Positions 1-64,000 of a stretch of 64,000 nucleotides of DNA are shown here, piece by piece. Source of the stretch: a virus (Duplodnaviria > Caudoviricetes); the IMG/VR virus record IMGVR_UViG_3300021431_000075, positions 1 through 64,000 of that record, one strand, 5' to 3'. How positions within the stretch are numbered: the stretch's first letter is position 1; each line of letters opens with the position of its first letter. The position numbers and the translations under genes were made by a program. The notes under the pieces were generated by a model. It saw nothing but the letters and a program-made list of their open reading frames with translations, made no database searches and was not told the origin of the DNA.

Positions 1-200
1 CAACACTTGTGTTGAGACTATCAATAGCTTCGTTTACACTTGTGTTAATTCCATCAATTGCGCTTTCAACACTCGAATTGAGATTACCAAATGCTTCATC
101 AACACTTGTGTTGAGACTATCAATAGCATCGTTTACGCTTGTATTGAGATTGTCTACTGATGTATTCAGATTCCCAAGAGCACGTACAACACTTGTATTA
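1..200 (-). repeat. 33-bp / 11-aa coding tandem repeat (LNTSVxxAxxx), hendecad coiled coil
   Basis: acacttgtgttgagactatcaatagc and variants recur; translation NLNTSVNDAIDSLNTSVDEAFGNLNSSVESAIDGINTSVNEAIDSLNTSV. Confidence 0.8.
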
Positions 201-544
201 AGTTCATTCAGTTCATTACGAATGCTCTGATTCTCTATTGATTGCGGAGCAAACCAATAATTCTTGTAGTTTTCTGCATTGACATCTTTAATCTTTCCCG
301 GAGTATATGGTTCAGCATCTTTCAACACAAGAACAGTAGGCGTACCGTCTGGCTCAAACACTGTAACAACCATACCGGTGTATGCCTTAAAATACAAAGT
401 CGCCTTTTTAGGTGTTGATTTACTTATATACAAATCTTTATAGTCCAGAACAATACGATCATCGGCAGGAGCCTGAACACCTTCCTTAAATGATATACCA
501 TATTGAAACGGAACTGCATTTTCTTGTCTTTCGTAAACAGCCAT
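1..544 (-). CDS. Virion fibre/decoration-like protein, paralog family (3' partial, runs off left edge)
   Basis: Not in ORF track. ATG at 544 reads MAVYERQENAVPFQYGISFKEGVQAPADDRIV...YTGMVVTVF...KDAEPYTPG...NYW, the same N-terminal domain as the neighbouring paralogs, then 11-aa LNTSV repeats; open to position 1. Confidence 0.8.
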   Translation of the reverse strand, partial: MAVYERQENAVPFQYGISFKEGVQAPADDRIVLDYKDLYISKSTPKKATLYFKAYTGMVVTVFEPDGTPTVLVLKDAEPYTPGKIKDVNAENYKNYWFAPQSIENQSIRNELNELNTSVVRALGNLNTSVDNLNTSVNDAIDSLNTSVDEAFGNLNSSVESAIDGINTSVNEAIDSLNTSV

Positions 545-598
545 TATATTGTAATGATCAACTTTTTTTATTTATTTTTTGACACATGTTCATACATG

Positions 599-2632
599 TT
601 ATCCTAATCCGATAACTATTTGCAAAGTTGCGATACCGGCAGCACCCCGACTTGTAATCTTATACTTATTGAAATCTATATCAACATAGCCGTTGTTTAT
701 CTTTATTGTTGAATCAACAACTGTGAAATCAAATGGTATATCAAATGCCTCTACAGTAGGATTGGCACCGTTACAACTATTCAACCGATGTGTCTTTGGA
801 ACATATAGATAGCAATTCTGTCTTTCAGAAGGCCATTGCAAATAAAAAGTATATGTACCGCTAACCGGAAGCAAGAAATTAGACTTTGTCTGTACATCAT
901 CTCCTGCATATGTCCCCGGTTCTGTATTTTTTGCATTCCATGCAGTTTTATTCGCACTGGATGCATAATACTTATTAGCATTCCAATATACTCTATTGCT
1001 TGCAGTGAAGCTCAACCAAGTTGACGTAGCTGCAGTTAATTCCTTAGCAACTGGTGCTTTATAAGGTTTATTAGTATCAGGATCTATGGTATCGCCTTTA
1101 GAATCAACCGCATAATTTCCTTCTGTCAAATTAATGGTTGCAAAGAAATATCCATTATTCGAACCATATGAAGCATTCAATGCTCTCCATTGTTCTTCTG
1201 TCATCACATCTACTTGTGCAGTCTTTGATGATGAACGTTTCCATGTAACACCAGAATCAACACTTATTGAAACAGCAGTACCGGAAGCACCTTCAGAAGA
1301 TTGCCAATTCCATTTTTCCGGTTTATAATCATAACTCAAATTATTAGCAACAGCCGGATATGGAACACCAACATCAACAAAATTATTACCACCATATGAT
1401 GAACCAATCCATTTCAATGTAAATTGTTCTGTTTGAACTGAGTGTGGCTTAACAACTTCAAACAAGATGGCTTTGAGAATCTCAGAAATCGTCATATCTT
1501 CAAGTTGGCTAATAGTCTTCTTATCAAGATTGCCATGTTTGTTAATCATTTTGAAATTTGGATCAGCATCGCCGCCATCAAACTTCAAGTTCGCGCTAAC
1601 ATCCATTGTCAGACTATTAATCTTATTGTCAAGAGAATCAATACTTGCATCAATGTGCTGACTGACAGCATTGATGCTTGCATTGATGTGATTATTAATC
1701 TCAACATAACTGGAATCAATATGGCGTTCCAAATCCGAGACACTGCTTTCAAGCAAACCAATCGAAGTGTTGATTGAAACAATATCGGCAGCAATGACAT
1801 CGGCAACCTTCAGGAAAGTCTCCGTCGTCGTGGAATCCGAATCGACAGTCATCCATTCGAAATGGAAGTACACGTCATTCGTATCAGCAGTCCAACCAGC
1901 ATCAACAGGAGTCGAAGTCTCTGTATATTTTCCAGTCTCTGTATTATAGGAAGCCTTGCAGATATGAACAGACTTCAGCACAAAGTCCTTAGGGATGTCA
2001 ATCAGATTTCCGCCAGAGACATCAACCCAATCAGAAGAACCCGGAGCCTTGTACTTGAGTATGTAGCTTGACAAAAATCCCTCTGTTGCAGTCGCAGCTT
2101 TCTCAATCTTGTACTGACCGACTGCAAGAGCGTTATTGACAAGCTTGATTGTATCATCATCGACATTGACAGAAAGACCATATGAATAACCGACACTGTC
2201 TGCATCCTTTGTTGGAGTGACTGTAATACCACCGGCATTTCCGCTATTTGTGATATTGTCATCAGAGCCGACATAATCCTCAAGCTTGTTGATGCTCGGG
2301 TCAATGACATTATTGATCTTGTCCTCTGTGAACTGACCGATGACGTTCCAGTAAGTCTCAAGGTTATCGGCATTCACGTCGATTGTGGTATTGTCCTTCG
2401 TATATGGCGTATGGTCCTTCAACGCTATCAGAATGACATTGTTGTCATCATCAAAAGCGGAAATCAACATTCCTGCATAAGCATTGAGATACAATGCGCA
2501 TGCATTCTTGTTGCCATGATTGATATAGACATCGCTGATTCTGTTGAGAACAGTTCTGCTATCGAGCGGCGAATGACCGTCCAGTCTGAAAGTGTTATTT
2601 ACTGTTTGTCGTCCTGTATAAACGTATCCCAT
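599..2632 (-). CDS. Virion fibre/decoration-like protein, paralog family (677 aa)
   Basis: Shared N-domain (MGY..G.Q..NNT...GH.P.D.R), coiled-coil segment, shared KHG..L...TI..LE.MT.SEI...ILFE module, S/T-rich beta C-terminus. Confidence 0.65.
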   Translation of the reverse strand: MGYVYTGRQTVNNTFRLDGHSPLDSRTVLNRISDVYINHGNKNACALYLNAYAGMLISAFDDDNNVILIALKDHTPYTKDNTTIDVNADNLETYWNVIGQFTEDKINNVIDPSINKLEDYVGSDDNITNSGNAGGITVTPTKDADSVGYSYGLSVNVDDDTIKLVNNALAVGQYKIEKAATATEGFLSSYILKYKAPGSSDWVDVSGGNLIDIPKDFVLKSVHICKASYNTETGKYTETSTPVDAGWTADTNDVYFHFEWMTVDSDSTTTETFLKVADVIAADIVSINTSIGLLESSVSDLERHIDSSYVEINNHINASINAVSQHIDASIDSLDNKINSLTMDVSANLKFDGGDADPNFKMINKHGNLDKKTISQLEDMTISEILKAILFEVVKPHSVQTEQFTLKWIGSSYGGNNFVDVGVPYPAVANNLSYDYKPEKWNWQSSEGASGTAVSISVDSGVTWKRSSSKTAQVDVMTEEQWRALNASYGSNNGYFFATINLTEGNYAVDSKGDTIDPDTNKPYKAPVAKELTAATSTWLSFTASNRVYWNANKYYASSANKTAWNAKNTEPGTYAGDDVQTKSNFLLPVSGTYTFYLQWPSERQNCYLYVPKTHRLNSCNGANPTVEAFDIPFDFTVVDSTIKINNGYVDIDFNKYKITSRGAAGIATLQIVIGLG

Positions 2633-2655
2633 GTCGATTTAATCGCTTTTAATTA

Positions 2656-3981
2656 TTAGTTTTTGATAATCTTGACTTCAACATTCGTCATACTGTCAGC
2701 CTTCGTGATAGTATACACCTCATATGTAGCATTTGCCCCTCGCTGCGTCGAAGTCTTAATGTCATTCCTTGTTTGGCTTGTCTTTGTGAATTGCCAGTCT
2801 GTATTGTAAGTGTCTGTTGCGGTATCGCTTGCAACTTTCACCGAACTTATCCTATATCCACTTGGAACATAAACCTTGAACACATCAGACGCATTCGTTC
2901 CGCTTGGCCATTTGTAATATACCGTAACACCGCTTGCAGTAACGAGCGGCGCTGCAACAGTATCTTGATAATTGATGGTCGTATCTACCCATCCGGTACT
3001 ATCCTTTGTCTCTCTGATACCGACTTTCGACCATGCAGTACTCTTGTTCGTGTACTGATGAAGCGCGTTCGAAAGAACCTTGTATGCTCCAACAAATGAA
3101 ATGTTTGCCGGCGTTGCAGCAACTGTTCCTGCATAACCCGGAACCTTTATCGCTCCAACGGAGTTCGTCGCATCCTGATTCTTGTCGAAAGAAGCAACTG
3201 CACGGACATAGAATGTTCCTTCCTGAACAAATCCGTTCTTGATAGCGGTGTAGTCTTCAGATGACATATCAACATTGATGTCGCCGGTAGTAGTTCCATA
3301 GTAGAACTGACTATTGTCCCTATTCAACTTGTTAAGAGAGAATGTATTGAGAACTTCTCCAGTTGATGCGATGTTCTTGTAAATGTCGCTTGTAAAACTC
3401 AGGTTAATATTCGCCGATGTCGGAAGTTCTGTGCCGACTTCTCTCGGTGGCGTATAGTTTTGCCATGAAATAGTTGCTTTCGGACCCGATGATGCATCTC
3501 TTGTCGGCTCGACAACCTCAAACAAGATAGCCTTGATAATATCAGAAATCGTCATGCTTTCAAGATCCGCAATCGTAGTTCTTGCAGGAAGACAACCATG
3601 CTTGACAAGAGTCTCCATCGTGTCCGCCATATCTCCGCCCTGGAAATATGTAGCGGCAGTAATCTCTGCAGATATTGCATTCTCGCTGATTTCGGTCCAG
3701 TAATCAAGATAGTTGTCAGCAGTCACAGAAAGAGTAGTATTGTCAACTCTGTACGGAGCGTCATTCTTGAGAGACAGGATTACCACGTTCCCGTCTGCAT
3801 CAAATGTAGAAACCACCATTCCCTTGTACGCGTTCTTGAAAAGAGAGCATGCAGACTGGTTGCTTACGCTGATATAAACATCAGCCACATTATCAATGAC
3901 GGTTCTCTGGTCGATTGGCGCGTGACCGTTGAGCTTCAGTGTATTGTTGATAACTTGTTTGCCGTTGTATGTGTATCCCAT
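2656..3981 (-). CDS. Virion fibre/decoration-like protein, paralog family (441 aa)
   Basis: Same N-domain and KHG/ILFE module; C-terminal Y.KWPS...FKVYVP motif shared with paralogs. Confidence 0.65.
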   Translation of the reverse strand: MGYTYNGKQVINNTLKLNGHAPIDQRTVIDNVADVYISVSNQSACSLFKNAYKGMVVSTFDADGNVVILSLKNDAPYRVDNTTLSVTADNYLDYWTEISENAISAEITAATYFQGGDMADTMETLVKHGCLPARTTIADLESMTISDIIKAILFEVVEPTRDASSGPKATISWQNYTPPREVGTELPTSANINLSFTSDIYKNIASTGEVLNTFSLNKLNRDNSQFYYGTTTGDINVDMSSEDYTAIKNGFVQEGTFYVRAVASFDKNQDATNSVGAIKVPGYAGTVAATPANISFVGAYKVLSNALHQYTNKSTAWSKVGIRETKDSTGWVDTTINYQDTVAAPLVTASGVTVYYKWPSGTNASDVFKVYVPSGYRISSVKVASDTATDTYNTDWQFTKTSQTRNDIKTSTQRGANATYEVYTITKADSMTNVEVKIIKN

Positions 3982-3991
3982 TCTAAATCAC

Positions 3992-5314
3992 TTACTTTTT
4001 GATTATAATCTGCACGTTCGTAGTTCCTTCCGATTTCTCGATTACATATGTACTGTATGTTCCGTCAGTGCCGTGACCAGTAGTCGTGCCGATGGATGTC
4101 GTGCCGCTCTGCTGCGTGAAATTCATATTGATGTTGAACTTGTCGGTAGCAAAGTCATCAGCAGCAAGAACACTCTCGATTACATAACCGCTTGGAACAT
4201 AAACCTTGAACTTCGTATTTGAAAGAGTTCCACTTGGCCACTTGAAGTACATCGTGGTTCTTCCGTTTGCAAGAGAAGCCGACTTCTTTGCATTCTCATT
4301 CCAAGATGTAGTTGCAGCATCTTCTTCTACCTTCGATGCATTCCAAGCATCGCTTATTGATGTATATGTATGCAACGCGTTCGAGAACACTCTGTAGCAT
4401 CCTGTAAATGTCAATTCCTTTGTAATTGTACTTGAAACCGCGTTTGCGACAACCGTCTTTCCGTCACTCGTAACCGCATTCTCAAACGGTTCCGCCTTGA
4501 CTGTTGCAACAACCTTCTGAACTCCTTCAAGGACATAGTTGGATGCCTTGAACATCGTATATACTCCGTTTTCCGTAGTGGCAGAACCCATCATGATTGT
4601 CGTTGATGTCTGTCCGGACGGAATATACTCCAGAGTCGTCGTTTCAGGATTGTACTTCGACAAGTGGAAAGTCTTGACAACTGTTCCATCAGATGCTATG
4701 TTCTGATACTGCTTGGACGTGAAACCGATTGTGACATTGGTCACTGCAGGCAAAGCAGAACCGACCTCATAAGCAGTCGAATAATTTTTCCAACTTGCAG
4801 TCGCGCTTGCATTAGGAACGCTCACTGTCGGAGTAATGACCTCGAACAAGATGTTCTTGAATAACTCAGACAATGTCATCCCCTCAAGTTGCTCTATTGT
4901 CGTTCCAGCAGGCAAGCTTCCGTGCTTGACAAGAGTTGCTCTTGTCTTCTCGTCATCGCCGCCCTGGAAGAAAGTAGCAGCAGTAATCTCTTCCGTGATG
5001 CTCGACTCGTTAATTTCAGTCCAGTAGTCTCGGTAGTTATCCGCATTGATTGAAGTCGTCGTGTCGTCAACCGTATATGGCGTGTGGTCCTTGAGAGTCA
5101 GAAGAATCGCATGCCTGTCCGCTCCGGTGCCCTCGAATGTAGAAACAACCATTCCAGTAAACGCATTCGTGTATAGCTCGCACTGATTCTTGTGACCGGC
5201 AGTGATGAATATGTCGGATATGCTCTCGACGACCATTCTCCTGTCAACAGGAACATGACCGTTAATCTTAAGAGTATTGTTTAATATCTGCTCACCTGTA
5301 TAAAGATAACCCAT
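3992..5314 (-). CDS. Virion fibre/decoration-like protein, paralog family (440 aa)
   Basis: Colinear with 2656..3981 over its whole length. Confidence 0.65.
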   Translation of the reverse strand: MGYLYTGEQILNNTLKINGHVPVDRRMVVESISDIFITAGHKNQCELYTNAFTGMVVSTFEGTGADRHAILLTLKDHTPYTVDDTTTSINADNYRDYWTEINESSITEEITAATFFQGGDDEKTRATLVKHGSLPAGTTIEQLEGMTLSELFKNILFEVITPTVSVPNASATASWKNYSTAYEVGSALPAVTNVTIGFTSKQYQNIASDGTVVKTFHLSKYNPETTTLEYIPSGQTSTTIMMGSATTENGVYTMFKASNYVLEGVQKVVATVKAEPFENAVTSDGKTVVANAVSSTITKELTFTGCYRVFSNALHTYTSISDAWNASKVEEDAATTSWNENAKKSASLANGRTTMYFKWPSGTLSNTKFKVYVPSGYVIESVLAADDFATDKFNINMNFTQQSGTTSIGTTTGHGTDGTYSTYVIEKSEGTTNVQIIIKK

Positions 5315-5351
5315 TGTCTAATACATTTTTGTTTTTCTTGAACCGGATGCA

Positions 5352-6629
5352 TTACTGAATCGTAACTTCCACGTTTGTAGTACCACCATCAGACTTCTTG
5401 ACTGTCCACACGTCATATGTTCCTGTTGCATGACCGTTAGTCGCTTCAATCGGAACGGTTCCAGACTGCTTCGTAGCGGTCCAGTTGATATTATACTTGG
5501 CAGTGAAGTTGTCAGCCGCCTTGATTGTCTTGATTATATGACCTGTTGGAACGAATATCTTGAATACATCAGACGCGCTTGTAGCACTTGGCCACTTGTA
5601 GTACATTGTAACAATTGATGTGTGGAGAAGTGGCGCATTCGTCTTAAGAACACTGTCCTGACTCCAGTTGGCAGAAGCCTTTGTCGTCTCTACTTTTGAC
5701 GCGTTCCAACCGTCATTGAGAGAAGTATATGCGCCGTATGCGTTTGTGAATATCTTGTATCTTCCGTAGAATGAAATCGCAGATGTGTTAATTGTGCCGC
5801 CATATGCCTCCTTGACAAGCCTTCCGGCAGTATCAACAGCATTCTGGTATGCGTCATAAGCAACAGAAGCAGAAATATATCTCTGTCCCGGCTGCACGTA
5901 TCTGTTCGCTATCTCTTCATATGCAATAGATGTCATGTCAATTCCATCCGAACCGACAGTCTCCTTATACTGCTTGATGGTTGAACCGTTGTTAATCTTG
6001 TTAAGCAAGAACGTTCCGACTGTTTCTCCGTTCGATGCAGTGCTCACCCACTTCTCTGAAACAAGCGTCACGTTCAAGTCGTCAACAGTAGGCATTGCCG
6101 CGCCAACTTCCTGAACTGCCGCATAAGTACTCTTGAAAGCGACAGATGCAGAAATATTCACAGTCTGCACCGGAATCACAGTCTCAAACAGAATCGCCTT
6201 GATGATATCAGAAATAGTCATACTCTCAAGGTCTGCAATCGTAACACCCGCGTCAAGACATCCATGCTTTACAAGAGTCGCCATCGTGTCTGATGCTTCT
6301 CCGCCTTGAAAAAAGGTGGCAAGAGTAATCTCTTCTGTAGTGTTTGTCCAGTACTCCTGATAGTTCTCCTCATTCACAGTAATGTTATAGCCCGGAGTAT
6401 AAGGAGTGGCATCTTTGCAAATCAGGTTCAGAGTCTTTCCTTCCGAGTCGAAAGTGATAATCGACATTCCCTTATATGCAGAGTTGAACATCTGCGCATC
6501 ACGCGGATTCTCTCCGTCAACGAACACATCCGTATAGCTTTCCCAGACAAGCCTGTCATCAGACGGAGCCTGCCCCTTGAACGATATTCCGTTATTGTAC
6601 TTTATCTTGTTGTTATGAACCCTACCCAT
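5352..6629 (-). CDS. Virion fibre/decoration-like protein, paralog family (425 aa)
   Basis: Colinear paralog; N-domain closest to the 1..544 gene (GISFK..QAP.DDR). Confidence 0.65.
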   Translation of the reverse strand: MGRVHNNKIKYNNGISFKGQAPSDDRLVWESYTDVFVDGENPRDAQMFNSAYKGMSIITFDSEGKTLNLICKDATPYTPGYNITVNEENYQEYWTNTTEEITLATFFQGGEASDTMATLVKHGCLDAGVTIADLESMTISDIIKAILFETVIPVQTVNISASVAFKSTYAAVQEVGAAMPTVDDLNVTLVSEKWVSTASNGETVGTFLLNKINNGSTIKQYKETVGSDGIDMTSIAYEEIANRYVQPGQRYISASVAYDAYQNAVDTAGRLVKEAYGGTINTSAISFYGRYKIFTNAYGAYTSLNDGWNASKVETTKASANWSQDSVLKTNAPLLHTSIVTMYYKWPSATSASDVFKIFVPTGHIIKTIKAADNFTAKYNINWTATKQSGTVPIEATNGHATGTYDVWTVKKSDGGTTNVEVTIQ

Positions 6630-6633
6630 TTGT

Positions 6634-8331
6634 TTATCCGTTTACTTTTGAGAGATTGATTTTTACAGTAGTGATGCCCGAGCACTTGTCAAGCAAGTAT
6701 TTCTTGTACGAACCCTCGATGCCGTTGCTATTAGTGATTTTGTAATCTTCATCAACAACAGTAGCGTCGATTTCAACAGACCAGTCATCAAAAGCAGTGT
6801 CATTTGCAGCACCGACCGAATCAATCTTGTACTTGACTGGAATATAGACATAGAACTTCTGTTCTGCTGTCGTTGCCGAAGGCCACTGCATATAGATCGC
6901 AGACGTGTCATTCGTGAAGTATGGAGAAATAAACAACTCGTCGTTGCCGGCAAACTCGCCGTCACCCGGCTCAATGTCCTTGCTGGACCACAACGACTCC
7001 TTGCTGACATTCTTCGAGTTGGAGCAAATCTTCCAGCCTGCGATAACATCGAACTCTGTCAATACGACCGTATGCTTTCCGTCTCTCGAATTGTTAGACA
7101 ACTTAAGTTTATTCGACCTCACAGAACCGTCGATTCCCTGTGCATAATATACAGGATTTCCTGCACCGTCCTCATAATGGTCGTTGCCGTCCGAATCCTT
7201 CGCGTTTGCAACTCCGTTATAGTATGCAACTGCGAAATACTCGCACCTGTCACCGTCCTCTATCGCATAATCAGTCCAGTGCTTCATATAATTGCTTGCA
7301 TCAAGATTGATTAGAACATCATCTTCAAGATTGTCATAGATATCATCAATATCAACACAGTCATGGCTATCGTCATCGTCTCTTCCGACCAAATCGACAG
7401 ACTCCCAATCAAGCACGTAGTACTCGACTCTATCAAGTTCAACAAGCGGTTGAGGCTCACCAAGCGGACTTCCATCTTCCGGCGACATACACTGCCAAGT
7501 CTCCGGAGTGAAAACATATTCAAAATCTGTCTTGAGTGGATACTTTGAACCGACTTCTATATAACCATGATAACTACTGCCTTCTCTAAACTTGATAAAC
7601 AGCGAACTGTCGCACACCTTGACCGGAGCAGCGCCTTCAAACAAAATGTCGCAAAGAACTTCAGAAACTGTCTTTTCCTCAAGCTGCTCGACTGTCGTTC
7701 CTGCATGCAGACCGCCATGCGAGATGACCATCGTCTTTCCATCCGGAACAGAACTTCCGTCAAACATATTAAGATGGTCCTTCGTCTGGTCAATCTTCAT
7801 CGAACGGACATGAATACGAGACTCGTCAGTTATTCTTCGTGTTTCTATAACATAATCCGGCTCATCAGGAGAATAATAGTCATACACCCACCTGCCGTCT
7901 TTCTGATATGCGTTATAGTTTACATTGTCGTTCTCATAATAGTACTCGTATGTGATGTTGAAACCGAGAACATCAGCCATAGACTCGATAAGAAACTTGT
8001 CCTTTGGCGTCATCAAGCCGTCCTGTGCATAATCTGTTTGTGTGTATATGTCACGAAGAACAACCTTTCCATTTACAATTTCAGGTATAATGGCACTGTC
8101 GATAACAACCTCGTTCCCATTAGCGACGAACTTATATGAAGTCTTGTCGATATAATCCGCACCGACTGATTTTACTGAAAATATACTAACATCATGTTCA
8201 TTCAACAGTTCTCCGTTGAAATATAATCTATTGTTGTCTGTATCCAGAAATATCGACTCGTCAAAGTCATGCGTCTTTTCAAGCAACGCTCTGTATTCTA
8301 ATACGCCATTTCCCTTTATAAACTGCAACAT
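6634..8331 (-). CDS. Acidic virion fibre-family protein with a different N-terminus (565 aa)
   Basis: Has HGGLHAGTTVEQLEEKTVSEVLCDILFE module and WPSA...FYVYIP C-domain but an unrelated N-terminal 190 aa. Confidence 0.6.
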   Translation of the reverse strand: MLQFIKGNGVLEYRALLEKTHDFDESIFLDTDNNRLYFNGELLNEHDVSIFSVKSVGADYIDKTSYKFVANGNEVVIDSAIIPEIVNGKVVLRDIYTQTDYAQDGLMTPKDKFLIESMADVLGFNITYEYYYENDNVNYNAYQKDGRWVYDYYSPDEPDYVIETRRITDESRIHVRSMKIDQTKDHLNMFDGSSVPDGKTMVISHGGLHAGTTVEQLEEKTVSEVLCDILFEGAAPVKVCDSSLFIKFREGSSYHGYIEVGSKYPLKTDFEYVFTPETWQCMSPEDGSPLGEPQPLVELDRVEYYVLDWESVDLVGRDDDDSHDCVDIDDIYDNLEDDVLINLDASNYMKHWTDYAIEDGDRCEYFAVAYYNGVANAKDSDGNDHYEDGAGNPVYYAQGIDGSVRSNKLKLSNNSRDGKHTVVLTEFDVIAGWKICSNSKNVSKESLWSSKDIEPGDGEFAGNDELFISPYFTNDTSAIYMQWPSATTAEQKFYVYIPVKYKIDSVGAANDTAFDDWSVEIDATVVDEDYKITNSNGIEGSYKKYLLDKCSGITTVKINLSKVNG

Positions 8332-8578
8332 GTTAGAATTTATAAGATAATTTTATGCAGGCTATCATCATGCGACTTAATAATTACAACAAGAGCACAT
8401 CTTCATCTTGCAAACAGACTATCATTTCATTGCCGTTCGTCTTTGACCTAATGATATATTGCCTCTTTTGTATTTATCTAAAGCAAAATTATTTGGGTTT
8501 TGTATTGGATTGTTAGGATGTTTAGCATGAACATAAAGAAAAATAAATAGCACATAATACAGAATCGTATGCTGCATA

Positions 8579-9421
8579 ATGAAAATCATCAATGAAGAAT
8601 TATACAATGACTTCTTTCCAGAACAGTTCGTTAAGTTTCTAAAAGAAAGCCCGAAAGAAAAACTCAACAAACTATATAGAGAGTACTGGTATTTTGAAGA
8701 TGCTGTTTCGTTTGACAACCTATTCAAGAAAGACATAGACGGAAACCTGATTATCGAGCAAATCTATTATGATGCAGGAATCGACATAAAGACTTATCCT
8801 GCTGAATTCGTCATCAACAGCCTGATAAGTTTATACGGTCTTGACAAAGAACAGTTATATATAGATCAAACAAGAAAACATAACATAAAAGTTATAATCC
8901 TTGTTGCAGATTATAAGCAGAATGTGCAGACATTGACAAATGACATGGAGAAATGCGGTTATTACCCGGCACAGGCAAGCACCAGAACTGTAGATTGCAA
9001 AGATTGGACTTATATTGCGTTCGAACCATATGTTTCTCCTAATTGTATAGACGAAGTCAAGAAAGTCAGTTTCATCAGTCATATAACGCCGGCACATAAT
9101 GTAGAACATATAAAGAAAAATGGTTTAATCCCGCAATTCAAAAGCAAAATATATAGATTCCCGGAAAGAGTCTATCTATTAGACGGAAGATGTGGACAGA
9201 CTGCTGCAAAAGTTCTTGCAAGAGATTTAGCCAGAATGAGAAGAGACGACTGGACAAAATATTTTTGTTGCATGATAGACACAGATTTATTGCCAGATGA
9301 TTTTCGCATATATGGCGATCCGAATCATGAATATGGCTATTTCACATATCAGAAAATAGAGCCAAATTGGATATATGATGTCATCAATATCCAGAAATAT
9401 AGCAATGCTGCTTATATTTAA
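8579..9421 (+). CDS. Putative ADP-ribosyltransferase-fold (KptA/Tpt1-like) protein
   Basis: C-terminal HITPAHNVEHIKKNGLIP...RVYL...GDPN...YFTYQKIEP pattern; N-terminal IINE. Confidence 0.5.
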   Translation: MKIINEELYNDFFPEQFVKFLKESPKEKLNKLYREYWYFEDAVSFDNLFKKDIDGNLIIEQIYYDAGIDIKTYPAEFVINSLISLYGLDKEQLYIDQTRKHNIKVIILVADYKQNVQTLTNDMEKCGYYPAQASTRTVDCKDWTYIAFEPYVSPNCIDEVKKVSFISHITPAHNVEHIKKNGLIPQFKSKIYRFPERVYLLDGRCGQTAAKVLARDLARMRRDDWTKYFCCMIDTDLLPDDFRIYGDPNHEYGYFTYQKIEPNWIYDVINIQKYSNAAYI

Positions 9422-9428
9422 AATAAAA

Positions 9429-9464
9429 AAATGTCCAGTTTTGTGAGAAAGAAACCGGACATTT
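9429..9464. terminator. Bidirectional intrinsic terminator
   Basis: aaatgtcc...ggacattt inverted repeat between convergent genes. Confidence 0.6.
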
Positions 9465-9484
9465 AGACATTTCGTTCATTTCGT

Positions 9485-10159
9485 TCATTTTCCAAACAAT
9501 CGCCGTATCTTAACATATGCATCATCCAAGAAACCGGTTGCTTTATAAACGTCATGCAATGGCTTAACTTCATTAAAGACATTGAAAAAAGAAGTATCTC
9601 GTGAACTCAAATGACCGAGTTTCTTCCCATGGCTTTCCAAATAGCATTGTATATAAAAGTCATCAATTCCAGTTGCTATAACTTCATCTGTCAATCTGTT
9701 CCAAAAATCACTTTCAAATGCAGTGGATTCATAAATCATCCGTCCGCCTATTATAAGATTAGTTGACATTGCAAAAGAATCTGTTTTTGCCTTTTGCAAT
9801 TTATCAATCATTGTTTCAAGATAATTCTCTTTATATAAGGTATCGTCGTCGATTGTCAAAACATAAAAATCTTCTCCATAATATTTCTGAAGAGTCGGAA
9901 TCAACTTCTTAAAAGTCTTTGTGTCTTTCTCGACCCAATTTATATGAATGTTATCATTTTTGTCAATGATTTCAACCAATTCTTTCGGAAGATTTACAAT
10001 TTCATTACCGTTTCTGTCAATTTCGACAAAATTCGGTTTTGCTAAATTCAACTCAATAGAATCTAAAGCAACTGTTTGCTTCAACATAGACTCGATTGCC
10101 GACCTAACATTATCAATTCTCGGCGGCCAACTTGTCATTGAAATACGAACTTTCTTCAT
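9485..10159 (-). CDS. Glycosyltransferase, GT-A fold (GT2/EXTL-like)
   Basis: ISMTSWPPRI, TFKKLIP and LTIDDD (DxD) motifs. Confidence 0.75.
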   Translation of the reverse strand: MKKVRISMTSWPPRIDNVRSAIESMLKQTVALDSIELNLAKPNFVEIDRNGNEIVNLPKELVEIIDKNDNIHINWVEKDTKTFKKLIPTLQKYYGEDFYVLTIDDDTLYKENYLETMIDKLQKAKTDSFAMSTNLIIGGRMIYESTAFESDFWNRLTDEVIATGIDDFYIQCYLESHGKKLGHLSSRDTSFFNVFNEVKPLHDVYKATGFLDDAYVKIRRLFGK

Positions 10160-10176
10160 TATTGAAAAACAAAAAG

Positions 10177-10197
10177 AGCAGTTCTCGATGAACTGCT
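10177..10197 (-). terminator. Intrinsic terminator
   Basis: agcagttc-tcgat-gaactgct hairpin with an A-run to the left (U-tract on - strand). Confidence 0.55.
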
Positions 10198-10216
10198 ATT
10201 TCTTATTTTAACAGAT

Positions 10217-10621
10217 TTAATCATAGTCTCCTCTTTCGAAAAGATCAACAACTTCGTCAAAATTCTGTTTGACATATGCAAATGCTTCGTCATAATCAGT
10301 GAATCTTTTGAAATCAATCCAACCGTCCTTACCCGGCAGCAAACCGCCACGCTCTTTTGGAATGTCAAGACCAAACTCAACATCCGGAATCATGTAAATC
10401 TCTTCAATCGGTGCCAAAAGGTTCTTTTCTTTCATGATAAGGTAGCCAACCTCTCTGCCATTATAAACAATAGTCTGTCTATGTCGTCCTCTACCCAAAT
10501 CTTGCGGCTCTATATATTCGAATTCATCAACTGAATCATTCTCATTAAGACGCATTTTCACGACTCTGGCTACATCTTTCATAATGCTCTCGTAGAGTTT
10601 TCTTTTACTATTTCTATTCAT
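10217..10621 (-). CDS. Hypothetical protein with 27-aa YESIMKDVA...LNE leader
   Basis: Start moved to ATG 10621, downstream of the promoter motif; leader is 19/27 identical to that of 46085..46846. Confidence 0.75.
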   Translation of the reverse strand: MNRNSKRKLYESIMKDVARVVKMRLNENDSVDEFEYIEPQDLGRGRHRQTIVYNGREVGYLIMKEKNLLAPIEEIYMIPDVEFGLDIPKERGGLLPGKDGWIDFKRFTDYDEAFAYVKQNFDEVVDLFERGDYD

Positions 10622-10638
10622 TAAAAATAAACATCTTT

Positions 10639-10654
10639 TTATAAGGTATTTATT
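10639..10654 (-). promoter_or_regulatory. Phage promoter, extended form (AATAAATACCTTATAA)
   Basis: One mismatch to the conserved extended motif, 18 nt before ATG. Confidence 0.7.
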
Positions 10655-10677
10655 TTTGCACATCTTTAAAAAATTAG

Positions 10678-10767
10678 TCAGCTAACAAAAGTCGGAACAT
10701 AAACAAGTTCTTCTCTCTTGAGTCCAAATTCTTTGCAAATAGATATTATTTGTCTATCAGTTTTCAT
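10678..10767 (-). CDS. Possible 29-aa small protein (MKTDRQIISICKEFGLKREELVYVPTFVS)
   Basis: Short ORF directly behind AATAAATA at 10786-10793. Confidence 0.3.
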   Translation of the reverse strand: MKTDRQIISICKEFGLKREELVYVPTFVS

Positions 10768-10872
10768 AAACGGATTGCATTTGTTTATTTATTTTTAAAC
10801 TGTTTTCTATCTTGATTTTTAAATTGTATTAAAATTATTGCAAAATTTATTGCAAAACTGATTACATTTTTC

Positions 10873-10880
10873 TATCTTTG
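10873..10880 (+). promoter_or_regulatory. Bacteroidota-type -7 promoter element (TATCTTTG)
   Basis: Matches TAnnTTTG upstream of 10942. Confidence 0.6.
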
Positions 10881-10941
10881 CAACAAATTATCTTCAAACG
10901 AAAACAACATAAGTCATACAATCAATAAACTCAAAAAATAA

Positions 10942-11181
10942 ATGAAAAATAAAAACATGATTCTGGAAGGATTCAGTTCAATTCTGGAAGGATTCAGTTC
11001 AATTCTGGAAGGATTCTTCTCAATCTTAAACATCAGCGGCAGCAACGCATCTAAGAAAATTCAAAGAAAAAAGTCCAATCTCACTGATATAGAACAAGAC
11101 TGGCAACAAATTGAACAAGACTGGCAACAAGTCGGAACGGATTTCCGAGATGCGCTGAACAATTTCAAAAAGAATAATTAA
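10942..11181 (+). CDS. Small hypothetical protein with internal tandem repeats
   Basis: ILEGFSS x3 and IEQDWQQ x2; flanked by host-type promoter and terminator. Confidence 0.7.
   Translation: MKNKNMILEGFSSILEGFSSILEGFFSILNISGSNASKKIQRKKSNLTDIEQDWQQIEQDWQQVGTDFRDALNNFKKNN
10960..11022 (+). repeat. 21-bp tandem repeat x3
   Basis: attctggaaggattcagttca twice exactly, third copy with 2 changes. Confidence 0.95.
11089..11130 (+). repeat. 21-bp tandem repeat x2
   Basis: at(a/t)gaacaagactggcaacaa. Confidence 0.95.
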
Positions 11182-11190
11182 CTATTAAAT

Positions 11191-11220
11191 GAGCAGTTCT
11201 AAAAACAAACAGAACTGCTC
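11191..11220. terminator. Intrinsic terminator between convergent genes
   Basis: gagcagttct-N10-agaactgctc followed by a T-rich tract. Confidence 0.75.
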
Positions 11221-11229
11221 CTTTATTTT

Positions 11230-11418
11230 TCATTCATCATCGGCAAATCTCCAGTTCCTTTCTATATAGGAAAATGCACAGTTTCTTCTATGATTTTTCA
11301 TCATCAAATGATAACGATGACTAATATCATCAACATGATAGACTATCCAAACTTTGTTGCCGTCAGTTATGCTATCTCCGATTTTGAACTTCGGTTTTAT
11401 TTCTTCAATTTTGCTCAT
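11230..11418 (-). CDS. Small hypothetical protein (KPKFKIGD, SH3-like)
   Basis: ATG at 11418; follows the WG gene on the same strand. Confidence 0.55.
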   Translation of the reverse strand: MSKIEEIKPKFKIGDSITDGNKVWIVYHVDDISHRYHLMMKNHRRNCAFSYIERNWRFADDE

Positions 11419-11445
11419 AACCAATCTATTAAAAATAATTCAAAC

Positions 11446-13080
11446 TCAAATCATTGAAACAATATTTCCTTCCGAATCAACACATACACCGTCTTTTGAA
11501 ATCAGCAAATCGTCAAACTGCTCTATCCAATTCTTATCAACAAATTTCGGAAACGCGAGATTGCCTTTCCGGTTTATATAATTTATTTCATGACGATAAT
11601 TTTCCACTTTTGCAAAACCGTCCTTAAAATCTTCTGCAGCATGAAACCACTTGTCAGATATATAATGTCCATTCACATCAATAAAGTTATAGTCAGTTCC
11701 ATGATAAACACGAAAGAAACCGTCAGAATAGTTCTTGATTTCTGGATTAATCCATTTTGAAAATATTAAGTTTCCTTTCTTGTCAATCACGTTGTATTTG
11801 TGATTTTTCATGACAACAGCATAGCCGTTCACAAATGGAAAACATTTATCACAATTATTCTCTAAAAGAAAATTTCCACTTGTGTCAATATAGTTCGCAT
11901 CAACTACTGAAGGTTCAACAACTGCAAAACCATCATGGAATTGGTAAGCCTTAAAGAAATGACGATCAGGGCACAAAACATTTCCATTCGTGTCGATATA
12001 GTTCCATCCGTAATCATCATCTTCAAGACTGCCATTAAAGACCGGCGCATATCCTTCGGAAAAATCTTCCACTTCTGTATAATGAAGCTTCTTCCCTCTT
12101 TTATTCTTCAGCAGCTCGCCTTTCGTATTTATGAAAAAAGACTCGTATTTATGTACAACTGCAAGACCATTGCTGAAGTCCCTGCATCCATCAAACCAAA
12201 CCGGAGAGATAGTAGAACCATTTTTGTTTATGAAATTATATTTGATATCCTTGCCATTAATTTTTGATTCGACAACAGCAAAACCTTCATGAAAATCACA
12301 AACATCTTCATACCATGTAGTTGAAACCAAGTCTCCGGTTTCCTTGTCTATAAAATTCCATTTATCATTGCCATCTTTCACATCAACATTCACTCTTGCA
12401 AACCCATCATGGAAATCATAGCAATCCCTGAACCATCCATCTAAAAGAAGATTTCCGTCATAATCAACAAGATTGTAAGTGCCGTCGAAACACAATCTAT
12501 AATTAATGTTATTATTTCTGGTATTACATCTGATGCACGATCTACAAAAACTCTTCAATATCTCGCTCTCACTCTTATCCGGGAAATATATATGAAAGAA
12601 CCAATAAAATGATTCTTCGTCATTGATTTCTATCGATGGATGTTCTTTTATTTCAAATCTACCAAAATTTGTACTAAACTTAAACTCTCCCGGCTTGTCT
12701 TTGATTTTGTCATTAGCAAACTTTAGTCCAATAACATATCCAGAAAACAAAACCGCAATACGATTGATAAGAATGCAAAAATCACCAAGAGACATGTTCT
12801 CTGAATGAAATGATATAACTATTAGACAACTTTTATTACCAGTTAAATCTAACAGACAAACCAGCGGTTCTTTGTATCTCTCTATGAAATGGCTTGACAA
12901 CAACACTTTGTTGACATAACTCTCTATTGTCTGTTTTCCATCATCTCCTCCAAACGAAGTCTTGCAGTCAAACACCAGCATGACATTACAACTATCATCA
13001 CTGGCATCATCCTTAACATCTTCAACATCAACAGCATCGAGAAGACTCTCATTCAACATTTTTGATTTATGTTGCATCAT
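11446..13080 (-). CDS. WG/KWG beta-repeat protein with N-terminal domain
   Basis: Repeated F(H/S)(D/E)G(F/Y)A.V...(W/Y)N(F/Y)ID..G; leader MLNESLLDAVDVEDV; start moved to ATG 13080. Confidence 0.85.
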   Translation of the reverse strand: MMQHKSKMLNESLLDAVDVEDVKDDASDDSCNVMLVFDCKTSFGGDDGKQTIESYVNKVLLSSHFIERYKEPLVCLLDLTGNKSCLIVISFHSENMSLGDFCILINRIAVLFSGYVIGLKFANDKIKDKPGEFKFSTNFGRFEIKEHPSIEINDEESFYWFFHIYFPDKSESEILKSFCRSCIRCNTRNNNINYRLCFDGTYNLVDYDGNLLLDGWFRDCYDFHDGFARVNVDVKDGNDKWNFIDKETGDLVSTTWYEDVCDFHEGFAVVESKINGKDIKYNFINKNGSTISPVWFDGCRDFSNGLAVVHKYESFFINTKGELLKNKRGKKLHYTEVEDFSEGYAPVFNGSLEDDDYGWNYIDTNGNVLCPDRHFFKAYQFHDGFAVVEPSVVDANYIDTSGNFLLENNCDKCFPFVNGYAVVMKNHKYNVIDKKGNLIFSKWINPEIKNYSDGFFRVYHGTDYNFIDVNGHYISDKWFHAAEDFKDGFAKVENYRHEINYINRKGNLAFPKFVDKNWIEQFDDLLISKDGVCVDSEGNIVSMI

Positions 13081-13112
13081 TGCTACGATTTCCAAGATTT
13101 TTGCTTTATCTT

Positions 13113-13129
13113 ATTATAAGATATTTATC
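13113..13129 (-). promoter_or_regulatory. Phage promoter GATAAATATCTTATAAT
   Basis: Exact extended motif. Confidence 0.8.
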
Positions 13130-13143
13130 GAAAACGCTGAAAA

Positions 13144-13815
13144 TCAAACATGTTCGATAAAGACTTCGAACTCATCTTTCGCAAACCTGTCCAACGGCAT
13201 CCGACTTCCGTTTCCGAGTCGAAAATCATATCTCATCCGGTTCTCATATGATTTCAATGCTTTCTCGAAAGTCTTCATATCTGTAAGAATCCAGTTCCCG
13301 TACTTTGATTTCTTGATAATGTACGCGGGCTTCACAATCACCTTGTCTCCGTAAGTCTCAAAATGATGCCAGATGTTTCCATTATAGTTGAAACGGACAG
13401 GCTTCGTCTCGTAGATATAGTTGAACTGCTTTCCTTGTTTTCTTAATGTCTCAAGCCGTTCTTCATAGAAGTACTCAACAAACTCGATATTCCCACATTC
13501 GTCAATAATGTACGGGTACAAATGCCCGAATTTGATGTTCTTCTTTCTTGCAATACTCTTGAACGGTTCCTTGAACGTCTTATGCTCATAGTCAAAGACA
13601 TCGTCAAGAAAAGCAGAAATCTTATTTCCAGACTCGTCGCGCAAAAATCTGTAGCGACCATTCTCAACTGAACCGCTTCCTGCGCCGCCCAGCAAGAACT
13701 GCTCGACATAACCGCGCGGAAACGCATAGATGCCGAGTTCAGCAGGAGCAGAGTGGAAACTGTCATTAATTTTATGTTTCTGCGGCTTCAATGAGCCGTA
13801 TCTGATGAATTGCAT
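13144..13815 (-). CDS. Hypothetical protein
   Basis: 223-aa ORF preceded by host-type TAAATTTG at 13849-13856 (-). Confidence 0.7.
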   Translation of the reverse strand: MQFIRYGSLKPQKHKINDSFHSAPAELGIYAFPRGYVEQFLLGGAGSGSVENGRYRFLRDESGNKISAFLDDVFDYEHKTFKEPFKSIARKKNIKFGHLYPYIIDECGNIEFVEYFYEERLETLRKQGKQFNYIYETKPVRFNYNGNIWHHFETYGDKVIVKPAYIIKKSKYGNWILTDMKTFEKALKSYENRMRYDFRLGNGSRMPLDRFAKDEFEVFIEHV

Positions 13816-13909
13816 TTGTTTTTATTTGTTTTTGATTGTTTGATGATGCAAATTTATAAAAATTTTTCATTTTCTCAAAGTTTTTCTTCTGTTATTGCTT
13901 CATTTTTGC

Positions 13910-13917
13910 TAAATTTG
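13910..13917 (+). promoter_or_regulatory. Bacteroidota-type -7 promoter element (TAAATTTG)
   Basis: Divergent pair with 13849-13856. Confidence 0.6.
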
Positions 13918-13943
13918 CAAAACTTTTAACATATAAAAACAAA

Positions 13944-15224
13944 ATGGAAATCAAAAACTACACATTGACCGAAGTTGCAGAAATGCTCAATATGTCATTG
14001 AAACAAGTCAGGAAATTCGTCTCATCAGGAGAACTGAAAACAACAAAAGAGCACAACCATTATTCAGTCACACAGCAAGACTTTGACAACTTCAAAAACT
14101 ACATCGAATCCGATAAGCATAACATAAAGCTTCAGGAAATCGCCGATGTTTTCAAGTCTTATAACGAAAATACAGAAAAGACACCAAAACAAGAGAAATC
14201 AGAAGAAACAAGATGGATAGATATCAGCAAGTTCTGGAGCAATCCACCAAAGTCATCAATGACTTTCGTTGACTTGTTCTGCGGTGCAGGCGGTCTTTCA
14301 AAGGGACTTGAAATGGCAGGTCTCGAAGGCATTTGCGGTCTTGACTGGTTCAATGAAGCATGCATGACATACAACAAGAACTTCGACCATCCTTTCGTGA
14401 ACGGCGATATCAAGAACCCGGACATCAAACAAAAGTTCTATAAAACAGTCAAGAAACAACTGAACGGCAGACATCTTGACATCGTTGCCGGCGGTTTCCC
14501 TTGTCAGGGATTCTCAATGGCAGGAAACCGTATAGTTGATGATCCGAGAAACTCTCTTTATAAAGAACTCATAGAAATTGTGACTGAACTGTATCCAGAT
14601 TTCGTCATATGCGAGAATGTCAAGGGACTGAGAAACATGCTCGGCGGTCTTGTCGAGAAGAAAATCATACAAGACTTCTATGAAATCGGCTATGACATGC
14701 AAGTCGAAACCCTGTGTGCAGCCGACTATTACACTCCGCAGAAAAGAGAAAGAGTCATCTTCATCGGAAATAGAAAAGGTCTGCAGAACTATCATCCGAA
14801 ACCGATTCTAACACCGGAAAACTACATCACAACTGGTCAAGCAATCGCAGACTTGATAGAACATCCAGCAGATCCCGAATTCAACCATGTGCCGACAAAT
14901 CATACAGAAGAAATGAAGAAGCGCATCATGGAAACTCCGGAAGGACATAGCCTGTACAAGGGATACAGCGACGCTTGGAAGAAATGCCCTTGGGACAAGC
15001 CGTCTTGTACAGTCAAAGAGAATCACGGCGGCGTGAACCTGCATCCGAAACTTCCAAGAGTCCTGACTGCAAGAGAGATGGCAAGACTTCAGTCATTTCC
15101 TGACGACTTCATCTTTGAAGGAAAGAAGAACAAGCAGCTTGTCCAGATTGGAAACGCGGTGCCGCCTTATCTCGGAAAAGCAATCGGACTTGCAGTCAGG
15201 ATGATGAACAATGATATTAGTTAA
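13944..15224 (+). CDS. dcm: DNA (cytosine-5)-methyltransferase with N-terminal excisionase/MerR-like HTH
   Basis: DLFCGAGG, GFPCQGFS, ENV, QKRER, RLQSFP, QIGNAV; N-terminal YTLTEVAEMLNMSLKQVRKFVSSGEL. Confidence 0.93.
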   Translation: MEIKNYTLTEVAEMLNMSLKQVRKFVSSGELKTTKEHNHYSVTQQDFDNFKNYIESDKHNIKLQEIADVFKSYNENTEKTPKQEKSEETRWIDISKFWSNPPKSSMTFVDLFCGAGGLSKGLEMAGLEGICGLDWFNEACMTYNKNFDHPFVNGDIKNPDIKQKFYKTVKKQLNGRHLDIVAGGFPCQGFSMAGNRIVDDPRNSLYKELIEIVTELYPDFVICENVKGLRNMLGGLVEKKIIQDFYEIGYDMQVETLCAADYYTPQKRERVIFIGNRKGLQNYHPKPILTPENYITTGQAIADLIEHPADPEFNHVPTNHTEEMKKRIMETPEGHSLYKGYSDAWKKCPWDKPSCTVKENHGGVNLHPKLPRVLTAREMARLQSFPDDFIFEGKKNKQLVQIGNAVPPYLGKAIGLAVRMMNNDIS

Positions 15225-15243
15225 AGAACAAACACATATGCAA

Positions 15244-15278
15244 CAAAAAAGAGTATCTTGAAAAAGATGCTCTTTTTG
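15244..15278 (+). terminator. Intrinsic terminator
   Basis: aaaagagtatctt...aagatgctctttt. Confidence 0.65.
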
Positions 15279-15297
15279 TTTATATGGACAATATTTT

Positions 15298-15314
15298 GAT
15301 AAATATCTTGATAA
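15298..15314 (+). promoter_or_regulatory. Phage promoter GATAAATATCTTGATAA
   Basis: Near-exact extended motif upstream of the epimerase. Confidence 0.7.
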
Positions 15315-15343
15315 CTTTATTTTAATAACAAACTTCAAAAGCA

Positions 15344-16348
15344 ATGAATATACTTATAACCGGAATCGCTGGATTAATTGGTTCCCGCCTTGCTGATTAC
15401 ATCATTGAAAATACAGAACATACAGTAATAGGCATTGATGATTTTTCCGGTGGTTACATTGAAAATGTCAATAAAAATGCAATTTTCTACAAAAGAGATC
15501 TATCATCGAACAGCATTGATGATATATTCAGAAAACACAATATAGACATTGCATATCACTTTGCATGCTATGCCGCAGAAGGTCTCTCGCCATTTATGCG
15601 CAACTTCAACTACCGCAACAATATATTATGTACAACAAATATAGTCAACAATTGCATCAATTTCAAAGTTAAAAGACTAATATATGCTTCATCAATGTCT
15701 ATATACGGACACGGAAAGAAAAACGGAGAAATATTTGATGAAACACTACCATATGCTCCGATTGATCCATATGGCGTGTCAAAAATGGCTTGCGAAATGG
15801 ACATAAAAATAGCAAACGAGCAACATGGACTCGACTATGTCATCATAAGACCTCACAACGTATTCGGCATAAAGCAGAACATTTGGGATAAGTACAGAAA
15901 TGTTCTTGGTATTTGGATGTACCAGACACTAAACAATGAACCAATGCTCATATACGGCGATGGAGAACAAACTCGCGCTTTTACATACATCGACAACATT
16001 CTTCCATGCCTGTACAGATGCGCATATGACCAAAATATATCAAAAGAAACAATCAATCTTGGAGGCATTAAACAATTTACAATAAATCAAGCAAATGATA
16101 TATTAAAGTCAATAACCGGCTATAATAAAGTAGTCCATATGGAACAGAGGCATGAAGTCAAATTTGCCGTACCTACATATCAGAAATCCATTGACTTGCT
16201 CGGTTATTCAGAACCGGTATCATTTGAAGAAGGATTAAGAAGAATGTGGGAATGGGCAAAGATACAACCCATGAGGAAACGCAAAATATGGGATTCATAT
16301 GAAATAACAGACAAATTATACAATTATTGGAAAAATGACAAACACTAA
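15344..16348 (+). CDS. NAD-dependent nucleotide-sugar epimerase/dehydratase
   Basis: TGIAGLIG Rossmann motif, YGVSK (YxxxK), GDGEQTRAFTYI. Confidence 0.93.
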   Translation: MNILITGIAGLIGSRLADYIIENTEHTVIGIDDFSGGYIENVNKNAIFYKRDLSSNSIDDIFRKHNIDIAYHFACYAAEGLSPFMRNFNYRNNILCTTNIVNNCINFKVKRLIYASSMSIYGHGKKNGEIFDETLPYAPIDPYGVSKMACEMDIKIANEQHGLDYVIIRPHNVFGIKQNIWDKYRNVLGIWMYQTLNNEPMLIYGDGEQTRAFTYIDNILPCLYRCAYDQNISKETINLGGIKQFTINQANDILKSITGYNKVVHMEQRHEVKFAVPTYQKSIDLLGYSEPVSFEEGLRRMWEWAKIQPMRKRKIWDSYEITDKLYNYWKNDKH

Positions 16349-17075
16349 ACTCATATTCTATTGGTATGTTCACAATAGAGACTGGCATTATTTATATGAC
16401 ATCCACATCAAGTTACTCAATGAATATAAAGACAGGTTTTCAGAACAAGAATTTATTATTGCAACAGACTCTGATACAAAACAAGAGTATATTGATGCCG
16501 TATTAACAAAACTGAAGTCAATATTTCCAAATGCAAAGTTCACATTCTATGAAAATGACAAGCAGTTGCGAGAATCCAAATACTTCTATAATGAAATCGC
16601 TACGAAACTCGATCAAATGGATGACCGATGGTACTTTTTCGCACACAACAAGGGAGTTGATTCGCATTATGCACCCGGCATCTTATGCAAGATGTGGGTT
16701 GTCGGAATGTACTACATGAATCTTAATTATCCAGAAAAGATTCTTGAAGATATGAACAAGCCACAAACATGCGTCATCGGAACATATCTGTTACATGGCT
16801 TCATGTATTGGCCTTGGCTCACATTCGGATGGCATTATTCTGGAACATTCTGGTGGTTTAATCCAAAACGCATTTCAAATCTAATGAAAGAAAAGAATAC
16901 TTCAATTCCTAAAAAGAATGACAGATATTTCACAGAAAGCTGCTGGGGTTCTTGCATCCCTGATGATGACTTGTACAGAAAACCTGCTCTCGGCAAGTAC
17001 GACGCCCAATGGAGAAACAAGTTCAACTGGATGGACCCTGCTGACAGAGAGAAAGCAATGAGTTTCCTTAATTAA
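16335..17075 (+). CDS. Putative glycosyltransferase-like protein
   Basis: FFAHNKG and WHYSGTFWWF motifs; overlaps the epimerase stop. Confidence 0.5.
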   Translation: MTNTKLIFYWYVHNRDWHYLYDIHIKLLNEYKDRFSEQEFIIATDSDTKQEYIDAVLTKLKSIFPNAKFTFYENDKQLRESKYFYNEIATKLDQMDDRWYFFAHNKGVDSHYAPGILCKMWVVGMYYMNLNYPEKILEDMNKPQTCVIGTYLLHGFMYWPWLTFGWHYSGTFWWFNPKRISNLMKEKNTSIPKKNDRYFTESCWGSCIPDDDLYRKPALGKYDAQWRNKFNWMDPADREKAMSFLN

Positions 17076-17094
17076 AGAATATAACAACTCATCT

Positions 17095-17130
17095 AACGGA
17101 CAATCTACCAGCCAAGTAGCATTGTCCGTT
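17095..17130 (+). terminator. Intrinsic terminator
   Basis: aacggacaat...attgtccgtt followed by ttcttt. Confidence 0.65.
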
Positions 17131-17145
17131 TTCTTTGCATTAAAA

Positions 17146-17162
17146 AATAAATATCTTATAAT
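17146..17162 (+). promoter_or_regulatory. Phage promoter AATAAATATCTTATAAT
   Basis: Exact extended motif. Confidence 0.8.
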
Positions 17163-17194
17163 ACATAAACATTCAGGTCCGTTTTTTAACTGCT

Positions 17195-18865
17195 ATGAAA
17201 TTCAAGAAAAGAAATATTTTCGAAAGCATTCTTGATAGTGTCGAAGCCGATGAGGTTGTTGACATTGATGATGTTTCAATTGAAGAAAAGGCAATTTACA
17301 TTATATACAATGACAACATCACAGACAAAGAAAACACTGATGTCATAATTGAAAGAATTTCAACAATCTTGAAAAAAAGCAACTTCATAGCAAAATTCAA
17401 TAAACCGGAATACATAGATGACGAATATTCCAAAAAATCTTTCTACCTCGACGAAAACTATTATATAATCTTGTTCAGATTCGAACAAAACCCAAATGCG
17501 TCTCTTGATGATTTCTGCAAGTTAATCAGGTTGATAGACATCAACACGAACATTCATTCGATGTTTTATGAAAATGGCGAATTAAACTACCGTCTTGGTT
17601 TCAACACATTCACGCGCTATGATATTTTGATAAACAACAGTTACAATAGGGAAGACGAAAAATTCATAACGTTCTTTAGAAGTTTCTTTCCGGACGCATC
17701 AAAAGAGCAAATTTTGAAATCTTTCATCCGCGCATGCGTTAGGTTCAGCAACGACCAAGCAAAATTCTCACCAGAGCAGAAATGGTTCACAATCAAGATA
17801 GACTTTGATGAGAACTTTGTCAACAAAAACGGAGACTTTATGTTCAAAAAACCGTTGAAATATGTTGATAGATTCTCAGACGGATATGCTCTTATCAAGA
17901 TTGATGACAAAAAACAATATATTTCTGAAAACGGAGTCATACTATCTTCTGACAAATGGCTTCCTGCCAAGTCGTTCGAAAACGGTTATGCGATAGTTCT
18001 GAACCCGAATTATGGTAAAAAGGTCGTCCTCGATTTATACGGCATCATCAACACAAAAGGAGAACTGGTCACAAACACTTGGTACACAAAAATCATATCA
18101 TATTCAAAAGACGGAATCGCTCTTGTGGAAGAAAGATACTATCAAGTGCTAATAGACTTGACCGGAAAGCGAAAGTTTCCAGAATTGCGCAACGGTTATG
18201 AGTACTGCAGTTATTTCACAAACGGATTTGCCATCATCAGAAAAAACGATAGCGGAAACGATTATGTGTACAACTTTGTAGACGAGGAAGGCAACTTGCT
18301 TTATGAAGAATACGAATGGTTCAAATGGTGCATGGACTTCTCTGACGGCTATGCGGTTGTTGAACTGAACGACAATGACGAAGATGCATATAACTACATT
18401 GATGAAAACGGAGACTTTCTTTTATCAAAAGACCGTAAGAAATGCCACAATTTCCATGAAGGTTATGCGGTAGTTTCTGATAGCAAGGACCCTACAAGAT
18501 GGAACTTCATAGACCTGAACGGAAAAGAGATTTCAGATGAATCGTTCTTTGATGTTGTCAGTGATTTCCATGATGGCGTTGCCGTTGTAAAGAACGAAGA
18601 GAACAAGTACACATATATAGGAACAGACGGTAAAATGCTCTTTCCGGGCAAATGGTTCGACTTGTGCTTAAATTTTGAAAACGGAATTGCAAAAATATAT
18701 GTGGATTCCAAAATCAACTTCATTGACAAGAAAGGAAACGAGTTGCTTCCAAAACGTGAATTTATTGATGACGAAGAAGCATGCAAGATAACCAACAATA
18801 TGATTGTTTTCAACAGACTTGGAATCGCTTATGACTTCAATGGAAACCTGATTTCAATAATTTAA
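17195..18865 (+). CDS. WG/KWG beta-repeat protein (array member 1)
   Basis: Leader IFESILDSVEADEV, conserved N-domain, WG repeats, C-terminus DFNGNLISII. Confidence 0.85.
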   Translation: MKFKKRNIFESILDSVEADEVVDIDDVSIEEKAIYIIYNDNITDKENTDVIIERISTILKKSNFIAKFNKPEYIDDEYSKKSFYLDENYYIILFRFEQNPNASLDDFCKLIRLIDINTNIHSMFYENGELNYRLGFNTFTRYDILINNSYNREDEKFITFFRSFFPDASKEQILKSFIRACVRFSNDQAKFSPEQKWFTIKIDFDENFVNKNGDFMFKKPLKYVDRFSDGYALIKIDDKKQYISENGVILSSDKWLPAKSFENGYAIVLNPNYGKKVVLDLYGIINTKGELVTNTWYTKIISYSKDGIALVEERYYQVLIDLTGKRKFPELRNGYEYCSYFTNGFAIIRKNDSGNDYVYNFVDEEGNLLYEEYEWFKWCMDFSDGYAVVELNDNDEDAYNYIDENGDFLLSKDRKKCHNFHEGYAVVSDSKDPTRWNFIDLNGKEISDESFFDVVSDFHDGVAVVKNEENKYTYIGTDGKMLFPGKWFDLCLNFENGIAKIYVDSKINFIDKKGNELLPKREFIDDEEACKITNNMIVFNRLGIAYDFNGNLISII

Positions 18866-18908
18866 CTTTTTTTATAGTTCTTTTCTTGCTTTCAAAATCC
18901 AGTTTCTT

Positions 18909-18916
18909 TATCTTTG
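18909..18916 (+). promoter_or_regulatory. Bacteroidota-type -7 promoter element (TATCTTTG)
   Basis: TAnnTTTG with TTG about 20 nt upstream. Confidence 0.65.
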
Positions 18917-18947
18917 CAAACTGAAATCGATTCATCATTTCATAGAA

Positions 18948-20642
18948 ATGAAGATTGTAACTTTTCTGGATATGAAAGAATTAGAGACAGAATCAGGGCT
19001 ATTAGACACTGTTGAAACGGACGAAGTGAACGATTCGACAGAAAATTATGCATACAAGCATAACATAACGCTGTATCTCAATTACAATACAAACGGTTTT
19101 TATTATCCGGATTTGCATAAATCGTTCGACACACAACGAACGATAACTATGGATTATTTGCCTGCAGACATCGACGGCATTTCAACAATTCTGTCAAAAA
19201 GCGCTTTCATAGACAAGTTCAAAAAACCGGAAATTGCAAACGAATATTTCACAATCCGCATTGAGTTCAGTTCAGACTACATGGTTCTTGACGACTTGTG
19301 CAAACTTGTTCAGCTATTGAGCACCAAACAGTTGTTGTCAATAACAAACCAGTACCAAGATGAAATCAAATGGAAAGCAAGTCTCATTAAAAATGAATAT
19401 CATTCATATGATATAGTTATCTTGCAAGAAGAAGTTCTCATAAATTTCTTCCGACGCTATTTTCCGGAAGCAAGCGACATCGAGATTATCAGATGCTTCG
19501 CGCTCAATTGCATCAAGTACAACAATGTGGTACCGTTCAACCCATATGAACACCAATGGTATGCAATAAAGACCAACAAAAGGGCAAACTTCATAAACGC
19601 CCGCGGTCAGTTCTTTTCAGACACTTGGTTCTTGGACGCGCACAAGTTCAGCGAAGGCTTTGCAGAAGTCAAGTTGAATTCAAACGAATGGAACTACATA
19701 GACGAATTTGGGAATATATTGAGAACAGACATGAACTTCCAGATTGTCGGACGGTTCAAAGACGGTCTCGCGATAGTCCACAACAAAGAACTGAATTGCA
19801 ACTTCATAGACAAAGATGGGAAGTTCCTGTTTGATGAGTGGTTCTTATCTCTTGAGCATTTTAGCGACGGATACGCGCTTGTGAAAAAGATATTTCATGA
19901 TGCAAAATTAGACAAAGGCAACGGCGTTTTTGCAAATTTCATAAACAAAAATGGTTCTCTGTTATTAAAAAACTGGTATGCGGACATTGATTTCGAAACA
20001 TTCATTAACGGTTATTCGATTGTACAGAACGAATTCGGAGTCAATGTAATGGACAAAAACGGTTCATTCATCCTGCCCATCTGGTACTCCGGAATATCAG
20101 AATTCCATGACGGTTATGCGCTTGTAATGAAATATATTAATGTCACCCACGGCTTCTATATTTATAACTACATAGACACGAAAGGAAACTTGCTTCTGGA
20201 AAAATGGAGAAAGTCTGCTCATATCTTTTCTGACGGAGTTGCGGCAGTTACCGGCTCTTACGAAGAAGAAAGTGATGGATATATGTTCATAGACACGAAC
20301 GGATACTACATATCCAAAGACTCATGGCTTGAAATCGTAGACGACTTCCATAACGGCATCGCGATTGTCAGAGGCAAAGACAACCTCATGCACTACATCG
20401 GCAAGGATGGAAAGGACCTGTTTCCTAACAGGCGCTTCAAGAATTGCGAAAGGTTCATCAGAGGCATCGCGAAAGTCGAGAACGAGGATGGCAAAATCAA
20501 CTTCATCAATAACAGAAACAAGCTGTTGCTTTCATCTTGGATTCACAAGCAAACTCCTGTGGTCATCAAGGACAACACAGTCTTTTTCCAGAAAACTGGT
20601 GTCCGGATAGACTATGATGGAAACATCATAGTCAACATATAA
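18948..20642 (+). CDS. WG/KWG beta-repeat protein (array member 2)
   Basis: Leader GLLDTVETDEV; WG repeats; start may be 18972. Confidence 0.85.
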   Translation: MKIVTFLDMKELETESGLLDTVETDEVNDSTENYAYKHNITLYLNYNTNGFYYPDLHKSFDTQRTITMDYLPADIDGISTILSKSAFIDKFKKPEIANEYFTIRIEFSSDYMVLDDLCKLVQLLSTKQLLSITNQYQDEIKWKASLIKNEYHSYDIVILQEEVLINFFRRYFPEASDIEIIRCFALNCIKYNNVVPFNPYEHQWYAIKTNKRANFINARGQFFSDTWFLDAHKFSEGFAEVKLNSNEWNYIDEFGNILRTDMNFQIVGRFKDGLAIVHNKELNCNFIDKDGKFLFDEWFLSLEHFSDGYALVKKIFHDAKLDKGNGVFANFINKNGSLLLKNWYADIDFETFINGYSIVQNEFGVNVMDKNGSFILPIWYSGISEFHDGYALVMKYINVTHGFYIYNYIDTKGNLLLEKWRKSAHIFSDGVAAVTGSYEEESDGYMFIDTNGYYISKDSWLEIVDDFHNGIAIVRGKDNLMHYIGKDGKDLFPNRRFKNCERFIRGIAKVENEDGKINFINNRNKLLLSSWIHKQTPVVIKDNTVFFQKTGVRIDYDGNIIVNI

Positions 20643-20651
20643 TGAAGCCTT

Positions 20652-22319
20652 ATGCAAATGCAAAACAATAATTCAAAGAACATTCTTGACAGCATCATGC
20701 CGGATGAAGTGGAAGATAGCGATTATCTTGAAGGGTACAAGACAATCGCCATCTATTCTATCAACTGCGACATGGCTGACCGCATCGTTCCAATCCTGTC
20801 AAGAAGCAACTTCATAGACAAGTTCAAGCAACCGGAAATAATGCAGAACAACTGCGACGAAATCTGCATCCACTTCATTCAAAACAGCAATGCAAGTATT
20901 GAAGACTTATGCAAGATGATTCAAGCAATCCATATGAAAACGAATCACGAGTGGATGTGGATGAGTTTTGAAAAATGCACGCTTCATTATAAATTGAACT
21001 TCAAAGATTCAGAAGATGACAACAACAAGAATTACGAAGACACCGCATATGACATCACGATTGTCCAGAAAAACGATTTTATGAACTTTTTCAAGAAATT
21101 CTTTCCAGACATTCCAGAAAAAGAGATTCTTAAGACATTCATCCGTTCATGTTTCAAGTACAATAATGCTGCAGACGATTTCTCGCCAGAACACAAATGG
21201 TTCACAATCAAAATCGTTATAAGCATAAAAGATGATGAAATAAACATAAATGATGAAGAAAACTTCATAAACAGAGATGGTGATTTCCTGTTCAACGACA
21301 ACCGGACGATCTTCTCAATCGGCAGGTTCCATGACGGATATGCGAAACTTTTTCTGGAAAACGCATTTTGCTATATTGACGAGAACGGCAAATCCCTTGA
21401 ATATGTCAAGAAGAACGACAAATGTCTTGAGTATATCAACTGTTGTCCGGATCAACGATTCAAGAACGGTTATGCAAAAGTCACAAACCAATATACAAAC
21501 CAAAATTCTGCAAAGTACAACTTCATCAACACAAAAGGCGAAATCATTCTTGACAAATGGTACGACAAACTCGATGAAATCAAGGACGGCACTGTTCTTG
21601 CAACAGAGAACAACCGCCAGAATCTGATAGACATCACCGGCAACAGAAAGTTTCCGGAACTGCCACCTGACTACGAATATGCAAGCCGTTTCATAAACGG
21701 GTTCGCAATAATCAGGACAATATCCGGGCTTCTGCGATACAACATTATAGATGAATACGGAAAGCTTGTTTCTGACGAATGGTTCTATTTATGCAACAAC
21801 TTCTTTGACGGCTGGGCTGTCGTCATGACTTCAAACGAAAAATACAATTACATTGACACAAACGGTTGTTTCATGTTTAAAAACGGACGCTGGATGTGCC
21901 ATAACTTCTGTAGCGGTTATGCTGTCGTATCGGACATCAATAGTATGTACTCGTATAACATCATAGACACGTCTGGAAACGAAATCTCAAAATTTTCATT
22001 TCTGGAAGTCGGAAATCTCAACAACGGTTTCGCTATCGTCAAGAAATCAAGAAATGAATACAACTTCATAGGAATCGACGGAAACCTAATCTCTCCGGAC
22101 AAATGGTTTTCTGAATGCAAAAACTTCATTAACGGCATCGCTCGGGTCGAATCGGAAGATTATCCAAACAAGTTCAATTTCATCGACAAGAAAGGAACAA
22201 TCTTGCTTCCGGAATGGATTGACATCACCGAGCCATTCAAGATAGAAAACAACCTGATTATCTTCAAGAAATTAAACCAGTGCTATGACCTTGAAGGAAA
22301 CTTCATTTCACTAATCTAA
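20652..22319 (+). CDS. WG/KWG beta-repeat protein (array member 3)
   Basis: Leader NILDSIMPDEV; closest to member 1 (FSPE.KWFTIKI, RKFPEL). Confidence 0.85.
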   Translation: MQMQNNNSKNILDSIMPDEVEDSDYLEGYKTIAIYSINCDMADRIVPILSRSNFIDKFKQPEIMQNNCDEICIHFIQNSNASIEDLCKMIQAIHMKTNHEWMWMSFEKCTLHYKLNFKDSEDDNNKNYEDTAYDITIVQKNDFMNFFKKFFPDIPEKEILKTFIRSCFKYNNAADDFSPEHKWFTIKIVISIKDDEININDEENFINRDGDFLFNDNRTIFSIGRFHDGYAKLFLENAFCYIDENGKSLEYVKKNDKCLEYINCCPDQRFKNGYAKVTNQYTNQNSAKYNFINTKGEIILDKWYDKLDEIKDGTVLATENNRQNLIDITGNRKFPELPPDYEYASRFINGFAIIRTISGLLRYNIIDEYGKLVSDEWFYLCNNFFDGWAVVMTSNEKYNYIDTNGCFMFKNGRWMCHNFCSGYAVVSDINSMYSYNIIDTSGNEISKFSFLEVGNLNNGFAIVKKSRNEYNFIGIDGNLISPDKWFSECKNFINGIARVESEDYPNKFNFIDKKGTILLPEWIDITEPFKIENNLIIFKKLNQCYDLEGNFISLI

Positions 22320-22393
22320 TTTTGATTTTCTAACCATTGAACAGCATCCGGAACTGACGCGGATGACGATGCTGTAGAAATAACGTCTAACAA

Positions 22394-22410
22394 AATAAAT
22401 ATCTTATAAT
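22394..22410 (+). promoter_or_regulatory. Phage promoter AATAAATATCTTATAAT
   Basis: Exact extended motif; following bases ACATAAAC also shared with the 17146 site. Confidence 0.8.
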
Positions 22411-22440
22411 ACATAAACGTCTTGCATCAAAACAGTCCAA

Positions 22441-23997
22441 ATGAAAAAACGTCTCTCAGAGAGCATTCTTGCCGACATAGACCCGGACGAAGTTACCGAC
22501 AAGGAAGATTCAGCGGCAATAACCCTGCTTTTCACGTACACTACAATCGTCAGTCCGAACATCGTTGATTTCTTTGCAGACTGCCTGTCGAGATGCAAGT
22601 TCATCGACAAATTCGCCAAGCCCGAACTGCTTCCATACCACAAGCAAGTCAGACTCTCGTTCATTTCAGAACACATGACTCTGGAGAACCTGTGCATGCT
22701 GTACCACCTGACTCAAATCCCTGATTTGGAATATAATATCACGACCGACGGCGGCTTGATTCTCGACAGGGCAATCGTCAACCCGTTCAACACATTCAGA
22801 TTAAGCGGAAGAGACATATTCATATTCGATGAAAAGCAGTTCTTTGATTTCTTCAGATACTACTTCCCGGATGCATCAGAAACAGAGATTATCAAGGAAT
22901 TCATAAGAGCGTATTCAAGATACCAAGACACCGAAACTCCAAGAAACCGAGACAAAGTCTATTCCATAAAGTTTTCAACAAACAAGGCGAACATCGCAGA
23001 CCGGAACGGAAACATCATCCTGAACGAGTGGATGAATGACGTGACCATGTTCAGCGAGGGATACGCAATGATACAGAGAAGCGACAATAAGTGGAACTTT
23101 GTTGACAAAAACGGCAACATTCTTTCACCCGACAAATGGTTCAACAGTGTCCTGAATTTCAGTGACGGGCTTGCAATCGTCACAAATGACAACGGCTCCC
23201 AGAATTTCATAAAGACGAACGGAAAGTTCCTGTTCAGGAAATGGTACAAATCAGTCAATAACTTCAGCGAAGGATACTGCATCGCAAAAAACGCCAATGG
23301 CAAATACAACTTCTTGGACAAGACCGGAAAACCTCTGCTCAAAGAATGGATTCCATACGAGTGCTCCAGTTTAAAGAACGGATACGCTATCGTCATGAAC
23401 GCTGGATGCCAATACAACATAATAGACAGAAACGGCAAACTTGTCCTGAAAAACTGGTTTGACTACATATCAGATGTCAACGACGGATTTGCCGTGGTCG
23501 AATTCGACTCGGACCAGAACTTTGTTGACATGAACGGTCGCTACATATCCGAAAACTGGTGGGCTGACTGCTACGACTTCCATGAAGGCTATGCGGTCGT
23601 CAAGGATGATATGGGGCGTTGGAACTTCATAGGAACAGACGGGAAACTCTTGTTTCCGAACATGCAATTCAACCAATGCAGCGACTTCTGCGAGGGATTC
23701 GCAATCGTCCAAGACAACAACAGGTCATACCACTACATAGACAAGAAGAAGAATGTCATCTCGCTGAGCAAGAAGCCGTTCGAAGCGGGTTTCTCGAAGT
23801 GCGAGCCTTTCAAGGACGGCATCGCGAAAGTGTTCAGAAAAGACGGCTGTTTCAACTTCATCAACAAGAAAGGAACACTGATTTTCAACAACTGGCTTAA
23901 CGAATACACGCAAGTCATTGTTGATGACGGCATGTTCATTTTCAAGAAAACTGGCTCATGCACCGATTTGGAAGGAAACCTGATTTCTATAATTTAA
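22441..23997 (+). CDS. WG/KWG beta-repeat protein (array member 4)
   Basis: Leader LSESILADIDPDEV; WG repeats. Confidence 0.85.
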   Translation: MKKRLSESILADIDPDEVTDKEDSAAITLLFTYTTIVSPNIVDFFADCLSRCKFIDKFAKPELLPYHKQVRLSFISEHMTLENLCMLYHLTQIPDLEYNITTDGGLILDRAIVNPFNTFRLSGRDIFIFDEKQFFDFFRYYFPDASETEIIKEFIRAYSRYQDTETPRNRDKVYSIKFSTNKANIADRNGNIILNEWMNDVTMFSEGYAMIQRSDNKWNFVDKNGNILSPDKWFNSVLNFSDGLAIVTNDNGSQNFIKTNGKFLFRKWYKSVNNFSEGYCIAKNANGKYNFLDKTGKPLLKEWIPYECSSLKNGYAIVMNAGCQYNIIDRNGKLVLKNWFDYISDVNDGFAVVEFDSDQNFVDMNGRYISENWWADCYDFHEGYAVVKDDMGRWNFIGTDGKLLFPNMQFNQCSDFCEGFAIVQDNNRSYHYIDKKKNVISLSKKPFEAGFSKCEPFKDGIAKVFRKDGCFNFINKKGTLIFNNWLNEYTQVIVDDGMFIFKKTGSCTDLEGNLISII

Positions 23998-24040
23998 TGT
24001 TTTTTAACTTTAACTATTTTCCATTTCCAAGTTTTTGGAC

Positions 24041-24048
24041 TATATTTG
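24041..24048 (+). promoter_or_regulatory. Bacteroidota-type -7 promoter element (TATATTTG)
   Basis: TAnnTTTG 24 nt before ATG. Confidence 0.55.
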
Positions 24049-24071
24049 CATCTGCTTAATCCTATCGTGAA

Positions 24072-25640
24072 ATGGAAACAAAAACAGGAAAGCTTCTTGA
24101 TACTGTAGAAGCCGACGAGGTTGTTGATATCGAAAGCAATAAACCGAAATTCAAAATAATCTTGACTGTCCAGTACTTCAGAACTATAGATTCGGTCATC
24201 ATAGTTCACATGGAAGACTGTCTTTCAAGATGCAGATTCATAGACAGTTTCGTCAAACCTGTAATAATTGACAACTATAGCATCAGATTCTCGTTCGTTT
24301 CGGAGAATATGGAGCTTTCAGACTTGTGCGACCTTATCCAGATAATCCAGATTAAACACTTTCCATGCAGAATCACAAACGAAGCATACAAGACTTTATT
24401 CAATGTTCTGTACAATGAATCAAATCAATTCTATCCCGGTTATGACATAAACATCACTTCCGACGCGGCAGTGTCTCATTTCCTGTCATTCATCATGCAT
24501 TATTTTCCAGACACAAACGAAAACGAGATATATAGCATGTTCATTCGCTCGTTTGCAAGATTCACAGACGATGACATATACAGCAATCGTGACAAATTGT
24601 ACACAATATCTCTTGCCAACTCAAGAGCAAATGCCGCTGACAAGAACGGAAACTTCATCATGAAAGAATGGACAAAGGATATCCGCAGTTTCGACGAAGG
24701 CTTCGCGCCCGTCCAGAGAGAAGATGAAAAATGGAACTTCATAAACACGCGCGGCAAGTTATTGAGTCCGGACAGATGGTTCTTCAACGTGTTCACTTTC
24801 AAGGACGGTCTTGCTATCATAGCAGAAGATGATGACAGATACAACTTCATAAAGACAGACGGCACTTTCCTGCTTGACACATGGTACAAGTACATTCAGC
24901 AGTTCAGCGAAGGCTATGCAGCAGTATGCAATAAAAAGAACCAGCACAACTACATAGACAAAGAAGGCAATCTCCTGTTCAAAGACTGGCTGGACTACTG
25001 TGAATGCGGAAACTTCACAAACGGCTTTGCCATCGTATCAAAACAGAACTGCACAAGCAACCTGATCGACAAGTCCGGAAAACTTGTTTCAAAATTCTGG
25101 TTCTCAGACTGCAACAACTTCACAGAAGAAGGTTTTGCAGTCGTTGAAAGAAACTTCAACTACAATTTCATCGACAAGAAAGGAAATCTCCTGTCGCCGT
25201 ACTGGTTCGACATTTGCCATGACTTCCACGAAGGCTATGCCGCTGTCAAGAGCGGCGAACAATGGAACTTCATAGACACGAAAGGAAACAAGATTTTCAA
25301 GAACTTCTCAATAGACAACGGATGCAAAGACTTCTCCGAAGGCTTTGCCATCGTCAAGAGCAAGAACAACAAGTTTCACTTCATCAACAAGAATGCAAAA
25401 CTACTCTCGCTGTGCAAGAAACCACTGGAAGGATTCACAGAGTGCGAGCCGTTCAAGAACGGAATCGCGAAAGTTTTCAACGACAAAGACGAATTCAACT
25501 TCATCAACAAGAAAGGAAGACTGATTTTCAAAAACTGGTTCAACAAATACACACAGGTCATTGTTGAGAACGACATGTTCATTTTCAAGAAATCGGGTTC
25601 GAGAACAGATCTTGAAGGAAACTTTGTTTCCTTTATTTAA
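24072..25640 (+). CDS. WG/KWG beta-repeat protein (array member 5)
   Basis: Leader KLLDTVEADEV; close paralog of members 4 and 6. Confidence 0.85.
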   Translation: METKTGKLLDTVEADEVVDIESNKPKFKIILTVQYFRTIDSVIIVHMEDCLSRCRFIDSFVKPVIIDNYSIRFSFVSENMELSDLCDLIQIIQIKHFPCRITNEAYKTLFNVLYNESNQFYPGYDINITSDAAVSHFLSFIMHYFPDTNENEIYSMFIRSFARFTDDDIYSNRDKLYTISLANSRANAADKNGNFIMKEWTKDIRSFDEGFAPVQREDEKWNFINTRGKLLSPDRWFFNVFTFKDGLAIIAEDDDRYNFIKTDGTFLLDTWYKYIQQFSEGYAAVCNKKNQHNYIDKEGNLLFKDWLDYCECGNFTNGFAIVSKQNCTSNLIDKSGKLVSKFWFSDCNNFTEEGFAVVERNFNYNFIDKKGNLLSPYWFDICHDFHEGYAAVKSGEQWNFIDTKGNKIFKNFSIDNGCKDFSEGFAIVKSKNNKFHFINKNAKLLSLCKKPLEGFTECEPFKNGIAKVFNDKDEFNFINKKGRLIFKNWFNKYTQVIVENDMFIFKKSGSRTDLEGNFVSFI

Positions 25641-25684
25641 CTTTTTTTAAAATTATTTTTCTTGTCGTCAAACATAATTTTCAT

Positions 25685-25692
25685 TATCTTTG
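25685..25692 (+). promoter_or_regulatory. Bacteroidota-type -7 promoter element (TATCTTTG)
   Basis: TAnnTTTG with TTG about 20 nt upstream. Confidence 0.65.
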
Positions 25693-25713
25693 CATCAGCA
25701 AAATGAGATTTAT

Positions 25714-27282
25714 ATGCAAGAAACCAGAACGCTTCTTGATGATGTCCATGTTGACGAAGTCAGCGACGACATAACAACCGAATCCGAGAACTGGATAACA
25801 CTGTCTGCCACAATACCCTATTATGGCAGCGACTCTCTAATTTGTCTTATTCCATTCTTAACGAAGCAACTGTCAAGATGCAAGTTCATAGACGAGTTCA
25901 AGGAACCTGAAATCACATCCAGCATCCTGAACAAGAAACTGACAATCTCGTTCACGACAGAGCATATGACTCTCTCGGACTTATGCGACCTGATTCACCT
26001 GATTAAAATTCCAAACATCAATTTCACGAATGAAGCGAACCAAATCATCATTTGCTACTACAAGGACTCCTCGACACATTCCATACATGACATAATCATC
26101 GGGGGCCAATCATTGAACACGTTCATACCGTTCTTCAACTATTTCTTTCCGGATGCAACAGAGAACGAGATATACAGCGCGTTCATCAGGTCATATGCAA
26201 GAATCCATGACGCCGACATCATAACAGACCGGAACAAGACATACGTCTTATATGCCACACAAAAGGCAATCGCAGCAGACAAGAACGGGAACTTCATCAC
26301 GGACACTTGGTTCCATGACATCAAATGCTTCAGAGAAGGCTTTGCAGCAGTCCAGAGAACAGACCTGAGATGGAACTTCATAAACACCCACGGCAAGTTA
26401 TTGAGTCCTGACAAATGGTTCTTAAGAGTCACAGATTTCGAGAACGGACTTGCAATCGTCACAGATGATACAACCGGCAACGATAACTTTATCAAGCCGG
26501 ACGGCTCGTTCCTGCTCGACAAATGGCAAAATTTCTTATCTCCGTTCAGCGAAGGCTATGCTTGCATCGTAAACGAGAACAACCTTCAGAACTTCATCGA
26601 CATGCACGGCAATGTCCTGTTCAAAAAATGGAACAATTATGAATACGAACCTTTTGTGAACGGTTTCTCTATCATATCGAACAAAAGCAGCGCGCAAAAA
26701 AACCTGATTGACATGACAGGAAAACTCGTCTCGGAAACTTGGTTCTATAAATGCAGCAACTTCACGAAAGAAGGCTTTGCCGCCGTTGCAACCGATAAAT
26801 TCAGTTATAACTTCATAGACAGGAACGGAAACTTTCTGTCAAAAACATCTTTTGATGCTTGCAGGGACTTCTGCGAAGGCTATGCAGCAGTCAATGATGC
26901 CGGCAGATGGAACTTCATCGACACGAATGGAAAGAAGATTTTCAAGACATTCGAGTTCATTAATTGCAAAGACTTCAGTGAGAGTTTCGCAATCGTCGAG
27001 ACACTGAAGCATACATATCTGTTCATCAACAGCAAAGAGAAGTTTCTCTCATTGACACGCCATCCGATCCACGGTTTTGCAATGTGCGAGCCTTTCAAGA
27101 ACGGCATTGCAAAAGTCTATGACAAAGACAAGCAGTTCAACTTCATCAACAAGAAAGGAAAACTGATTTTCAAGAACTGGATTAACAGGTATGAACAGGT
27201 CATTGTTGCCGAAGACATGTTCATATTCAAGAGAAGCGGATTGTGTGTCGATTTTAAAGGAAACATGATATCGACAATTTAA
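25714..27282 (+). CDS. WG/KWG beta-repeat protein (array member 6)
   Basis: Start moved to ATG 25714; leader TLLDDVHVDEV. Confidence 0.85.
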   Translation: MQETRTLLDDVHVDEVSDDITTESENWITLSATIPYYGSDSLICLIPFLTKQLSRCKFIDEFKEPEITSSILNKKLTISFTTEHMTLSDLCDLIHLIKIPNINFTNEANQIIICYYKDSSTHSIHDIIIGGQSLNTFIPFFNYFFPDATENEIYSAFIRSYARIHDADIITDRNKTYVLYATQKAIAADKNGNFITDTWFHDIKCFREGFAAVQRTDLRWNFINTHGKLLSPDKWFLRVTDFENGLAIVTDDTTGNDNFIKPDGSFLLDKWQNFLSPFSEGYACIVNENNLQNFIDMHGNVLFKKWNNYEYEPFVNGFSIISNKSSAQKNLIDMTGKLVSETWFYKCSNFTKEGFAAVATDKFSYNFIDRNGNFLSKTSFDACRDFCEGYAAVNDAGRWNFIDTNGKKIFKTFEFINCKDFSESFAIVETLKHTYLFINSKEKFLSLTRHPIHGFAMCEPFKNGIAKVYDKDKQFNFINKKGKLIFKNWINRYEQVIVAEDMFIFKRSGLCVDFKGNMISTI

Positions 27283-27295
27283 TAGCCGTTCTCAA

Positions 27296-29659
27296 TCATT
27301 TCTTGAAAATATAAAACTTCTCGTTGCTTCTCCTTTCTCCGCTCGTCCTGTTGAAATGGCTCTTGCTAACTTTCAACAAATGACATTCCGACCATTCACA
27401 GCAATCAATAAGACCGACCAAGTCTTCCCGGATGACAAGCCCGAACAACTTGCAGTCACTCTCCAGCCAGTTTCTGAGTATCTTGTTCAGAAACGCTTTA
27501 TAATCATCCATATCTTTGAATGATTTCCCATCATAAGACTCGACGTTGTAGTACGGAGGACACATGAACCATGCATCTACATCATCAATCTTCAAGTCTC
27601 TTGCATCGCAGTTCATCACTTCAAGAGAATCTATCCCGAAACGATTCTTCATCTTCTCGACATTCTCACAGACAGACTTGTTAAAATCATTATAGACAAT
27701 CCTGTCACAAGAGAGCATTCCGAGCAAGTGATGTCCCCAGCCCCCACAAACATCATAGACAGACTTCACTTTGAACTTGTTGACAAACCAGTTGGTCCAT
27801 TGCGGATTGAAATGAGAATATCCGTAATGCAGACCGGATTTCTTGAAACCGTCCATCAAGTCCTTGACCGTGAGTTCATATTCTTTCTTTCCAAGATAAT
27901 GAATCCTGTTCTGAATGAGCTTGCGCCGCAAGACCGGATCCCTTGCATAAAGCTCCATCTCTTTCTTATAGAACTCGCAGAACTGAAACGACTTAACGAT
28001 AGAATTTCTCTGATTCAATATGGTCACATCGGACAACTTCTTGACATGCATGCTCTTGTAATAAGAAAACTCGTTATCGAGACCTTCATCATCGAAAACA
28101 ATCGGACATGTGCCTTGCAAACAATGAATGAACAACTGAATCTGCCTGATAATGTCTTCTTCATCATGGAACGAATAGATTTCAAGATAGTTCAAGTTCT
28201 TGTCACGCGCTTCTTCTCTCTTCTTGACATCAAGTTCAGCCCAGACATATGCTATGGTCGAAAACTGCGACTTCTGCCCGGTCTCGTTCTCTTGTTCTTT
28301 CGCTTTACCAATCAATGATTCAAGTTCGGCATTGTCTTCTTCTGTATTCAAGAAAGCGCGCTCATGATGGAATTGAGAACCCTGATATTCGATGTACAAG
28401 TCATAGTCGGGAAGATAGAAATCAACATTGTAGTTGAACCGGGACTTGTCCATCTTCTCGTTGTCTATGTTGTAGAAACGGGATATGATTTCCCGGACCT
28501 GCTTCTCTCGATCAGATGTCGCATATTTGGAGTTCTCGTTCAACTTCTTGACAGCAAGTTCCCTTATTTCAGGAAGCATGAACGTGGTCTTGACTCCGTA
28601 ACGCTCCATGAACGTATTGGCTGTCTTGTCCTTAACCGATTGGCACTGTGTCGGATGAATAGTGCCGTAGTTCTTAAGAAACGTCTCGTTTCTATGCTCG
28701 ATGACATCCTTGCGCTGTGCCGATGCAGCTACACCGTACTTCTCCTTGTACATCTGCTGGTGCTTCTCTGAATCATAAACGCCGCGCGTTCCCCAGACCT
28801 TCTCGCAAGTATCGAATCGCTTCTCCTGTGTCTTCTCGTCAAGACCGGCACAAGACTGGCAGCAATGAGTCCGCATCATGAGCGACTTCTTCCCCACCCA
28901 GACGACAGGCTTGTTGCAACCTTCGCGTGCGCAAATCGGCTTCTTCTCGATGCCAAAGCGGATTCTCTGCACAGTTTCAAGCAATGAACTTGAATCATCA
29001 TAGCGGTTCTTCAAATAGTTGATGATGATTGGGTTCGTTAGCATATTGACAAACTTGTCATACTTTATGTACTTCTTGACAATATCGTCATTTATTTCAA
29101 TTACAGTTGCTTGCCATTCAACGAACTTCTTGTCTCTGGATTCTGATATGCTTGAGGAACCTGTCATCTTGATAGCCCTGCGCTTTGCGTCGCAAGCCTT
29201 GTCGCCACACGTTAGCCAGTAACCTTTTGATAGTTCGTTTCTTGTGTTCCATTTAAGTTTCTTTCCGCAGAACTTGCATCTCTGGACTTCTTTCAAATCA
29301 TGGATTAAATAATAGAAACGCTCGGAAATTGTAGGGTTGTATTCGTCAAGGAATGATGTAGCATCCCGGACTTGCTTTGATAATGATTCCAAATTACTGA
29401 TTCTTATTAACAACAACCTGTTATCATACTCGCCATGCTTATACTTCTGGAGAATTGATTGCAAACTGCAATTAGTGCAAGGTGAACCATCTTTTATACA
29501 AGCAGTTATGAACATTTGATGAGTTAATGTAACTACATTTTTACAACGATTGCACTGAAAAGTTATATCAGTTGGAGTGATGTTTAAAACTGAACAGTTG
29601 CTTTCTTGTGCATAGTTCGTTAATAACTCATATAATTCAATATCTTGTGTTTGTTCCAT
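27296..29659 (-). CDS. Homing-endonuclease-like nuclease (Zn-ribbons, xxKYG repeats, PD-(D/E)xK) fused to amino-DNA methyltransferase
   Basis: CxxC pairs; EKVWG/EKYG/KNYG/ERYG repeats; VDFYLPDYDLYIEYQGSQFHH; C-terminal VYDVCGGWG (motif I) and FMCPPYYNVE (motif IV); host-type TAACTTTG at 29686-29693 (-). Confidence 0.75.
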   Translation of the reverse strand: MEQTQDIELYELLTNYAQESNCSVLNITPTDITFQCNRCKNVVTLTHQMFITACIKDGSPCTNCSLQSILQKYKHGEYDNRLLLIRISNLESLSKQVRDATSFLDEYNPTISERFYYLIHDLKEVQRCKFCGKKLKWNTRNELSKGYWLTCGDKACDAKRRAIKMTGSSSISESRDKKFVEWQATVIEINDDIVKKYIKYDKFVNMLTNPIIINYLKNRYDDSSSLLETVQRIRFGIEKKPICAREGCNKPVVWVGKKSLMMRTHCCQSCAGLDEKTQEKRFDTCEKVWGTRGVYDSEKHQQMYKEKYGVAASAQRKDVIEHRNETFLKNYGTIHPTQCQSVKDKTANTFMERYGVKTTFMLPEIRELAVKKLNENSKYATSDREKQVREIISRFYNIDNEKMDKSRFNYNVDFYLPDYDLYIEYQGSQFHHERAFLNTEEDNAELESLIGKAKEQENETGQKSQFSTIAYVWAELDVKKREEARDKNLNYLEIYSFHDEEDIIRQIQLFIHCLQGTCPIVFDDEGLDNEFSYYKSMHVKKLSDVTILNQRNSIVKSFQFCEFYKKEMELYARDPVLRRKLIQNRIHYLGKKEYELTVKDLMDGFKKSGLHYGYSHFNPQWTNWFVNKFKVKSVYDVCGGWGHHLLGMLSCDRIVYNDFNKSVCENVEKMKNRFGIDSLEVMNCDARDLKIDDVDAWFMCPPYYNVESYDGKSFKDMDDYKAFLNKILRNWLESDCKLFGLVIREDLVGLIDCCEWSECHLLKVSKSHFNRTSGERRSNEKFYIFKK

Positions 29660-29914
29660 CTTAAACAATTTTAATTATCTTTATGCAAAGTTACGAAAAA
29701 ATATTCAATTATAAATTTTTTTGCATAATTTGTACTCTTTTTTTTTGATTTATTCAAAATAATTGTTTAAAATTTATTAACATTTTAACAAAAAGTGTTA
29801 ATTTTTGTATAATAAAATAATTATCATATTTTTCTTATTTCATAATAAATTATTCAGAATAATCATTTAACATATTTTAACATTTTTAACATTTCAAACT
29901 TATACAACAAAAAG

Positions 29915-29944
29915 AAAAGTGCTGGACTTTCATCCAGCACTTTT
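29915..29944 (-). terminator. Intrinsic terminator after the capsid gene
   Basis: Perfect 12-bp stem aaaagtgctgga-ctttca-tccagcactttt. Confidence 0.85.
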
Positions 29945-29976
29945 CACTTATTTTGCGTCTTATAATTCGCTTGTTT

Positions 29977-31944
29977 TTAGAGACCTGCAGGGTCCACTAC
30001 AAACGTAACATACTGTGTTTCAGGGAAGTAACCTGCATCGACCAGTGCATATCTTGATTTAACCATTAACTTCGGAGCCATAGTTGCCTCTGCTATTGTA
30101 CGGTAGGTTTCTGCGAGTACATAAGGCATAAAATGACAACCAGGTTCATCCTTGCCACCCTTGCGACCTACGAGTACACGAGTATCCTGAGCGTTCATCA
30201 ATGGGTCAACATAAATTGTCATACCGCACATTGTGCCGATTGGATAAAGAGAACCACCGTTCTGGCTGATGTTGTTAGCCAATGGGCTAAACTGATACTG
30301 TGCATTAGTCTGCAAGAGAGTTGCGATAGTGATGTTAGTTACTGCGAATGTAGCAGCACCATAACGACCGCGCTGGAGAATCCAGTTAGAAGCAGCCAAG
30401 AAGTTGCTCTGAATTCTCTTGATGAGAGTGTCACGGTTCTCGAAGCTTGCACCAGCAGGCAAGAACAATGGCTTGAATGGAAGTGCAACGTTCACCTGAT
30501 TAGCATACTCAACACCGTCTTCTGTAGTCATGCTGTTCTGAGGAATAGCAAATGCAGGAGTCATACGGAGAGGACTGCCCGGAGTATAAGAAGGGTCGAG
30601 AGAAATGTTAAGGTTAGCAGTTGGACCTTCAACTTCTACCATCTTGTAGTGGTTCTTCCAACCGAGAGCAAAGAGGCGGCTTGTGATGTGACGGTTGATA
30701 GTCTGAGAGAGATCATTAACAGCTGCGTTCTCAACCATCTTCACAACATCGATACCCCACTGCTTCTGGAGGTCAGTAACCTGCTCCTGAGTAACAGCGC
30801 AACCAACTTCGATAGTACCAACGCTCACGTTCTTAGTGAACAACTTGAGGCTGATCTGACGTGCAGGAGTCTGCTCGCCGACGCCGCGGCTCATTGGCTC
30901 GTAGAGAGTAGTACCGTCCTGATATGTGCCGTACCATGCATCGCGGTCATGTTCGCCAGCACCTGCGAAGCCCTGAATCTGGTCTTCAAGCATGGAGATG
31001 AGGCGTGGAGCCACGAGAGTAACTTCCTTGGTTTCCTCTTCTGTTGCACCAACTGGAGTGTAAACAGTAGTGAAAGTGAGCTGACCCTGTGCGAAGTAAG
31101 CACCGAGAGACTGTGTACCAGCGATAACCTTGAACATTGGGTCGCCGTCGATACGAGACCAGCCGATGAACTCAACGATAAGGTCGCCATCCTCGCCGAA
31201 GTGGTTGTGGTTGATAGAAGTATCAACTGCCTGACCAGCAGCAGCAACGAAAGTAGCGCCAGCAGGAACTGCGGTAGCACCCTTCAGGCTACGCTTGATA
31301 GCAGCAGGAGAAAGAGTGACAGTCTCGCCAGTGGAAGCATCCTCGAGTTCAGCAGGAGCGATAGAAGCCTTGAATGCATGAGGCAAACCATAAACTTCGT
31401 AAGCAGCGTTAGTCTGGCTGTTAGCACGAGGGTTAGCATTCTGTGGAGAATAAGCTGGAGAGTCGCCATAAGGAGCCTTGCTACCAGTGTAAACATAGTC
31501 CATATAAGGAAGAACGCCTGTAGGACCAGAGAGCGGAGTCGTGTTCACGAGCTCGAAGCCGATGGTCTTAGCGGCAACCTTGAGAGCGATAGGGAGCAGA
31601 GTGTTCCACTTGTCGCCGGAACCAAGGTTAGTTGGGTCAGCCTGCTGTGCGCCGGTCATGGTAACAGGAGCAGTGCGAGGGTCGCCCACGCCAGTGGTGT
31701 TGTAAAGGGTGTTGTATGGCTGATAAGTGCCACCCATTGCAGAATAAGCGTTAGCGCCATTCTGGAATGCATCCTCGTTCAGCTTTGCAGTGTTGTGTGC
31801 AAGTGCAGCCATCCACTCAAGCTTCTCAGGATCGTTTACGCCAGTGATCTTCTTAATAGTTGGAGTCCAAGCCTCGGTAATCGCATGGTTGGTACCATTG
31901 ATTGCCTTGTAAGAAGCGGCCAATTTATTAGTTTTGATCTTCAT
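29977..31944 (-). CDS. gp23: Major capsid protein, T4 gp23-like (655 aa)
   Basis: TPLSGPTG..., TQEQVTDLQKQWGID, INRHI, IYVDP...VLVGRKG, FMPY, APKLMVKSRYAL; strong high-expression codon bias; start at ATG 31944 after an A-rich leader; LNE57 maturation-like site. Confidence 0.92.
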   Translation of the reverse strand: MKIKTNKLAASYKAINGTNHAITEAWTPTIKKITGVNDPEKLEWMAALAHNTAKLNEDAFQNGANAYSAMGGTYQPYNTLYNTTGVGDPRTAPVTMTGAQQADPTNLGSGDKWNTLLPIALKVAAKTIGFELVNTTPLSGPTGVLPYMDYVYTGSKAPYGDSPAYSPQNANPRANSQTNAAYEVYGLPHAFKASIAPAELEDASTGETVTLSPAAIKRSLKGATAVPAGATFVAAAGQAVDTSINHNHFGEDGDLIVEFIGWSRIDGDPMFKVIAGTQSLGAYFAQGQLTFTTVYTPVGATEEETKEVTLVAPRLISMLEDQIQGFAGAGEHDRDAWYGTYQDGTTLYEPMSRGVGEQTPARQISLKLFTKNVSVGTIEVGCAVTQEQVTDLQKQWGIDVVKMVENAAVNDLSQTINRHITSRLFALGWKNHYKMVEVEGPTANLNISLDPSYTPGSPLRMTPAFAIPQNSMTTEDGVEYANQVNVALPFKPLFLPAGASFENRDTLIKRIQSNFLAASNWILQRGRYGAATFAVTNITIATLLQTNAQYQFSPLANNISQNGGSLYPIGTMCGMTIYVDPLMNAQDTRVLVGRKGGKDEPGCHFMPYVLAETYRTIAEATMAPKLMVKSRYALVDAGYFPETQYVTFVVDPAGL

Positions 31945-32392
31945 TTTTTTATAACTTAGATTTTTTGATTTGGTCTTGTTTTTCATGTTCGTTCGGCATC
32001 TGCCTGCGTGTTCTTCTTTTACAGCCCGTGTTCTCAACCAGCTTCCGTTCTTGCCGGCTTTCAGCCGCGCAATCTTCTTCTTCAAGGCAGACTTGAACAT
32101 CTTTCCAAAGACCGTTGAAATATCGTTGTATCCAGAAAGGATTCTTTATGTTAATCGAACCATGTTCTCACGCCCGCGTCCCATTCCGCTTTTCCAGTCC
32201 AGCCTGTTATCGGGACCGCTCTTCCATTCTTGCGTAACTTCTTTTATTTGGCGAAGTTGTATGCCGGATTCCGGGTTTCCATTCTCTTGATAGCGCATTC
32301 TCATTTTCCATGCTTCTCGTCAGGATGTCCGGTGGCGCGTGTTCCACGCTTGGCATGATTCAGATTCTACTGAAAGACCGATATTGTTAAAT
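31945..32392 (-). ncRNA. Candidate long structured 5' leader / ncRNA upstream of the capsid gene
   Basis: About 450 nt, GC-richer than other intergenic DNA, no credible ORF, starts right after GATAAATA (32393-32400). Confidence 0.45.
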
Positions 32393-32503
32393 TATTTATC
32401 AATGCGTAAAATGCCAAAAAATCGGTTTAATCATTGAAAAATCGTGAAAAATCGACCTTTTTAGACACGTTTTGCATAGATAACCCCTAAAAAGAACCAG
32501 AAA

Positions 32504-32779
32504 TCAGTGTTTTTCTTGTTCATTTGCAAGTGAATCTTTTGCTTTGGTTGTGGCTGCAATATCCAGAATGCTTGCCGAGTCAACAGGATACCTTGCGTCT
32601 ATGAGTTCCCTGACGCTTCGGACTTCCGTCCTCAGGTTCTCGATTGAGTTGTAAGTGCGGGGGTTCGTCACGAAATTCTGCCATGCGATGCTCAGCGTTA
32701 TGAATATGATTATCGCGACTGACAGGACACATGAGCACGTGTTGTAGCACTTTTTTGGTTGTTCGCTTGTGTCAATCAT
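32504..32779 (-). CDS. Small single-pass membrane protein
   Basis: Hydrophobic VLSVAIIIFITLSIAW; GATAAATA at 32882-32889 (-). Confidence 0.65.
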   Translation of the reverse strand: MIDTSEQPKKCYNTCSCVLSVAIIIFITLSIAWQNFVTNPRTYNSIENLRTEVRSVRELIDARYPVDSASILDIAATTKAKDSLANEQEKH

Positions 32780-32981
32780 TTCATTTTGAATGTTATATTT
32801 GTTAAACGAGCTAAGAACTGAAAGTTTTATCTCAAAAAAACTTCATATTGATAACTTTTGTCGATTTCGTCCTTCTAAAACTATTTATCATTGTGGTGTT
32901 TTTGCAGAATTAAAAAGAAAAATAGCGTCAATTTCAAGGAACTTTTCTGATGTTCATTGAAAAAGACGCAGTTTTTTGTGG

Positions 32982-33488
32982 CTACTGGTTGTTCTCGCTT
33001 GCCGGATTGAAATTCTCATATGACTCGACAAGATGACCAATCATCTTCTCGTATGTCTCCTTGACGAACTGGCAGTCGTCCTTAAGGACCTTGAGCTGAT
33101 TCAAGGACTTGTCATCCGGATGGTTTCTCGACACATAGTCGATTTCTATGTCAATCATTCGCTCGTAGTTCTCGAACATCGTGCGGATCTGCTTCTGCAG
33201 CATCTTTGTCGAGATGACCACGTTGGAGACGTCATAGACATAACGGTCGTAGAATACAGTCGTCTTGCACTTCTCGTTAAGTTCGCTGATTTCAGCCCTG
33301 ACATCTTCCATGTCATAAGACATATAAATACGCTGCGTCACGAAGTACAGGCCGCCGAAAGCGACGACCACGATGAGCAGGTTCCTGAGCCAGACCGGCA
33401 TTCCGTCAAAGAACTTTTTCCCGAAGCTCGTGATTTTCTTGCCGAAACCGTCAGGAATCTTCACCACGAGATTCTTGATGTCTAACAT
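32982..33488 (-). CDS. Single-pass membrane protein with coiled-coil C-terminus
   Basis: LLIVVVAFGGLYFV transmembrane segment; GATAAATA at 33550-33557 (-). Confidence 0.7.
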   Translation of the reverse strand: MLDIKNLVVKIPDGFGKKITSFGKKFFDGMPVWLRNLLIVVVAFGGLYFVTQRIYMSYDMEDVRAEISELNEKCKTTVFYDRYVYDVSNVVISTKMLQKQIRTMFENYERMIDIEIDYVSRNHPDDKSLNQLKVLKDDCQFVKETYEKMIGHLVESYENFNPASENNQ

Positions 33489-33614
33489 TTTGGTGAATAA
33501 GATAACTTTTGTTTTAGATTAGCGTTAAAAGGCGTTCCAGCCGTTTCATTATTTATCATCATGCACAAACGGAAAGAGGCAGAAAATCCGTATACATTAT
33601 ATAGAAGCAGAGAA

Positions 33615-33631
33615 AATAAATATCTTATAAT
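33615..33631 (+). promoter_or_regulatory. Phage promoter AATAAATATCTTATAAT
   Basis: Exact extended motif. Confidence 0.8.
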
Positions 33632-33662
33632 AAAGAAATCACAAACAACCCAGATTTAGGCA

Positions 33663-34403
33663 ATGACACAAAAGGAAATGCTAAAGTGGCTGAAGAACGA
33701 GGTCACGATGTCGGGAACCATCAGCATATCAATAACCGACGCGGAGTACGAGCGAATCATGGACAAGGAAATCCAGATGGTGTACCAGCTGTATCCTGTG
33801 GCTGCGAAGCACCAGTTCTTCATCATCCATCCGCAGCAGTTCAGGACGCCGGAGTTCAGAAGGAACAGGACCATCCAGTTTCCGGACTGCGTCCTGCAGG
33901 TGTCGAGATTCGAGGAGATGAGGAACCGCAACATGATATACGGATTTGCGGACCCGGACTTCGCGTTCAACAAAACGTTCATGGCTGACATGTGGATAGG
34001 CTCGATGATGAACCTCGACTCGACGATGTTCAGAACCCTGCAGTGGTCGATAGCGGACCAGCTCAAGCAGTTCACGCTCATAGACATCAAGCATGTTTAC
34101 AACGAGGCTGACCACACGCTGCTCGTGACAGGTCACGACCCGCACGTCCCTGTCTATTGCGAGGTCTATACGAAAGTTCCTGCAACCGAACTGTACGACG
34201 ACCCTTGGGTTAGGCAATGGATTGCAGCGAAATGCAAGCTGAACGTGGCAAAGACCATCGGAACGTTCACGTCGAACCTGATAGGCGGAGTTACGGTAAA
34301 CTACAACATATACACGGAAGAGGCGAACAACGACATCAACGACTGCAAGGAATGGTGGAAGAACCTGCGTGACGAGAACCACTTCTTCTACACGACTCCG
34401 TAA
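33663..34403 (+). CDS. gp13: Neck / head-completion protein, T4 gp13-like
   Basis: ISITDAEY N-terminus and WVRQWIAAKCK...F...LIGGVTVN...IY.EA C-terminus. Confidence 0.75.
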   Translation: MTQKEMLKWLKNEVTMSGTISISITDAEYERIMDKEIQMVYQLYPVAAKHQFFIIHPQQFRTPEFRRNRTIQFPDCVLQVSRFEEMRNRNMIYGFADPDFAFNKTFMADMWIGSMMNLDSTMFRTLQWSIADQLKQFTLIDIKHVYNEADHTLLVTGHDPHVPVYCEVYTKVPATELYDDPWVRQWIAAKCKLNVAKTIGTFTSNLIGGVTVNYNIYTEEANNDINDCKEWWKNLRDENHFFYTTP

Positions 34404-34434
34404 TTGCCGAGCAGCGTTCTGACTGTCATTTGAT

Positions 34435-34451
34435 GATAAATATCTTATAAT
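34435..34451 (+). promoter_or_regulatory. Phage promoter GATAAATATCTTATAAT
   Basis: Exact extended motif. Confidence 0.8.
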
Positions 34452-34477
34452 AGAGAAAATACGACACATTATATATA

Positions 34478-34858
34478 ATGAGAAAACTTACACTTGAACA
34501 GCTTGACGCATATGCAAAAAGACTTTCTTCCGGACAGGTTGGAAAATTGTACGAGTCTTTCACCGGAACAAAGCACGTGGGCTACATCGCGGAAACAGCA
34601 GGCATCGACGAGAACAAGTTCTACACCGTATATCTTCCGCTGACTGCGTTCCCGAATGACATTGACGAGTCAGACTTCCTCATCGCCCTGAAGAAAATCA
34701 AGTACGACGACATCCAGTACAAGCAGACACAGACCGGACTTTATGCATACACGGAGCATTGCGACACGTACATCAAGATTCTTGAACTGATTAGGGACCT
34801 TGGCTATGCTGGATATGCAGACAAGGTTGAACCGGGCTACGAAGAATATCTTCAATAA
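34478..34858 (+). CDS. Hypothetical protein, possible internal head protein
   Basis: LYES and IAE sites near the N-terminus; phage promoter. Confidence 0.6.
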   Translation: MRKLTLEQLDAYAKRLSSGQVGKLYESFTGTKHVGYIAETAGIDENKFYTVYLPLTAFPNDIDESDFLIALKKIKYDDIQYKQTQTGLYAYTEHCDTYIKILELIRDLGYAGYADKVEPGYEEYLQ

Positions 34859-34876
34859 AAACTAAACTGATATTTT

Positions 34877-35587
34877 ATGGGAATATTGGTTAGAAAGAAA
34901 AGGCTGTTCGAAGATGGGCAGCCGAACGGCAACCAGCCGCAGACAAACATTCCGCAGCAGACGACACCCAACGCCAACGGCGGCGGGGGCAACCAGCCAC
35001 AGACAAACAATCCGCAGCAGACGACACCGTACGACAACAGTCAATCTGGCGGTAACCAGCCACAGACAAACATTCCACAGGAGACGACACCGAACGACAA
35101 CGGGCAGCACGGCAACCAGCCGCAGACAAATCAGAAGCAAACGCCAGCAGCCGAGTTGAACACAAAAGTCCAAAACTGCGTGAACTTCCTCTCGCAGACT
35201 GTCGGAAAGAACGATCCGTTCGCACTAATGACATTAAACATCCCTGACAAAATCAAGGAGATGGTTCCGGAATTCAAGGCAGAGAACCCGAAAGCGAAGG
35301 ATGCGATTGGAGCCTGGGACAAGTTCAAGGCACAGCCATCCAAAGAGACATGGGACTCCTTTGTCAACATGTTCGTCGCTTTCGGAAACAGCGGGCTTGA
35401 AGAAGAGAAGAACAAGGTGAACCCGCAGCCAGCCACGACGCCGCAGGCAACGCAGGCAGTCCAGCAGACCATGCAGGGCGAAAGCATGAACCTCAACTTC
35501 TCTCACATGCTGAACGAGAGAATCGAGCTCAAGAAGAACATAAGGACAATCTGCAGAAGCATCGAGGACACTTATCTGGACGACTAA
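34877..35587 (+). CDS. Q/N/P/T-rich repeat protein, possible prohead core/internal protein
   Basis: LFE and LNE sites; GNQPQTN repeats. Confidence 0.65.
   Translation: MGILVRKKRLFEDGQPNGNQPQTNIPQQTTPNANGGGGNQPQTNNPQQTTPYDNSQSGGNQPQTNIPQETTPNDNGQHGNQPQTNQKQTPAAELNTKVQNCVNFLSQTVGKNDPFALMTLNIPDKIKEMVPEFKAENPKAKDAIGAWDKFKAQPSKETWDSFVNMFVAFGNSGLEEEKNKVNPQPATTPQATQAVQQTMQGESMNLNFSHMLNERIELKKNIRTICRSIEDTYLDD
34928..35131 (+). repeat. 60-63 bp coding tandem repeat x3.3 (GNQPQTNxPQxTTP)
   Basis: Units start at 34928, 34988, 35051, 35111. Confidence 0.9.
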
Positions 35588-35611
35588 TCCAGCAAACGAC
35601 ACCGATAAAAA

Positions 35612-36430
35612 ATGAAGAAAAAAATATTTGACATAAGAGCCGGTCACTACATCCTGACAGAAGATGACTCGAGTTCAGCATCAACTGACACGACGCAACA
35701 GACAGGCAGCGAGAACAAGCCGCAGGACCAGCCGAAGCAGCAGAATGCAGTGATGAACAAGTCTGTCGAGTCAAGTCCGGACATACAGAAAGTCAACGCA
35801 GCAGTAGAAGCCGAGAACAAACGGTACTCCGACAGCAAGGCTCATGCACAGACAACATACACGACGCAGAAGACAGCCGCCGAGGATGCAATCAACAAGG
35901 CTCTTGCCGATGCCGGTCGCCAGTATGCGGAAACTTCATTCGACTCGGTACAGACGAACCCGGCAGTCATCACGGCAAAGAAGAACATGCTCGACCTTGA
36001 GCTGAAATATGCAGAAGCGATGGCTAAACTGGAAGTCGACCATGCAAGGAACATCCACAGAATCGAGAACGAAAGACTGCAGATTTTCAGCAAGATGAAC
36101 AACGAGAGCATCAACAGGCTCCCTCTGAAGTACAGAAGGTTCCTAAACGAGAGCAACATTCATCAGGCAAAAATATACATGGGAAATCTGGTCCAGAACG
36201 ACGACGAGCACATCATCAAGGACATGAACGACTTCAAGAGAGTATTCCGCGACTCCGCTCTTGTATATGGAAAGGACAAGAACGGATACTATACGCTGTG
36301 CATCGATCAGGAAGACTTCGACAAGCTGTACAACACGCTGCAGGAAGCAGGCTATATGCGTGACGAGATTTTCGCGGTCGTGATGCCGCAGGTTCTTGAC
36401 AGGAGCTCGATGATTGACTCGAAGAAATAA
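35612..36430 (+). CDS. Coiled-coil protein, possible prohead core/scaffold-like
   Basis: ILTE and FLNE sites; helical A/K/E-rich middle. Confidence 0.6.
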   Translation: MKKKIFDIRAGHYILTEDDSSSASTDTTQQTGSENKPQDQPKQQNAVMNKSVESSPDIQKVNAAVEAENKRYSDSKAHAQTTYTTQKTAAEDAINKALADAGRQYAETSFDSVQTNPAVITAKKNMLDLELKYAEAMAKLEVDHARNIHRIENERLQIFSKMNNESINRLPLKYRRFLNESNIHQAKIYMGNLVQNDDEHIIKDMNDFKRVFRDSALVYGKDKNGYYTLCIDQEDFDKLYNTLQEAGYMRDEIFAVVMPQVLDRSSMIDSKK

Positions 36431-36454
36431 GCATTATTGATAATAACATATTTC

Positions 36455-36503
36455 AGACTCTTGAACTCTGAACATCGCATACAGAAGTTCAAGAGTCTTT
36501 TTT
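36455..36503 (+). terminator. Intrinsic terminator
   Basis: agactcttgaact...agttcaagagtct followed by a T-run. Confidence 0.8.
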
Positions 36504-36525
36504 GAAAAACTTGAAACATCGAAAA

Positions 36526-38193
36526 ATGAACAATACGATATTCGGAGACAGTTACTACGACATGTACGGTTCGAAAGCCACAAGCAACACATTGAAAGAT
36601 GCAAAACCGGCAAAGCCTATCGAAAGAAAGCAAGCAACGAACAATTTCAATAAATACTACAACATGCACACATCGAAGCGCAGCAGTTCATTCAATACGT
36701 TCGAAAGCTTCGGAGCGACAAGAAGCAAGTCATTCTATGCAATCAAGCAAGGACTTCCGTATAAGTCATACAACGAGTACAAAGACCGATTCAAGGATGC
36801 ACTAATGCAACTTGAAACCGATGTATTGGTTCATAATTCTGATGTCAATAACAAGAAATGCATCATCGTCGTTCCTGCTTATAAGACTACATTAACTAAA
36901 CTTGAAAAAATAAGCATACAACAGACAGTTGCAGTGTTCGGAAGCAAATATGAAATTGCAATCGTGTGTCCGAAAGGTCTTGACCTGACAGAATACTACA
37001 AGCACACTGCTAATTTCAAGTTTGCAGTTCTTGAAGTGTCTCCGAAATGGTTCACTGCAATTTCAAGTTATTCAAGGCTATGCGAAGAGCCTGCGTTCTA
37101 CAAGCACTTCCTTGACTATGAGTACATGCTGATTTGCCAGCTTGATGCATATGTTACAGAAGATATGCTGGATAAGTTCATTGCATATGGTTTCGACTAC
37201 TACGGAGCGCAAGTCAGATGCTTTAGACGGATATACTACAACGGCGGTCTGTCACTAAGAAGGACAAGAGCGGTATATGATACAGTTTGCGCAAACACAA
37301 ACACTATTCTATTTCCGGAAGACTGTTACCTATGCACGACAAAGAAAAAGCCTTTGAAAGTCAATTCTCTTGCAGTATCAAAAAAGTTTGCTATTCAAGT
37401 CAATAACATGTTCAATGATTCCGGAGTATTCGGTTATCACTACATAGACAAGATTCCATTTAATAAGATTTCATCTGTCATTGCAAAAACATTCAAGGGA
37501 CAGCATTTAGAAGCTCCGAAAAACAAGACTGTCGTGTTCACATGCATAACAGGCAACTATGATCAACTATTAAAACTTGATTACATCAATCCGTCATATG
37601 ACTACATATGCTACACAGACAACATGTCAATGCAGTCAAACGGATGGTTGCTCAGAAAAATCCCAGAAAACCTTAAGAACTTGTCAAACAGCAAGATAAA
37701 CCGTTATATAAAGTGGCACCCGCATGAGTTCTTTCCAGATTATGACTTGTCAATATACATAGACGGATGCATCAACATACTGTCAGACTTCACAGAAATA
37801 ATCGAGAGATACCCGTCAGACTTTGACATTCTGGTTCCGAAACACAGTCTCACGACCTGCATATACCAAGAAGCAAGGAACGTCTTGCGATGCAAGAAAG
37901 ACGTCAAAGAAAACTTCGAGAAACAACTGCAGATGATGAGAGACGAAGGCTTTCCGGCAAACTACGGAATGACTCAAAACAATATCCTCATCAGACACCA
38001 CAACAACAAAAACATGATAGATGTCGAAAACATCATGTGGAATGTCATCAAGAACGGCTCGCATAGGGACCAACTCGTTTACAAATATGCAGTATGGAAA
38101 AACGGTAACTTAAAAGAGTACATTCTTGACAAGAACACATGCAACTCTAAATACTTCTCTTGGAAAGCAACACACCCGAAACCAAAAAAGTGA
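36526..38193 (+). CDS. Two-domain glycosyltransferase-like protein (DUF5672-like + DUF616/TOD1-MUCI70-like)
   Basis: YMLICQLD, NGGLSLR, PED; then VVFTCITGNYD, SIYIDG, RDQL; start moved to ATG 36526. Confidence 0.75.
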   Translation: MNNTIFGDSYYDMYGSKATSNTLKDAKPAKPIERKQATNNFNKYYNMHTSKRSSSFNTFESFGATRSKSFYAIKQGLPYKSYNEYKDRFKDALMQLETDVLVHNSDVNNKKCIIVVPAYKTTLTKLEKISIQQTVAVFGSKYEIAIVCPKGLDLTEYYKHTANFKFAVLEVSPKWFTAISSYSRLCEEPAFYKHFLDYEYMLICQLDAYVTEDMLDKFIAYGFDYYGAQVRCFRRIYYNGGLSLRRTRAVYDTVCANTNTILFPEDCYLCTTKKKPLKVNSLAVSKKFAIQVNNMFNDSGVFGYHYIDKIPFNKISSVIAKTFKGQHLEAPKNKTVVFTCITGNYDQLLKLDYINPSYDYICYTDNMSMQSNGWLLRKIPENLKNLSNSKINRYIKWHPHEFFPDYDLSIYIDGCINILSDFTEIIERYPSDFDILVPKHSLTTCIYQEARNVLRCKKDVKENFEKQLQMMRDEGFPANYGMTQNNILIRHHNNKNMIDVENIMWNVIKNGSHRDQLVYKYAVWKNGNLKEYILDKNTCNSKYFSWKATHPKPKK

Positions 38194-38218
38194 TGAAGAT
38201 TAGGCTCTTCATCACTTT
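38187..38218. terminator. Bidirectional intrinsic terminator
   Basis: aaagtgatgaaga...tcttcatcacttt between convergent genes. Confidence 0.8.
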
Positions 38219-38222
38219 CTTT

Positions 38223-39053
38223 TTATAATTTAAGCAAGTCGCCGATCCGCTTTTCATCATTCCTGTCTTTGTAATGAAACAATCCCATCGTCGGCATAAA
38301 TGTAAGTTCTCCGAGATAAACTCTATCATTGATTTCATAGAAATCACACCTGACAAACTTGAATGGACTTGAGAGTTTCCTGCTATACTCTATCATTTCA
38401 TCAAGATGGTTTGGCTTTGGAGCAATGTTCGGATTTCTCTTATAATCTGCTTCTATTAATTCAAGACTCATTGGTTTATATGAAAGATCATAAAAACAGT
38501 ATTTGTGCGACTGTATTCCCATAACATATTTCGGTTCTCCATTAAAGCAGAAGAACTTATAATCAGAAGGACTCAACTTCATTTCATTGCACATATTCTT
38601 CTCTATAAATATCCGTCTCGGAATATCATGGTAATGCGCTTCGCAACCGCCATGAAAGAATGTATAATCAGTAGCCATCCATTTCTCAAGTTTCTTGATA
38701 GAACCAGCAACATCCATTTGATTTCTGTCATTAACTATGATATTCATTCCGGAACCGTGATTGCATTTCATAACGAACTTTTCAGGCAGTTCAAACCATT
38801 TAATGTTATTGACCGAATTATAGACATCAATAATCGGAATGCACAAATCTTCTCCGATTTTCTCTTTGCAATAATCATGTACACGAATCTTATCTGCACA
38901 AACACACTTCAACTTCATCGGATGATAAAGATTAAGCCAGTTCATCTTATCTTGAATTGTAACGGGATTCTTCAGATTCAAAGTGACACCGCGTCTCTTT
39001 GCAAGTTTAAGAATATCATTTAAATACTTTCTCTGATCATATGAATATTCCAT
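38223..39053 (-). CDS. TupA-like ATP-grasp protein (polysaccharide amide ligase)
   Basis: ADKIRVHDY, LPEKFVMKCNHGSG, DYKFFCFNG, FVRCDFY, GELTF.P. Confidence 0.88.
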   Translation of the reverse strand: MEYSYDQRKYLNDILKLAKRRGVTLNLKNPVTIQDKMNWLNLYHPMKLKCVCADKIRVHDYCKEKIGEDLCIPIIDVYNSVNNIKWFELPEKFVMKCNHGSGMNIIVNDRNQMDVAGSIKKLEKWMATDYTFFHGGCEAHYHDIPRRIFIEKNMCNEMKLSPSDYKFFCFNGEPKYVMGIQSHKYCFYDLSYKPMSLELIEADYKRNPNIAPKPNHLDEMIEYSRKLSSPFKFVRCDFYEINDRVYLGELTFMPTMGLFHYKDRNDEKRIGDLLKL

Positions 39054-39133
39054 TAGTTTCAATCAATTTTGCTATTGCTATTTATCAACAAAATCGGCGT
39101 TTTCAAATAAATACAAAAACCATAAAAACGCTT

Positions 39134-39931
39134 ATGGCATCTTTATCGCAGGAAGGCTTCAACTTCCTGAAAGGTCTCGAAGGATACAAGAACAAGCCGT
39201 ATCATCTCAAAGGCGAGAAATACTACACGGTCGGTCTCGGTCACTACGGTCCAGACGTAAACCCGAACCGCATATACACTGATGCAGAATGCATGGCTTT
39301 CTTTGCGGAAGACAAGAAACGATTCGAGATCGATGTCAACAAGGTCTGGCACGAGCCGATGACACAGAACATGTTCGACGCTCTGTTCTCGATGGCTTAC
39401 AACCACGGAAACGTTTCGAGAACCATTCTCAAGAACCTGTGTGCCGGAAACGGATACATGGACCGAGAGAAGATAACGAAAGCTTGGTGCAACATGTACA
39501 CCGTGAACGGTCTCCTGACAAACAGAAGAAAGAAGGAAGTCGCGTTTTTCTACGGAGTGGATTCCGTAACTCCGCTTCTATCTTCCCCATCATCGCCATC
39601 CGGAACCGCTCCGTACTCTCCGGCGACGACTTCGATTTACTCATCCGGAACCGACTACTCGCAGCCACCTATGCCGAATCCGAACTATCCGACATATGAA
39701 TCTGCTTTCAGTGGAACCAGACTCGGCACAAGCACTCTGCAGTCGCAGACGATTGTGAAGAACAGTCAAGAGCATACAAGAATATATACATCGACAGAAA
39801 TAGACCCGTCTAAAAGAATCAAGGTTGACGAACTCTCGATTCCGATTTCAGAAGCGGACTTGTCAGACACAGACATGGCTAACAAAATAAGTTTCAATGA
39901 AATAGACACGACAACGAACACAAACGCTTAA
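39134..39931 (+). CDS. GH24 phage lysozyme with S/P-rich linker and C-terminal module
   Basis: LEG...PY...YTVGLGH, QNMFDALFSMAYN.G, GLLTNRRKKE; start moved to ATG 39134 behind AATAAATA at 39106. Confidence 0.85.
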   Translation: MASLSQEGFNFLKGLEGYKNKPYHLKGEKYYTVGLGHYGPDVNPNRIYTDAECMAFFAEDKKRFEIDVNKVWHEPMTQNMFDALFSMAYNHGNVSRTILKNLCAGNGYMDREKITKAWCNMYTVNGLLTNRRKKEVAFFYGVDSVTPLLSSPSSPSGTAPYSPATTSIYSSGTDYSQPPMPNPNYPTYESAFSGTRLGTSTLQSQTIVKNSQEHTRIYTSTEIDPSKRIKVDELSIPISEADLSDTDMANKISFNEIDTTTNTNA

Positions 39932-39938
39932 TCTCATC

Positions 39939-42839
39939 ATGGCAAATTTCACATATGACGGAAAGACATATTCAGAATCCGAGATAGAACAGCTGCGCAA
40001 CCAGATCGCGCAGCTACGGACCGACATATCCACATATGAGAACAACAAGAACGGATACAAGAAGCAACTTGCTGAATTCAAGTCGAAGAAAGCAAGTTCA
40101 ACAGATGCAATAGAAACTGCCGAGATTGATGCCAAGATAACATCAATCGAGGCAGAAATCGGAAGAGTCGATGAAATCATAGCAAGCTATAGAGCAAAGA
40201 TAGGAAAATGGCAGCCGATAATCTCTGCTTATGACACATTCGCTGCAAAAACTAACGGTTCTTCCACAGAAAGAGACAGCATCAACGGTTCGTCGCAGCA
40301 GAACAATGCATCTGCATCATCTTCGTCATCGAATCCGGCTGATGCAGTTTCGGGAACATCATCATCTGCAAACAGGTCGTCAGCAGACTCAAACAACAAC
40401 ATCAACACTTCCCAAGGTTCCGTATCTGACAATGCAGCGAACTTGGGAAGCGGAAGCGGTCTTGACTACAACACAGTCAAGAACAAGGGAGTCGTATATC
40501 CAATCATAAGAATCAACGACCACTACTTCTCGTCATATGAAATCGAAGAGTTCTCGATAGAGACAGGCTTCTACAAGAACTACCATGACTGGAAAAAGTA
40601 CAAGTTTCCAAAAACCGGGTTCGTGCCTACGATGAGGCTTGTCATCACGACAACAGCATCCGACCTGTTAAAAAGGAACATCATCAAGTCCGGAGACAAG
40701 TGCGCGGTGTTCTTCTCAAGCGGCGGCGGAATCATCAAGTCGTACAGAGCGGACTATCTCATAACATCGGTTGTCACATCGGACAAGGAGACTGAAATAA
40801 CGGACAATCCTGTCACTTTCATCATAACAGGCGAACTGTTTATTCCGAACCTAAGGAACGAGACAGAGAAGTTCAACTTCAACGGTTCTTCAAGAGACGC
40901 GATGATGGACTGCGCCACAAGGCTCGGTCTCGCATTCTATTTCTGCGATCCAGATGACACGCAGGACTATCAGGGATGGATTTGTTCGAAAAACCTGCAC
41001 GACTACGCGCTTGAAGTCTCGTCGCATGCTTGGAAAGAGTTCAACGCATTCTTTGATGCTTGGATTGATCCGCGCTACGGTCTCTCGTTCATCAACATCA
41101 ACAAGATGCTTGTGGAAGACGGACTGGACGAGCCGATAGACCTGACACCGTTCATCAACATGATGAACCGTTCTGTCGGAATAGACGGAAACAAAGCGAC
41201 ATCATCGGAAGAATACAAGAAAAAACATCCACAACCGCAGGCAAAGATACTCACGAACATAACAAAAGACGACGAATCAATTACACCGTTCTATATAAAG
41301 AAGTGGAACATCGTGAACAAGGCGTCAGAAATTGCAAACGAAATCGGCGTGAACACGAAAGATGCCCTGACAATCGACAATCCGGGCATCTCGTCAGAGA
41401 ACAGCGACATAGACATGGAATATTCGATTCCGACAAACAAGACGAAACTGCAGAACGGCTTCTATGTCCTTATCGGTCCGGGCGTCAACCTGACATACAC
41501 GCAGGCTGACCAGAAGGACCCGAACATGTCATTCGTGAAGAAGTCTTACACTGTGAAAGGCGGCGGCATTGTCGAGACGATGTCAAGCGGAGACGCGGAC
41601 ATGATGAAGCAGACCGGCAACAACATGTACTCGTCCGGCAACACGAACCGTTTCTATGATGCTGGTTGGGAGCACAATATGCGAAACAACCTGCAGTTAC
41701 AGAAGCAGTATCTTGAAGTCGAACTGTCCGGACTCAACCTCGGCATCATGCGCGGAGAGAAGATTCCGGTTCTCATACTCGACCATGACAAAGTGCAGTC
41801 CTCGGCAAGAGCCAACAACTACGCGTCGAACATTCTTGAAAGCACGCTCTATGAAACAGCATCAGGATGGTACATCATCGACGGTCTCATGTATGAATGG
41901 AAAAGTGACGACAACGAAGGTCCGTCGAACTGGTGCACGAAACTCAAGCTCGTGCGCAGGGAGTGGCCTATTCCGGGCAGGGTTTCAACAGCAACAGTCG
42001 ATAACAAGACTGTAACATTCCAGACAACCGTTGATGCGACAGAGAACAACGCGCAGCTGGCAAGTTCAACAGGCTATATGCTTCCGGACATCGTCATCAC
42101 GCCGGAAAGCCAGTCAAGTTCTGTATCCGGTCTTGACTCGAACACGCAGTATGCATCAGACGGCGGTCTGCTTGACGAAGTCGTTATCAGCGCGACTGCG
42201 CCAAGACGCGCGAACGACACGGCGACAGGAACCGATGCAAAGCAAGCCCTTTCAGTTTCAGAAGAAGACATAACATCAGCCGAAGAAGTGCCGCTAACCG
42301 GACTCAAAAGCAGTCTCAAAACAGTATATTCTATGATAAAGTCGATTTGCCCGAACATCAGGCTTGTATCTGCAAGAAGATGGGCAGTTGACTTGGACGG
42401 AAAAAGAACAGAAGGAAACGCATTCGTCACAAGAAGCGGAATGTACAAGTGCGTGAATGCAAAAGGACAGGTGATGTATTTCAAGTCGAACAACTCAAAG
42501 CATCTGTACGGAGAAGCATTCGACATCATCAACGGTCCCGGACAGGACTTCAACTCGATTATGAGCAAGTACGTTATGATGAACAACCAGCTTCTTCAGG
42601 AAATGGCTCTTTCCGGAATCGGCGCTTGCATAGAACAGACTACTGACGACAGCGGAGTGGCGACAAAGCACTACCACTTCGGTACAGACAAGAACATACT
42701 GAAGCCGTTCTGGGATGCAGTGAGAGCATTGAACAAGAACCTTGACAGTGTGACATCTGCCGCGATTTCAAACTACATATCATATAACACGAGAAACGCA
42801 GCATCCGAAATCAAGAAAACGGAAATATCGGAAATTTAA
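39939..42839 (+). CDS. Baseplate-hub-like virion protein with C-terminal peptidase M15-like domain
   Basis: N-terminal coiled coil; central hub-like region ending SGWYIIDG...KLKLVRREWP; C-terminal SKHLYGEAFD...HYH zinc motif. Confidence 0.6.
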   Translation: MANFTYDGKTYSESEIEQLRNQIAQLRTDISTYENNKNGYKKQLAEFKSKKASSTDAIETAEIDAKITSIEAEIGRVDEIIASYRAKIGKWQPIISAYDTFAAKTNGSSTERDSINGSSQQNNASASSSSSNPADAVSGTSSSANRSSADSNNNINTSQGSVSDNAANLGSGSGLDYNTVKNKGVVYPIIRINDHYFSSYEIEEFSIETGFYKNYHDWKKYKFPKTGFVPTMRLVITTTASDLLKRNIIKSGDKCAVFFSSGGGIIKSYRADYLITSVVTSDKETEITDNPVTFIITGELFIPNLRNETEKFNFNGSSRDAMMDCATRLGLAFYFCDPDDTQDYQGWICSKNLHDYALEVSSHAWKEFNAFFDAWIDPRYGLSFININKMLVEDGLDEPIDLTPFINMMNRSVGIDGNKATSSEEYKKKHPQPQAKILTNITKDDESITPFYIKKWNIVNKASEIANEIGVNTKDALTIDNPGISSENSDIDMEYSIPTNKTKLQNGFYVLIGPGVNLTYTQADQKDPNMSFVKKSYTVKGGGIVETMSSGDADMMKQTGNNMYSSGNTNRFYDAGWEHNMRNNLQLQKQYLEVELSGLNLGIMRGEKIPVLILDHDKVQSSARANNYASNILESTLYETASGWYIIDGLMYEWKSDDNEGPSNWCTKLKLVRREWPIPGRVSTATVDNKTVTFQTTVDATENNAQLASSTGYMLPDIVITPESQSSSVSGLDSNTQYASDGGLLDEVVISATAPRRANDTATGTDAKQALSVSEEDITSAEEVPLTGLKSSLKTVYSMIKSICPNIRLVSARRWAVDLDGKRTEGNAFVTRSGMYKCVNAKGQVMYFKSNNSKHLYGEAFDIINGPGQDFNSIMSKYVMMNNQLLQEMALSGIGACIEQTTDDSGVATKHYHFGTDKNILKPFWDAVRALNKNLDSVTSAAISNYISYNTRNAASEIKKTEISEI

Positions 42840-42880
42840 AAATTTTCTTGATTATATTTTGTCATTTGATGAAATAATGC

Positions 42881-42888
42881 TACATTTG
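42881..42888 (+). promoter_or_regulatory. Bacteroidota-type -7 promoter element (TACATTTG)
   Basis: TAnnTTTG with TTTG 19 nt upstream. Confidence 0.7.
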
Positions 42889-42914
42889 CATCCAAAATCT
42901 TTCTTATATGATTT

Positions 42915-43700
42915 ATGGCTGATAAAAGCTTGATGACATGTCTGAAATCCCATTTCGGCAAAATATACATATTGTCGCTTGTTGAAAGAGAAGACAGAAG
43001 ATATCTTATTGAAAAACAACTCAAGGCTCTCGGCATAGACGCGCCGGACTCGACTGACTACATCAGGTATTTCTATGCAACGACATTCGCGCATAACAAC
43101 ATCATAGCAAACGCATTCAACGAGTCAAATAAAGGCAAGTTCACGAAAGCAAACGAATACGACTGTGCAAGAAACCATTACGCGATGGTGAAGATTTGCT
43201 ATGTTCTCGGATGCCAGCATTGTCTGATTCTTGAAGATGACTTGCTTTTCAGGACAGAACCGAAAATACTTCAAGAATACATAGAAAATCTTCCGGAAGA
43301 CTATGACATAGCGCAGTTCGGCGGATTCACTACCGACAAGAGGATCAAGGACTATTGCGGTCATCTGAATGATGCTGCCGGAATGAACAAGTACTGGTGC
43401 AAGCACCATGATGTCGGCTTATGGACAACATCCATGTATGCAATGTCAAGACGCGGAATGGAGTTCTACATCCTGTTCATGGACAACTTCTTCTGGGTTG
43501 CAGACGGACCGATGTACAAGGCTCCGATCAACGACACACTGATTGACACATACTTGGCAAGAACACCGCTGGTTATCCAAGCGGACAAAGATATAATCAA
43601 GTCCGACATCAGAAACAAGGAAAACGACTCTATCGACTACAACAACAGCAATGTTTACGAGGAAGAGATTGACAGAAGCGACTTCTTCAACATTAATTAG
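42915..43700 (+). CDS. Glycosyltransferase family 25-like
   Basis: IYILSL..R.DRR, C...H, LILEDD. Confidence 0.8.
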   Translation: MADKSLMTCLKSHFGKIYILSLVEREDRRYLIEKQLKALGIDAPDSTDYIRYFYATTFAHNNIIANAFNESNKGKFTKANEYDCARNHYAMVKICYVLGCQHCLILEDDLLFRTEPKILQEYIENLPEDYDIAQFGGFTTDKRIKDYCGHLNDAAGMNKYWCKHHDVGLWTTSMYAMSRRGMEFYILFMDNFFWVADGPMYKAPINDTLIDTYLARTPLVIQADKDIIKSDIRNKENDSIDYNNSNVYEEEIDRSDFFNIN

Positions 43701-43760
43701 CATCATGAATGCAGTTGATAAATAGATAAATTTTTTACAAAAACGCTACTATTCATAACG

Positions 43761-44114
43761 ATGGAGTTGTATGATGAAGAATATGACGAGAACGTGATTT
43801 ATCCGATAGAGAACGACCCGGAACCGGATGAAGATGAGCAAGAACAGCAGGAAGAAGCGGAAGAACAAGAAAGAACAGTCGTCTCTTTCACGAGAGATTT
43901 CATAAACGCGGAACTCAGCATATCTGTAGAGAATGCAAAGACGGAGGTGAAGTTCATGTACAACAACATCTTGTATTCCGGAATCATCATAAAGGAGTTT
44001 CCGTCAGGAAATGATAATTATATCTTCCTTGTCGAATGCCTTGATGATAATACAGACAAGAAAGGAAAGTTCATGAAGAAGATTCACGTTCCGGACGCAA
44101 CCATCGTCAAGTAA
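43761..44114 (+). CDS. Acidic hypothetical protein
   Basis: 117-aa ORF behind GATAAATA at 43717. Confidence 0.7.
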   Translation: MELYDEEYDENVIYPIENDPEPDEDEQEQQEEAEEQERTVVSFTRDFINAELSISVENAKTEVKFMYNNILYSGIIIKEFPSGNDNYIFLVECLDDNTDKKGKFMKKIHVPDATIVK

Positions 44115-44143
44115 CACAAACAATCACAAAAACACAAATCGCA

Positions 44144-44335
44144 ATGAGAAAACTATCTCCAAAAGTAAAAGTTTGTTCAGGCTGTCCGAAAAAGGATGCA
44201 ATTCAGCCGTTAAAAGTTCCAAACTTCAAGATAACGCTACCGGAAGAAAAGCAAGAAAGCACTGAAAAGGTAACTGTTGTCAATATGAAAAAATACAGGA
44301 ACGGCTCCAGCGGACCGACAAACACATTGTTCTAA
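44144..44335 (+). CDS. Small hypothetical protein
   Basis: 63-aa ORF with A-rich leader, followed by a hairpin at 44366-44406. Confidence 0.55.
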   Translation: MRKLSPKVKVCSGCPKKDAIQPLKVPNFKITLPEEKQESTEKVTVVNMKKYRNGSSGPTNTLF

Positions 44336-44484
44336 CTAAAATACATTCTTTCAAAAATATCTGTTCAAGCAAACCGCTATCATCAAACAAAATAGAGGTT
44401 TGCTTGTTCATTGTCTACAATGCAAAATGAAGATTGTTTTTGCTCGAAAGATAAATAAAAAAATGAGTGTATCCTTTAACTAAA

Positions 44485-45783
44485 ATGGAAACCCCTCTTT
44501 GTGGAATAAGAAACATAAACCATGAACACAGAGAAGTGCCACCTGTGATTCATATTCACAATAAAACACCGTTTGCAAACTATGACACAGCGATTGACGA
44601 GTTGAAGAAGAAGATTCTTCATCCCGGAGAAATCGCTATTGCATACTACTACAATCCTACTGCCGATGACGGCATATCAACGCTCATAGCAACCGGTCCG
44701 ATTCAACAAGGTGGATACAACGAGATATTCAAGAATGCCGCTGACATCGACAAGCTGGTAGAAGATTTCAACCTTAAGATTGACAGTCAAGAACAGCATG
44801 TCATCGACGTGACTGATGAAGCGCTTTCTGAAGTTCTCCGCAGAGCAGCAGAAATGAATGCATCGACGAAAGATGAAATATCAACCATCGTCAATTCAAG
44901 CATTTCAGAATTCACAGAGACTTTCAACACGACTATCAGCAATGTCGAGAACTCCATCAACTCAAGTTTCAACAGCCTTGTAGAGAACATAACATCAAGC
45001 ATACAGACATTGTCTGACAATGTGAACACAAGCATTGCCGAACTGTCAGAAAGCACAGATACAAGATTCCAGAGCATCGAGAGCCACATGGACTCAAGCA
45101 TCTCGACTCTTGCTTCAAGCACTAATGAGAAAATAGAGAATCTGTCAAGCAGAGTTGACGAGTTAGCAACCAGCACCAATGCAAGCTATGTAGAGATAAA
45201 CGAAAAGATACAAAACCTATCAAGTTCTATAGAGTCAAGCATCATTGAACTGTCGAACACTTTTAACGAAGAAATAGAAACACTATCAAGTTCTGTTGAT
45301 AACAGGTTCAATGACTTGCAAGCCAGCATTGATGCAAACTATGTAGAGATAGATGAAAGAATCCAGCAACTTGAGTCGCAGATAGACACAAGCATCCAAG
45401 ACTTCACAGAGAATCTGGCAGAGCGTATAGAGACACTTTCAAGTTCAGTCGATGAGAGGTTCAATGAGTTGAGCGAGCACATAGACGCAAGCTACATATA
45501 CATAAACGACATCGTCACAAACGCAGTTGAGAATCTGGATGAAAAGATAGAAAGCCTGAGTTCAAGCACATCTGACAGTTTCGAGTCTGTATATGTCGAA
45601 CTTGATACGATTCTGGAAATGCTCGGCGTCGATCCAAGCACATCCGGTTCCGGAACCATCAACAAAATCAGGGAAGATGTAGAATCCAACACGAACGCGC
45701 TGTACTGGAGACCGCTCGGCACACCGGACCCTGATTCTACCGACTATGGTTACTGGAGAGACTTGGCTGATTCTTCAAATTGA
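44485..45783 (+). CDS. Long coiled-coil (fibre-like) protein, S-rich
   Basis: 11-residue periodicity; SYVEIN segments shared with 599..2632; GATAAATA at 44450. Confidence 0.7.
   Translation: METPLCGIRNINHEHREVPPVIHIHNKTPFANYDTAIDELKKKILHPGEIAIAYYYNPTADDGISTLIATGPIQQGGYNEIFKNAADIDKLVEDFNLKIDSQEQHVIDVTDEALSEVLRRAAEMNASTKDEISTIVNSSISEFTETFNTTISNVENSINSSFNSLVENITSSIQTLSDNVNTSIAELSESTDTRFQSIESHMDSSISTLASSTNEKIENLSSRVDELATSTNASYVEINEKIQNLSSSIESSIIELSNTFNEEIETLSSSVDNRFNDLQASIDANYVEIDERIQQLESQIDTSIQDFTENLAERIETLSSSVDERFNELSEHIDASYIYINDIVTNAVENLDEKIESLSSSTSDSFESVYVELDTILEMLGVDPSTSGSGTINKIREDVESNTNALYWRPLGTPDPDSTDYGYWRDLADSSN
45181..45510 (+). repeat. 153-bp / 51-aa coding repeat
   Basis: ASYVEI at 45181, ANYVEI at 45334, ASYIYI at 45487; IETLSSSVD twice. 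Confidence 0.8.
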
Positions 45784-45802
45784 TAACTTAACAAACTATA
45801 CT

Positions 45803-45898
45803 CATCCGTTTAAAAAAGAAGGATATGCTATTGTTTTGAGACATGGTAGTGATGATGAATATAAGATAGCCAGTAGAAGTAGGTTGACAAAGAAATAA
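45803..45898 (+). pseudogene. 3' remnant of a WG-repeat gene
   Basis: Start-less frame HPFKKEGYAIVLRHGSDDEYKIASRSRLTKK*, resembling a WG repeat and the GRLTK end of 46085..46846. Confidence 0.5.
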
Positions 45899-45934
45899 TG
45901 ATATAGATTACAAATAGTTTTAATTAGACAAAAG

Positions 45935-45973
45935 AAAAAGATGGCAAATTGATTAAGTTTGTCATCTTTTTTT
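45935..45973 (+). terminator. Intrinsic terminator
   Basis: aaaaagatggcaaa...tttgtcatctttttt. Confidence 0.75.
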
Positions 45974-46084
45974 GTTAAATGATGTTAAAAACTTTTGATA
46001 TTTAAATAATTGTTTTTATCTTTGTTACAAAAACATATTTGTATATAATTGATAAATAATTAAATGATTTTTTGAAAAAAATAT

Positions 46085-46846
46085 ATGATAAGACAAAATA
46101 ATAGAGCTCTTTATGAGAGCATTATGAAAGACGTTGCGAAAGTTATAAAGAGAAGACTCAATGAAGGTCTTTATGACTACGTTACAACAAGTTCATATGA
46201 AGATGTTAATTCCATGCTTTCTAAAGAACGATTGAATAATCTTGAAATACATGAATACCATGAGGGTTTTGCTGTTATTGTAGATAGAGAGAATGATTGT
46301 ATGAATTACATAGATGAAGATGAAAATCTTCTTTCTGATATGTGGTTTGACGAATGTTCTTATTTTAGCGATGGATGCGGAAAAGTAATAAAAGACGACA
46401 AGATTAATTTTATAGACAAGACCGGTAGAATGCTTTTTCCTGAATGGGTTAAAATGAGTGTAGTGGATGTTTATAACTTTCATGAAGGATTTGCTGTTGT
46501 TAAAGAAAGTAAAGGCCAGTACAGATTTAATTATATTGACAAGAATGGAAGATTGCTTTCTAATCAATGGTATTTTGATGCTGGTTCATTCCATAACGGT
46601 TTTGCTAAAGTTAGTATCGGTTTAAACAGTTGGAATTATATAGACAAGAAAGGAAGATTGTTGTCAAAAGAATGGTTTGATTATTGTTGGAATTTTGGCG
46701 ATTCTGTAGATAAGAATCATGCTATTGTGTCAAAAATTGTTGATGAAAAAACATTCAAGAAAAAACGTTTTATGATAGACAAGAAAGGTAGATTGACAAA
46801 GTTTGATCGTTCAAAACAAATAGACAAACCTGTTGAATTGTGGTAA
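46085..46846 (+). CDS. Short WG/KWG repeat protein with YESIMKDVA...LNE leader
   Basis: WG repeats; both TATCTTTG (46017) and GATAAATA (46051) upstream. Confidence 0.85.
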   Translation: MIRQNNRALYESIMKDVAKVIKRRLNEGLYDYVTTSSYEDVNSMLSKERLNNLEIHEYHEGFAVIVDRENDCMNYIDEDENLLSDMWFDECSYFSDGCGKVIKDDKINFIDKTGRMLFPEWVKMSVVDVYNFHEGFAVVKESKGQYRFNYIDKNGRLLSNQWYFDAGSFHNGFAKVSIGLNSWNYIDKKGRLLSKEWFDYCWNFGDSVDKNHAIVSKIVDEKTFKKKRFMIDKKGRLTKFDRSKQIDKPVELW

Positions 46847-46854
46847 TAGAATAA

Positions 46855-46889
46855 AAAAACCCAAGAAATCAATGATTTCCTGGGTTTTT
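46855..46889. terminator. Bidirectional intrinsic terminator
   Basis: aaaaaccca.gaaatc...gatttc.tgggttttt. Confidence 0.8.
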
Positions 46890-46907
46890 CTTTTATAGTC
46901 TAACTAA

Positions 46908-47459
46908 TTAGATGATAAACTCGTCCGGAATCTCCGAACCGCCTTCGTTGGCAGCCTTCTCATCATTGTCATAATCTTCGTCATCGATGGTGAAGTCTTC
47001 TGAATCGCTTTCCTTGCTGTCAGATTCCTTATCATTGCCACTCTCTTCTTCTGCATCTTCGGAATCAATATCCTCAAGACTCAGCATGTCATCATCGCCG
47101 CCTTCCAAATCTTCCTCGCCTTCATTAGACTCATCATCTTCGGAATCTTTCAAACCGAGAACAACTTCGATATCTGCACCCGGAACATAGTTCTTAAGGA
47201 AGTTCTCAACCAGTCCGCTAAGTTCAATGCAGTCCTCAATCTTCACGTTGTCAAGCATCTTTGCAATCTTCATCGCAATCTTCAAAGAGTCGATTCTAAT
47301 AGTCTCCTCATCGACTTCAGACTCGACTTCCGAACCGCTTTCGTCACCCTCGCTTACATTATCGTCCTCAACGAGAAACTCATCATCGTCAAAAGAATCC
47401 GATTCCTTGATGTACCTGTTCACTATACTGTTTCTATTATTAAACTTATTGTATTTCAT
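46908..47459 (-). CDS. Highly acidic protein with basic N-terminal leader
   Basis: Basic first 18 aa ending IKE, then D/E-rich body. Confidence 0.75.
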   Translation of the reverse strand: MKYNKFNNRNSIVNRYIKESDSFDDDEFLVEDDNVSEGDESGSEVESEVDEETIRIDSLKIAMKIAKMLDNVKIEDCIELSGLVENFLKNYVPGADIEVVLGLKDSEDDESNEGEEDLEGGDDDMLSLEDIDSEDAEEESGNDKESDSKESDSEDFTIDDEDYDNDEKAANEGGSEIPDEFII

Positions 47460-47462
47460 GTC

Positions 47463-47744
47463 TTAAATTTCGTCATTTTTAGCGATGATGTAATTGAGGA
47501 TTATTGAAGAAATCTTCAATATGTCAACAGGAGAAGCCATTGAAGTAAGCTTCACGAACTCAAGAGCGCAATCAATACTCTTCATCTTAAGAGAGTAATA
47601 CTTCGTCGTCTGCTTTCCTATATTCGAACTTGTTTCTTCGACTTCATCTTCAAACTTGTGCAAGATGTCATCACCCGGTGTAGCAGGCTGAACATCATAT
47701 GTCACATTGTTATATTGTCGTTCCCGTTTGTTTGGAATTTCCAT
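47463..47744 (-). CDS. Hypothetical protein
   Basis: 93-aa ORF behind the extended promoter motif. Confidence 0.65.
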   Translation of the reverse strand: MEIPNKRERQYNNVTYDVQPATPGDDILHKFEDEVEETSSNIGKQTTKYYSLKMKSIDCALEFVKLTSMASPVDILKISSIILNYIIAKNDEI

Positions 47745-47773
47745 ATAGTCTAATGAAAAACTTTTTCTTCTTT

Positions 47774-47790
47774 ATTATAAGATATTTATC
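47774..47790 (-). promoter_or_regulatory. Phage promoter GATAAATATCTTATAAT
   Basis: Exact extended motif. Confidence 0.8.
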
Positions 47791-47801
47791 TTTGTACAAA
47801 A

Positions 47802-47978
47802 TCAAGAAGTGTACTTATCAATCGTACTTCCGCTTCCTTCCTCGTTGAAAACGACTCCGTTATCAAACCAGTAACTCTTGAGAACACTCTCACACATGTC
47901 CGAAAACTCTGCGGCATTCTCGAAACCGGCTGCTTTCGCCTTCTCGTCATCAACCTTGAATTCCATTAAAAATCTCAT
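47802..47978 (-). CDS. 58-aa hypothetical protein (MRFLMEFKVDDEKAKAAGFEN...)
   Basis: Below the ORF-track cutoff; coding-like codons; GATAAATA at 48012-48019 (-). Confidence 0.65.
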   Translation of the reverse strand: MRFLMEFKVDDEKAKAAGFENAAEFSDMCESVLKSYWFDNGVVFNEEGSGSTIDKYTS

Positions 47979-48022
47979 AGTTTCAATTATTTCTTTTTAC
48001 TAAATTTGATTTATTTATCATT

Positions 48023-49945
48023 TTAAACTTCGTGTTTCAAAACATCACGCCTGTCTTTCGCAATTCCCTTTCCGAACCACCTATTGATGCTCTGGTCGCT
48101 CAACTCGTCCTTCTTATAGTAATGAAACATCGGGTTCTGCATCATCTCCTTGTACTGCTGGTTATTGAGAGAACCGAGACCCTTTGCATACTTGATATTG
48201 TAGTTCTTCAGTTCCTTCTCTCTCTGCTTGTACTCCTTATATGTATATATGTTTATCGACTCCTTGTCATTGTATGCAACCATAATCGGAGATATGGACC
48301 TGCACACCATGCCGTACTCGAACAGTTCCGGAAACCTGTTGAAGAACACGAGCAGCAAACCGCATATGTGGCTTCCGTCATAATCCGCATCTGTCGCTAT
48401 GACAATCCTGCTGAAGTTCAAATCCTCTTTCTTGTTCTTGCAACCCCACTGCAGACCGATGATGGACACCAAGTCGCTCAATTCCTTGTTCTGCATAATC
48501 TTGGAAGCCGAGCTTGAAATCGTGTTATACGGACAACCACGAAGCAGATATGCAGCCTGTGTCTGAGGATTCCTTGCCATTCTGAAACCGGCATTGGCAG
48601 AATCACCCTCGAATATCCACAGCTCCCGTTCTGCACGGTTCTTTGAATTAGCATCTATAAACTTGTCGCCTCTGGAAATCTTCTTCTTTGAATCCTTGTT
48701 CAACTTCCTGATATTCTTCAAGTCTTCAACTTCCGTCTTCTGTCTGTACCAGTCCATGACAGTGTCTATCAAGTCCGTCTTGTTCACAGAATCAAGAAAC
48801 TTCTTCGACATCGCGAACTCGTAGTTGCTATCACTTATCTTAAACTTGCTAACCGGAGTCGTAAGCGTGTCTTTCGTCTGGCTGTCATACGCAGGGTTGT
48901 CAACATGCATCAAGCAGAATATGGAATACTTGCCGTCGATATCCTTCGGAACAAGACTGATCTTCTTCTTTGCATTGATATATGAAGACACGCTCTCGTT
49001 GATGTACTTGTGTATAGCCCTGATATGCGTTCCGCTTGAGCACTCGGCTCCGTTCACGAAACCGATGTTTATATTCCCGTCCGGGAAGAACCACACAGAC
49101 TTCATATCATCAGAATACGTTATGAGAGAATCCGCATCATCTATATAATTGCCATACAGCATGATATACTCCTCAAATTTTGAAAACTTCCATTCAGATG
49201 AATATTCGCAGAAACCGTTCCTATAATGCTCGAACTTGACAGTCAAGCCAAGATTCGCTGCTGCTGCATCAATGCACCGCTTCTCTACAACATCAACAAA
49301 CTCGTCCGATATGCTTGTTATATTCTCAAATCTTGACAAGTCGAAAATATACGATGATTCTGTAAAATGGTCCTTGCAGTTCTTCTTGACTGCATCCCCG
49401 TTATCCTTTCCCATATTATCGCTCCAAGAATGAAAGTACGAATGCTTTCCATCTGCTGTAAATATGCTAAAATAAGATGAGAAAATGCCTGTTAAGCAAG
49501 CGCCTATTCCGTTCGTTCCGACAACATCGCGACTTTCTGTATCATCATAGTTGGATGATGTTCTCAACTGCGAGAACAAGAAATCTGGAAGCATCATATT
49601 CGCAACCTTATGCATCACGACAGGAATGCCGCCGTTATCTCGAACAGAGAAACTTCCATTGTTGTCTATCTTCACGACAATCTCCGTCAATCCCATGTTT
49701 CCTTCACGCCTGAACTCGTCGCATGAATTCGATATGACTTCATCACACAACTTGAGAAGTCCCGGACAGCAATCAACCGAACACTTCTTCATCAACGACT
49801 CTTCAACATCATACAAGAACAAGTCCATCTGCTCGTTCTTCACAGAACCTATATACATCCCGCTTCTGAACAGAATATGCTCTCTCTGACTCATCTGACG
49901 GTACTTGTCCTCAATCTTCTTTACCTTGCTCATTTCTTTGTTCAT
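48023..49945 (-). CDS. gp39: DNA topoisomerase II large subunit (T4 gp39+60 / GyrB-like)
   Basis: GHKL motifs EVISNSCDE, DNGGIP, GTNGIGA; TOPRIM FEGDSA, LRG, TDADYDGSHI, KGLGS. Confidence 0.93.
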   Translation of the reverse strand: MNKEMSKVKKIEDKYRQMSQREHILFRSGMYIGSVKNEQMDLFLYDVEESLMKKCSVDCCPGLLKLCDEVISNSCDEFRREGNMGLTEIVVKIDNNGSFSVRDNGGIPVVMHKVANMMLPDFLFSQLRTSSNYDDTESRDVVGTNGIGACLTGIFSSYFSIFTADGKHSYFHSWSDNMGKDNGDAVKKNCKDHFTESSYIFDLSRFENITSISDEFVDVVEKRCIDAAAANLGLTVKFEHYRNGFCEYSSEWKFSKFEEYIMLYGNYIDDADSLITYSDDMKSVWFFPDGNINIGFVNGAECSSGTHIRAIHKYINESVSSYINAKKKISLVPKDIDGKYSIFCLMHVDNPAYDSQTKDTLTTPVSKFKISDSNYEFAMSKKFLDSVNKTDLIDTVMDWYRQKTEVEDLKNIRKLNKDSKKKISRGDKFIDANSKNRAERELWIFEGDSANAGFRMARNPQTQAAYLLRGCPYNTISSSASKIMQNKELSDLVSIIGLQWGCKNKKEDLNFSRIVIATDADYDGSHICGLLLVFFNRFPELFEYGMVCRSISPIMVAYNDKESINIYTYKEYKQREKELKNYNIKYAKGLGSLNNQQYKEMMQNPMFHYYKKDELSDQSINRWFGKGIAKDRRDVLKHEV

Positions 49946-50015
49946 TTGGGTATTTATTTTCAATCTTCATTTCTATCTAAATCATCTTTTTGATTTTTCA
50001 GCGAAGATAAATATC

Positions 50016-50252
50016 AAAAATCCAAAAAACTGAAGTTAATAGTTGCGAAACTCGATTCAGTTTTCATCGTGCTGGCTAACAGCGATTCTTTATTTCTTTC
50101 TTAACTTAATAACTTAAAACACTTAAACTCTATTTTAATTCAAGAAACAAGAAAAAGAAAAACAGCAGCAATGACTTGTGAAAGCCAGAACTGCAAATAC
50201 GAGCAAATATCGTAGCCATCTCCGAAGTGATTTCAGAGATGGCATATTTTTT
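50016..50252 (+). ncRNA. Candidate structured ncRNA
   Basis: GATAAATA at 50006, several hairpins, terminal gccatctc/gagatggc hairpin and T-tract, no ORF above 14 aa. Confidence 0.45.
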
Positions 50253-50274
50253 AAAATAAATAGTCTATAAAAAC

Positions 50275-50763
50275 ATGTCCGAAGAAAAAATGGAACTAAT
50301 CAAAGAACTTATATTTTTGATTTGCAAACTATTTACAAAAGCAAACAAAGGAGAAGAACTCAAACTAAAGCAAATGAAATTTTTTCCGTTCAAGAGGTAC
50401 AAGTACTTGATGTGGTGCGGTTATGCGATATATAGAGAAGACAAGCCGGAACTTGCAGAAATGGACCAGCGCTCAATAACACATGAGACTATTCATTATC
50501 TTCAGGCAATCGACAAAAAGTTCTGGATTGTTTTCTATGCATCATACTTGTGGAACCGAATCAAAAACAATCCGTTCTCACATCTCGGCTATTTCAAGTC
50601 AAGGTATGAACTGGAAGCATATGCGAAAGAAGACGACAAGACTTATCCAGAACGACGAGAAAGAAACGCTCATAAGAAATTTTACTTGACAGAAGAAGAT
50701 AAGAAGATGACGATTTCATCAGTAATCATAGCAAGGTTGAAAATCAGATATAAAGACTTATAA
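50275..50763 (+). CDS. HExxH zincin-like putative metallopeptidase
   Basis: THETIHYLQ...YELEAY; AATAAATA at 50255. Confidence 0.65.
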   Translation: MSEEKMELIKELIFLICKLFTKANKGEELKLKQMKFFPFKRYKYLMWCGYAIYREDKPELAEMDQRSITHETIHYLQAIDKKFWIVFYASYLWNRIKNNPFSHLGYFKSRYELEAYAKEDDKTYPERRERNAHKKFYLTEEDKKMTISSVIIARLKIRYKDL

Positions 50764-51531
50764 AAGCGGTTCCATCGACTGCTCGTACTGTATCCTTTCA
50801 ACACACTTGTCATAATATGACTTGTCCTTCTCTATTCCGATAAACTTCCTCTTCATGCGAATGGCGGCAATGCCCGTACTCGCGCTTCCCATGCAGTTGT
50901 CAAGCACAACTGCATTTTCATTGCTATAAGTCCTTATAAGGTATTCAAGAAGCTTGACCGGCTTCTCCGTCGGATGAATCTTTCCGTTACGGTTCGGAAC
51001 AACATCAAACTCAAGAACATCGCTCGGCTGCACATAGTCCGGATCGTACTTCTTCGGTTTCTTTCCCATCTGTATATGGTTGCTGTCTCCGCAATAATGC
51101 TCATAGTTATAGCATTGCTTCTTCTCGCCGACACGCTCTTTCATCTGAGGATTATAGACCGCTGACTTCGCTCCCTTGTTGAACACGCAGATTTCCTCGA
51201 AATACTTCATCGGTCTGTATCTCGCGCTTGACATTCCGGTCGGAACGTTTTTCTTCCATATAAGCCTATATCGAAAATCATCAAGATTGCTTTCCGCCAC
51301 CTTGAACGTGAACTGTCCGCTACTGAACAATACCACGTTTCCACTTTCCTTAAGAATCCTGTTGTATTGGTTCCACAACTTGTCAAACGGAATCAGAACA
51401 TCCCATGATATGTCAGTGATTGCATACGGCAAATCACACAGCACAAGATCTATGCTTTTATCCGGAATCTTGTCCATGACATCAAGACAATCTCCGTTAT
51501 ATAGAGTTACTCCATCAGATTCGAACATCAT
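50758..51531 (-). CDS. DNA N6-adenine/N4-cytosine methyltransferase, beta class
   Basis: DLPY (motif IV), HPTEKP, VLDNCMGSASTG (motif I). Confidence 0.92.
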   Translation of the reverse strand: MMFESDGVTLYNGDCLDVMDKIPDKSIDLVLCDLPYAITDISWDVLIPFDKLWNQYNRILKESGNVVLFSSGQFTFKVAESNLDDFRYRLIWKKNVPTGMSSARYRPMKYFEEICVFNKGAKSAVYNPQMKERVGEKKQCYNYEHYCGDSNHIQMGKKPKKYDPDYVQPSDVLEFDVVPNRNGKIHPTEKPVKLLEYLIRTYSNENAVVLDNCMGSASTGIAAIRMKRKFIGIEKDKSYYDKCVERIQYEQSMEPLL

Positions 51532-51601
51532 AATTATGATACATCAAAAATGCAGAAAAGTTTAAAAACAACCACATCAAACTGTTGAAAATAGATAAAT
51601 A

Positions 51602-51781
51602 ATTCAAACGAGAGAAGCAAAAAATCTTGATTTATGGACTGTTCAAAGACACTTGCCTGCTCAATCTGCACAAGTCGTTGTCCAGAGAAGCCGCAAGTCA
51701 CAACAGCATACGTCATCTTGCACGAAACAGCATAGCCCTGTCATCCAATGCAACAAAATGACTTATGCTGTTTTCTTTTTT
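51602..51781 (+). ncRNA. Candidate structured leader / ncRNA upstream of phoH
   Basis: GATAAATA at 51594; nested stem acagcata-cgtcat...atgac-ttatgctgt followed by a T-tract. Confidence 0.35.
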
Positions 51782-51801
51782 AAAAAATCAAAAATTACTA
51801 A

Positions 51802-52608
51802 ATGGCTCGAAAGAAACATTTGCAGGGAGTCGATGAAACCGACTTGGAAATCATCGAAGACAAGATGAGAGACACATCAAGCGGACAACCATATAGCGAC
51901 TCAACGATTTCATCAACGAACTATTCGTTCAAAATCAATCTCAAATGCAAAAACCAGAAACAGAAAGATTTTTTGAATCTACTGAAGAACGACGCATACC
52001 AGATCGTGATAGGTCTCGGTTCAGCCGGCAGCGGAAAGTCGATGATTTCTCTTGCTTATGCGCTCAATACAATCAAGATAGGTCAAGCAAGCCAGTTCCG
52101 GCACATCGTCTGCATGATTCCGACTTGTCCGGCTGGAAACATGAACATCGGATTCCTGAAAGGAACGCTTGAAGAGAAGATAGAACCATATCTTCAGGCA
52201 GACGGTCACACGATGGAAAAGATTCTCGAACTGTCAGGAAACACGTCATGCAAATCAACGATAGACGGTCTGTTCAGAAACGGAATCATTCGATACGAAC
52301 TTGTCAACTTCTCGAGAGGAAAGACATTCGACAACACGCTCATCCTTGTCAATGAGGCGGAGAACTACTCGAAAGAAGAGATGCTCCTGATTCTGACGAG
52401 AGTAGGAGAAGGTTCTAAGTTGATTCTGACAGGAGACCTTCAGCAATGCGACAGGCAAGACATCAAGCGTTCGAAATCAAAGTCCGGTCTTGAATATGCA
52501 TGCGACAAACTGAAGTCCCTTGATGAGTTCGCGATGGTCGAGTTCGGTCCGGAAGACGTGGTCAGAAACCCGATTATAACAAAAATCCTAAACCTGTGGA
52601 ACATATAA
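51802..52608 (+). CDS. phoH: PhoH-family ATPase
   Basis: GSAGSGKS, GFLKG, RGKTFDN, TGDLQQCD, DVVRNP. Confidence 0.93.
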   Translation: MARKKHLQGVDETDLEIIEDKMRDTSSGQPYSDSTISSTNYSFKINLKCKNQKQKDFLNLLKNDAYQIVIGLGSAGSGKSMISLAYALNTIKIGQASQFRHIVCMIPTCPAGNMNIGFLKGTLEEKIEPYLQADGHTMEKILELSGNTSCKSTIDGLFRNGIIRYELVNFSRGKTFDNTLILVNEAENYSKEEMLLILTRVGEGSKLILTGDLQQCDRQDIKRSKSKSGLEYACDKLKSLDEFAMVEFGPEDVVRNPIITKILNLWNI

Positions 52609-52619
52609 ACCATCATCAA

Positions 52620-52653
52620 TCCGGCTCTCAAAAATAAATAAAAGAGAGCCGGA
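52620..52653 (+). promoter_or_regulatory. Phage promoter AATAAATA inside the loop of a perfect 10-bp hairpin
   Basis: tccggctctc-aaaaataaataaaa-gagagccgga. Confidence 0.65.
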
Positions 52654-52673
52654 AATATTTTTTAATTACAGAC

Positions 52674-53954
52674 ATGAAAATCAACGAATCATTGTTCAAC
52701 AATGTAGATTCAGAAGAAATAGAAGACATCGAAGACGTATATTCGAACAACATAGACTCATATCCGATGATTCTATCAATGTTAATTCATAACGAATGGA
52801 ATGCCCAGAAAATGTCAATCGGAGACTTCTGTAGCAAAGTCATTTCAAAACTTGCAAATACGTTAGATGAAGTGCTTGATGACGACAGCAGCATTCTTGA
52901 TAGGTCTCCTCTGTTCTTTATGAACGACTGGTGCTATTCAGATTCAAAATATGAAAAACTGGCATCTGTCAAACCCCAGATGATGAACGGTTACTGCGCA
53001 TATGACTTCGGCAACAAAGACGGCAACTTCACTATCTCATGGTTCATATATCCGGCATTCCTGAGGTACTTCCAAATCCGCAGATTCTTTAAAAACCTAA
53101 TCGAACCGGCAGAAAAGTTAATACAAGACATTGACAACACTCTCTCTATATTCACTGTTCAAATTCTCGACTTGACACATAATAAACGAGGTTTTGTTTT
53201 AGAAGATTACTTCCATGAGAAATATTCAATTTTCCATGACACTAAAGGAATCGCTATGGCATATGCGATGCTGTTGCCAAAGTACAATGCGAACTCATTG
53301 ATTCATACGATTCTGACAGAAAAAGCAAACACGATTATAAAAGAAAGAAAACATGTAGAAGATATCATAAAAAATAATGAATTGCCGGCACAGTTCAACA
53401 AAAGAAAAATAAAGTTAATTGAAATTTCTGGTCCAAATGGCGAAGGTGCCATGCTTAACATGATTAAACAATCAGGAGAACTCATATCTAAAATATGGGC
53501 AAACAGCATCATAACATATGACTATGTTGTAGAACTATGCCTGTTCGGGAGCGGCATATACAACAACAAGTTTGAGACTCTAAACAATCAGCCAGTACGA
53601 TTGAACATGGTCAATATATGCGGAGAACTTGTTTTTGAGAAATGGATAGACAGAATCAAAGACATTGAAAGCGAATACGGCAAATTATTCATCGTGGAAA
53701 AAAACAGAGAGAGGAATTTCCTGAACCAATACGGCGTAATCATCGGAGAAGAATGGAAAAGCACACTCGGCGGTGAATGGCACAAACTGTCTTATAATGA
53801 TGGTTACACATACTATATAGATCCGATTGAACGCATTAATGCAAAAATATATCGAGAATACCCGGATGGAAAACTTGAACTGGCTCCTGAAATAGCAAAG
53901 GCGTTGAATGAAATAAAACCGGAGAAAAAGAAAAAGCCATCAAGAAGAAAATGA
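52674..53954 (+). CDS. Leader-family protein with degenerate WG-like repeats
   Basis: MKINESLFNNVDSEEI leader; LN.....GEL....W units. Confidence 0.75.
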   Translation: MKINESLFNNVDSEEIEDIEDVYSNNIDSYPMILSMLIHNEWNAQKMSIGDFCSKVISKLANTLDEVLDDDSSILDRSPLFFMNDWCYSDSKYEKLASVKPQMMNGYCAYDFGNKDGNFTISWFIYPAFLRYFQIRRFFKNLIEPAEKLIQDIDNTLSIFTVQILDLTHNKRGFVLEDYFHEKYSIFHDTKGIAMAYAMLLPKYNANSLIHTILTEKANTIIKERKHVEDIIKNNELPAQFNKRKIKLIEISGPNGEGAMLNMIKQSGELISKIWANSIITYDYVVELCLFGSGIYNNKFETLNNQPVRLNMVNICGELVFEKWIDRIKDIESEYGKLFIVEKNRERNFLNQYGVIIGEEWKSTLGGEWHKLSYNDGYTYYIDPIERINAKIYREYPDGKLELAPEIAKALNEIKPEKKKKPSRRK

Positions 53955-55261
53955 AACATATCATCTACCAAAAAAACAAGTTCAATGCATTGAACGAGAA
54001 TTTAATGGGAGAATTAGAAGCGGAAGAAGTAACTGACGATTCTGACAAACTGGTCATAAATCCAGAAAACTACGACTTCTACGTCAGAATCACTATGCTT
54101 ATTGCGATTCCGGTTCTGATAATACGGTCGAAAGAACGTTATCTTGCAGCGATTAAGAAACTGAATGAAATAATAGACGAATCGACAGCGATATACGACC
54201 ACAGCACCGTTTGTAGTTTCTATGACGATATGGAGAATGCAGAGATGATGATAGTTCCTGTACATAATCAAGATGTTCCGAAGGACAAAATGATGAACAA
54301 TGGCATCCATTTTGCAATCTCAACAAACCATATCAGCAGACGAGAACTTTGGAAGCTTCTCCAAAATATAACAAAATGTCTATTCGAAATGGTTTCAAAC
54401 GACATGGAATCATTTGATGCGTTTTTCTCACGACTGTGCATTAACAAAAATCTCGGAAATGGTCAATTCGAAACAAACAGCAGCAATTCAGTCGATTTGT
54501 TACATTTCTTTCCGACATTCTTATCTCTATTGAACAAAGAAAAAGAAAAGGAAGCGGAACACGAGACGCTGATTAGTCATTTAACGAAACTATTCAATCT
54601 GTTCATTCCAGAACAAGAAATAAAGAACTATATATACATCATCGAGCAAAGTGGAATTGATGACATATTGCATTACTGCATCAATGGATTAGATGCTATA
54701 CAAGACAGCAGTAGCATTACAGATCCGTTAAACATAAAAAGAAAATTCCTTCAGGCATTCTATTTCAAAAGCAAGACTATCAATTTGCCAGACAAAGACA
54801 AAGAAACATTTATCGGCAAACCGTTCATTTTCTATTCAGCATTATCAAGCAATAACACATATGTTCTATTGAGTCCTATAACATCATTCGGCTTCATAAA
54901 TCCTTGTTTCCCAAAATCAACAACAACACAAAATGTTCTAAAGTCATTAACAAAGAGCCAGACGAAACTAAAAAGGATATTCGCAAGCAGCTGCTGCCTG
55001 ATGACAAAAGACTTGTCTAAAGGAAACAACGTAGAAGAATGCGTTGAAACTTTTCTTGCATTATATCTCGACTTTGGTTTCGTGAAAGTGAACTATATGA
55101 TACAAAGATGCATCGTCATGTTCCTGATTAGCTCGAATATAGACAAAAGAGATGAAAGCATAGCAGAACTACACAAGCTCATACCAGAACTGAACCCGAC
55201 GATTGCAAATGACTATCTAAATTTAGCGTTGAAAATGTCAACCAAACTAATTTATCAATAA
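53951..55261 (+). CDS. Leader-family hypothetical protein
   Basis: LNENLMGELEAEEV leader followed by YDF; no WG repeats. Confidence 0.75.
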   Translation: MKHIIYQKNKFNALNENLMGELEAEEVTDDSDKLVINPENYDFYVRITMLIAIPVLIIRSKERYLAAIKKLNEIIDESTAIYDHSTVCSFYDDMENAEMMIVPVHNQDVPKDKMMNNGIHFAISTNHISRRELWKLLQNITKCLFEMVSNDMESFDAFFSRLCINKNLGNGQFETNSSNSVDLLHFFPTFLSLLNKEKEKEAEHETLISHLTKLFNLFIPEQEIKNYIYIIEQSGIDDILHYCINGLDAIQDSSSITDPLNIKRKFLQAFYFKSKTINLPDKDKETFIGKPFIFYSALSSNNTYVLLSPITSFGFINPCFPKSTTTQNVLKSLTKSQTKLKRIFASSCCLMTKDLSKGNNVEECVETFLALYLDFGFVKVNYMIQRCIVMFLISSNIDKRDESIAELHKLIPELNPTIANDYLNLALKMSTKLIYQ

Positions 55262-55272
55262 AATGTAAGAAA

Positions 55273-55479
55273 ATGCAATCAAAAACCAACTTAATTAATA
55301 TGTTAAAGTCATCGCGTACTCCAATAGAGGGTGACATTGCGAAGGAGATTCGCAGTGCAGTTGCTCGTATATTCACTGGTCAGTTGAATGAAAAAGATAG
55401 AGCAAGCATAAACCGCTCTATAGAATCTCTGAGCAAGTATAAAGCGAACTGGATAGGACGCAATGGACAAAAAAAATGA
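55273..55479 (+). CDS. Small hypothetical protein
   Basis: 68-aa ORF in operon position. Confidence 0.5.
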   Translation: MQSKTNLINMLKSSRTPIEGDIAKEIRSAVARIFTGQLNEKDRASINRSIESLSKYKANWIGRNGQKK

Positions 55480-55547
55480 ATTGATATCAAAATCAATAAT
55501 TTTGAAAATTGAAAAATAAATAGTTAAGCAAAATACACATATAGAAA

Positions 55548-55727
55548 ATGAACTTCAAAAACGGTGACATCATCAGGATTCTCTCGCATGGAATCATTCA
55601 TGACGGCATCATCAAGAAGATAGGAAGCAAGTTCATTTACGTTGAGACAGTCGGCTCCAAATCAATAACCGAGAAGTTCGACAAGAAATCAAGAACATCA
55701 GAAACAGGCTCCTTAATCATCAAATAA
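55548..55727 (+). CDS. 59-aa small beta protein (MNFKNGDIIRI..., SH3/KOW-like)
   Basis: Below the ORF-track cutoff; AATAAATA at 55515. Confidence 0.6.
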   Translation: MNFKNGDIIRILSHGIIHDGIIKKIGSKFIYVETVGSKSITEKFDKKSRTSETGSLIIK

Positions 55728-55740
55728 ATCTCGAATCACT

Positions 55741-56535
55741 ATGAGCTGGGGAACAGTTGTTCAGACAGTAGGTTTATGGTATCAGAAGAACATCCACAAC
55801 TATAATCAGGGACAGTACTCGTCTTGCTCGATTGCCAACACCGGCAAGGTAAGACATGACTGCTCCGGATTCGTCAGCGCATGTCTCCGTGCCGCCGGAA
55901 TCATCAGTCCGACTTCAATATACAGAAGCGGCGATTTCCTGATGAACGGCGCGGCTGCCGCATCCCTGCGCAGAGCGGGATTCTATCCGATGACTTATTC
56001 ATACAGCCTGCTACAGCCGTTCGACATCATAGCATACAACGGTCATGTCGAAATCTATGCCGGAAAGCAGAACGGCGCGGACCGGTCATGGTCTTGGGGT
56101 TCATGCCATGACGGATTGAACGGCAGGTCCGGAATGCCAGCATATATGGCTGCGAAGACAAGATACGTCACGATATGGAGAGTCGGCGGAACAGCGCCTC
56201 CAATCTCGACTCCGTTCATGAACACTCCGTTCATCCCGTCCGCTGGATATGGCGGAGCTATGAACTTCAACAGCGCAGATACGGCAAACTATGCATCATA
56301 CGACTCGACGATAGACGGAAACATATTTGCATCGGCAGTCCAGAACTCATTCACGCCGACTACGACAAGCGTAATGAATGCTGATGCAGGCGGAGAACAC
56401 AGAACAAGAATATACTCTGCATCGAACCGAACAATAACAATCGACGAACTGTCAGTTCCAATCAACGAAGGGGACATCAGCACAGAAACAGCGGAAAATG
56501 ACATCAATGAGTCGGAAACCGCTTCAAGAGTTTAA
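55741..56535 (+). CDS. NlpC/P60-like peptidoglycan hydrolase with C-terminal module
   Basis: DCSGFVSACL and GHVEIY catalytic motifs. Confidence 0.85.
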   Translation: MSWGTVVQTVGLWYQKNIHNYNQGQYSSCSIANTGKVRHDCSGFVSACLRAAGIISPTSIYRSGDFLMNGAAAASLRRAGFYPMTYSYSLLQPFDIIAYNGHVEIYAGKQNGADRSWSWGSCHDGLNGRSGMPAYMAAKTRYVTIWRVGGTAPPISTPFMNTPFIPSAGYGGAMNFNSADTANYASYDSTIDGNIFASAVQNSFTPTTTSVMNADAGGEHRTRIYSASNRTITIDELSVPINEGDISTETAENDINESETASRV

Positions 56536-56537
56536 AG

Positions 56538-56566
56538 AGAGAGAATTGCGTTTTGCAATTCTCTCT
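56538..56566. terminator. Bidirectional intrinsic terminator
   Basis: agagagaattgc-gtttt-gcaattctctct. Confidence 0.8.
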
Positions 56567-56572
56567 TCATCT

Positions 56573-57823
56573 TTATTTGAAACCGAATTTTGAAAGACAT
56601 CTGGTTATAGTTGCATCATCAGCATATTTGCTTTCGCTGTTGCATATCTGGTCAACCATATCCTGTTTCTGTTCCTGAGTGACATTCAAGTTATTCTTGA
56701 CAAAACTCAGCATCCTTGTTATAGATTCTTCTGTGTGTTCATAGTCAATGACACAAACGATAGCAACATATTCCTTTATATCATTAAAAACAGTTCCACG
56801 AAGATACAGATAAAGCACATTCGTGTCTTTTGGAAAAACATCATAAACATCTCTGCTTAATTGAACAGCCTTGACAAGAACATTGTTATTTCTTATCCTG
56901 TTCATCGTCCTGTCGCACAAATCCTGCATAACATCAACATCGACTCCTGTATTTTTCCTCAAAACAGCAAGTTCCAGTCGCTGATTCTCGTTGTTATATG
57001 ACGCATCAAATGCGACTTTATGAACAGGCTCCACAAACAGCACCCTGTCAAAATTACAATTCGGCTTCATGCGGACATCCGTCAGCATGTGTTTTTCATT
57101 AATATAAACCGAGTGGTTTTCTCCGCAAAATTGATGATAATAACCTTTATATGTATAACTCCGAACAAGATATTGTCCCAAACCTCCTGTACCGAAATAA
57201 GTGAACAGCCTATATGCTTTTGAAGTCAAATATCTGGACTTTGCATTTCTATAATCATAATCAAAACTAAACCCGGTATATGTCGCACTCGAATCTCGGT
57301 TAACATTACCAACAATACCAAACCCGTCTATATCAAGTTTTGTACCGTATATTTTTTTCAAACTGTGAATATTTTTTTCCAAATCGTCAAAGAACCGGAC
57401 AACCTCTTCATATCTCATATGACACTTCAATCTAACATAGAAATAAAAAACTTGCGTTGAAGGTTTTTCAAGTTGTTCTAAAGTGGCATAAGAGTGATAT
57501 ACAATACCCCCCAATTCCAACTTGTTATACTTATCTTTTGATTCTATATCCGTATCAACAGTCAGAACTATCTTTGAATACTCATATATGCTGAATTTAC
57601 TATCGAGCAAGGAACATAAGCATCTTGCAGCATACTCGACCTTGTAATTAAGGTCGTCTATGCTGTCATGTGAAATGGAAATATGGACTGACAATATAGC
57701 ATCATAGTCGTCATCATGCGGAAAGTCATCTACAAACAATCCGTCATTCGCATTATCATCAACAACTTCTTCAACATCAACAGAAGAAAGCATATCCTCG
57801 TTTATCGTCAACAACTTACTCAT
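56573..57823 (-). CDS. Leader-family hypothetical protein
   Basis: INEDMLSSVDVEEV leader. Confidence 0.75.
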   Translation of the reverse strand: MSKLLTINEDMLSSVDVEEVVDDNANDGLFVDDFPHDDDYDAILSVHISISHDSIDDLNYKVEYAARCLCSLLDSKFSIYEYSKIVLTVDTDIESKDKYNKLELGGIVYHSYATLEQLEKPSTQVFYFYVRLKCHMRYEEVVRFFDDLEKNIHSLKKIYGTKLDIDGFGIVGNVNRDSSATYTGFSFDYDYRNAKSRYLTSKAYRLFTYFGTGGLGQYLVRSYTYKGYYHQFCGENHSVYINEKHMLTDVRMKPNCNFDRVLFVEPVHKVAFDASYNNENQRLELAVLRKNTGVDVDVMQDLCDRTMNRIRNNNVLVKAVQLSRDVYDVFPKDTNVLYLYLRGTVFNDIKEYVAIVCVIDYEHTEESITRMLSFVKNNLNVTQEQKQDMVDQICNSESKYADDATITRCLSKFGFK

Positions 57824-59067
57824 TTGTTATCATTGCTCAATTTTCTATATAGTTCTCCTCTAAAGCCCGGTTCTTTTGCATAAATCGAAGAAATGACAAA
57901 ATCAACAAAATTACGCTTTATCTCATCATTGTTTTCAGAAAGCATGAACGGCTTTACGAATCTTGCAACTTCATCAACCCTGGCGTCACAGCTCAATTCA
58001 ACAGCAACAATGTAGAAAACCTCACAACCATCATCCATCAACGTGTTCGGAATCAAATATGCAACAGCGATAGAGTCTTCAAGAGAAACATCAAAAACAA
58101 ATGAAAAGAAAACAGGCTGCCTGTATGTTCTGATAACTTTACCAAGACGTTCTCTGATTGCATTTTTGTCAGATATTTCTTCTTGAGACTTTAAATATCT
58201 AACATCCAGTTCAGTACATGCGACTTTATCATTCATCACAATTGATTCAAGAACATCCTTAGTTAATGAATGATAACCGAAAGGCTTTCTTGATTGTTTA
58301 TGCTGCAGCATGTCAAGCGGTCTTGACAAACACCAGAACGGGCACATATTCATAAAGGACTCTATAACTGGAAACTTGCCGCCGTTATTCTCTGCAAAAA
58401 TCTTCAGCAATGAAGGAAATATCTGCTCGTTCTCCGGGATGAGCATCCGAATCGTGTCGTACAATTCTACATTATATCTGTCAAGTTCAATAAACTTGGT
58501 GAATTTTGTTCGATGAGTATCATGATCCACTTTAATGATCTTGAATTTTATTGCCTCAAGATTTCCACCAAACAGCCCTGTGTACAATCCAAACTTCTGC
58601 AAGAACCTGTATACTTCCCTGGGATTCATAAAGTTCGAATTGAATCCGACATTCATCATAGATTCAAAACGCCAGTTCATTCTCGCCCAGTTCAAATCTT
58701 TATCCAGTTCATTTGGTTTTCCATTCAATGCATTGTCAAGATATTCTTCAGACGGGACACACTCTTCAATCAGCATCGGAGAAATGATAGCGCAGGAATA
58801 GTCGTCAATCGCCATCGTGCTTCCGAATATCCGTTCTGTTGCGTTATTAAGAATCTTGCGACCGGTAGAAGTGTCAAGAATATCAAACAAACTCTCATAT
58901 ATATTTCCGTTAAATGTACGATTTCCGTTCTTATTCTTCCAATGCAAAAGAATACAAAAGACATAATCATAAGAATCATAAAAACTCTTATAACCATTGT
59001 CGCTATCAGAAACATCTTCAACTTCGACCTCTCCGAACAGATTTTCATTCAATATACCTGTATGCAT
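57820..59067 (-). CDS. Leader-family hypothetical protein
   Basis: LNENLFGEVEVEDV leader. Confidence 0.75.
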   Translation of the reverse strand: MHTGILNENLFGEVEVEDVSDSDNGYKSFYDSYDYVFCILLHWKNKNGNRTFNGNIYESLFDILDTSTGRKILNNATERIFGSTMAIDDYSCAIISPMLIEECVPSEEYLDNALNGKPNELDKDLNWARMNWRFESMMNVGFNSNFMNPREVYRFLQKFGLYTGLFGGNLEAIKFKIIKVDHDTHRTKFTKFIELDRYNVELYDTIRMLIPENEQIFPSLLKIFAENNGGKFPVIESFMNMCPFWCLSRPLDMLQHKQSRKPFGYHSLTKDVLESIVMNDKVACTELDVRYLKSQEEISDKNAIRERLGKVIRTYRQPVFFSFVFDVSLEDSIAVAYLIPNTLMDDGCEVFYIVAVELSCDARVDEVARFVKPFMLSENNDEIKRNFVDFVISSIYAKEPGFRGELYRKLSNDNK

Positions 59068-60530
59068 TTGTAATACAAAAGATCGTCTATTTTTTTATTA
59101 TTTTTACACCAGCCGTACACAAAGTTTCCATGACGATCAAGAACATCATACTCTTCTTTATCATTGTAAACAACGAAAAAGTCATTCCTATCGTGCCGTT
59201 TACAATCTTCATTGAACCAGACAGAATTGAACCAGACGTCACTCAAATAGCCATTCTCCATATTGAAGATTCTCGCTTTCCTATTCTTCTCAACCATCAC
59301 AAACATGCCATCTGGAGTTGATGGAACGTCTTCTTCCACTCGGTCAAACCACTCGTCAGAAACAACTTTGCCATCGATTCCAATATAATTCCATCTCTTA
59401 TTGCCATTGATTATTTTTAGAACCAATACATAACTTGTATGAAAACCCAGATCGTAAACATCGTTTTGACTTATCAAATCAAACCAATCTTTCGATAGAA
59501 GTTTGAACGACTTGGTAATAATGTTATATGCCGGCTGCTTTTCTCTCTTTATGAGTGCAAAGTCTCCTATAAACGCTGTTGCTTCTTCAAATGCAACTCT
59601 AACAATAGGCTTTCCATCCACATCAATATAGACATATTTGCCATCAGTCGGTCTCCTAACGACAGCAATGCCGTCATAGAATCCGCTTGCTTTCAAAAAC
59701 CAGATATTCGGAAGCATCACAGATTTATCCTTGACATAATTAAAATAACCACCAAAATAAACAACATCTCTTTTTTTGGCATTATCTTTTATATAATCAA
59801 AACCGAGGGCATTCTTGGTCTTGGCATCTTGAACGGCAAGTCTCGCATTCATCTCCATCGTCAATAGATGAAACCACTCATTCATCCCAAAGTCTCTTCC
59901 AGTAACAGCTTCATAGAATCCCTGCAAGTTGATTTCAGGAATAGCTTCAGTCTTAATCAAAAAGAGCGTATTGTTGCTGTACATCTTATTGAACTCGTCA
60001 CGACTCAAGTCATATTCAGAGAATGCGGTCATATAATTGACCTGAAATGAGAAGTTTTTTCCAAACGTGTTAAAAATCTTCCATACGAAACTGACCGCGC
60101 TCCTGATACTTACTTGTTCTCGTTTTATTCCAAAGACAGCCAGCAACTCCCGACTTCCAATATATTGTCTGACGGAATCGCCAAAATTTGTATATATTTT
60201 CACTCCGGAAACTTCAAACTGACGAAACGTTTCAAGCATTCGAACAACATTATTCACATAAGGCGAAAAATTAGAAGATTCCAATAAACCGAAAAACTTG
60301 TATTCATAAAAACTCGTAGTCATATCAACAATATTAACAAGGTCGGTAAATTCTCTGGAACCAATGATTCTCTCATAAAAATCAAATCTTTCCTCTGAAC
60401 CTTTTGCAGAACAATCAATATGGACACACAGAATGAAATCATAATTTCTGACATCATTCTCGTCAATGCCAGAATCATCCAGAACGTCATCAAGCTCAAT
60501 TTCAGTCAACAGACTGTTTTGCTCTTTCAT
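59049..60530 (-). CDS. WG/KWG beta-repeat protein
   Basis: Start moved to ATG 60530 behind GATAAATA at 60557-60564; leader SLLTEIELDDV. Confidence 0.8.
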   Translation of the reverse strand: MKEQNSLLTEIELDDVLDDSGIDENDVRNYDFILCVHIDCSAKGSEERFDFYERIIGSREFTDLVNIVDMTTSFYEYKFFGLLESSNFSPYVNNVVRMLETFRQFEVSGVKIYTNFGDSVRQYIGSRELLAVFGIKREQVSIRSAVSFVWKIFNTFGKNFSFQVNYMTAFSEYDLSRDEFNKMYSNNTLFLIKTEAIPEINLQGFYEAVTGRDFGMNEWFHLLTMEMNARLAVQDAKTKNALGFDYIKDNAKKRDVVYFGGYFNYVKDKSVMLPNIWFLKASGFYDGIAVVRRPTDGKYVYIDVDGKPIVRVAFEEATAFIGDFALIKREKQPAYNIITKSFKLLSKDWFDLISQNDVYDLGFHTSYVLVLKIINGNKRWNYIGIDGKVVSDEWFDRVEEDVPSTPDGMFVMVEKNRKARIFNMENGYLSDVWFNSVWFNEDCKRHDRNDFFVVYNDKEEYDVLDRHGNFVYGWCKNNKKIDDLLYYKCIQVY

Positions 60531-60601
60531 TAAAAACGAAAAAACCAAGATTTTTGTATTTATCTTAATTAAGCGTTTTTTTAGCAAATCACAAACAATC
60601 A

Positions 60602-62326
60602 TCAATCATATACAAATGCAAGTCCCGTATCCTCGATATTGACTAACTCGCCAGTCTCTTTATTAAAAACATTCCCAGAATAGTCAACTGCATAATCATG
60701 ATAACTAACGCCACAATAATGTCCATAGGTGTACTCCGACAACCAAATCAACCAGAACTTCAATAACTTTTTGCCGTTAACATCCATATAGTTATAATAC
60801 GCGACACCATTGAACTTCTTTGCCACAAGAATGCGTCCGGAAACAAAACCTTCAGTTGACGGTATTATCGTCCTGTCGTTGATTATCTTCTTTCCGTCAT
60901 AGCCAACAAAATCAAGTCCTTCTGAATCATAAACAATCGCGCGGCCGCACTTAAACTTATGGATACTATAGAACCAGTCCTTGCATAACATGTTTCCATT
61001 CCGGTCCATAAGGTTAAAATTACCATCCGAATCTTGCACTCTCATAGATTCACATCCCTTGGATGAACCGGAATCCTGACTCAAATCACAAATATAAATT
61101 TCGCTGATTTCTTTATCAAAGATAAGTTTCCTGTCAGACTTCCGGAAAACATTCTTGCGCTTATTGAGATATTCAACAATAAGCAAGTCTGGAAACTCGT
61201 CGGAAGAAACAATTTTTTCACAACGCTCGTCAAGCACTGCATTGAAATCTCTATCAATGATATTGCTTGTTCTCTGATATGTTCCATCAAGATACGAAAC
61301 AACCGCAAATCCATTATCAAATTCCGAATCAACACAATAGAACGACTCTTTGCATGCTCTTTTTCCGCTCTTATCAATAAAAGTCCATCCCGATTTTGGA
61401 ACATCAACAGCAGCAACACCTTCTGAAAATAACCGAGCGTTCACGAACCAGCAATTCGGAACAAGAACTTCATTGTTTTCATCCACGAAATTGTACATAT
61501 CGCCAAACCTAACAATCGACAATCCGCTTTCTCCACCATCTGAAACAACGACTCCATGAACACTTTCATCTTCATTTCTGCTTTCGGAACCAAACAAACC
61601 AAGCCGCAACTCGACTTCCCTGGAAAATATAACGCTCTGTGCCTTGTTAAAGATTTCATTCGATGAATCCAAGTTCAGCAAACGCATATAGAATCTACTT
61701 ACATTTTCAGCTTGATAAAAAAGCCTGTTTTGCTCATCATCTTTGTCCCATCTAAAGTAATTACGAACGATATGTCTCATCGGATTTAGCGAACTTTTAT
61801 TTTCTAAGTCCACTTCATCAGCCTTTTGTATAGTTATTCCGTACAAATCACAACTGTTCCTTTGCTCATATATGTTGAACCCGGTCTGAAAAATCAGACG
61901 TATCATCTTATGGATAACCGAAATTTTTCTGAATGAACAATCCAGTCCGAAAATAACATATCTTGTCTGTGTATTCTTACCGCCATAGTAGTAATTGATT
62001 GGGTCGGTCCGCACGATGTTGTCACCCTTAACAAAATCAAGCAAATACAAATCAAACGTTCCGTAAACAATAAAGCAAGCGTTTATGCTCGTCACTTCGA
62101 CATTGTAATTAATGATGTCATAAACACGTTCTATCAAAATGTCAAGAGCCTTGTCATTCGGCATCCTGTCATCATTTCCCTTGACTGTCAATGAAAGAAC
62201 ATATTTGCTTGCACCCATCCTTTCGAGATCAGTACGCTCATCATTGTCATTAACCTCATCGGCATAAAGGTTGTCGAAAAGTTCCTCAGACAAGACCTTA
62301 ATCTTATTTCTTCCAGCACCAGCCAT
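60602..62326 (-). CDS. WG/KWG beta-repeat protein
   Basis: Leader LSEELFDNLYADEV; FSEGVAAV...WTFIDKSG. Confidence 0.8.
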   Translation of the reverse strand: MAGAGRNKIKVLSEELFDNLYADEVNDNDERTDLERMGASKYVLSLTVKGNDDRMPNDKALDILIERVYDIINYNVEVTSINACFIVYGTFDLYLLDFVKGDNIVRTDPINYYYGGKNTQTRYVIFGLDCSFRKISVIHKMIRLIFQTGFNIYEQRNSCDLYGITIQKADEVDLENKSSLNPMRHIVRNYFRWDKDDEQNRLFYQAENVSRFYMRLLNLDSSNEIFNKAQSVIFSREVELRLGLFGSESRNEDESVHGVVVSDGGESGLSIVRFGDMYNFVDENNEVLVPNCWFVNARLFSEGVAAVDVPKSGWTFIDKSGKRACKESFYCVDSEFDNGFAVVSYLDGTYQRTSNIIDRDFNAVLDERCEKIVSSDEFPDLLIVEYLNKRKNVFRKSDRKLIFDKEISEIYICDLSQDSGSSKGCESMRVQDSDGNFNLMDRNGNMLCKDWFYSIHKFKCGRAIVYDSEGLDFVGYDGKKIINDRTIIPSTEGFVSGRILVAKKFNGVAYYNYMDVNGKKLLKFWLIWLSEYTYGHYCGVSYHDYAVDYSGNVFNKETGELVNIEDTGLAFVYD

Positions 62327-64000
62327 TAAACATATTCAATCATTTTTCCATCAAAACCGACAGTATTCTTGCAACAACCAATTTTGACTTCTATCTTATT
62401 TTCGTCATAGTCTATATCATAACCATCAACAAAATCATCAAGAAGCAAAGTGCCGTCTGTCTTCATAAAGTTGAATTTATTATCATCATTCATAATGACA
62501 AACATCTGGGTTCTCTCATCAAACATCACACAGTCTTTAAACCAAGTGTCTGATATGATTTTTGCCGTCTTTTTATTTATAATGTTTACTTCTGATTCTG
62601 ATTTGGTTACAATACAATATTCTGCAGAATTAAGCTTGTTTTCAATCCGAACTGATGAATCAAACAAGACTTTTCCATTTCTGTCTATTACTGTATACTT
62701 GCCGTTCAGCACAACTACAGCAACATTGCCTATAAACGTTGATGTATGTTCAAACCAATCATCAGATAATAGTTCTCCGTCCGGCTTCATATAGTTCTCC
62801 TTAATATGACTCTTGTCAAAAACTCGTGCAAAACCGTTTATGAAAGATGTACCATCATATAACCATTCATCCACCAAAAGAGAGCCATCCGGCTTTAGAT
62901 AATTGATTCTGCCATCACCATCACGTCTGGCAATCTTTGCAAATCCTTCTTTAAAATCTTCACCTTCTGAAAAAACAACATCAGTTATCAAATTTCCTTT
63001 TGTATCAATATAGTTTCTCTTGCGAGCTGAAGTCTTGACATATGCAAATCCTTCTGAAAATTCTCTACATTCAATGAACCAGTCATCTGATATGTAGTTT
63101 CCATGTTCATCTATAAAATTATAAACCTTATCCTTCCTCACGCGCATAAGACCATCATGGAACTCGCCAGTCATATCGCTATTGCTATCAAACCATTCTT
63201 CCGACAACTCCTTGTTTGTTTCAAGATTGACAAAATTCACCCTATAATTCTTGTCTATTACTCTGATAAATCCGTCTTGAATCTTACCACATAAGTAATA
63301 CCATTTGTTCAGCAAGTATTTCCCGCTATAGTCCATTATATTTTCTTCGTCATTCTTGTCCACTCTGACAATTTCATTTACATCATCAATAGAAGCACCG
63401 GAATACTCTTCTCCGTTATTCAGAAATTCTCCATTTCTATTGATTACACAAACAGAATTTCGTTGTCTATCATTGACTACCAATGCACATTCTGGCACTT
63501 TGAAACAATATGCAGTTTCAAACCATTTGTTTGACAACAGTTTCCCGTCAAGACCAAGATAATTCTCTTTTCTTTCCTTATTATATACTACAGCGAAACC
63601 ATTTACAAAACTGTCTATATGTGTAAACCACATTTTGGATGGAATTTTATAGTCTTTATTAACATAGTTATATTCATTGTTTCTCTTGACGATTATATAA
63701 TCAACATCGCCAATTGTAAAATCATCGCCAGCATTGTGTATACAAACTTCATCAAACGGCTCTTTAAAAAGAGAATTGCAATCCTTATCAATGAAATTCC
63801 ATTTATTCTGTTTTGAATTTGCATCATATACATTGACACAAGCATAACCGTTCTCAAAACCACCATTCAAAACATCTTCGAAATTTTCATCTGAAATCAT
63901 ATTGCCGTTCATGTCTATAAAATTATATGCAGTCCATCCATTCTTTCTATATTCTACTAATCCATATCCTTCTTTAAAAACATGAATATCTTCAAAATCT
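62326..64000 (-). CDS. WG/KWG beta-repeat protein (5' partial)
   Basis: Frame stays open past 63912 to the window edge (DFEDIHVFKEGYGLVEY...YNFIDMNG). Confidence 0.85.
   Translation of the reverse strand, partial: DFEDIHVFKEGYGLVEYRKNGWTAYNFIDMNGNMISDENFEDVLNGGFENGYACVNVYDANSKQNKWNFIDKDCNSLFKEPFDEVCIHNAGDDFTIGDVDYIIVKRNNEYNYVNKDYKIPSKMWFTHIDSFVNGFAVVYNKERKENYLGLDGKLLSNKWFETAYCFKVPECALVVNDRQRNSVCVINRNGEFLNNGEEYSGASIDDVNEIVRVDKNDEENIMDYSGKYLLNKWYYLCGKIQDGFIRVIDKNYRVNFVNLETNKELSEEWFDSNSDMTGEFHDGLMRVRKDKVYNFIDEHGNYISDDWFIECREFSEGFAYVKTSARKRNYIDTKGNLITDVVFSEGEDFKEGFAKIARRDGDGRINYLKPDGSLLVDEWLYDGTSFINGFARVFDKSHIKENYMKPDGELLSDDWFEHTSTFIGNVAVVVLNGKYTVIDRNGKVLFDSSVRIENKLNSAEYCIVTKSESEVNIINKKTAKIISDTWFKDCVMFDERTQMFVIMNDDNKFNFMKTDGTLLLDDFVDGYDIDYDENKIEVKIGCCKNTVGFDGKMIEYV

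Follow-up and report, generated by a model that had tools for sequence, protein, structure and literature searches.

A portable 27-residue basic leader on unrelated late genes of a Lak-type megaphage, a candidate capsid-targeting sequence

Two genes of the window (the whole stretch of 64,000 nucleotides analysed, positions 1 to 64,000 of the IMG/VR record IMGVR_UViG_3300021431_000075) begin with similar peptides of exactly 27 residues and continue into proteins that do not resemble each other, which raises the question of what such a peptide does there and whether it stays on the mature proteins. The peptides are encoded at 10541-10621 (minus strand) and 46085-46165 (plus strand), and translation confirmed the earlier note in that both genes start with them and that 19 of the 27 residues are identical. 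The claim that the DNA differences in the core are mostly synonymous also held, as in the ten-residue core 5 of 5 differences are silent, and for codons 2-27 of the pair pS was 0.84 and pN 0.20. The bodies were rightly described as unlike each other, one being acidic (pI 4.4) and the other belonging to the WG_beta_rep family (PF14903), and a BLASTP comparison of the 10621 body with the 46085 body gave no similarity, so that homology of the downstream domains was not found for this pair. The features of the two genes are as follows.

10647-10653, minus strand: late-promoter motif (ATAAATA) preceding the ATG of the 10621 gene by 26 nt
10541-10621, minus strand: leader of the 10621 gene, 27 codons, closing with Leu-Asn-Glu
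10220-10540, minus strand: body of the 10621 gene, 107 residues, acidic alpha/beta domain
10177-10197, minus strand: terminator-like hairpin just past the stop codon of the 10621 gene, closing a one-gene late transcription unit
46052-46058, plus strand: late-promoter motif (ATAAATA) preceding the ATG of the 46085 gene by 27 nt
46085-46165, plus strand: leader of the 46085 gene, 27 codons, closing with Leu-Asn-Glu
46166-46213, plus strand: acidic extension of 16 residues directly 3' of the 46085 leader, common to the genes starting at 301885 and 562849
46214-46846, plus strand: WG beta-repeat body and stop codon of the 46085 gene
46853-46891, no strand assigned: hairpin with an 18-bp stem between the convergent genes 46085 (+) and 46908-47459 (-)

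The leader is basic, as had been proposed, with a charge of +4 or +5, and its first half includes an invariant Leu-Tyr-Glu-Ser at residues 9-12. It had also been called amphipathic, and here the hydrophobic moment of 0.42-0.50 was matched by 6-13% of shuffled peptides and is not significant. In an AlphaFold2 model of the 10621 protein, the leader forms one helix (residues 3-27) of low confidence (pLDDT 46-60) which is not packed on the body; confidence is lowest at residues 22-30, across the proposed cut. A Sec, Tat or lipoprotein signal peptide should have a basic N-region followed by a hydrophobic core at least some 10 residues long; the leader lacks such a core, carrying charged residues every 2-4 positions throughout, and was rejected as a signal of this kind. 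Also, Pfam DUF5759 (PF19063) was rejected, its best score of 9-15 bits falling short of the curated cut-off (25 bits), and the leader is not covered by any Pfam family. The sequence data thus support a portable basic peptide, predicted to be helical, on unrelated bodies.

In the case of the 10621 gene, the ATG at 10621 is taken as the right start because the promoter motif lies downstream of an earlier in-frame ATG at 10663. The body is modelled as a compact alpha/beta domain (pLDDT 83-97, AlphaFold2) and matched no Pfam or PHROG family; as a Foldseek search of the model against the PDB gave no match at E <= 0.001, it remains without an assigned fold. When 14 homologues of the 10621 protein were aligned, one had the same canonical leader, nine had another helical leader of similar design, in which a hydrophobic-x-Glu motif also occurs twice, three had only a leader of 9-10 residues ending with hydrophobic-x-Glu and a fourth had almost none. 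The body always starts at the same aligned residue, directly past the last Glu, and removing from the long form of the leader precisely what lies between its two hydrophobic-x-Glu motifs gives the short form. One orthologue with a short leader is preceded by a host-type TAnnTTTG promoter instead of the late motif and may not come from a megaphage, so the body does not need the leader. The variant helical leader is absent from the 673-kb genome to which the window belongs, and on a rumen metagenome scaffold it is found on two adjacent unrelated genes (2531-2914 and 3001-3396 of the piece examined), with two hydrophobic-x-Glu motifs. This pattern suggests a joint change of leader and receptor from one lineage to another. 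The 10621 gene is separated by 800 bp from a gene at 11446-13080, which carries the acidic leader described below, and in this gap lie a perfect 21-bp tandem repeat of 2.7 copies (window positions 10960-11016) and, near it, a 12-bp repeat (11093-11131).

The body of the 46085 gene matched PF14903 with 38.5 bits against a cut-off of 25.6 (E = 1.2e-9), and paralogues of this WG body start at 301885, 303076 and 660738. The earlier note had the similarity stop at Leu-Asn-Glu, which is correct for the window pair but not for the 46085 protein, which shares 16 further residues with the proteins of the genes starting at 301885 and 562849. This acidic stretch thus occurs in three proteins from two body families and resembles the acidic part of the main leader of the genome, as though one tag could be stacked on the other. 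When residues 1-40 of the 46085 protein were used as the query of a word-indexed homologue search, nothing other than that protein was retrieved. The hairpin downstream of the gene is a probable two-way terminator.

The genome from which the window was taken is complete (673,114 bp, with terminal repeats), and its major capsid protein is 72% identical to its counterpart in Prevotella phage Lak-B1. By a crude gene call, the genome reads cleanly in the standard code and is 90% coding. The search of this genome and other phages that had been proposed was carried out, and an HMM search of all open frames detected the leader in 16 full genes and, at 324080 and 298777, in 2 remnants, in all cases N-terminally and with E values from 1e-5 to 1e-20, so that the likeness is far greater than chance would give. 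The 16 genes carry at least 10 unrelated kinds of body, all small (104-317 residues), among them four WG-repeat proteins, one pair of paralogues, several orphans and one weak GNAT-like match; three leader proteins are related to each other, one of them with weak, below-cut-off matches to HExxH metallopeptidase families. A 553-kb relative from IMG/VR, TAG-recoded and AT-rich, with a capsid protein 73% identical, has about 9 leader copies ending with Leu/Ile-Asn-Glu; its capsid gene (496101-498086) contains an in-frame TAG, as expected for recoded Lak phages.

Among 50,697 deposited phage genomes the leader was found only in 15 Prevotella Lak records (GenBank), in 5-8 places each, and among 185,579 species genomes it was found on one contig, CADCHG010000036.1, from a rumen Prevotellaceae MAG. 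There, a leader gene of 187 residues lies beside a transposase-like ORF and an AraC-type-regulator-like ORF (both judged by eye from translations), and it could be a mis-binned piece of phage, part of a chimeric contig or a transferred gene. An exhaustive profile search of 1.84 billion cluster representatives gave 988 matches at E <= 0.001, nearly all of them from residue 1, and the 121 bodies of at least 50 residues among the 150 best representatives fell into 94 groups without a BLAST link. The public representative P0028 has two tandem leader copies inside one protein of 148 residues, and in P0006 a second full leader lies about 100 residues in, which may be a real internal copy or a fusion of two genes by the gene caller. 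At the protein level, representatives with a leader in mid-protein are read as gene-call fusions since a Met stands at the expected position.

For the 150 best representatives, the information content is 4.0-4.3 bits at Leu9, Tyr10, Glu11, Ser12, Ile13, Met14, Lys22, Leu25, Asn26 and Glu27; after Glu27, which has 4.26 bits, it drops to 1.35 bits one residue on and is below 0.8 bits from there. In the sequence pattern of the closing tripeptide, the first position is Leu in 142 and Ile in 7 of these representatives, the second is Asn in 144 and the third is Glu in 149. Across 13 copies in the 673-kb genome, pS was 0.75, which is saturated, and pN 0.21; what is conserved under selection is therefore the peptide itself and not its DNA or mRNA. 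In eight copies the 5' UTR is almost the same, yet where these copies agree in a residue, its codon differs in 37% of cases. In the copies starting at 301885 and 303076 the likeness reaches about 60 nt beyond this in the upstream direction, as a tandem duplication would leave it, and together with the two remnants this duplicate shows a turnover of leader copies. The moving unit is the late promoter with the 5' UTR and the leader.

The ATAAATA motif is 3-fold over-represented in the window (37 found versus 12 expected) and occurs 262 times in the genome, half of these occurrences lying at most 80 nt upstream of genes, with a peak 25-40 nt from the starts. It precedes the portal gene, the gene for a putative protease-scaffold protein and, at 455 nt, the capsid gene, and it stands before every leader gene at the spacing seen before the portal and protease-scaffold genes. 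The major capsid protein (gene 29977-31944) belongs to the Pfam Gp23 family (PF07068, 2e-31), the portal matches T4 gp20 by phmmer, and a PDB sequence search with the capsid protein gave no match. The capsid protein contains a tripeptide identical to that which closes the leader:

31774-31782, minus strand: Leu-Asn-Glu of the gp23-type major capsid protein, residues 55-57, a candidate maturation cut that closes an N-terminal piece of 57 residues

The 553-kb relative has an identical site with identical flanks, and T4 gp23 is cut after Leu-Thr-Glu at residue 65 (PMC5694885). Outside the window, phrog_207, the PHROG containing T4 gp21, matched a protein of 612 residues (624491-626329, minus strand; 2e-22) in which a protease domain, taking up about the first 190 residues, is followed by a tail of about 420 residues, first very acidic and then helical. 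Six hydrophobic-Asn-Glu sites were found in this protein, compared with 0.92 expected (P = 4e-4), and three of them are conserved in the 553-kb relative; judged by its sequence, the protein looks like a self-cutting protease-scaffold fusion. Over the proteome, the hydrophobic-Asn-Glu tripeptide is 2.9-fold enriched in the first 40 residues. In searches of the genome, Pfam Peptidase_S77 gave no match even at E <= 10, phrog_237 (the T4 scaffold family) gave none and phmmer with T4 gp21, gp22 and gp23 gave none either, only the portal being found through gp20. A second peptidase gene outside the window (658475-659134, plus strand), of the papain-family/C39-like cysteine type (PF00112, 3.7e-7; phrog_16701), directly follows the portal gene, where T4 has its core and protease genes, and has a late motif upstream. 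Four leader genes at 660035-662354 follow it.

The earlier note had also spoken of a second address class, which overstates the independence of the leader. The main leader of the genome, an acidic one, consists of a short N-terminus, Leu-Asn-Glu-Ser and an acidic run. Its class was defined by the acidic tail alone, and a profile was built from the nine residues preceding the tail. Equally far from the Met, residues 9-17 of the 27-residue leader scored 13.9 bits against this profile, a value that 0.7% of the other proteins attain. The two leaders have in common a core of Leu-x-Glu-Ser-(Ile/Leu)-(Leu/Met)-x-x-Val at the same distance from the Met and use the same late promoter, and their genes are often neighbours, 7 of the 16 leader genes lying less than 2 kb from an acidic-leader gene. 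The 27-residue leader differs in that it runs on past the core as a basic helix with a second Leu-Asn-Glu and not as an acidic tail; the canonical site stands after its conserved block, while in the acidic leader it stands before it. Given the match of its first half to the acidic-leader core, the 27-residue leader is not a fully separate address, and the core match, the neighbouring genes and the acidic stretch after Leu-Asn-Glu in three proteins make the proposed second class a relative of the acidic leader.

The sequences support the view that the end of the leader coincides with the apparent cleavage motif of the gp21-family head protease of the phage. Because it ends exactly at a motif which a T4-like head protease appears to cut, the leader is most likely a removable tag for loading into the head. 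Read in this way, it would be a long, helical and basic version of the T4 capsid-targeting sequence, removed after Leu-Asn-Glu, and we give this reading a little better than an even chance of being right. What counts for capsid targeting is the distribution of the leader, its sharp boundary, the selection on the peptide, the link to the late promoter, the presence of a T4-type capsid and protease, the recurrence of the tripeptide, the constant start of the orthologous 10621 bodies behind leaders of different kinds and the precedent of the T4 leaders. What counts against it is the length of 27 residues compared with 10-20 in T4, a sequence unlike that of T4 and the detection of the protease by the broader PHROG profile only and not by Pfam Peptidase_S77 or T4 gp21, as well as the non-significant amphipathicity, the short-leader orthologue behind a host-type promoter and the papain-like peptidase as a possible other enzyme. 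In this mechanism, the leader proteins would be made late, together with the head proteins, and the basic helix would dock the cargo on the assembling prohead core, most plausibly on the long acidic and coiled part of the protease-scaffold protein. The gp21-family prohead protease would then cut after the closing hydrophobic-Asn-Glu, and the mature cargo would be freed inside the head, to be ejected together with the DNA into a Prevotella-type host. The invariant Leu-Tyr-Glu-Ser at residues 9-12 is a possible second candidate site.

Alternatively, the helix might never be cut and be retained in the mature proteins as a part for docking or oligomerisation that binds a virion component, DNA or a target in the host. 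The near-invariance of residues 9-27, which includes residues far from the supposed cut, would fit a binding interface, a peptide of this charge could bind nucleic acid or acidic partners, and in the proteomics of SPN3US most head proteins of this giant phage were unprocessed (PMC10052503). However, the last residues of the conserved block are precisely the tripeptide found again in the protease-scaffold and capsid proteins, orthologues of one body make do with a leader of 9-10 residues and no helix, and in the model the helix is detached from the body by a linker of low confidence, so that we regard retention as unlikely.

Somewhat less probable still is that the leader is an address for another destination or enzyme, such as tail or portal loading or the papain-like peptidase, and not for the gp21-type prohead pathway. 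The papain-like gene, with the same late motif and its place between the portal and four leader genes, could encode the relevant enzyme instead, and two classes of leader with opposite charge could mean two destinations. Against this, the closing tripeptide matches the sites of the gp21-family and capsid proteins, as expected of a glutamate-specific prohead protease, the first half of the leader matches the acidic-leader core, and the papain-like enzyme has no known specificity. That the N-terminus is a mere by-product of copying of a promoter and 5' cassette by recombination, or of a constraint on the mRNA, with a peptide devoid of any role, would account for the shared 5' UTRs, the extended upstream likeness of two copies and the turnover seen in the remnants, but it is very improbable given that the peptide is kept while synonymous sites are saturated, with differing codons even among the copies sharing a UTR, and is kept also in the TAG-recoded, AT-rich relative and in about 1,000 protein clusters.

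Taking head loading as the preferred reading, a wider and more doubtful proposal can be made, namely that Lak-type megaphages run a two-tier sorting code in which acidic and basic helical leaders on a common core, read by the prohead core and a Glu-specific protease, would direct into the capsid, as an arsenal of ejected effectors, about 70 of the proteins encoded by each genome and, over the whole clade, about 1,000 protein families, the tags possibly setting different positions, copy numbers or orders of release. Lak megaphages, which rank with the largest phages known, are common in the guts of humans and animals, and no role has been assigned to most of their genes. We know of no Lak megaphage that has been cultivated. 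If head loading is true, a simple sequence search would list the virion-borne proteins that enter the Prevotella host first, and the list obtained here takes in metallopeptidase-like, acetyltransferase-like and repeat binding proteins. Foreign proteins might then be packaged with the leader as a candidate tag, and the T4 capsid-targeting principle would be extended to a longer helical signal at a scale not described for any phage. If the two-tier code is true as well, the injected proteome of these phages could be listed from sequence only and a ready-made packaging tag would be at hand.

A search of the literature returned no paper linking capsid targeting to Lak phages or megaphages and no virion proteome of any Lak-type phage. 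The nearest known system is that of T4, in which proteins enter the prohead by means of leaders that end with Leu/Ile-x-Glu and are taken off by gp21, the capsid-targeting sequence being borne by IPI, IPII, IPIII and Alt (summarised in PMC5694885, citing Mullaney and Black, 1996). Like the T4 sequence as summarised there, the 27-residue leader is N-terminal, stands on unrelated proteins, closes with Leu/Ile-x-Glu and is expressed with the head genes of a phage having a gp23-type capsid and a gp21-family protease; also, the same site motif is found in the capsid propeptide and the core/scaffold protein of the 673-kb phage. Set against that summary, it differs in having 27 residues and not 10-20 (9-10 in some orthologues), in being a long basic predicted helix without likeness to the T4 sequence, in the nearly fixed Asn before the Glu and in the second, invariant Leu-Tyr-Glu-Ser inside the leader. 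The T4 sequence is described there for four proteins, whereas the 27-residue leader, known here from sequence, heads 16 genes of the 673-kb genome and is found in about 1,000 protein clusters.

In phiKZ-like giant phages, a gp21-related protease (SPN3US gp245, phiKZ gp175) cuts after x-x-Glu, the N-terminal propeptides of head and ejection proteins are thought to target them into the prohead and may have several sites each, and the paralogues gp53 and gp54 have an identical N-terminus of 15 residues (PMC5694885, PMC10052503). The likeness lies in a giant phage with a gp21-related protease and in N-terminal peptides with more than one candidate site, whereas the phiKZ-like propeptides are mostly of 80-160 residues, are protein-specific and have Ala or Ser, not a hydrophobic residue, two positions before the Glu, and none of them is a short leader common to many unrelated proteins. 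With the cargo-loading peptides of encapsulins the leader has in common that a short portable peptide is found on unrelated cargo for a shell of the HK97 fold. Those peptides are usually C-terminal, rich in Gly and Pro and uncleaved, and they bind the shell directly. The principle is thus known from T4, and what is new is the length of the leader, its basic helical nature, the double motif, the near-invariance and the scale on which it is used.

Follow-up and report, generated by a model that had tools for sequence, protein, structure and literature searches.

In a tandem array of WG-repeat genes from a relative of the Lak Prevotella megaphages, promoter type and leader type go together: for all seven WG paralogs, the class of promoter upstream of the gene matched the presence or absence of a putative protease site (hxE) at the N-terminus of its product. 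Judging from this sequence pattern, the phage probably supplies one WG family by two means, as late, tagged copies and as untagged copies expressed from host-type promoters. The best explanation as a whole, to which we assign a probability of roughly 0.5, is that the late copies would be processed by the phage head maturation protease, whereas the site-less copies would be made by the host polymerase. The window, a stretch of 64,000 nt, belongs to a 673-kb genome that uses the standard code (coding density of 91% under table 11; five tRNAs, suppressor tRNA absent), so that in-frame TAG codons were unusable as an independent marker of late genes. To our knowledge, Lak-like megaphages are uncultivated, and their gene timing and virion cargo are almost entirely uncharacterised. 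Orthologues of the array genes were present in three metagenomic phages (L010, L011 and L038), where both promoter class and leader state are kept. Close WG paralogs were not found in the Lak A/B/C GenBank genomes (26% GC), and a related-locus search with the WG paralog alignment returned two distant loci only. Paralogs are named below by the position of their start codon:

11446..13080, minus strand: WG_beta_rep paralog 13080, full leader MMQHKSKMLNES followed by LLDAVDVEDV
13113..13128, minus strand: phage promoter, exact 16-mer ATAAATATCTTATAAT, the long form of [AG]ATAAATA; heads 13080 and is kept in the L038 orthologue
17147..17162, plus strand: phage promoter, exact 16-mer ATAAATATCTTATAAT; heads 17195
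17195..18865, plus strand: WG paralog, full leader MKFKKRNIFES followed by ILDSVEADEV
18909..18916, plus strand: host-type -7 element TATCTTTG(CA), with TTGC at -23..-20; 31 nt before 18948, conserved in L010
18948..20642, plus strand: WG paralog without hxE, ...ETESG-LLDTVETDEV
20652..22319, plus strand: WG paralog without hxE, MQMQNNNSKN-ILDSIMPDEV; sister to 17195
22395..22410, plus strand: phage promoter, exact 16-mer ATAAATATCTTATAAT; heads 22441, conserved in L010 and L038
22441..23997, plus strand: WG paralog, full leader MKKRLSES followed by ILADIDPDEV
24041..24048, plus strand: host-type -7 element TATATTTG(CA); 23 nt before 24072
24072..25640, plus strand: WG paralog without hxE, METKTGK-LLDTVEADEV
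25613-25650: terminator-like hairpin with T-run; precedes the element at 25685-25692
25685..25692, plus strand: host-type -7 element TATCTTTG(CA); 21 nt before 25714
25714..27282, plus strand: WG paralog without hxE, MQETRT-LLDDVHVDEV
29977..31944, minus strand: T4-type major capsid protein (Gp23 family), real start MKIKTNK

All seven WG genes matched Pfam WG_beta_rep (PF14903) above the gathering score (E 4e-11 to 2.5e-26), and the paralogs of the tandem array share 33-53% identity. The AF2 model of the 24072 product consisted of a disordered leader, an alpha/beta domain (residues 28-165) and beta-hairpin repeats (177-521). A fold search with 24072 gave generic propeller matches only (TM about 0.3) and was rejected as a source of function; the term effector, under which the initial annotation had grouped the family, is unsupported, since the products are beta-repeat binders. 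The motifs and positions on which that annotation had based its seven-for-seven correspondence were confirmed. Exact 16-mers lie 30-32 nt upstream of the ATGs at 13080, 17195 and 22441, and these genes keep the site (LNES, IFES and LSES before LLD). The host-type paralogs 18948, 20652, 24072 and 25714 lack hxE (TESG, NSKN, KTGK and ETRT, none with Glu at position -2), although 18948 carries the near-miss LETES. Conserved alternative cleavage sites further inside the four site-less proteins were not found. The start at 25714 is backed by orthologues beginning MKETRT, and comparison with L010 suggests that the true start of 18948 is probably the ATG at 18972. Paralog 20652 starts 9 nt past the 18948 stop, and a promoter motif of its own is absent. 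The four site-less genes form three promoter units with a different 5' cassette, namely TTG...TAnnTTTGCA plus a short M(Q)ETKT-like start.

The correspondence, for which a genome-wide check had been proposed, extended to the whole genome. We found 53 proteins, most of them 400-780 residues long, with the same leader type, in which h-N-E-(S/T/N/D) leads into LLDxVxxDEVxD. Ahead of the site lies a poorly conserved stub of 5-29 residues; the 12-residue acidic motif LLDxVxxDEVxD lies beyond the putative cut, and both promoter classes retain it. The hxE was clearly missing in only four of the 53 (18948, 20652, 24072 and 25714), and these are the sole leader genes in units headed solely by a TAnnTTTG(CA) promoter. 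None of the 48 leaders with a clear hxE belonged to a host-type-only unit; 47 of them stood in units headed by [AG]ATAAATA, and one gene (292111-293778) lies behind a copy of the 16-mer with two mismatches that lacks the [AG]. The remaining leader, 59049, was a weak match of ambiguous class. Glu occupied position -2 in 47/48 leaders of the hxE class versus 0/4 of the host-type class, and L/I/M/V occupied position -4 in 47/48 late-class leaders. Within the WG superfamily (50 proteins), every late-promoter member has one of two hxE leaders, the second of which is unrelated to the first and ends in ...RLNE. The leader is entirely absent from a fifth host-type WG gene (83677-84297). Beyond the leader family, an N-terminal hxE occurred in 12/25 proteins behind the 16-mer versus 6/43 behind host-type promoters (Fisher p=0.004).

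A candidate enzyme for the site is encoded at 624491-626329 (minus strand), where a head maturation protease-scaffold was recognized through PHROGs (phrog_207, E 9e-29), with a weak match to T4 gp21 (E 0.003); Pfam PF03420 and a PDB sequence search gave no match to a head protease. A portal-adjacent gene had also been considered as gp21 and was rejected, as it is a papain-like peptidase. Proteases of the gp21 type cut after L/I-x-E (PMC9026906). The protease-scaffold, 612 residues long with its protease domain at residues 1-170, itself contains five hNE(S/N) sites, and no other protein of the genome reaches three hNE[STN]; at 47% identity, Lak A1/B3/C1 retain two of these sites, R(V/I)NES and YLNES. 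Because the enzyme carries these five matching sites, two of them conserved in Lak, hNE(S/T/N/D) is most likely a cutting site of the T4-type head maturation protease. In the capsid protein, a conserved AI(T/Y)E followed by (A/S)W marks the border between a variable and a conserved part, and AKLNE followed by D is present as well. Alternatively, hxE might not be cleaved at all, and the leader of about 20 residues could be an amphipathic or acidic docking or assembly motif that is one turn shorter in the host-type version, in which case the two versions would differ for reasons unrelated to proteolysis. The hydrophobic positions -4, 0, +1, +4 and +9 are consistent with a helical repeat, conservation reaches far past the putative cut, the leader is disordered in the AF2 model, and in L041 the stub is merely MNE, so that cutting would remove just three residues. 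A docking role is nevertheless quite improbable given that the same tetrapeptide occurs without LLD five times in the protease-scaffold, two of these sites being conserved across Lak, that it also closes the unrelated leader ...RLNE, that the capsid protein has a matching I-x-E boundary, and that no position of the leader is more invariant than the Glu at -2.

The promoters of the tagged copies belong to a large class. The 16-mer ATAAATATCTTATAAT has six exact copies in the window and 27 in the genome; at up to three mismatches, 11 matches were found in the window versus 1.5 expected. Its core [AG]ATAAATA occurs in 142 intergenic copies in all and, within 150 nt upstream of genes, in 128 sense versus 36 antisense copies, with a peak 20-40 nt ahead of start codons; a third of the copies carry the extension TCTTATAAT. 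The motif precedes the genes for the portal, the head maturation protease and a gp13-like adaptor, and a GATAAATA core lies near the capsid gene at 32393-32400. The AATAAATA upstream of the protease gene is also present in Lak A1/B3/C1. Since the portal, head-protease and adaptor genes share this promoter, we infer that [AG]ATAAATA represents a late promoter class that depends on a phage factor. A T4 gp55 query matched nothing in the genome, and sigma70_r2 matches were confined to two ORFs (633132-634052 and 458692-459081, both on the minus strand). T4 late promoters (TATAAATA) are read by gp55 together with gp33 and the clamp. The megaphage class resembles them in its A/T-only core ATAAATA, in having no -35 element and in its position about 20-40 nt before start codons; it differs in that the first base of the core is A or G rather than T and that a third of the copies are extended as above.

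TAnnTTTG is known as the -7 element of Bacteroidota sigma-A promoters, with TTTG at -33 (PMC7366714), and the sites at 18909, 24041 and 25685 agree with this pattern, each combining TAnnTTTG with an upstream TTTG-like element just before a gene. The three array sites and 42 others, located 12-50 nt before starts, have a common extended consensus, in which a TT(T/G) element lies about 23 nt upstream and CA directly follows the motif; the conserved CA is an addition of the phage copies to the Bacteroidota pattern. The annotated genes behind TAnnTTTG encode DNA methyltransferases, a CCA/polyA polymerase, HD/DHH enzymes and a recombinase, and none encodes a structural protein. It could be argued that these matches are not working or early promoters, and that the array is transcribed late from the 16-mers with the site-less copies as late, uncut proteins. 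The six array genes are co-oriented on one strand with short gaps and, among them, one convincing terminator-like hairpin (25613-25650), so that late transcripts may run on into the host-type genes; the enrichment of TAnnTTTG in the AT-rich intergenic DNA is modest (161 copies versus 142 for the reversed control); and the distant relative L039 has a site-less paralog, seemingly late and uncut, that lies 31 nt downstream of a late-promoter gene and lacks TAnnTTTG. Against this, sense copies of TAnnTTTG peak 20-40 nt before starts (35 versus about 10 antisense), the three array sites fit the consensus of the 45 promoters, including TTG at -23 and CA, and each is preceded by a T-run, one also by the clear hairpin. 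The site positions are moreover conserved in L010, L011 and L038, where TACATTTG occupies the position matching the 24041-24048 element. We regard late transcription of the whole array as quite unlikely.

How often the two states arose bears on whether their association reflects function. The paralog tree requires three changes of state. However, the three host-type 5' cassettes are alignable, all with M(Q)ETKT-like starts, and therefore probably arose once, which would leave about one to two independent events. The promoter and the first 6-10 codons are no more than about 60-100 bp apart, the two array 16-mer cassettes share 24 nt (the 16-mer plus ACATAAAC, at 17147 and 22395) as well as an MK.KKR..ES start, and the relationships among the cassettes disagree with the protein-body tree. 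All of this would also be expected if one 5' cassette had arisen once and been copied among the tandem paralogs, with the loss of hxE as a collateral effect that carries no information on delivery routes. Such linkage without function is unlikely in our estimation, since the three relatives, although diverged, preserve the state, their host-type copies having an unchanged LLDxVxxDEV and never regaining hxE; the start of 20652, for which a homologue search returned three close orthologues only, is distinct from the other host-type starts and apparently decayed independently; the association also holds outside the leader family; and there is the separate leaderless host-type WG gene (83677-84297). 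The division into two sets put forward in the initial annotation stands in part: it is borne out by the promoter classes and by the portal, protease and adaptor genes behind the late promoter, and it is weakened by the probably single origin of the cassettes and by the L039 exception.

In the preferred reading of late processed and host-polymerase-made copies, the first half of the leader would be a variable stub ending in h-N-E plus S/T/N/D that is cut by the head maturation protease, and the second half, LLDxVxxDEVxD, would be retained by the protein should cutting occur. Genes with an intact site would be transcribed from [AG]ATAAATA, often in the form of the 16-nt ATAAATATCTTATAAT, whereas the host-type copies could be made by unmodified host polymerase. 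As they have no protease site, the site-less copies would escape processing by the head protease and would probably lie outside the matured virion cargo; the late copies would probably lie inside.

Several elements of this scheme have counterparts in T4. IPI, IPII, IPIII and Alt carry capsid targeting sequences that are cut by the gp21 prohead protease (PMC9026906, PMC3012670), and one tag common to many unrelated or diversified proteins, cargo in T4 and putative cargo in the megaphage, is likewise found in both systems (PMC9026906, PMC3012670). As with the T4 internal proteins and Alt, the megaphage genes, of the presumed late class, encode a short N-terminal peptide ending in (L/I)-x-E, in a phage with a T4-type capsid protein, portal and head protease. 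Unlike T4 cargo, however, the tagged proteins here number 53 and are mostly 400-780 residues long. Their stub varies, down to as few as 3-5 residues, whereas the T4 targeting peptide of about 10 residues is conserved and removed; the site consensus has Asn at P2; and the 12-residue acidic motif follows the site and would still be part of the mature protein. Because the conserved part lies downstream of the putative cut and is present in both classes, the leader of the late copies, as read from its sequence, is not a T4-style removable targeting peptide. Nearest among known systems is the pair of T4 Alt and ModA/ModB, in which one family serves both as virion cargo and through early host-type transcription: Alt is carried in the particle, while ModA and ModB are early and made after infection. 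Those paralogs are old, very divergent and of known biochemical activity, whereas the megaphage split lies within a young tandem array (33-53% identity) and, unlike that of Alt and ModA/ModB, is marked by swapped 5' cassettes. By this analogy, the locus is an extension of the Alt versus ModA/ModB principle rather than a new kind of system.

More tentatively, and on balance doubtful, the leader could be a two-part address, in which hNE followed by S, as the processing site for the head protease, serves the virion route only and LLDxVxxDEV is a working module wherever the protein acts. A swap of a cassette of about 100 bp would then convert a packaged, injected binder into a host-polymerase-made one, and the binder would be present from DNA entry by both routes. 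If true, cassette swapping would be a general megaphage way to retime cargo genes. The locus offers a natural dissection of the leader, one half of which tracks the late promoter and the protease sites while the other half is kept regardless. From it follow predictions as to which proteins are in particles, where they are cut and which promoters fire in uninfected cells, and the resulting promoter catalogue (host-type, late and a third class) should be useful for annotating Lak-like genomes.

The seven ORFs starting at 13080, 17195, 18948, 20652, 22441, 24072 and 25714 encode WG_beta_rep proteins of 518–564 residues. An exact copy of a 16-mer phage promoter motif lies 30–32 nt upstream of the ATGs at 13080, 17195 and 22441, and the products carry LNES, IFES and LSES, respectively, directly before (L/I)L(D/A). 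By contrast, 18948, 24072 and 25714 are preceded by the host-type element TAnnTTTG at 31, 23 and 21 nt, 20652 begins 9 nt after the stop codon of 18948, and the same position reads TESG (18948), NSKN (20652), KTGK (24072) and ETRT (25714). Orthologues, which begin MKETRT, back the start of 25714, and orthologues also place the true start of 18948 probably at an internal ATG (18972). Every motif and N-terminus that the initial annotation had described for the correspondence between promoter class and putative cleavage site (hxE) was recovered. Before each host-type promoter, conserved C-terminal codons (…EGN..S.I stop) and a T-run form a hairpin-plus-T tract, convincing only at 25613–25635; insulating termination is a possible role for them:
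18840–18880, + strand, hairpin-plus-T tract
23975–24010, + strand, hairpin-plus-T tract
25613–25650, + strand, hairpin-plus-T tract

The 16-mer (27 exact copies genome-wide) is an extended version of the shorter [AG]ATAAATA element, whose 142 intergenic copies reach a density ~30 times that in coding DNA. Within 150 nt upstream of genes, 128 copies are in sense versus 36 in antisense orientation, peaking 20–40 nt before start codons. Portal, head maturation protease, a gp13-like head–tail adaptor and many fibre-sized genes lie downstream, and in Lak A1, B3 and C1 the protease gene likewise has the AATAAATA core ~25 nt upstream. TAnnTTTG, established as the −7 element of the Bacteroidota primary sigma factor (PMC7366714), showed weaker overall enrichment than [AG]ATAAATA, with the same positional peak and in sense orientation only. 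The extended consensus of 45 host-type promoters (TT at −23/−22, A-rich spacer, TAtaTTTGCA) is matched by all three in the WG array. Annotated genes behind TAnnTTTG encode DNA methyltransferases, CCA/polyA polymerase, DUF1848, HD/AAA and DHH enzymes, a VWA protein and a tyrosine recombinase. A reasonable reading, in which we infer the timing, is that the two classes represent phage, late promoters versus host-type promoters that would fire without phage factors. Sigma-70 region 2 was found in two phage ORFs, and a search of the phage genome for a gp55 match found none.

A third class of promoter-like element, TTTTAAACT-N14-16-(T)GTATACT/TATAAT, occurs in ~38 copies genome-wide (~25 well-formed) and may represent middle promoters read by a phage sigma factor. 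One copy precedes the small region-2 ORF (458692–459081), and further copies lie near the larger sigma gene, upstream of neighbouring genes. Those in the window are:
10793, + strand, third-class promoter-like copy
48021, + strand, third-class promoter-like copy
51567, − strand, third-class promoter-like copy

A profile of the LLDxVxxDEV half alone retrieved 53 leader proteins genome-wide. In 48 of these, the residues before LLD were L/I/M/V (47), N (38), E (47) and S/N/T/D (46), no position of the leader motif being more invariant than the Glu at −2. The clear hxE exceptions were exactly the four paralogs of the window; one weak match (59049) was ambiguous. Genes were placed in transcription units by tracing upstream as far as the first promoter motif. 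Of the 48 clear hxE leaders, 47 belonged to [AG]ATAAATA-headed units and one lay behind a 16-mer copy with two mismatches, while the four hxE-less genes were the sole leader genes in TAnnTTTG-only units. The proposed correlation persists genome-wide. Outside the leader proteins, N-terminal hxE occurred in 12/25 proteins behind the 16-mer versus 6/43 behind host-type promoters (p = 0.004). Within the WG superfamily (n = 50), the four late-unit members that lack the LLD leader have a second leader, which terminates in RLNE, and a short WG gene preceded by a weaker host-type motif is leaderless. The second leader, basic (MRKQNKRALYESIMKDVAKVVKRRLNE) and in all four cases behind [AG]ATAAATA, shares the hNE ending with the LLD leader and is otherwise unrelated to it. 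Its carriers (G000 denotes the phage genome) are:
Window 46085–46846, + strand, second-leader WG-repeat protein
G000 301885–302472, second-leader WG-repeat protein
G000 303076–304110, second-leader WG-repeat protein
G000 660738–661133, second-leader WG-repeat protein

The genome (673,114 bp with terminal repeats, the window being its first 64 kb) encodes a T4-type major capsid protein (PF07068) and portal (PF07230). Its capsid gene is 72–75% identical in DNA to those of the Prevotella phages Lak-A, Lak-B and Lak-C. The genome has a GC content of 40.7% versus 26% in published Lak A/B/C and uses the standard genetic code at 91% coding density; Lak-A/B/C are TAG-recoded. There are only five tRNAs, with no suppressor among them. 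The protease gene has six in-frame TAG codons in the Lak-B3 orthologue and none here. The head maturation protease, 612 residues long, is a protease–scaffold fusion (phrog_207, E 9e-29; T4 gp21, E 0.003). A papain-family gene with an exact upstream 16-mer directly follows the portal gene, roughly in the place of T4 gp21 and at a distance of 32 kb from the true head protease:
L004:94–1932 (a stretch of the genome; G000 624491–626329), − strand, head maturation protease
L001:3155–3814 (likewise; G000 658475–659134), + strand, Peptidase_C1 cysteine protease

The head protease tail is long, highly charged and scaffold-like, and bears five hNE(S/N) motifs; no other protein of the genome has at least three [LIVM]NE[STN] motifs. 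Two hNE sites, R(V/I)NES and YLNES, sit just past the protease domain and are kept in the Lak A1/B3/C1 orthologues (47% identity). The capsid protein of each of the four compared phages starts with a variable extension that closes with AI(T/Y)E|(A/S)W and is followed directly by a highly conserved body, an arrangement echoing T4 gp23. The first-start rule over-extends the capsid ORF (window 29977–32100, −); relatives place its start at ATG 31944 (655 residues), leaving a ~450-nt untranslated leader after GATAAATA at 32393–32400. Proteases of the gp21 type cut after L/I-x-E (PMC9026906). From these motif patterns, the hxE leaders are probably cleaved by the phage protease, the support being good but circumstantial.

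A tree built without the leader, ((18948,(17195,20652)),(22441,(24072,25714))), requires three state changes. However, the three intergenic regions of host type can be aligned with one another, each encoding an M(Q)ETKT-like start; the two 16-mer cassettes have 24 nt in common and an MK.KKR..ES start. The simplest reading is that duplication and conversion moved or kept two cassette types and that the start in 20652 decayed separately; independent events would then number one or two instead of four. A single cassette carries both promoter and site, and this physical linkage makes the statistical weight lower than the count of 7/7 suggests. Pure coincidence is countered by three relatives (L010, L011, L038) that retain every promoter and leader state; in two further relatives (L040, L041) all leaders are hxE-positive behind late promoters. 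In the more distant relative L039, a site-less WG paralog is separated by 31 nt from the late-promoter, hxE-positive paralog before it and has no TAnnTTTG, so site loss is not strictly bound to the host-type promoter:
L039:11616–13178, site-less WG paralog, starting MNISTNKS-ILDDIEIDDV, no hxE

TnpB/Cas12f-like genes adjoin the WG arrays of two related phages:
L010:1–1126, OrfB_IS605 gene
L041:4645–5907, OrfB_IS605 gene

In T4, a targeting sequence of ~10 residues ahead of the cut is removed; here, unlike T4, the pre-site stub is variable, down to MNE, and the conserved motif follows the site. Every position of LLDxVxxDEV is retained in the host-type paralogs and their orthologues (76–80% identity), and the motif therefore has a function independent of the hxE site and late expression. 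The AlphaFold model of the 24072 product (mean pLDDT 86) comprises a disordered leader (1–25), an alpha/beta domain (28–165) and beta-hairpin repeats (177–521); a Foldseek search with the model returned generic propellers only (TM ~0.3). The WG paralogs look like binding proteins; the earlier label 'effector' has no enzymatic signature behind it.

The best explanation, to which we give roughly even odds, is that late, protease-processed copies coexist with site-less copies expressed by the host polymerase; packaging, injection and early timing are inferred. T4 offers a precedent for such a two-way supply, in which Alt is packaged and its counterparts ModA and ModB are early.
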